In this document: one piece after another, positions 1 to 23,417 of the stretch
Layout of the letters: each line of letters opens with the position of its first letter
Numbering within the stretch: position 1 is the stretch's first letter
DNA from: Candidatus Nanohalobium sp.
GTDB taxonomy: Archaea > Nanohalarchaeota > Nanosalinia > Nanosalinales > Nanosalinaceae
NCBI GenBank assembly: GCA_042217555.1
Contig: JBDGSL010000052.1
Location: forward strand, 1 to 23,417
Direction: 5' to 3'
DNA length: 23,417 nucleotides
The notes under the pieces: generated by a model
Seen by the model: the letters and a program-made list of their open reading frames with translations, nothing else
The model's database searches: none
Told to the model about the DNA's origin: nothing
Made by a program: the position numbers and the translations under genes

Positions 1-1
1 G

Positions 2-274
2 ATAGATGTAGATGCCGCTGACTTCCTGAACTCTCAGGATGAGAAGACACAGTCTATCATCAAGGATAATCTTGGTAAGCTGAAGTACGAGCCTTATCCT
101 TTGCCCGAAGCACAGTCAGGTGACCGGGAAAAAGTAACGGTTAACGGTGAAGAAGTTTACAGGATGCATATCTCCAGAAGCTACACTGCCTTCTACATAG
201 TCAACGAGGAGGAAGAACAGGTAGTTGTTACAGATATCGTTGATATTGACACGGCACACAAGATGTACTATTAG
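2..274 (+). CDS. RelE/ParE-family type II toxin, 5'-partial (runs off the window start)
   Basis: Not in the ORF track. Frame 2 reads IDVDAADFLNSQDEKTQSIIKDNLGKLKYEPYPLPEAQSGDREKVTVNGEEVYRMHISRSYTAFYIVNEEEEQVVVTDIVDIDTAHKMYY* (TAG 272-274). The A-x-F-L helix, the YR-x-H-I-x-R-x-Y-TAFY strands and the terminal HK-x-Y match the haloarchaeal RelE/ParE pattern. Confidence 0.75.
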   Translation: MDVDAADFLNSQDEKTQSIIKDNLGKLKYEPYPLPEAQSGDREKVTVNGEEVYRMHISRSYTAFYIVNEEEEQVVVTDIVDIDTAHKMYY

Positions 275-436
275 GGATTTTTGCATAGACAAGCATCCGG
301 TTAATTTTCTAACCTTCAACAGTATATAGATATTTAAGACTTAATAGAAATCTTAGATGGGTTTAACAACTTAACAAATGAATTAAAACCAAGTAGAACG
401 TCTATGGCGTGTCTTCTGCACTACGGGTTTTTACTC

Positions 437-666
437 GGTTTTAAAGCATCTCTGGAGTATTCATGTGTCTGGCCGGAGAATGAGTAATACTTCACACATT
501 ACGCCACACATGCTGAACCCGGTTACTTCAGGAAGAAGTAGAACTTGAAGAAGTATCAAAGCTCATAGGATATGAACACGCCACAGTAACTAGTAAGGTT
601 TACAGCAAACTTCCCTGGCAACAAAACAAACTTTGTCAAAAAATTCAAATAAGAAGGAGAACTTAA
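437..666 (+). pseudogene. C-terminal remnant of a tyrosine recombinase/integrase (Xer/Int family)
   Basis: The frame from 484 reads VILHTLRHTC*TRLLQEEVELEEVSKLIGYEHATVTSKVYSKLPW, which is the HxLRH...LGH...T..Y box II. It has an in-frame TGA at 514-516, GH changed to GY (568-573) and the catalytic Tyr at 601-603. Adding one G near 484 joins it to the upstream GFKASLEYSCVWPENE frame. Confidence 0.75.
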
Positions 667-679
667 CTATAGAAGAAAA

Positions 680-907
680 ATGCAGATCTCAAAGAACTCG
701 TGTCGAAAAATCGCCTCAGTCGTCTTCCTCACCTCAACACTCCTTACCACATACTTCCTTAACAAACTCGAATTTTCCCAACTGCTTGCATTCACGGGAG
801 GAATATTCACAGGCTCTATAACGGCCGGTATCTGGCTCGAAACCAGCTACAGGTTCCTGGTGAAAGAGGCCACAGCACCACTGGATAAACTGGTGGATGA
901 AATCTGA
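680..907 (+). CDS. Small hypothetical membrane protein (about 2 TM helices)
   Basis: 75-aa ORF with ATG start, two hydrophobic stretches and an acidic tail; co-oriented with the next ORF. Confidence 0.55.
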   Translation: MQISKNSCRKIASVVFLTSTLLTTYFLNKLEFSQLLAFTGGIFTGSITAGIWLETSYRFLVKEATAPLDKLVDEI

Positions 908-948
908 ATCCCGAGAAAACTTAACAATAACATTCAAAACCCTGGCAC

Positions 949-1371
949 GTGAGTCTAGTAGATCTTCCAGGATACGCTGAAGCTCTCAGCGGCGATTTCA
1001 AGCCTCTTGAAGAGGCAGACAACGGAATGGGAGACACTGTCGGCCTTGTTGAAGACTATCTTGAATCCGAACTGGAGGAAAGAGCCAGAGAAATGGGCCT
1101 TGAACCCGGCTACACCGACGAAGACTTTGAGATACTTGTGGACACTGAAGAAGAACTAACAGTAATGTACGGAGAGTTCTACAGGGAGAGCAACATACCA
1201 CTGATAGGAGGAGACATCTGGAAATGCCAAAAAACAAATAGCTCAAACCACCGCGGAGCCACCTCAGGAAAAAGAGAGTTCAGAGTACCAAACAACGGAG
1301 GCCACCTACACATAGACGAAGCCAACCTCAGAGCATACAACAACTTCCTACAAGACAGAAAAACAAGATGA
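949..1371 (+). CDS. Hypothetical protein with acidic N-terminal and basic C-terminal halves
   Basis: 140-aa ORF with GTG start and halophile-like D/E-rich composition; no family recognised. Confidence 0.65.
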   Translation: MSLVDLPGYAEALSGDFKPLEEADNGMGDTVGLVEDYLESELEERAREMGLEPGYTDEDFEILVDTEEELTVMYGEFYRESNIPLIGGDIWKCQKTNSSNHRGATSGKREFRVPNNGGHLHIDEANLRAYNNFLQDRKTR

Positions 1372-1538
1372 AAAACACCGTGCAAACTTGAACTCCTCAA
1401 AGGAAGGGAGGGGTTAAAACTCAATTTCTTCTAGCAGAACACCGAGATACCCTTCCAGAATATTTCAGGCGTCAAGATATCCATAACCAGCGCTCAAAAT
1501 ATATTTTTGTACAGGGAGTTTATTTACAGCAACCAAGT

Positions 1539-1637
1539 TTACTCTAGCTTCTTCAGAAGCTCTTCATACTTCTCAAGCTGCTTCTTATTATGCTCATGCC
1601 ATTCGGCTTTCTCATCTTCAAGGGAGCTTCTCTTCAT
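1539..1637 (-). CDS. Putative 32-aa charged helical micro-protein
   Basis: MKRSSLEDEKAEWHEHNKKQLEKYEELLKKLE*. It is preceded on the minus strand by GGTGAT (SD-like; also an in-frame GTG at 1646) and a TTATATTA TATA-like box at about 1656-1663. Below the ORF-track cutoff. Confidence 0.5.
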   Translation of the reverse strand: MKRSSLEDEKAEWHEHNKKQLEKYEELLKKLE

Positions 1638-1736
1638 TGATATCACCGGTCTTCTATAATATAAGGTTAGTTTGATTTAGAAAACTTTCTAATAATTATG
1701 TGAACAAATTAAAAAATCCAAGGATAAGTCCATCCT

Positions 1737-2882
1737 ATGAGCAAAAAGATTGAAAATCTTGATATAAAGAACTTTAAGGCATTTACAGATATCGAGATAA
1801 AGCCAAAGAAACTTAATATTATCACTGGCTGTAATAACACTGGTAAAAGCTCTATTATAGAATCTGTGGATATAGCTAATAATCCAAGCAATATAGAATC
1901 ATTCTCAAATCATGGTATCAGAGATTTGATAAATCTAGATGCTGAACAGTCTGAAATTACTCTAAATAAGGAAAAGACAGTAAGAATCAGGCCTCCCAGA
2001 GATTTCAAAGAAATAAGCAGTTCTGTAGGCGCTAAGTTCCTCAAAGATTACGATAGAATAAGCGAAAAATTTTCAGACCAGGATTCTGAAGAAGTAACTG
2101 AGGAAGATATCTCTGCTATCATTGAGCAGTCTAAGGATCTTTCAGAAAAACTTACTCAAAAAGCTACTGTAATAGAACAAGAAGAAGACAAGCAAGTATT
2201 TTTCGACAATATTGGAGCCAATATTAGAACAGATATTATTGCAGGTATTATTGAGAACCTGCATCCTGAGGAGTCTGAAGAGTCTATTGATAACGTAGAA
2301 AGGCTGGTTTATCCAGGTATGTGGCACCACAGAGAGAATAGTATCCTAGATGAGTATAGAATAGGAGGACATCACCTTGAACAGGATGATGCTGTAATCC
2401 AGGAAAAGATAGAGAAGTTTGTAGAGGAGCATAATCTTATAGATAATTTCTCAGGCTTCAGAGAAGGAGAAATAGTCCTAGAAAGGGAAGATGGGGAACT
2501 AAGCTCTCTACCACTGGCCTATATGGGAGACGGCTTCAGAGCAATTATAGGCCTAGTCAGAAAAATAATTGTTTCAGACTATAATACGGTGCTTGTTGAA
2601 GAACCAGAAAACCATCTACATCCTGGTTATGTATCAGAGCTAGTAGACTTCATAGTAGAACAGACAAAGGAATCTGAACTACAATTCTTCATAACTACGC
2701 ATAACGCAGACTTCATCGAAGAATTCTACTCAACGCGATTTAAAGAAGATGAAGCACTTCATAGCGAGTTTAAGCTTTTTAGACTACAAAGAAGAGGTTT
2801 TATAGAATCTATGAGTTATGAGGAATCAAGAAAAGAACTCGAAGACCTAAAAATGGATCTAAGAGGAAACAAACAAAGGTAG
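1737..2882 (+). CDS. ABC-type/AAA ATPase (AAA_15/AAA_21, OLD/AriA-like)
   Basis: N-terminal IxNFKAF, Walker A GCNNTGKSS, signature-like MGDGFR, Walker B/D-loop VLVEEPENHLHP, H-loop FITTHN and C-terminal DLRG. Confidence 0.9.
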   Translation: MSKKIENLDIKNFKAFTDIEIKPKKLNIITGCNNTGKSSIIESVDIANNPSNIESFSNHGIRDLINLDAEQSEITLNKEKTVRIRPPRDFKEISSSVGAKFLKDYDRISEKFSDQDSEEVTEEDISAIIEQSKDLSEKLTQKATVIEQEEDKQVFFDNIGANIRTDIIAGIIENLHPEESEESIDNVERLVYPGMWHHRENSILDEYRIGGHHLEQDDAVIQEKIEKFVEEHNLIDNFSGFREGEIVLEREDGELSSLPLAYMGDGFRAIIGLVRKIIVSDYNTVLVEEPENHLHPGYVSELVDFIVEQTKESELQFFITTHNADFIEEFYSTRFKEDEALHSEFKLFRLQRRGFIESMSYEESRKELEDLKMDLRGNKQR

Positions 2883-2889
2883 GAAATAA

Positions 2890-3477
2890 ATGTGCCTGAT
2901 AATCTGTGAAGGAAAATACGACACACTTTTTCTACAGGAGGTCATAGAGAACAGTTCAGAGTTAAAAACAGACAGATACACAGGCAAGGAAGAAGATAAA
3001 TTATATCAGCAACAGGACTACATGGAAAGCTTCGAATATAGGCCTGAGAACGTACTAATTAAAGGAGAATCGGGCAAAGACTACCAACTACAGATTTACA
3101 AAAACCAGTTGCTGGGCTTTGACAGAAAATACAAAAATCACTTCCTGCTCTGGGACCTAGATGGTGCAAAACCAGAACATAAATTCGAAAAATACAAGAA
3201 TCATCTAAAACAGCGTTTTCAGGCCCATACAGTAAAATTCGAAATGAATATAACTGGAGAAAACCAAGTATTCTACTCAATAAAACTAACCGGCAAAATA
3301 GGAAATCATCAATTTATAACACCAATAATAGCATTTAAAACTAATTTAGAGGAAGAAGCAAATATTAATAGACAAAAACACAACGAAAAACAAAAAACTG
3401 AGAAAACTAAGAGATTAGCTAGTAAAGAATCTGTTTTAAACTTTATAAAATCTAATTTAGTGCAAAAAATAATTTAA
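2890..3477 (+). CDS. TOPRIM-fold putative nuclease (DUF3226/DUF4435-like) coupled to the ATPase
   Basis: Starts 7 bp after the ATPase stop. It has the N-terminal hhhhEGxxD motif (LIICEGKYD), a glycine loop (GESGK) and a DxD motif (LLWDLDG), which are TOPRIM hallmarks. Confidence 0.7.
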   Translation: MCLIICEGKYDTLFLQEVIENSSELKTDRYTGKEEDKLYQQQDYMESFEYRPENVLIKGESGKDYQLQIYKNQLLGFDRKYKNHFLLWDLDGAKPEHKFEKYKNHLKQRFQAHTVKFEMNITGENQVFYSIKLTGKIGNHQFITPIIAFKTNLEEEANINRQKHNEKQKTEKTKRLASKESVLNFIKSNLVQKII

Positions 3478-3479
3478 AA

Positions 3480-6400
3480 CTAATTTTTGACCTCCTCAAA
3501 CTTCTCTAAAATCCTCTCCTTCTCTTTATCTCCAGTATCCAGCGAATCCAAGACAGTCTCAACCTCTTCCTCAGTTAAGTCATACAGATCGAAGACAATC
3601 GCATCAATCTCGTTCTCCAGTTCGTCTATTTCCTGCATTAGAGGCCTCAAAGTATCCATGGAGCTCTCCCATTCCTCTTTCATCAACTCCCTGAACTCAC
3701 GGGACTTAACACTTCCATCAATCTGAGACTTATTCTTCTTCGCAACCCGCATAAACTCATCAAAATCATACTCCCAATACTCACGCAAATGAGTCTTCAA
3801 AGACAAATCATCAACATCAACACCCCACTCAGCCTCAACCCACTCCAAGAAACTATTCTTCTCATCTAAGAAGGCCTCTTTACTCTCATAGGTTTCTTTC
3901 GTTTTCTCTCTTAGTTTTTCGCTTGATTTCTCTGGGACTGGGAGGGCTTCGAGAGTTGATTGATTCAGTTGTGGGAAGACATCTCTATAACCGCCTTCAG
4001 TTAAGTCGTGATAGAACTCTATCAGCGAAGAATTCGTTACACCCATCAAATTGAATGGCCTATCAGTAATACAGTTGTAAACAGATTTTATCGAATAAAC
4101 GCCTTCTTCATCAAAAGCACCTCTGATTTCTCCGCCTGTCTGCCGGTAAACAAGTTTCTCTTCTTGATAGTATCGCTCTTCCTTTTCTATTTCATCAGGA
4201 TCAATGAAGAGATAATTATTAGGATCTACAGAATATCTTTGAATCGCTGTTCCTGAAATTATTGGTTCTCCTTCACCAGTAATTTTGTCGCTTCTCTTTC
4301 CAATTTCCTCCCCTCTTTTCACATCAGCGAAAGTTTCAAATTGGGCATCTACGCCTTCTACTTTCTTTATAACCTCTATTTTTGCATCAGATAGTTTCAG
4401 GTCAAACCTGTAGTTATCGTTTTGCAAGAAGTATTCCTGAGAAATCTCATTTCTCTCACCTTCCAGTTCATCGTTTTTTCGAAGGAAGCAGGAAATTTGA
4501 TGATTTTCATCTATATCTTGGGATTTGGATGCTACAAAAATCGAGTTGCCCGACTCAACCCCCTCAAATACTTGTTTAGCCCACAATAGCTTGTCAATCT
4601 TCGTATTTTCAAGCAAGTATTTTCTCATTACTGAAATCTGCTCTCGGGATAGCAGAGAATCCGGTACAATGTACGACATTTTTCCTTCGAAATCCGTCAG
4701 CTCTATGGCTCGCTCTGAGAATATTGTGTAGAGATCAAACTGATCTTTTGCAACTTCGAAATTGTCTCTAAGATAAGGCCTGACTGAGTCGTGGATATTT
4801 GCGCTGATATCACTTCTTCCCGCTGAGGCCACATATGGAGGGTTTCCTATTACTGCGTCGAAGCCTTGTGTTTGGCCGAAGAATACTTTGGGGAATTCTA
4901 GTTGCCAGTGGAAGTAGTTGCGGTTTTCTGCGTCTTGTTGGGCGTTTTTGTACCATTTTGTGTTTTCGAATGGGTTGCCGGGGTTTCCGATGTTGATTAG
5001 GAAGCTTTCGTAGTCTGAGCTGTTGGCTTCTTTTTCGAAGTATTGGCGTGTGTGGATGTTGGCGAGTTGTTGGAACTGTTGGTAGAGTACGTTGTTGGAG
5101 ATGAACTGTTTGTATGCCTGTTCTTTTTCGTGGATTTGTTTGACTGTGTTTTCCGGCATTTGTTCGATTTCCAGGTACTGTCTCTGGAAGTTGTCTCTGG
5201 CTTCTTCCGGGCTGAAGTTGAAGTCTTCGCTATCCAGTCTTTTCTGTTTCTCTGTCGGATGTGAAAAGATTTCGTTGAAGTCTGAGCCGATTAATGAGTT
5301 TCCGTGTTTGAGGTGGTGGTCGAGGAAGTTCAAGGGTTTTCCTTCGGCCATTGTTTCGATCCAGAGACTTAGTTTTCCGAGTTCTACTGCTAGTGGGTTG
5401 ATGTCGACTCCGTAGATGCAGTTCTGTACTACCTGTCTTTTCGCCCAGTTTAGTTCGTCTTCGTTTTGGTCTATATCCTGGTTTTTCAGGTCTGCGTGTT
5501 CTACTATGTGTTCTGCGATGAACTCTGTTGCTTCGGTGAGGAAGTGGCCTGACCCCATTGCTGGGTCAACAACGTTCAGCTCCAGTACTTTTGGCAGGAT
5601 TTTTTCGTCGTTTTCTTCTGCTTCGGAAATTTTTTCTTCTACTTTTGGTCCTACCGTGTTTTTGACTATGTATTCTACGATGTATTCTGGCGTGTAGTAG
5701 CTTCCTGTGGCTTTTCTTTCCCCTGATTCGTTTGTAAGGTAGAGTTCTCCTTCTTCTACTCTTTTGTCTTCGTCAACTTCTTCCCAGTCATCTTCTTTTG
5801 AGAAGTCTTTCCATTCTCCGTTTTCAAGAATTTTTCTCTGGTCTGCTGCTTTGAATTCGTGTTCGAGGAGGCCTTCGTAGACGCTTCCGAGGTGTCTGAT
5901 GTTCAAATCCTTGTAGTCGACGAGTACTTTTTCGTCTTCGACTTTTGTCGTGGCGAGTAGATCCAGGATTTCTTTGAGGTGGTCTCCCTGTAGCTGTTTT
6001 TCTGCGAGGAACTTGTTTTCTTCTGTTTCTTCGTCGTCGAAGAGTCCTCCGTTGTATGCCGGTATTTCGAAGTCCCCGTAGTCTCTTCCGTTGTTGATGG
6101 CTTCGAAGAGGTTGGAGATTCTTTCCTGCCAGAGCCATGTGTTTTCTGGGAAAGTGTTGCTTTCCTCATCTGAGAGGAGCTGTTCTTTCAGAAATTCGAA
6201 GCTCAGTTGATCCTGATAGATATCATTTTCTACAGGTAGTAGATCTCGGCTTTCGGCGTTCAGTATGAAGAGCACTCTGTAGAGGAAAATTAGGGATGCA
6301 TGGTGAACGAGGTCAATGTTTTCCTCTGTTTTCTCAATATCATTCGTTTCGAAGAATCCTTCCACAGCTACTTCAAGTGCATCATAGACTTTATCCTCAA

Positions 6401-7106
6401 GATCGTCCTCAAGTCCTTCTGCATATTTGACTGATTCCTGGTACACTTCTGCCAGGAAGTCGCCTTCAAAGCTTTTCGCCCTGAAGAACAGGTAGAAGTA
6501 CTTAAAAGCCTCTAATTTTTCTTCTGTTTTTTCTCCGGCCAGTAGGTTTTCAAGATCTATTTCGAAGTAGATGTCTGCTGCACAGTCCTCATAGCTATAA
6601 AGCCTCCACTTCTTCCCGTTTGTCAGGATTCCCCAGTCGGCTCGAAGCCGGTCGACGTAGTTGTAGATTTGGAATGCAGGGTTGGTGTGGTCTTGGGAGG
6701 ATTTGTCAAGCTTTAGACCCCAGCTTTTGGCGTCTCCTACGGCGTATTCTACGTCCAGTGCTTCTTCTTCGCCTCTGTGAACTTTGGGTGTTTCGCCTGG
6801 ACTCATGAAGGCGTAATCCGGGTTCAGTGTCTTTCCATCTTTACGGGATCCAACTCTCTTGCTTGCTTCTGTAACCCAGGCGTGGCCCAGCTTCCTTAGT
6901 ATCGGGTCAATGAAGTTTTCCTGGGTCTGATCCTCGTTCAGGTTCTCGGAAAGAATCTCTTTCTTCTCTTGGTAGAACTCTCTCAGCTCGTCGAACTTTT
7001 CCTCGAAATCGACCTCGTTCCATTCTTCTCTGTCCTGAATTCTTTCTTCTAGGAAGTGGTTTGAGAAAAGATTGTTGCTGTAGTTGCTGACAGTTATCTG
7101 AGCCAC
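3480..7106 (-). CDS. Fused type IIG/IIL restriction-modification enzyme (endonuclease + N6-adenine MTase + target-recognition domain; Eco57I/TaqI-C-like)
   Basis: 1208 aa. N-terminal PD-(D/E)xK nuclease (NPDYAF...GDAKSW, Q..Y, WGILTNGKKWRLY), YNGGLF, LGSVYEGLL, RKATGSYYTP, motif I DPAMGSGHFL, IYGVDINPLAVEL, FHWQLEFP, motif IV GFDAVIGNPPY, then a TRD and a C-terminal helical region (IDAIVFDLYDLT). Confidence 0.93.
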   Translation of the reverse strand: MAQITVSNYSNNLFSNHFLEERIQDREEWNEVDFEEKFDELREFYQEKKEILSENLNEDQTQENFIDPILRKLGHAWVTEASKRVGSRKDGKTLNPDYAFMSPGETPKVHRGEEEALDVEYAVGDAKSWGLKLDKSSQDHTNPAFQIYNYVDRLRADWGILTNGKKWRLYSYEDCAADIYFEIDLENLLAGEKTEEKLEAFKYFYLFFRAKSFEGDFLAEVYQESVKYAEGLEDDLEDKVYDALEVAVEGFFETNDIEKTEENIDLVHHASLIFLYRVLFILNAESRDLLPVENDIYQDQLSFEFLKEQLLSDEESNTFPENTWLWQERISNLFEAINNGRDYGDFEIPAYNGGLFDDEETEENKFLAEKQLQGDHLKEILDLLATTKVEDEKVLVDYKDLNIRHLGSVYEGLLEHEFKAADQRKILENGEWKDFSKEDDWEEVDEDKRVEEGELYLTNESGERKATGSYYTPEYIVEYIVKNTVGPKVEEKISEAEENDEKILPKVLELNVVDPAMGSGHFLTEATEFIAEHIVEHADLKNQDIDQNEDELNWAKRQVVQNCIYGVDINPLAVELGKLSLWIETMAEGKPLNFLDHHLKHGNSLIGSDFNEIFSHPTEKQKRLDSEDFNFSPEEARDNFQRQYLEIEQMPENTVKQIHEKEQAYKQFISNNVLYQQFQQLANIHTRQYFEKEANSSDYESFLINIGNPGNPFENTKWYKNAQQDAENRNYFHWQLEFPKVFFGQTQGFDAVIGNPPYVASAGRSDISANIHDSVRPYLRDNFEVAKDQFDLYTIFSERAIELTDFEGKMSYIVPDSLLSREQISVMRKYLLENTKIDKLLWAKQVFEGVESGNSIFVASKSQDIDENHQISCFLRKNDELEGERNEISQEYFLQNDNYRFDLKLSDAKIEVIKKVEGVDAQFETFADVKRGEEIGKRSDKITGEGEPIISGTAIQRYSVDPNNYLFIDPDEIEKEERYYQEEKLVYRQTGGEIRGAFDEEGVYSIKSVYNCITDRPFNLMGVTNSSLIEFYHDLTEGGYRDVFPQLNQSTLEALPVPEKSSEKLREKTKETYESKEAFLDEKNSFLEWVEAEWGVDVDDLSLKTHLREYWEYDFDEFMRVAKKNKSQIDGSVKSREFRELMKEEWESSMDTLRPLMQEIDELENEIDAIVFDLYDLTEEEVETVLDSLDTGDKEKERILEKFEEVKN

Positions 7107-7295
7107 GAGAGCACCTAACCAAATCTTTGGCTGGGAAGTTTTTTAGTAACTCCGTTAAGTTAGGAGAGGGAGGGAGTTTTTTGTGTTGTCGTGGTTGGTT
7201 ATGTATAGTTCTTGGCCTGTAGCCATCTTTGAATATCGGGTTGTGTCAGTAGTACTGTGTACTGACATGGAAAGCTGGTGGCGTGTTCTGGTTTT

Positions 7296-8309
7296 TTATC
7301 CTATGAAGGGGATTTTTCTTCTGTCGTATTGTGGGTCTATGTCTATGTCTGGGATTTCTTCGGGGCGGTTGCCCTGGTGTTCTCCGAGGTCGGTGACTCC
7401 GACGGTGTCTTCTTCAGGGTCGTAGAACATGTTTTTTGTTCCTTCACGTTCTGAGCCTAAGTTCATCCAGTAGTCGGCTTTTACGCCTTCGAATACGTCT
7501 TCCTTTATCAGTGCATCCATGTACATTCCTAGGACTTTTTCCCTGTGTTTTATCTCTTCGTAGTTTTCAAGTTTTTCTTTCTCGTTTTCTTCTTCCAGCA
7601 TGTTGTCGTTGTATTCCCCTACAAGTACTGGTAGTGGTTCTTGCTCTCTTGCTCCTTTTCTGCTGGTTATGACGGTATCGTACTCTTCTGACGGGGTCTT
7701 GATCCCTCCGTTTACTATTTTTCTAAGTGATTCTTCGTTTTCTCTGAGGAAGCCGTAGTCTACCTTGATCTCTGCGTTATCTGTGAAAGCTTTTTCTCTG
7801 TCCTTCTTTGAGAGTATCTGGTCAAGATACTTATCTGCTTCGTCCAGTGTTTCCTTATTCTCCTTCCAGGTTCTGACATGTTCAAGAGACTCCTGGAACG
7901 TACCTGCTCTCCTGGGAGCCTGGATAAAAACCTTCTGATTTTCATCTATGTAGCCCTGTTTAAAGGTTCCTGAAATATCCCGGGTTGTTCTGAAGCGGTC
8001 TTCAAAACCTTTGATCTCTCCATAAGCTACTTTTTCAACCCAGTCCTCTGGATCACCTGCCTTTATCTCTTCATCAGCAAATACAGCAAGAGTATATTCG
8101 TTGATTTCACCTTTGGAGTTCTTTACTTCTTTTTTCTGCTCAGGGCTTAGGCTTTCGACATCCTCGAAATCTACAGCAAGTCCCAGAGGATCTGAAAAAT
8201 GGACAAACTTCTTTTCACTCTGAAGACTTGAAGGTATAGCCTGAGATATACTGTCCCTTATCCTCTTAGAAATTCTCGTGCCGAAACTCTTTCCCTCACC
8301 AACACCCAT
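7296..8309 (-). CDS. Hypothetical protein, possibly a divergent kinase-like fold
   Basis: 337-aa acidic ORF. The C-terminal D...N-M-F-Y...VGVTDLG weakly resembles the catalytic-loop Asn and DFG motif of protein-kinase-like enzymes. Confidence 0.7.
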   Translation of the reverse strand: MGVGEGKSFGTRISKRIRDSISQAIPSSLQSEKKFVHFSDPLGLAVDFEDVESLSPEQKKEVKNSKGEINEYTLAVFADEEIKAGDPEDWVEKVAYGEIKGFEDRFRTTRDISGTFKQGYIDENQKVFIQAPRRAGTFQESLEHVRTWKENKETLDEADKYLDQILSKKDREKAFTDNAEIKVDYGFLRENEESLRKIVNGGIKTPSEEYDTVITSRKGAREQEPLPVLVGEYNDNMLEEENEKEKLENYEEIKHREKVLGMYMDALIKEDVFEGVKADYWMNLGSEREGTKNMFYDPEEDTVGVTDLGEHQGNRPEEIPDIDIDPQYDRRKIPFIG

Positions 8310-8432
8310 GTTGTTATTATATGGTCGTAACTATTTAAGTTTTTTGGTTTTATGTCCGGTGGTTTTGGTGCAGAGAGGAGGGAGTGTTTTTTCTGTTTTG
8401 TTAAGTTTTGGTTTTTTATCTGTGTTTTGTTT

Positions 8433-9566
8433 ATGGATTGTGTTCTGGTGCGGTATGGTGAGATTGGGACTAAGTCGGGTCATGTAAGGGGTCAGATGGC
8501 TGCGGTTCTGCGTCAGAGGGTTGCTGACAGGTTGCAGTTTGAAGGTATTGAGTATGGTAAGGTGTCTGATGTTCCTGGCCGTGTTGTTGTCCGTGGCTGT
8601 GATGCTGGGAGGGCTGCACGGGTTCTGGACAGTGTTCCGGGTGTTGCTTCGGTTTCACCTGCTGTAAGGGTTGATGCCGGTATGGAGAGTATCAAGAGTG
8701 CTGCTAAGGGTTTTGAGTACGGTGATACTTTTGGTGTGGATGCGGTCACTGCTTTCACGGATATGTCTTCCCGAAGTATCAAGGAGGAGCTTGGAGCTTA
8801 CGTGGAGGAGTTGAAGGGTTTGGATGTTGACCTGGATGATCCTGATACATGGCTTGAAGTTGAGGTGAGGGATGAGGATGCCTATGTCTTCACTGAACGT
8901 TTTGAGGGTGTAGGTGGTTTGCCTGTTGGTACGCAGGACTGTTACGCTGCGCTTATCAGTGGTGGTATTGATTCGCCGGTTGCTGCCTTCCAGGTTATGA
9001 AGAGAGGAGCGGATATAGTACCTGTGTACTTCTATAACCGGCCTGTATCGGCTGAGGACCACCTGATCCGTTTTGAGGAAGCGGTAAGAGAGTTGAGGAA
9101 GTTTCATCCTGGTAAGGACTGGAGCTACCTGGTTGTGGACATGAAAGAGGTCAACGAGGAGCTTATGAAGGTTGACAAGGGCAGGATGGTGCTTCACAGA
9201 AGGATAATGTTCCGGGTGGCGGAGGAACTGTCTGAAAGCAGGGGTTTGAAAGGGATTGTCACCGGCGAGTCACTGGGTCAGAAGTCAAGTCAGACCTCAC
9301 AGAACCTGAAGATGACTTCTCGGGCTGTTGATCTCCCTGTTATGAGGCCTCTGCTTTCATTTAACAAGGAGGAGATAACAGGGAAGGCCCGTGAGATAGG
9401 GACTTTTGAACTTGCTGAGGTGAACTCTGCCTGCCGGACGATGGCTCCGGAAAGCCCGTCGACAGCGCTGAAAGGTAGCCAGCTTGAAGAACTCAGGAAG
9501 AAGACGGATACTGATGAACTGGTGGAGAAAGCACTGGAAACAGTAGAGGAGAGAAAACTTGACTGA
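8433..9566 (+). CDS. thiI: tRNA 4-thiouridine synthase ThiI (THUMP + PP-loop, no rhodanese domain)
   Basis: VRYGEIGTKS N-terminus, GVGGLPVGTQ, PP-loop LISGGIDSPVA, TGESLGQKSSQT and RPLLSFNKEEI. The true start is probably ATG 8433 (MDCVLV), with TTAAGT about 30 bp upstream; the track's extension from 8352 is T-rich intergenic DNA. Confidence 0.93.
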   Translation: MDCVLVRYGEIGTKSGHVRGQMAAVLRQRVADRLQFEGIEYGKVSDVPGRVVVRGCDAGRAARVLDSVPGVASVSPAVRVDAGMESIKSAAKGFEYGDTFGVDAVTAFTDMSSRSIKEELGAYVEELKGLDVDLDDPDTWLEVEVRDEDAYVFTERFEGVGGLPVGTQDCYAALISGGIDSPVAAFQVMKRGADIVPVYFYNRPVSAEDHLIRFEEAVRELRKFHPGKDWSYLVVDMKEVNEELMKVDKGRMVLHRRIMFRVAEELSESRGLKGIVTGESLGQKSSQTSQNLKMTSRAVDLPVMRPLLSFNKEEITGKAREIGTFELAEVNSACRTMAPESPSTALKGSQLEELRKKTDTDELVEKALETVEERKLD

Positions 9567-9642
9567 GTAAGTTCCGGCTGTTTGAGGAGAACCGAACAGC
9601 AGTCAACCACTTTATAAACGGCTGGAGGCCAAAGAACTTTTC

Positions 9643-10209
9643 ATGAAACGAACCATCTACCTCGCGACGCTTGTACTGCTTACAGGTCTCTCCACTGCCG
9701 TTGTAGGCGCTGACTGTCCTCCAGGACAGCCATGTATAACAGGTGTAAACGGAGATCAGGAAGACGGTAAGACCATAACTAGGAACGGTACTGACTGGCA
9801 GGCAGAGATGACGGTAAAAGAGATCGGTCCTGCAGAAAGCACTGCTGGAAACATATCTAACGCCAGCTACGGAGAGAACTCTGTAAAGTTTCAAGGCAGT
9901 ATAGGCCTGACGAACTCGTGTATGAAACCGGACTTCACAGTGACAGAGAGAAACGGCACCTACATGATGCGGTTAGAAACAGTGAAAACCGGTGGAAAGG
10001 ACACAGCTTGCGCACCGGTCATCGAGAAAGCATCTTACAGCATGAACTTCTCTGCTGAAACACCTTTTACTCTCAACGTGAAACAGGGAAACATCTCTGA
10101 GAGCTTCAGTCGTCCTGACTACCAGACAGGAAGCAGTACGGAGAAGAAAAGTACTGAAACCCGTGGAGTGCTTTCAGATCTGATAAACTGGATTTCAACA
10201 CTCCTCTAA
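9643..10209 (+). CDS. Secreted/surface protein with a signal peptide and four Cys
   Basis: MKRTIYLATLVLLTGLSTAVVGA signal peptide, T/S/N-rich beta-like body with several NxS/T sequons, CPPGQPC plus two more Cys, and an amphipathic C-terminal tail. TTTATAAA lies at about 9611-9618. Confidence 0.8.
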   Translation: MKRTIYLATLVLLTGLSTAVVGADCPPGQPCITGVNGDQEDGKTITRNGTDWQAEMTVKEIGPAESTAGNISNASYGENSVKFQGSIGLTNSCMKPDFTVTERNGTYMMRLETVKTGGKDTACAPVIEKASYSMNFSAETPFTLNVKQGNISESFSRPDYQTGSSTEKKSTETRGVLSDLINWISTLL

Positions 10210-10233
10210 AAAACCCCTTCTCTCCCTTTTTTT
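10208..10233. terminator. Bidirectional oligo-T terminator between convergent genes
   Basis: A-run (oligo-T on the minus strand) and a T7 run on the plus strand flank CCCCTTCTCTCCC between two convergent stop codons. Confidence 0.5.
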
Positions 10234-11432
10234 CACTGGTTTGCGGAGACGATTTCGATAACGTCCCCGTGGTCCAGTTCGTGGTCTGCTCCTATCTGCC
10301 TGTTGTCGCGGCAGTCGATCGCGTGCAGAAAACCGTCACCCAGGTCGCTGTGAATCGTATAGGCAAAATCCTCTGCCGTCGCTCCTTCTGGAACCAGGAA
10401 ACAGTCAGGTAAAATATTTCCATGCTCATCGCCGAGGCCATCAGCACCACCAGGGAATACAGCCATGACACCTAACTCTTCGAAAAGCGCGTCCTCAAGG
10501 GCCTGCTGGACACCGGTTCCTCCGTACTGAGTCATGAACTCTCTGATCTTCTCAAGGCCTTTCTCTTTCTCCTCAGGAAGATCGTCGCTAAGGATCTCAA
10601 AGTCCTCATCCCCAGGATAGTAGTCGACGACATCTTTCTCTGCGGCGTTCTTCAAGGCCTTCTCCGCATGAGCGCTGACAGGTACAAAATCCAGGTGTTC
10701 GTACTCAGGGTCTTCGGTTATTTCCTCCCAGTTCTCCCGGCTCTTCTCCATATCCATCTTGTTAGCCGCGATAATCATCGGCTTGGTATCCTTCCTGATC
10801 TCACGGGCCAGCTCTTCCCTGTCCTCATCCTCCCACGTCTCAGGATCAAGATCAAGGCCTAAACCTAGAATTATCTGTTTAATCTCGTTCTTGTTGATCT
10901 TGAAAGCAGACATCTGCTCCGCCAGCTCTTCCTCCAGCTTGACATCTTTCTGCCTCTTCTTGTTGTCAAAACGTTCAATACCTTTCTCCAGGATCTCAAG
11001 ATACCACATATCAAGCTCTTCCTCAAGGAAATCGATATCCTCCCTCGGATCATGTCCTTCAGTCGGCTCACCTTCAATATCAGTCTCACCAGAGAAATCC
11101 ACCACATGAACAAGTACATCTGCCTCATTCAGATCTGTCAAAAACTTGTTTCCAAGGCCTTTACCCTCGTGAGCACCAGGAATAAGCCCTGCGACATCAA
11201 CCAGTTTTACAGGTACGTAACGAGTGCCGTCGTTGTAGAACCCTACCCGTGGATCAGGAGTCTCACCGAAGTCCTGGGCCGCATCTCTAACCCTGACGTA
11301 GGCCTCGCCCACGCTCGGATCAATAGTTGTGAAAGGATAATTCCCCTCATCCACAGAGTTCATAGTCGCTGCGTTAAAGAAAGTAGATTTTCCTACAGAA
11401 GGCTTACCAACAAGACCGATTTTGTAAGGCAT
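10233..11432 (-). CDS. ychF: Archaeal YchF/Ola1 Obg-family ATPase/GTPase with TGS domain
   Basis: GLVGKPSVGKSTFFNAAT, YPFTTIDP, DVAGLIPGAHEGKGLGNKFL, AANKMD, and C-terminal TGS (AYTIHSDLGDGF). Confidence 0.93.
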   Translation of the reverse strand: MPYKIGLVGKPSVGKSTFFNAATMNSVDEGNYPFTTIDPSVGEAYVRVRDAAQDFGETPDPRVGFYNDGTRYVPVKLVDVAGLIPGAHEGKGLGNKFLTDLNEADVLVHVVDFSGETDIEGEPTEGHDPREDIDFLEEELDMWYLEILEKGIERFDNKKRQKDVKLEEELAEQMSAFKINKNEIKQIILGLGLDLDPETWEDEDREELAREIRKDTKPMIIAANKMDMEKSRENWEEITEDPEYEHLDFVPVSAHAEKALKNAAEKDVVDYYPGDEDFEILSDDLPEEKEKGLEKIREFMTQYGGTGVQQALEDALFEELGVMAVFPGGADGLGDEHGNILPDCFLVPEGATAEDFAYTIHSDLGDGFLHAIDCRDNRQIGADHELDHGDVIEIVSANQ

Positions 11433-11573
11433 GGAATCGTCAGGCAGTGGAAGATTTATTAGGATACTCTGGTTATCTGCCTGAGAGAGGGTGAAAGAAG
11501 GAGAAGGGAGGGGGAAAGGGTCGTGTCTGCTGTGGAGAGGGTTTTATATTAGAACAGTTCCTAAGCAAGTTAT

Positions 11574-11957
11574 ATGGCGTCTTCACAGTCTTCACCTACG
11601 GGCAGCATGAATGTGTCAGTGGTTTTCACAGGTTTTCTACTTGCCTTCGTACCTGCAGTGCTTAAGCTGCCACGCTTTTCACAGATCACAGGTGTAAAGA
11701 TAGCTACATCTACCCTGGCTCTGTTCCTGGTTTACGGCATGTCTACTATAGTGGGAGGAGTATTGAGAGGGCAGGCAAAGTCTCTTGGATACTTTGTAGA
11801 TATATCAACTGTTCTAGGTGCTATACTGTTTATCCTGGGGCCTCTGACAGGATTCATGGACGGAAGCACATGGTTTAATGTCTCTGTAGGTTCTCTGCTG
11901 CTTATATCGCTTCCCTCTACTGCTGCGGTGTGGTATACGAGGGACAGCGCGTACTGA
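11574..11957 (+). CDS. Hypothetical membrane protein (about 4 TM helices)
   Basis: 127-aa hydrophobic ORF with a TTTTATAT TATA box about 26-30 bp upstream. Confidence 0.7.
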   Translation: MASSQSSPTGSMNVSVVFTGFLLAFVPAVLKLPRFSQITGVKIATSTLALFLVYGMSTIVGGVLRGQAKSLGYFVDISTVLGAILFILGPLTGFMDGSTWFNVSVGSLLLISLPSTAAVWYTRDSAY

Positions 11958-12007
11958 GTTCAGAGCTGTAAATCAGTCTTAAAACATTCATAGAACCAGT
12001 TCTTTCC

Positions 12008-12388
12008 ATGAGAAAGCTTAAACTCCCTGAAAGAGAGGAAGAAGGTCCCAGGCTGACTGATACTGATGTCCGTGTCATCGATGAGATAGGTATAGACGGT
12101 GTAAAGGAGCACGCCCGGGAGATGGTTAAAGACAAGCTCAGGGAACAGCCGGAGAACGATGGCTACCAGACACCTAGGGCCGGAAATCCGGTTTACAAAG
12201 CCATGCATGCCTGCAATGCTTCATCCAGAAAAGAGCTCTCACGATTCCACAAGATACCTGCCGGAGGAACCATGACCGAAACCGAGATAAACGCAGTTGT
12301 CAACCTTCTCACACGGTGGATAGTCAGAGAGTACAACTTCTACCAGGAGGAACACAGGGAGAAACAGAAAAGCCTGGCCGAGTTCTGA
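12008..12388 (+). CDS. DUF4186-family protein
   Basis: PENDGYQTPRAGNPVYKAMHA...R..L.RFHKIPAG..MTETEINAVVNLLTRWI matches the family pattern NDGxQTPxxGHPVFxAQHA...RxCLxxWHxIPxG...WI. Confidence 0.8.
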   Translation: MRKLKLPEREEEGPRLTDTDVRVIDEIGIDGVKEHAREMVKDKLREQPENDGYQTPRAGNPVYKAMHACNASSRKELSRFHKIPAGGTMTETEINAVVNLLTRWIVREYNFYQEEHREKQKSLAEF

Positions 12389-12408
12389 TTCTTCCTCCTG
12401 ACTGCAGT

Positions 12409-12825
12409 TCACCTTTTTCCCACTAGTTCTTCTTCAAGTCTTTTCTTCTCTTCAAGGTATTCTACGGCATCTTCAAGGCTTTCAGGTGCTGTAATTTCGT
12501 CGCTATTCAACTGGCTTTCGACTTTCTTGAGTGCGTAAGCTGTTTCCTCCCCTGCATGGGCCGTGTTAATACTGTAGAAGAGCTCATCGGCCACAGCTGT
12601 ATCATCCAACCAAAGGGTTCCGTCTTCAGAAACCGCACCTATCTCCACGCCGTCGACTGATAGAGGCATAGAAGCTATAAACGTTAAAGGTACCTCAAGC
12701 TCTAAAGCAACTTCTCTAGCTACCACAAAATCTCTTACAGAACTGAAAACTATTCTGTCAGAATGGAAACTGCCTTTAATTTTCTCTGCCAGTTTACGAC
12801 CTGGGAACTTTCTATCAGGACTCAT
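12409..12825 (-). CDS. Degenerate, internally shortened phosphoribosyltransferase-like protein
   Basis: The N-terminus (DR..PGRKLA, VAREVALELEVPL, EIGAVSEDG..WLD) matches the small predicted PRTase family, but the VDDG.ATG PRPP-binding segment is absent. Confidence 0.55.
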   Translation of the reverse strand: MSPDRKFPGRKLAEKIKGSFHSDRIVFSSVRDFVVAREVALELEVPLTFIASMPLSVDGVEIGAVSEDGTLWLDDTAVADELFYSINTAHAGEETAYALKKVESQLNSDEITAPESLEDAVEYLEEKKRLEEELVGKR

Positions 12826-12938
12826 GTAACTTGATTCACATTAACGTAATATAATGGAGATTACAGAAGATTATATACAAGCTGGCAGACAGGAAAAAGA
12901 AAAAACCTGCTGGAAAGGCTTCAAATACAAGCAAAAAA

Positions 12939-14237
12939 TCAAATAGACTCTACAAGCTCTCCCACAACCTCATCCCTGTCAATTTTCTCCTCATCCCCGG
13001 AATCCATATCCTTGACAGTCACCTCACCGTTCTCAAGGTCTCTTTCTCCGACGATGAGAACTCTTTTCGCGTTCATGTCGTCGGCGTACCCAAGCTGGGA
13101 ACCGAACCCTCTTCCAGCCAGGTCGGTCTCCACGGATAGGCCTTCCTCACGTAAAGTGGTCGCGTAATCAAGTGCGATGTCTCTCACGGATTCGGAGACC
13201 GTCAGGACGTAGACATCGGTCTCGACATCCTTTAAAGGATACCGGTCTTCCTTCTTCAGCAGTTCGATCGTAGGCGAGTAACCGAACGCAAAACCGACAG
13301 CCGGAACCTCCCGTTTCCCGAAGGTGCCGACGAGTTCGTCGTAACGGCCTCCACCGAACAGCGCTCTCAGCTCTCCCTCGCTGTCGAATGCTTCGAACAC
13401 GAGACCTGTGTAGTACGCCAGGCCTCTGACGATAGAGAGGTCGAACCTGCACATGTCAGCGACGCCGTAGGACTCCAGCGCTTCGCCAAGACTCTCCATC
13501 CTGTCAACAGAATCCTGTACTTCTTCCGGCGCCTTCTCCCTCAGGTCGTCTATCTGTTCGAGTACAGGCCCGGAGATGTCCGTGAGCTCATCCACCTGTT
13601 CCGCTTCTTCTCTTGAAAGACCTCTCTCCTCCAGGTCTTCCAGGAACTCTTCTTGGGAGAGTTTTTCTTTGTCGTCGATGACCTTCATCGATTCCTCGGT
13701 CCTCTCGATGCCGTGGGACTCCAGGATCGACTCGAGAAGTTCACGGTCGTTGATCAAGAACTCCACTCTTTCATCAAGACCCAGTTTCTTGAAGATGGTT
13801 GCTGCGGCCGCGATGATTTCCGCGTCCGCCTCGACGCTTTCAATGCCGAATATGTCGAAGTCTCCCTGCATGAACTCGCGGTCACGGCCTTTCGTGACGT
13901 CCTCGTACCTCCATCTCTTGGAGGTGTCGTACCATTTAATCGGTGTCTTGAGGTCCTTCCTCTTCTGGATCAGTCTCGCTCTTGTAGGCGTCTGCTCTGG
14001 GATCAAAGTGATCTCGTTGTCGCCTTTATCCGTGAAGGCGTACATCTCGTCCGTCACCGAGTCTTCCTCTTTCTCCGTCCACAGCTCCTGTCTCTCGATG
14101 CTCGGAGGATTCAACTGCCTGAAACCGAACTCCTCCGCGGTCTCATCAACCACTTCAATCAGTTTTTTCCATGTAGCCCACTTACTCGGGTACCGGTCGT
14201 ACGTGCCTTTCAAACTCTCCAAGTTAACATCTGTCAT
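12939..14237 (-). CDS. hisS: Histidine--tRNA ligase
   Basis: KGTYD.YP, EMYAFTDKG...TLIPEQT, motif 2 WRYE...GRDREFMQ.D.DIFG, HisA loop IVRGLAYYTGLVFE, GGGRYDEL, PAVGFAFG and an anticodon-binding domain. Confidence 0.96.
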   Translation of the reverse strand: MTDVNLESLKGTYDRYPSKWATWKKLIEVVDETAEEFGFRQLNPPSIERQELWTEKEEDSVTDEMYAFTDKGDNEITLIPEQTPTRARLIQKRKDLKTPIKWYDTSKRWRYEDVTKGRDREFMQGDFDIFGIESVEADAEIIAAAATIFKKLGLDERVEFLINDRELLESILESHGIERTEESMKVIDDKEKLSQEEFLEDLEERGLSREEAEQVDELTDISGPVLEQIDDLREKAPEEVQDSVDRMESLGEALESYGVADMCRFDLSIVRGLAYYTGLVFEAFDSEGELRALFGGGRYDELVGTFGKREVPAVGFAFGYSPTIELLKKEDRYPLKDVETDVYVLTVSESVRDIALDYATTLREEGLSVETDLAGRGFGSQLGYADDMNAKRVLIVGERDLENGEVTVKDMDSGDEEKIDRDEVVGELVESI

Positions 14238-14306
14238 TTTAACTTGCCTCTACTGAAGATTCTTTCCTCTACTTTTTCAAGTGTTGCTGCTTGGAGGAGG
14301 TGGTTT

Positions 14307-15620
14307 TCAGTGTTTAGTGTGCTTTTTTATGATTTTTTTGGCTTTTTCAACTGTTTTGTCTGCTTTGTCTCTGTTTTCTGCTTCTGCTTTTATTCTGATG
14401 ACTGGTGATGATCCTGAGGGCCTGATCAGGACTGAACTGTTTTCTGTGTTGTATTTTACTCCGTCTTTGTCTGATACTGTTTTGTAGCGGTTTTTGATTT
14501 CTTTTTTTGTTTTCTTCATTACTTCTTCTTTGTTTTTGACTTCTAGACTGGTTTTTTCAGTGTGGATTTCGGGGATGTTGTCCAGTAGTGGGTCGATGTC
14601 TGTGACTGTTATCAGGAGTGCGGCGAGTGTGCCTGAGTTGTAGGGGACGAAGTCTGGGAAGCAGTAGTGGCCGTTTGGTTCTCCAGAGAGGGATGCTTTT
14701 TCTTCAAGTGTCTTGTCTATGACGAATGGGTCGCCTACTCGTGTGTAGTGTACTTTTTCGCTGTATTCTTCCAGGGTTTTTGAGCTGTCGATTGATGCGA
14801 CTACTTCTCCGTCGATCATCTGTGTGAAGATGAGGAAGAGTTCGTCGCCGGAAAGCCATTTGCCGTTGTAGTATACGGCTACCCGGTCTGCGTCCATGTC
14901 GGTTGCTATCCCTATTTCGGCGTTTTCCTTCTCTACGCGGAGAGCTGTGTCTTCCAGTATCTCTGGTTTTGGGTTGGGAGGGTTGTAGTACGGCCCGTCT
15001 TCCTCTTTTTCCTCTGCTATGTTCACTGTTTTGAATCCCAGTTGTTCCAGTATTTTGGGGAGGAAGTCTGTGGATGCGCCTCCAAGAGTGTCGACAACTA
15101 TCTTCCTTTCCTCGACTTCTTGAAACCTGTCAACGTAATCTTTTATTTCCTGCAGGTAGTTTTCTCTGCTTTCCGTCAGCTTCCTGGTTGTTCCTTTTCC
15201 CCGGGTGAAATCCTGTTTCCTGAAGTTTTCCTCTATCCTGTTCAGGTCTTTGTTTACGAACCCGTTTCCTTCAGGGTACATGAACTTGAAGCCGTTGAAG
15301 TTGAGGGGCATGTGGGAGGAGGTGACCTGGATTGAGACGCAGTTGTTTTCCATGCCGTTGAAAGCTGTGAAGTCTGTAGGCCCTGTACCTGCGTAAAGAA
15401 CGTTTATACCGGATTTTTTCAGGCCTTCAACCAGTTTTTTCCTGAGTGGTTCAGAACTTTGTTTGTTGTCTTTTCCTACAGTTGCTCTGGTGTTAAACCT
15501 GTCGTCCTCCACAAGCAGTTGTCCTACGGCTCTTCCTATTCTTTCAGCGAACTCTTCGTCCAGTTCTTCAGGGTATCTGCCGCGGACGTCGTAGCGTTTG
15601 AAGATTTTCTCCGGTTTCAT
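14307..15620 (-). CDS. Alpha-D-phosphohexomutase (phosphomannomutase/phosphoglucosamine mutase)
   Basis: IFKRYDVRG, phosphoserine loop TSSHMP..FNGFK, metal site DMDADR, GEPNGH and LIRPSGSSP. Confidence 0.92.
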   Translation of the reverse strand: MKPEKIFKRYDVRGRYPEELDEEFAERIGRAVGQLLVEDDRFNTRATVGKDNKQSSEPLRKKLVEGLKKSGINVLYAGTGPTDFTAFNGMENNCVSIQVTSSHMPLNFNGFKFMYPEGNGFVNKDLNRIEENFRKQDFTRGKGTTRKLTESRENYLQEIKDYVDRFQEVEERKIVVDTLGGASTDFLPKILEQLGFKTVNIAEEKEEDGPYYNPPNPKPEILEDTALRVEKENAEIGIATDMDADRVAVYYNGKWLSGDELFLIFTQMIDGEVVASIDSSKTLEEYSEKVHYTRVGDPFVIDKTLEEKASLSGEPNGHYCFPDFVPYNSGTLAALLITVTDIDPLLDNIPEIHTEKTSLEVKNKEEVMKKTKKEIKNRYKTVSDKDGVKYNTENSSVLIRPSGSSPVIRIKAEAENRDKADKTVEKAKKIIKKHTKH

Positions 15621-15639
15621 CTTTTTTCTGCCTGTTCAA

Positions 15640-16134
15640 TCATCCTTCTATTTTTCTTACCTGTTTTACAATGTCTTCTGCAGTGTGTTTTTCCCTGTTG
15701 AACTTCATTCCTGGAAGTTCTGCGTCTTCTATCTCTTTTTTTCTGTCGTCTACCAGGAACTCTATCCCGTCGACGTCTTTTGATCCTTCCTGTATTATGT
15801 GTACTTCGTTGAAGAGCTGTTTCACCTGTGTTTTTTCCATCTTTTTTTCCTGAAGCTTCTGTTCGCCACGGGTCACCAGGACCAGTCTGTGCTTCGGCTT
15901 CAGTTTTTCCAGTTCTTCTATATCGCTGTAGATAAACTTTTGGGCGTTTTCCGCTGTCCTGTATACTTCTTCAACGTCGATTCCACATGCTTCTGCGTGT
16001 TTTTCCGGAGAGTAGTTTCCGTTCCTGTCGTATACATCTGATTCAACGTGGTGTAGGCCGGTGTGCTTCTTGAGGTACTTGTTGAAACTATCTGTGTCGA
16101 AAAGAACCCGGTCAAAGTCTATACCTATCTTCAC
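15640..16134 (-). CDS. HAD-superfamily hydrolase
   Basis: Motif I IGIDFDRVL, motif II LVTRG, a conserved K and motif IV FLVDDR; GTG start. Confidence 0.8.
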   Translation of the reverse strand: MKIGIDFDRVLFDTDSFNKYLKKHTGLHHVESDVYDRNGNYSPEKHAEACGIDVEEVYRTAENAQKFIYSDIEELEKLKPKHRLVLVTRGEQKLQEKKMEKTQVKQLFNEVHIIQEGSKDVDGIEFLVDDRKKEIEDAELPGMKFNREKHTAEDIVKQVRKIEG

Positions 16135-16166
16135 TGGTTTTCACCAACTGGTTACGCTCAGTTCCC

Positions 16167-16212
16167 GAAGATCAGGAAACTGATCTTCTAGGGCAGAAGA
16201 CCTCTGGTCTTC
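16167..16212. repeat. Tandem intergenic inverted repeats
   Basis: GAAGATCAG-GAAA-CTGATCTTC (16167-16188) and GAAGACC-TCT-GGTCTTC (16196-16212). Confidence 0.7.
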
Positions 16213-16255
16213 AAGACACGCAACAAGCCATGCTGCGCATCGCTTTCATGGTTTT

Positions 16256-17515
16256 TCATTTTTTTCTCACCTGCTCCTGGTCGACGTAGACTGTCTTGCC
16301 TTTCCCGACGTTCTCATGCACTACTGTCCCTGGACCGATCTTCGAGTCGCTTCCGATCTGAATCCCTGGCATGATCGAACAGTTAACACCTATATCGACG
16401 TTTTCTCCAATTATTGATCCGAAGTAAGTTCGTTTGGTGTTTTTTGTGTAGTCTTTGGCTATAAGGGATGATTCTATCTCTGGTCTTTCGTTTTCCTTCC
16501 TGAAATTTCTGTTAGCGACTACTGTTCCTGCGCCTATATGCGTGTCTCTTCCGATCACAGAGTCTCCTATGAATCCGGAATGCATCGAGCTACCTGGCTG
16601 CATAACTGTCGACTTGACCTCTGCGTTAGCTCCAATGACCGAGCTCTTCTCCAGGTCTGTGTGGTCCCTGACCAATGAGTTGTTCCCGACAAACACGTCC
16701 TCTCCGATGTATGCAGGCCCTTTGATAACTGCGTTCTCCATTACCTGTGCATCTTTTTCCACGATTACAGGGCCTTTAATCTCTGCTGAATCCGCTACAA
16801 CCGCGTCCTCACTTACTTCCTGGCCTTCCACACCGCTTAAAAGCTCCTCTACAACCGAGAAAAGATCCCAGGGATACTTCACAGAGTTAGTCTCCTCCTC
16901 AACATGCAGGACGCCGGCCGGTTCATCCTCCATCTGAAGTGACAAAGCATCTTCAAACTGGTACTCCCAGGTCTCAACCTCGTCCAGGTAGTCAAAAAAC
17001 TGTTCACTTAGAAGATACATGCCCACAACCTTCCTGTCACTCGGTGCTTCCTCCGGCTCCGGCTTCTCAACCATGTCAACCGCCTTTCCCTCATCATCCA
17101 GATCCAGGATCCCATACTTCTCAGGGGTGTCAGTTGGAGCAGACACAAAAACAATCTCAGACCCTTCTTCCTCCGCTTTCTCGATCATCGGCCTGAAAAA
17201 CCGGGAGGCCTGTGAACGGTACGGCGTTAAAACCAGAAACTTTCCATCCAGAAGACCCTCCGCCTGTCTCAATGCATGGCCCATACCCTTAGGCTTTTCC
17301 TGAACAACAAAGTGGTCAGCAGAACTGATCCTGTCCTCAATCTCCCTATCCGGACCCTGAACCACTACCACTTCATCCACACCAGCATCCCTCAGTTCCT
17401 CTACAGTATGCTCAATCAACGGCCTGCCTTTCACCTCCGTCAAGGCTTTATGCCGGTTATCACTGACAGGTTTGAACCTGCTCGACTCACCTGCTGCAAG
17501 AATCACTGCTTTCAT
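16256..17515 (-). CDS. glmU: Bifunctional sugar-1-phosphate nucleotidylyltransferase/acetyltransferase (archaeal GlmU-like)
   Basis: MKAVILAAGESSRFKP...K, QEKPKGMGHAL, VEKP, YPWDL, hexapeptide beta-helix repeats and GDSVIG...GAGT..AN. Confidence 0.88.
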   Translation of the reverse strand: MKAVILAAGESSRFKPVSDNRHKALTEVKGRPLIEHTVEELRDAGVDEVVVVQGPDREIEDRISSADHFVVQEKPKGMGHALRQAEGLLDGKFLVLTPYRSQASRFFRPMIEKAEEEGSEIVFVSAPTDTPEKYGILDLDDEGKAVDMVEKPEPEEAPSDRKVVGMYLLSEQFFDYLDEVETWEYQFEDALSLQMEDEPAGVLHVEEETNSVKYPWDLFSVVEELLSGVEGQEVSEDAVVADSAEIKGPVIVEKDAQVMENAVIKGPAYIGEDVFVGNNSLVRDHTDLEKSSVIGANAEVKSTVMQPGSSMHSGFIGDSVIGRDTHIGAGTVVANRNFRKENERPEIESSLIAKDYTKNTKRTYFGSIIGENVDIGVNCSIMPGIQIGSDSKIGPGTVVHENVGKGKTVYVDQEQVRKK

Positions 17516-17672
17516 GTATCATGACGTTCTCTGAACCTTCAAATAACTATGTCAAAGGGCCGAGCAGGGACCTGGTAAGAGGGAAGGTGTTTTGAGCGGG
17601 TTCCGTTACGGTTTTCTTTTAATCAGCGGGTGAAAGGGGTTTTTAGTTTTTTCGCGTTATCAGTGTTTTCAG

Positions 17673-18362
17673 GTGGTTTTTTTGAGAGAAGAGTTTATCG
17701 ATCTTCTGGAATCCAATTTTGATCACGCGGAAAAGTTCAGTGAACGTTTTGACGAGGTGCAGGACGGTCAGAGCCCGGATTTTGTTACGGTTTGCTGTTC
17801 TGATTCAAGGGTGCTTCAGGACCATATGTGGGGTAATGAACATCCTGGAGAAGTCTTCACATGCAGCAATATCGGGAACAGGGTTTTTCAGGACACCGAT
17901 GAGGGCGAGGCAGTCTCTGGTGATGTTCTGTACCCTGTAGCACATACAGGGACGGAGACGATTGTCGTAGTCGGCCATACAGGTTGTGGCGCAGTCACAG
18001 CCACGTACAGAGACTTAACCGGTGGTGTTGAGGAGCCTGAAGGTATCAGGCACTGCATCGACCTCCTGAAGGAGAGGCTTGAACAGGGCGTGGAAGAGCT
18101 TCCTGAGGGACTTGAAGACTCTGAGGCAGTCAACCATCTGGTTGAATACAACGTTGACAGACAGGTAGAGTTCCTGAGAGACTCTGATGAAGTACCGGAA
18201 GATGTCGATGTTGTCGGCGCGGTATACGACTTTCAGGACGTATACTCCGGGAAAAGAGGACAGGTTCATTTAATCAACGTTAACGGAGAGAACCGTGTAG
18301 AAAGACTGAAGAAGGAGAACCCTGAGATAAGGCAAAGGTTTGAAAGGCTCTGGCGGCCGTAG
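17673..18362 (+). CDS. Beta-class carbonic anhydrase
   Basis: GQSP, Zn ligands CCSDSRV and GHTGCGAV, NIGN, and EYNVDRQV. The real start may be TTG 17682, with AGGTGG (17671-17676) as the SD. Confidence 0.92.
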   Translation: MVFLREEFIDLLESNFDHAEKFSERFDEVQDGQSPDFVTVCCSDSRVLQDHMWGNEHPGEVFTCSNIGNRVFQDTDEGEAVSGDVLYPVAHTGTETIVVVGHTGCGAVTATYRDLTGGVEEPEGIRHCIDLLKERLEQGVEELPEGLEDSEAVNHLVEYNVDRQVEFLRDSDEVPEDVDVVGAVYDFQDVYSGKRGQVHLINVNGENRVERLKKENPEIRQRFERLWRP

Positions 18363-18371
18363 AAAAAAGTT

Positions 18372-18947
18372 TTACTTTCTTCTTTTCACTTTCTCTTTTA
18401 TCTCTGCCTCAGCTTTCTCTGATATGTCTACGACAGGTCTCCAGACTGGTTCAAGCATGTTCCAGGTTTTACAGGCTGTAAAGAGTCCTGCAGCTGCTGC
18501 GATAAATGCTCCGGCGATGTCGACCGGCCAGTGCTCTCCTATGTAGATCCGGGAGAAACCTGTCAACAGTCCTGCCGCCATGAGAAGCCCGCCAAGGTTT
18601 TCCCTCTCTCTGTATATCAGTGGGAGGGCCGAGGCAAACAGGGCTGCTGTGTGCTGACTGGGAAACGAGTTCTCAGAGTGGTAAGCAGCGATAGTATCGT
18701 AGACTGCGGAAGGATTTTTATGGAAGTAAACCATGCTCATGCCATAAGATAGAAGTATGCCAAGGACAGAAGCATAGAAGGTATAGCCGGCGTCCTCTTT
18801 ACCCCTCCGATCCTGAAACCACAGATATACAAGGCTAAGAGGCAACAGCAGTACAAGATAGTCGGCTGCAAGCATCATGGCAGTATCCATCACAGAGTTA
18901 CCTGTCAAACCGTAGATAACCCGGAAGCCGACCTGATCCCAGGACAT
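18372..18947 (-). CDS. PAP2-family membrane phosphatase (BcrC-like lipid-diphosphate phosphatase)
   Basis: SFPSQH and SRIYIGEHWPVDI motifs plus several TM helices. Confidence 0.88.
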   Translation of the reverse strand: MSWDQVGFRVIYGLTGNSVMDTAMMLAADYLVLLLPLSLVYLWFQDRRGKEDAGYTFYASVLGILLSYGMSMVYFHKNPSAVYDTIAAYHSENSFPSQHTAALFASALPLIYRERENLGGLLMAAGLLTGFSRIYIGEHWPVDIAGAFIAAAAGLFTACKTWNMLEPVWRPVVDISEKAEAEIKEKVKRRK

Positions 18948-19054
18948 AACCTCTTACAGAGGATTCAGCTACTTAAAACTATGGCTGCCATTTCCAGTTA
19001 TAAGGTGAATTAAACAAAATGGTTGAAACTAAAAACACAGTTTCTGGACAAGCC

Positions 19055-19075
19055 GAAAATCACAAGGTGATTTTC
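19055..19075 (+). promoter_or_regulatory. 9-bp hairpin containing the rpl40e Shine-Dalgarno sequence
   Basis: GAAAATCAC-AAG-GTGATTTTC. AGGTGA (19065-19070) spans the loop and 3' arm; the ATG is at 19078. Confidence 0.55.
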
Positions 19076-19077
19076 TA

Positions 19078-19239
19078 ATGGCTCAGAAGTTCGAAGAAGC
19101 CGAGGAAAGACTTTTCGGAAACATCTACATCTGCAGAAAATGCAACGCAAAGAACAGGACCGACAACCCTGAAGAAACAAGCTGCAGAAAATGCGGATAC
19201 AGCAACCTGAGACACAAGAACGAACAGTTCGCAGGGTAA
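19078..19239 (+). CDS. rpl40e: 50S ribosomal protein L40e
   Basis: Not in the ORF track (53 aa). [53 protein letters not shown] shows the F.EAE.RL...ICxxCNAxN...CRKCG...LRxK zinc-finger pattern, with an AGGTGA SD. Confidence 0.93.
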
Positions 19240-19286
19240 GTACCCTTACCTCTCTTTAATAGTTCTTTTCTCGGTATCAGTTACTG

Positions 19287-20165
19287 ATGGAATGGCTTCT
19301 ACCTGCCCTGGCATCCGCAGGATTCTTTTCCGTTCTCAATGTAGTGACCAAGAAGCTGACAGAGGATATCTCCGGCATAGTATACACAACGATATTTACA
19401 CTCTCCGCAACAGCAATCTACACCCCGCTGTTCCTCTACCTGTACACAGGAACAGGTTTTGAACAGGGATTGCTGCCCTGGCTTGCAGTACTTGCTTCAG
19501 GGATTGCCAACGCACTCGGGATAATAGCATACAACACCTCCATCAAGTACGGAGAAATATCAGAGGTAATACCTCTCACCAAGATCACTCCTGTCTTCAC
19601 AGCCATCCTAGGATACGTGATACTGGGCGAAAGCCTGGACCCGGCCGCCATACTAGGGATCATCGCTGTAACGACAGGAAGCTACATTGTACTGCTCAGA
19701 AGACAAGGAACAGTACTGAAACCGTTCAAAAGAATTGTACATGAAAAAGCCCCGCTACTGGCCTTTTCAACCTCCCTGATATACGCAGCAGCATCCATAG
19801 CAGACCGGTACGGCAACCAGGCTATACCACCTTACACATACGGCTACATAATCTTCCTGACGATGTCAATATCACTGACAACATACCTGGCAGCCAGGGA
19901 CAGGGAAAAACTCAGGAAAGCAAAGGAAACAGCCCTAAAGAAACCCGTCTCCTACACCTTCGTAGGCATACTGGCTGCATCAGCCTACCTATCGATCTTC
20001 ATAGCCTACTCACTTGCACCGGCCTACAAAGTCATACCGATACTCCAGCTCCAGGTACTGGCAAGCATAGCCGCAGGAGGCTACCTGTTCAACGAAGAAA
20101 ACATGGCCGGAAAGATTATAGGATCCGCCACCCTCATAACAGGAGTAATACTCATCGCAATATAA
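19287..20165 (+). CDS. EamA/DMT-family transporter
   Basis: 292 aa with about 10 TM helices in two repeats, ISEVIPLTKITPVFTAILGYVILGE and LFNEE...KIIGS. Confidence 0.9.
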   Translation: MEWLLPALASAGFFSVLNVVTKKLTEDISGIVYTTIFTLSATAIYTPLFLYLYTGTGFEQGLLPWLAVLASGIANALGIIAYNTSIKYGEISEVIPLTKITPVFTAILGYVILGESLDPAAILGIIAVTTGSYIVLLRRQGTVLKPFKRIVHEKAPLLAFSTSLIYAAASIADRYGNQAIPPYTYGYIIFLTMSISLTTYLAARDREKLRKAKETALKKPVSYTFVGILAASAYLSIFIAYSLAPAYKVIPILQLQVLASIAAGGYLFNEENMAGKIIGSATLITGVILIAI

Positions 20166-20221
20166 CAGACCCATTTAAAGAACTTAACAACACACACCCA
20201 ATCAAAAGACAAAAAATCATT

Positions 20222-20364
20222 GCCGCGTTAGCTCAGCTGGTAGAGCACGTCCTTGGTAGGAACTTCTGAAAGCTCCACCATCATAGCACATTCAGTATAA
20301 CTGAATGCACTTCGGAAGTTTTCCAAACAGGACGAGGCCCCGGGTTCAAATCCCGGACGTGGCT
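20222..20364 (+). tRNA. tRNA-Thr(GGT) with a 70-nt intron at canonical position 37/38 (intron 20259-20328)
   Basis: Acceptor GCCGCGT/ACGTGGC with U73, D-arm GCTCAGCTGGTAGAGC, anticodon stem CGTCC/GGACG with loop TTGGTA|A, and T-arm CCGGG-TTCAAAT-CCCGG. The splice junction is a bulge-helix-bulge (TA|G, TTGG/CCAA, AC|A). ATTTAAAG lies upstream at about 20173. Confidence 0.92.
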
Positions 20365-20516
20365 ACCTGTTAACGGATAAATCTTCTTCCCGGAAGCTTC
20401 AGGGTCTTGAAAAAGTTCTCTGCCCCCCCCTCTAACTGCCGCCTGTACACTCATATTAGAGCCTGGTAGAAAACAGGTACGAACACACCTTGGGGATAAA
20501 TGAACACAGACAACAG

Positions 20517-20536
20517 TGGACTCTCCAGGAGTTGAA
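20517..20536 (-). repeat. Degenerate copy of the tRNA-Ala 3' end (att-like scar)
   Basis: TGGACTCTCCAGGAGTTGAA versus tRNA TGGACTCTCTGGGATTTGAA (21486-21505): 17/20 identical. Confidence 0.6.
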
Positions 20537-20548
20537 GATCAGAGATTC

Positions 20549-20633
20549 GAAGATTCTAAACGAATCTTCTCCAAGAAAATTCTACCAGAATTTTCGTTTT
20601 CATGGCCCGATTCGCCATATCCTCCGGATATGG
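20549..20633. repeat. Three consecutive perfect hairpins
   Basis: GAAGATTC-TAAAC-GAATCTTC (20549-20569), GAAAATTCT-ACC-AGAATTTTC (20575-20595) and CCATATCC-TCC-GGATATGG (20615-20633). Confidence 0.75.
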
Positions 20634-20650
20634 ACTCTCTGGGATTCGAA
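20630..20650 (-). repeat. Copy of the tRNA-Ala 3' end (att-like scar)
   Basis: ATGGACTCTCTGGGATTCGAA versus 21485-21505 ATGGACTCTCTGGGATTTGAA: 20/21 identical. Confidence 0.85.
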
Positions 20651-20673
20651 ACTCGAAGCTAAATCTCCAGACT

Positions 20674-21492
20674 CGGGGCATGTGATGGACTCCTTGCCTT
20701 TCCACTCCCCGAATCACGTTAAAGGCATTACGGACAACTCTCCCTATGTTAAACACAGTTAAACAAAGTTTTATTTGAATAGGGCGTATAGCAGTCTCGA
20801 CCCAAACACATTTAAGTGTTACTAAACAATAACAACTTGTGATAATATGGCGGAACATACTACACCATCGATGAACTCTTCAGATGTTTATGCAGAAGGA
20901 AAAGTTTCTCCTTCAGAAGCAGAACAGGTAATGGCAAATCTCACGAACGGAAGCGTAGGAGTTGAATACAATGGACCAAGAGGTTTAGAAGATAGACAAT
21001 TAGTTGAACCTCAAGAAGCTGCGGAAGTTCTCAATACCGCACTTGAATACGCCGCACAAATGACTCCAGACGAAAGACTGGAAAGAGAAGAAGCTATGGA
21101 AGCACTTGGATTTGACAACTCTGCCTATGGAAGCGGTTCAGTTGTCCAAGAACTCGTAGAGGGTCATGGCGAACAAGGAACAGACACTCCTGTATATCTA
21201 ATGGTGGACTTCAACGAAGATATAGCGAACGAAGGGAATGGAGTCGGCTCAGGAATCGCAGTCGTGGTAGATAACCTCCAAACCGCCGCTAGGTCTACTG
21301 AAGAAGACTATGAAGCGAACCTAACATTCACAGGAAATATGGCAGGAGAACTCGGTGAGGCTTACCAGACAGTAGCTGACCTATAGAGAAACAATTCTTT
21401 AATCATCTCTTATCTCTTCCTTCTACTTATTGGTCTGCCGAGATATTCATTAATTATAAAAGAATAACAGATACGGGGCATGTGATGGACTC
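20674..21492. mobile_element. Single-gene cassette bounded by an exact 19-bp direct repeat at the tRNA-Ala 3' end
   Basis: CGGGGCATGTGATGGACTC occurs at 20674-20692 and 21474-21492, 800 bp apart. The second copy overlaps the last 7 nt of tRNA-Ala. The repeat encloses only the 179-aa ORF. Confidence 0.6.
20847..21386 (+). CDS. Hypothetical, extremely acidic protein
   Basis: 179-aa ORF that is D/E-rich with a single Lys, with an ATTTAAGT TATA-like box at 20810-20817; no family recognised. Confidence 0.8.
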   Translation: MAEHTTPSMNSSDVYAEGKVSPSEAEQVMANLTNGSVGVEYNGPRGLEDRQLVEPQEAAEVLNTALEYAAQMTPDERLEREEAMEALGFDNSAYGSGSVVQELVEGHGEQGTDTPVYLMVDFNEDIANEGNGVGSGIAVVVDNLQTAARSTEEDYEANLTFTGNMAGELGEAYQTVADL

Positions 21493-21559
21493 TCTGGGAT
21501 TTGAACCCAGGGCCTTCTCCGTGCCAGGGAGACGTTCTGCCAGGCTGAACTAAGAGCCC
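21486..21559 (-). tRNA. tRNA-Ala(GGC)
   Basis: GGGCTCTTAGTTCAGCCTGGCAGAACGTCTCCCTGGCACGGAGAAGGCCCTGGGTTCAAATCCCAGAGAGTCCA: G3:U70 pair, A73, anticodon loop CT-GGC-AC; CCA not encoded. Confidence 0.95.
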
Positions 21560-21626
21560 TTTTTTTCTTTTTGTGTTGAAAGGGAGGGGAGGCAAGTTTT
21601 AAAGGATGTGTTCTTTTCAGGTGTCT

Positions 21627-22277
21627 ATGGGACTTGAGCTTTCTACGGGCCGGAGTTTTGAGGTGGGGAGTGAGTTGGGTCCGGAGTTTTTCAGGGAGAG
21701 GTGTCACGTGGTGGCGGAGTCGTTGGTTGGGAAGCTGCTTGTGAACGAGGTTGACGGCGTCGCGGGCGTTATCGTTGAGACGGAGGCTTACATGGGGGAG
21801 GATGATCCTGCCTGCCACCTGTCGAACGGTGATACGGAGAGAAACCAGGTATTCTTCAAAGGCCCGGGAACGGTCTACGTCTTTGTCATCCACGGCCACG
21901 ACAACCTGAACTTCATAACTGAACACAGGGGTCATCCGGGAGGCGTGTTGATCAGGGCGGTCGAACCGGTGAAAGAGGTGGAGAAGATGAAGAAACGTCG
22001 TGGAAAGACAGGTAAAAAACTGACTGACGGCCCTGGAAAACTTACAGAAGCCTTCAACATTTCAAAAAAGCAACACAACGGCCAAAGTATAGATAAATCT
22101 CCGATAACAGTCCGCGAAACCAGTCTTGAACTTGAAACAGCGAAGACAGAGAGAATTGGCATATCAGACGCAGAACACTGGGAGCTACGGTACATCGCAG
22201 AAGAAAACAGATACGTGTCGAAAAACATGGAAACCAAAGAGAACTACAGCCAAGAAGTCCAAAGCTACTATAGCTGA
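21627..22277 (+). CDS. mpg: DNA-3-methyladenine glycosylase (MPG/AAG family)
   Basis: IVETEAYMG.DDPACH, GPGTVYVFVIHG, GVLIRAVEP, GPGKLTEAF and RIGIS. The start is probably ATG 21627 (after AGGTG and about 25 bp from TTTTAAA) rather than 21606. Confidence 0.92.
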   Translation: MGLELSTGRSFEVGSELGPEFFRERCHVVAESLVGKLLVNEVDGVAGVIVETEAYMGEDDPACHLSNGDTERNQVFFKGPGTVYVFVIHGHDNLNFITEHRGHPGGVLIRAVEPVKEVEKMKKRRGKTGKKLTDGPGKLTEAFNISKKQHNGQSIDKSPITVRETSLELETAKTERIGISDAEHWELRYIAEENRYVSKNMETKENYSQEVQSYYS

Positions 22278-22308
22278 AATTCAGGTACTTTAACTATTAA
22301 AGCTGTGT

Positions 22309-22542
22309 TTAAAGGTAGTTCACTAGCTCTTTCTCTTCCTCGCCGCATTGGAGACAGGCTGAATACCGGCATGGTTCATTGGCGTACTTGTCTTCCTTGT
22401 CTTCCAGAAAAACTTCAACGTAGTGGGGTTCCTCTGAGTTACAGACTCCGCATTCTTCCCTTACCAGGCTGTTGTCATCCGGTTCGAGGCCTAGTTCTTC
22501 CAGCACTTCCTCGTTGACAGCATACTCTTTGTAGTCTGTCAT
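22309..22542 (-). CDS. Small zinc-ribbon protein (CxxC...H...CxxCG)
   Basis: EECGVCNSEEPHYVEV...EPCRYSACLQCGE resembles haloarchaeal one-domain zinc beta-ribbon micro-proteins. Confidence 0.75.
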   Translation of the reverse strand: MTDYKEYAVNEEVLEELGLEPDDNSLVREECGVCNSEEPHYVEVFLEDKEDKYANEPCRYSACLQCGEEEKELVNYL

Positions 22543-22612
22543 CTAGTTACAGAAGAAAACTATTGTTTGAAATTTCTTATTGTTTCCCACCTCTCCTTTG
22601 GCCCGGGAAATG

Positions 22613-23233
22613 TCACGTAAGTTTTACTTCCTCTACCTTCTCTACTCCTTTGTTTCCGACTGTGACGGAGAAGGCTTTGCCTGTTTCGTCTGCGGCTGCG
22701 TTGAGTACTGGTGTGTCCATGAGGCTTCTTTTTCCGAAGTCTTCGTGGACGTGTCCGTTCATCCAGAGGGCGGGTTTGTGTTTTATGATGAGTTCTCTGA
22801 ACTGTTCGAATCCTATTCTTTTGCCTGAGTGTATGCGGTCTCCGACTTTTTTCGGTGGGTAGTGTGATCCTATGATGACTTTGTTGGAGTCCATGTCTTC
22901 TACCAGTTCGTTTACTTCTTTCTTGATGTCTTCCGGGAAGTCCCCTCCGATAAGGATTAGTTTGTACTCTTCGTCTATATCTGCCTCCAGGAAGTTGTAC
23001 ACGGGTACTTCGCCGTCCAGGAACTCTTCACTGAACATCATGTCTCTGTTTCCTGTTGTTCCTACTGCTGCGATCTCGATCCGGCTGAAGAGATCTTCCG
23101 CATAGCTTTCATCCATGTAGTCACCAAGGTTGACGTATAGGTCGTAACCGCCTGAGTTAGCTTCTTCCACGGCTGCTTCCTTCAGTTCTTCATCGGCGTG
23201 AAAGTCACTGGTGACAAGGATCTTCAAACTCAT
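22613..23233 (-). CDS. Calcineurin-like metallophosphoesterase (Icc-related)
   Basis: Motifs SDFH, LGD, GNRD, SHYPP and GHVHE. The true start is ATG 23233 (MSLKILVTSDFH), with a TATTTAAG box about 25 bp upstream; the track's extension to 23416 is not credible. Confidence 0.88.
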   Translation of the reverse strand: MSLKILVTSDFHADEELKEAAVEEANSGGYDLYVNLGDYMDESYAEDLFSRIEIAAVGTTGNRDMMFSEEFLDGEVPVYNFLEADIDEEYKLILIGGDFPEDIKKEVNELVEDMDSNKVIIGSHYPPKKVGDRIHSGKRIGFEQFRELIIKHKPALWMNGHVHEDFGKRSLMDTPVLNAAADETGKAFSVTVGNKGVEKVEEVKLT

Positions 23234-23319
23234 GAAACCATCAAGTGACTTCAAACCCTTAAATACATCGGGCCGGTGTATATGCTGGAGATATAAACCT
23301 CGGATCTTAACCACTGAGC

Positions 23320-23417
23320 ATGGAACCCGTAACCTTGGTAGGTCTAGGAGCAGCAGGCCTCGCACTCGCAGTACTCGCACCAATAAGCGCAAGAATGGTA
23401 CAGCTCGCAATATCACG
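23320..23417 (+). CDS. 3'-partial ORF resembling the C-terminal half of HtpX (M48 peptidase)
   Basis: MEPVTLVGLGAAGLALAVLAPISARMVQLAIS(R) resembles the HtpX segment LAPIxAxLxQxAISRxRExxAD. ATATAAA lies about 25 bp upstream and there is an in-frame TAA four codons before the ATG. Confidence 0.5.
   Translation, partial: MEPVTLVGLGAAGLALAVLAPISARMVQLAIS

Follow-up and report, generated by a model that had tools for sequence, protein, structure and literature searches.

An integrase-less family of small cassettes with shared ends at tRNA-Ala genes of Nanohaloarchaea

The window analysed here, the whole 23,417-nucleotide stretch of contig JBDGSL010000052.1 of Candidatus Nanohalobium sp., contains a single gene that lies beside a tRNA-Ala gene and is bounded by two exact copies of a short repeat. 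The locus raises the question of what kind of unit this is and how a gene without a recombinase of its own could have reached the tRNA. The initial annotation read it as an integron-like cassette, the distal repeat copy acting as a folded single-stranded site for an integrase supplied in trans. The parts of the locus are as follows.

21486-21559, minus strand: tRNA-Ala(GGC), the target gene, whose last 7 nt (GAGTCCA, 21486-21492) are the att core
21459-21485, minus strand: cassette left end, a 7-nt spacer and a CCCCG box followed by TATCTGTTATTCTTT
20847-21386, plus strand: cargo gene encoding a 179-aa acidic protein of no known family
20810-20834, plus strand: cargo promoter, a TATA-like TTTAAG followed by a TGTTAC..TAACA palindrome
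20693-20776, minus strand: conserved non-coding right end with dyads and a GGGG box
20686-20692, minus strand: distal copy of the 7-bp core
20670-20685, minus strand: second left-end-like sequence of the CCCCGAGT type, which is found in integrase-bearing elements
20516-20669, minus strand: older debris, copies of the tRNA-Ala 3' end with hairpin mini-repeats between them
20222-20364, plus strand: intron-containing tRNA-Thr(GGT), a convergent neighbour outside the cassette

The repeat is real. An exact 19-mer that cannot be extended was found at both ends of the unit (20674-20692 and 21474-21492), where the chance expectation for such a pair in the window is about 0.001. As described before, it consists of the final 7 nt of tRNA-Ala(GGC) and 12 nt of trailer; the att core, on the other hand, does not extend beyond the tRNA as had been thought, because a filled and an empty allele in relatives (G019 and G031, below) overlap by exactly 7 nt, which places the core inside the tRNA. 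The family core is 7 bp long, from which the window departs locally by 12 additional nt. In the window a second left-end-like sequence, with the spacer in common and unique to this genome, abuts the distal core, so that the junction is attP-like and the repeat is lengthened to 19 bp. The extension may have arisen by re-integration into an older remnant or by gene conversion. In the 1.31-Mb genome of 88 contigs the 19-mer had no further copies with up to 3 mismatches allowed; the 7-bp core and the ends of the cassette are shared by relatives. The TATCTGTTATTCTTT sequence of the left end is also present in G001:C34, and the copy in G067 is less close.

The gene has its own TATA-like box, TTTAAG at 20811-20816 as judged by the archaeal consensus, where a TATA box had been proposed. 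The conserved right end had been overlooked, as had two further copies of the tRNA-Ala 3' end in the debris (20631-20650, 19 of 20 nt matching, and 20516-20536). Within the right end lie a 19-bp TGT..ACA palindrome (20747-20765), a TGCCTTT/AAAGGCA dyad (20727-20695) and the GGGG box (20707-20710).

Some neighbouring features were also recorded. Positions 20600-20730, which take in part of the hairpin mini-repeat region, folded far better than shuffled sequences (z -3.1 and -4.4); related hairpin repeats occur at seven other places in the window genome (G000), one of them in a tRNA-Leu intron, and also behind tRNA-Ala in G025, G032, G014 and G064. The TGTTAC-N-TAACA palindrome after a TATA-like box was also found upstream of unrelated short genes elsewhere (G000 C75, G008, G035, G031, G027, G061 and G070), which form a candidate regulon of a putative repressor. 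At the contig end, positions 490-606 hold a broken C-terminal tyrosine-integrase fragment with a stop, adjoining an AAA ATPase and an Eco57I-type restriction-modification gene (1737-7106), the edge of another island.

The cargo gene had been called an orphan, and no match to the 179-aa protein was found in Pfam, NCBIfam or Atlas. It is not a strict orphan, however: nine homologues share 49-77% identity with it, one of them named from Nanohaloarchaea, and of four further matches only two are relatives, both distant. Among 70 genomes of the order the gene is present in two. Relative to all nine homologues the window gene has a 17-codon in-frame deletion, at the place of which homologous contigs from two sequencing runs (X3 and X4) are longer by about 50 nt. 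The structure model of the window protein was poor (pLDDT 38) and that of an undeleted homologue good (pLDDT 81); in the latter the deletion would remove a predicted helix (residues 173-182). Fold searches with these models gave no clear match (best Z 3.7), which should not be read as evidence that the cargo fold is new.

Window positions 20660-20850, which include the right end, were compared by BLAST with 50 genomes of the family. Positions 20686-20776 matched 11 other places in nine other genomes with 75-86% identity, the alignments ending where the 7-mer GAGTCCA ends; altogether 19 of the 49 other family genomes were matched, 10 of these at the promoter motif only. A sequence-only model was built from 15 copies and applied to 70 genomes of the order; 10 of them gave 15 places in total, every one in the family of the window organism (12 had served for training, two were new, degenerate and close to tRNA-Ala, and one was marginal). 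A pattern scan of 185,579 species returned nine loci, seven titled Nanohaloarchaea or Nanohalobium, one from an uncultured archaeon and one bacterial chance match without the core. Metagenome contigs added two right-end loci, and in four brine runs from two studies between 3 and 24 other contigs per run overlapped the right end. No match to the right end, the left end or the integrase of G002 (see below) was found in viral contigs. The right ends in G067 and G001:C1 have no tRNA-Ala nearby, and in G003 the core is broken.

The left end was followed in a selected set of 56 tRNA-Ala-type 3' ends read in fetched loci, which is not a census. A shared left end (consensus AACCTACCCCGTATT) stood directly after 14 of them: seven with a right end within 6 kb, two in integrase-bearing elements and five with no right end found. 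At the two other right-end loci the left end was placed after a copy of the tRNA end. As judged from the sequences, the cassettes are an integrase-less family of about 0.5-1.5 kb at the tRNA-Ala 3' end in Nanohaloarchaea, recognised by the 7-bp core GAGTCCA, a short left end and a right end of about 90 bp.

Other left ends opened different structures. Parent-like left ends begin elements at tRNA-Ala(TGC) in G013 and G071, with neither an integrase nor a right end in the 7-9 kb read. In G001 (L088, G001:C34:1-6454) a series of small-enzyme genes (HD, glyoxalase, Nudix and inositol monophosphatase) that extends over more than 6 kb begins with the left end known from the window, and the contig stops before any right end. 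In G067 (L131, G067:C7, 484-497 kb) repeated multi-gene blocks, kept apart by tandem copies of tRNA-Ala(TGC) or of its 3' end, come after a 772-aa ORF containing an integrase.

A filled and an empty allele were found in G019 and G031, which belong to one genus. On either side of a 795-bp insert their sequences match to the base, and the two flanks have an overlap of exactly 7 nt, so that the filled and the empty allele differ by exactly one unit and one core. A homologue of the window cargo in G019 lies behind tRNA-Ala(CGC), at a place that is empty in G031. No recognisable right end lies alongside this homologue; one brine contig of the second study joins the right end to another homologue. 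Tandem arrays with two right ends each were found in G023, in G001, where the outer end is degenerate, and on a metagenome contig (L077) with a perfect attP-like junction.

Excision of the unit as an 800-bp circle had been suggested. The relatives do provide a precise empty allele, but neither an empty-allele joint nor a circle was found in the two runs that hold the window organism, each of which has one unbroken contig over the cassette; one of them, X1, is perhaps where the window itself comes from. No circle junction appeared in any of the four runs, for which the data were contigs, a form that drops rare variants. A joint of 20511 to 21486 in run X3 was considered as an empty allele and rejected, as this run has no cover at 20380-20531.

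The cargo between tRNA-Ala and the right end varied, with one to three unrelated genes per unit: two GNATs in G001; a HAD protein in G003; a cupin in G064; a HAD protein with a ParD/RHH and ParE-like toxin-antitoxin pair in G025; an APH-family kinase in G006 and G023; and orphans in G019, L078 and the window. The HAD cassettes of G003 and G025 share 86.6% identity over 771 bp and three flanking genes 70-73%; the APH cassettes of G006 and G023 share 88.9% over 1253 bp and one flanking gene 66.9%. With one to three genes per pair these flank controls are thin. Small enzymes and toxin-antitoxin pairs appear to move between genera through the tRNA slot. The view of this tRNA as a slot for exchangeable genes is borne out by the variable cargo, the precise empty allele, the tandem arrays and the sharing across genera. 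It was also correct that no recombinase is encoded inside: the single ORF of the window has no PF00589 domain, the cargo scans of relatives agree, and no integrase fragments were noted in the scanned cargo.

Two elements that use the same core do carry an integrase. In G002 and G012 elements of 5.4 and 4.8 kb, respectively, lie at the cassette core; they share the left end of the cassettes, carry another copy of the core at their distal boundary and encode a tyrosine integrase 66 nt past the tRNA (PF00589, 32.1 bits against a cut-off of 27.1 for G002; the G012 integrase is 88% identical to it). Small RHH and MazE-like genes neighbour the G002-type integrase. At the best register 13-19 of 34 nt agree between the right ends of these parent-type elements and those of the cassettes, and only 0-7 of 500 shuffles reached the alignment score of the parent end with four cassette ends, compared to 62-108 of 500 for a control element at another tRNA-Ala. 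In both kinds of right end CATAG is preceded by the TGT..ACA palindrome, and a GGGG box stands 14 nt ahead of the core. Since the same core and the same left end are used, the integrase family of these ~5-kb elements is likely to be the helper of the cassettes.

No such helper resides with the cassettes. In the 10 cassette-bearing genomes no homologue was found that exceeds 51% identity to the G002 integrase (the best in G000 has 42%), and the parent-type right end occurs in three of the 70 genomes, none of them cassette-bearing. Neither an integrase-bearing element with the exact cassette right end nor a tandem of cassette and integrase element was found. None of the integrase ORFs of G000 follows a tRNA-Ala end, its other tRNA-Ala genes not being found in the assembly. 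No shared host recombinase passed the XerA cut-off in five genomes. An apparently conserved weak PF00589 match (72-77% identity among G003, G019 and G023; C62 in G000) was rejected as a candidate because its sequence, by its motif, is that of a DEAD-box helicase. A helper would therefore have to be transient, unassembled or a relative not yet sampled. A family of tyrosine integrases, each about 470 aa long and bearing two CxxC motifs, was seen just after tRNA-Ala, tRNA-Pro and tRNA-Ile 3' ends (L099-L126); 24 of the 50 family genomes had a match at E<=1e-10, many of these matches being distant.

How these units move was then weighed. If the distal site were an attC-like bulged single-stranded hairpin used by an integron-type integrase in trans, a conserved fold and the attC boxes would be looked for at every junction. 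The window junction does fold as described, one strand forming an outer stem of 9 bp, and the arrays, the toxin-antitoxin cargo and the decay with distance are like those of integron arrays. The fold is not stable beyond chance (minus strand, -8.2 kcal/mol; 25 of 200 shuffles folded as well, z -1.33). On both strands of 12 junctions the hairpins had z from -1.3 to +1.9 and differed in structure at each, that of the window being specific to its genome, and the inner GTGGA/TCCAT stem rests on bases that vary in most other copies. The outer stem corresponds to inverted GGGG/CCCC boxes, 27 nt apart (28 in the window); if these are integrase-binding sites, as proposed, the hairpin would be explained as a DNA dyad. 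Integron attC sites span 40-160 nt between an R'' (RYYYAAC) and an R' (GTTRRRY) box, and this pair was found at none of the 12 junctions on either strand. In integron cassettes the cargo faces a single way with respect to the site; here it points toward the tRNA in five of 12 units and away in seven. No integron integrase (TIGR02249) passed the cut-off in five genomes (best 41.9 of 265 bits), a result to be read with four of the five being incomplete assemblies and not exclusive alone, as CALINs lack IntI. Integrons and CALINs do exist in archaea (PMC9668308), but the proposed single-strand mechanism is not supported here, and we consider it highly improbable. The cassettes resemble an integron array in outcome only.

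Two explanations dispense with site-specific mobility at present. After a first insertion, cargo could be swapped without an integrase by homologous recombination in the tRNA and the 90-bp end, the end perhaps being a regulatory site or a small RNA; the minimal mobile elements of Neisseria, exchanged by recombination in their flanks, are an analogue. Both flanks are conserved (75-99%), there is no resident helper, and the right end contains dyads and might form an acceptor-stem-like pairing with the core (86% of cells paired). As to the RNA, however, 435 of 500 shuffles scored as high for covariation, the dyad being nearly invariant, RNAalifold gave five pairs, none compensatory, and no Rfam family matched the right end; with no covariation to back it, the acceptor-stem or small-RNA reading was not adopted. 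Site-specific exchange, moreover, is needed to account for arrays that run head to tail with a single core for each unit, and for empty alleles that are precise, which makes this explanation rather improbable. It is also unlikely that the units are dead remnants, each decayed from a larger autonomous element, not yet sampled, that had the cassette right end, and that they have ceased to move by site-specific recombination. Decay is evident in several copies (the deletion in the window cargo, the broken core in G003, G019 without a right end), five of the 14 left ends lack a right end, no cassette-bearing genome has a helper and no circle was seen. Remnants would, however, hardly be compact units with near-identical boundaries that recur at 87-89% identity in different genera, with the cores and ends nearest the tRNA intact and no integrase fragments noted in the scanned cargo. 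The window unit is probably a member of a family of integrase-less cassettes with shared ends that is moved by the tyrosine integrase of the ~5-kb elements.

Under such integrase-driven movement, recombination would be an ordinary double-stranded tyrosine exchange within GAGTCCA, the inverted GGGG/CCCC boxes being candidate integrase-binding sites. The helper would visit transiently and work either in trans or through tandem accretion with co-excision, and a cassette would leave as a small circle or along with it. New units would come in at the tRNA and push older, decaying units outward. Unrelated genes may have gained the same ends by deletion within accreted arrays or by recombination between shared ends. 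It is conceivable, though we regard it as doubtful, that the cassettes form a maintained gene-capture system in which the standard ends make one to three genes a circle of less than 2 kb, and a visiting integrase specific for tRNA-Ala would load, stack and exchange such circles there across genera. Such a system would achieve an integron-like function by means of double-stranded att sites and the recombinase of another element.

The closest known class is that of the CIMEs and microCIMEs with site-specific tandem accretion. In the Streptococcus ICESt and IME loci these have lost the integration genes, keep attL and attR and undergo tandem accretion (PMC5704250, PMC7563491). The cassettes likewise contain no integration or transfer genes, the window ORF and the scanned cargo of relatives being without any, and keep both att ends (left end, core and right end, with the 7-bp overlap against the empty allele). 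They also insert at a gene 3' end, form tandem arrays in which the unit furthest from the target is the most decayed, and carry metabolic cargo. In contrast to CIMEs as described there, they have an archaeal (DPANN) host, measure 0.5-1.5 kb compared to 1.2-13 kb for CIMEs with cargo, bear one standard end pair on unrelated cargo in seven genera, and among the loci examined were never in tandem with an integrase-bearing element.

With tRNA-targeted islands and thaumarchaeal CIEs the cassettes share the tRNA 3'-end target and the 3' fragment duplicated at the far end, here the 7-bp core. CIEs carry their own integrase, the smallest reported in the part of the account available being 2.6 kb (PMC6563490); the cassettes have no tyrosine integrase in the unit, and it is the ~5-kb elements of G002 and G012 that fit this class. 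The haloarchaeal provirus SNJ2 is described as having a 14-bp core at tRNA-Met, conserved P and P' arms and small accessory proteins, and a plasmid-supplied integrase was used on integrase-defective hosts (PMC5861418). The nanohaloarchaeal system is similar in a core that overlaps the tRNA 3' end, in conserved flanking arms and in small accessory proteins, and differs in the 7-bp core and in the target, tRNA-Ala. Integron cassettes and CALINs (PMC9668308) also form arrays of units of one to three genes that lack a recombinase, have a repeated end and carry toxin-antitoxin cargo, but unlike them the nanohaloarchaeal units have no attC boxes, no conserved hairpin and no IntI, use a tRNA instead of attI, have cargo in both orientations and, in the window cassette, a promoter of their own.

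The available part of the archaeal integron paper (PMC9668308) makes no mention of Nanohaloarchaea, and that of a preprint on the nanohaloarchaeal virome (10.1101/2025.02.15.638363) does not describe the cassettes; in the literature covered, which included few subscription papers and no supplements, no description of the family was found. Islander rejects candidates that are smaller than 2 kb or lack an integrase (PMC4383910), so that the cassettes, being both, would be filtered out. Finders that require an integrase and more than 2 kb would miss such units, and gene flow of this kind may be undercounted. For nanohaloarchaea, which have streamlined genomes of about 1 Mb and whose gain of accessory genes is little known, the cassettes offer a concrete, sequence-defined route. 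The candidate integrase, whose site comprises a 7-bp core and short arms, could become an integration tool.

One right end lies in a different setting. Its core altered, it stands in G001 (L080, G001:C1, about 21.7-29.8 kb) between prgI-like and traG/virB4-like genes, together with toxin-antitoxin-like pairs and a DDE transposase, inside a putative nanohaloarchaeal conjugative element. Judging by its gene content, this conjugation-gene region is a possible vehicle for cassettes.
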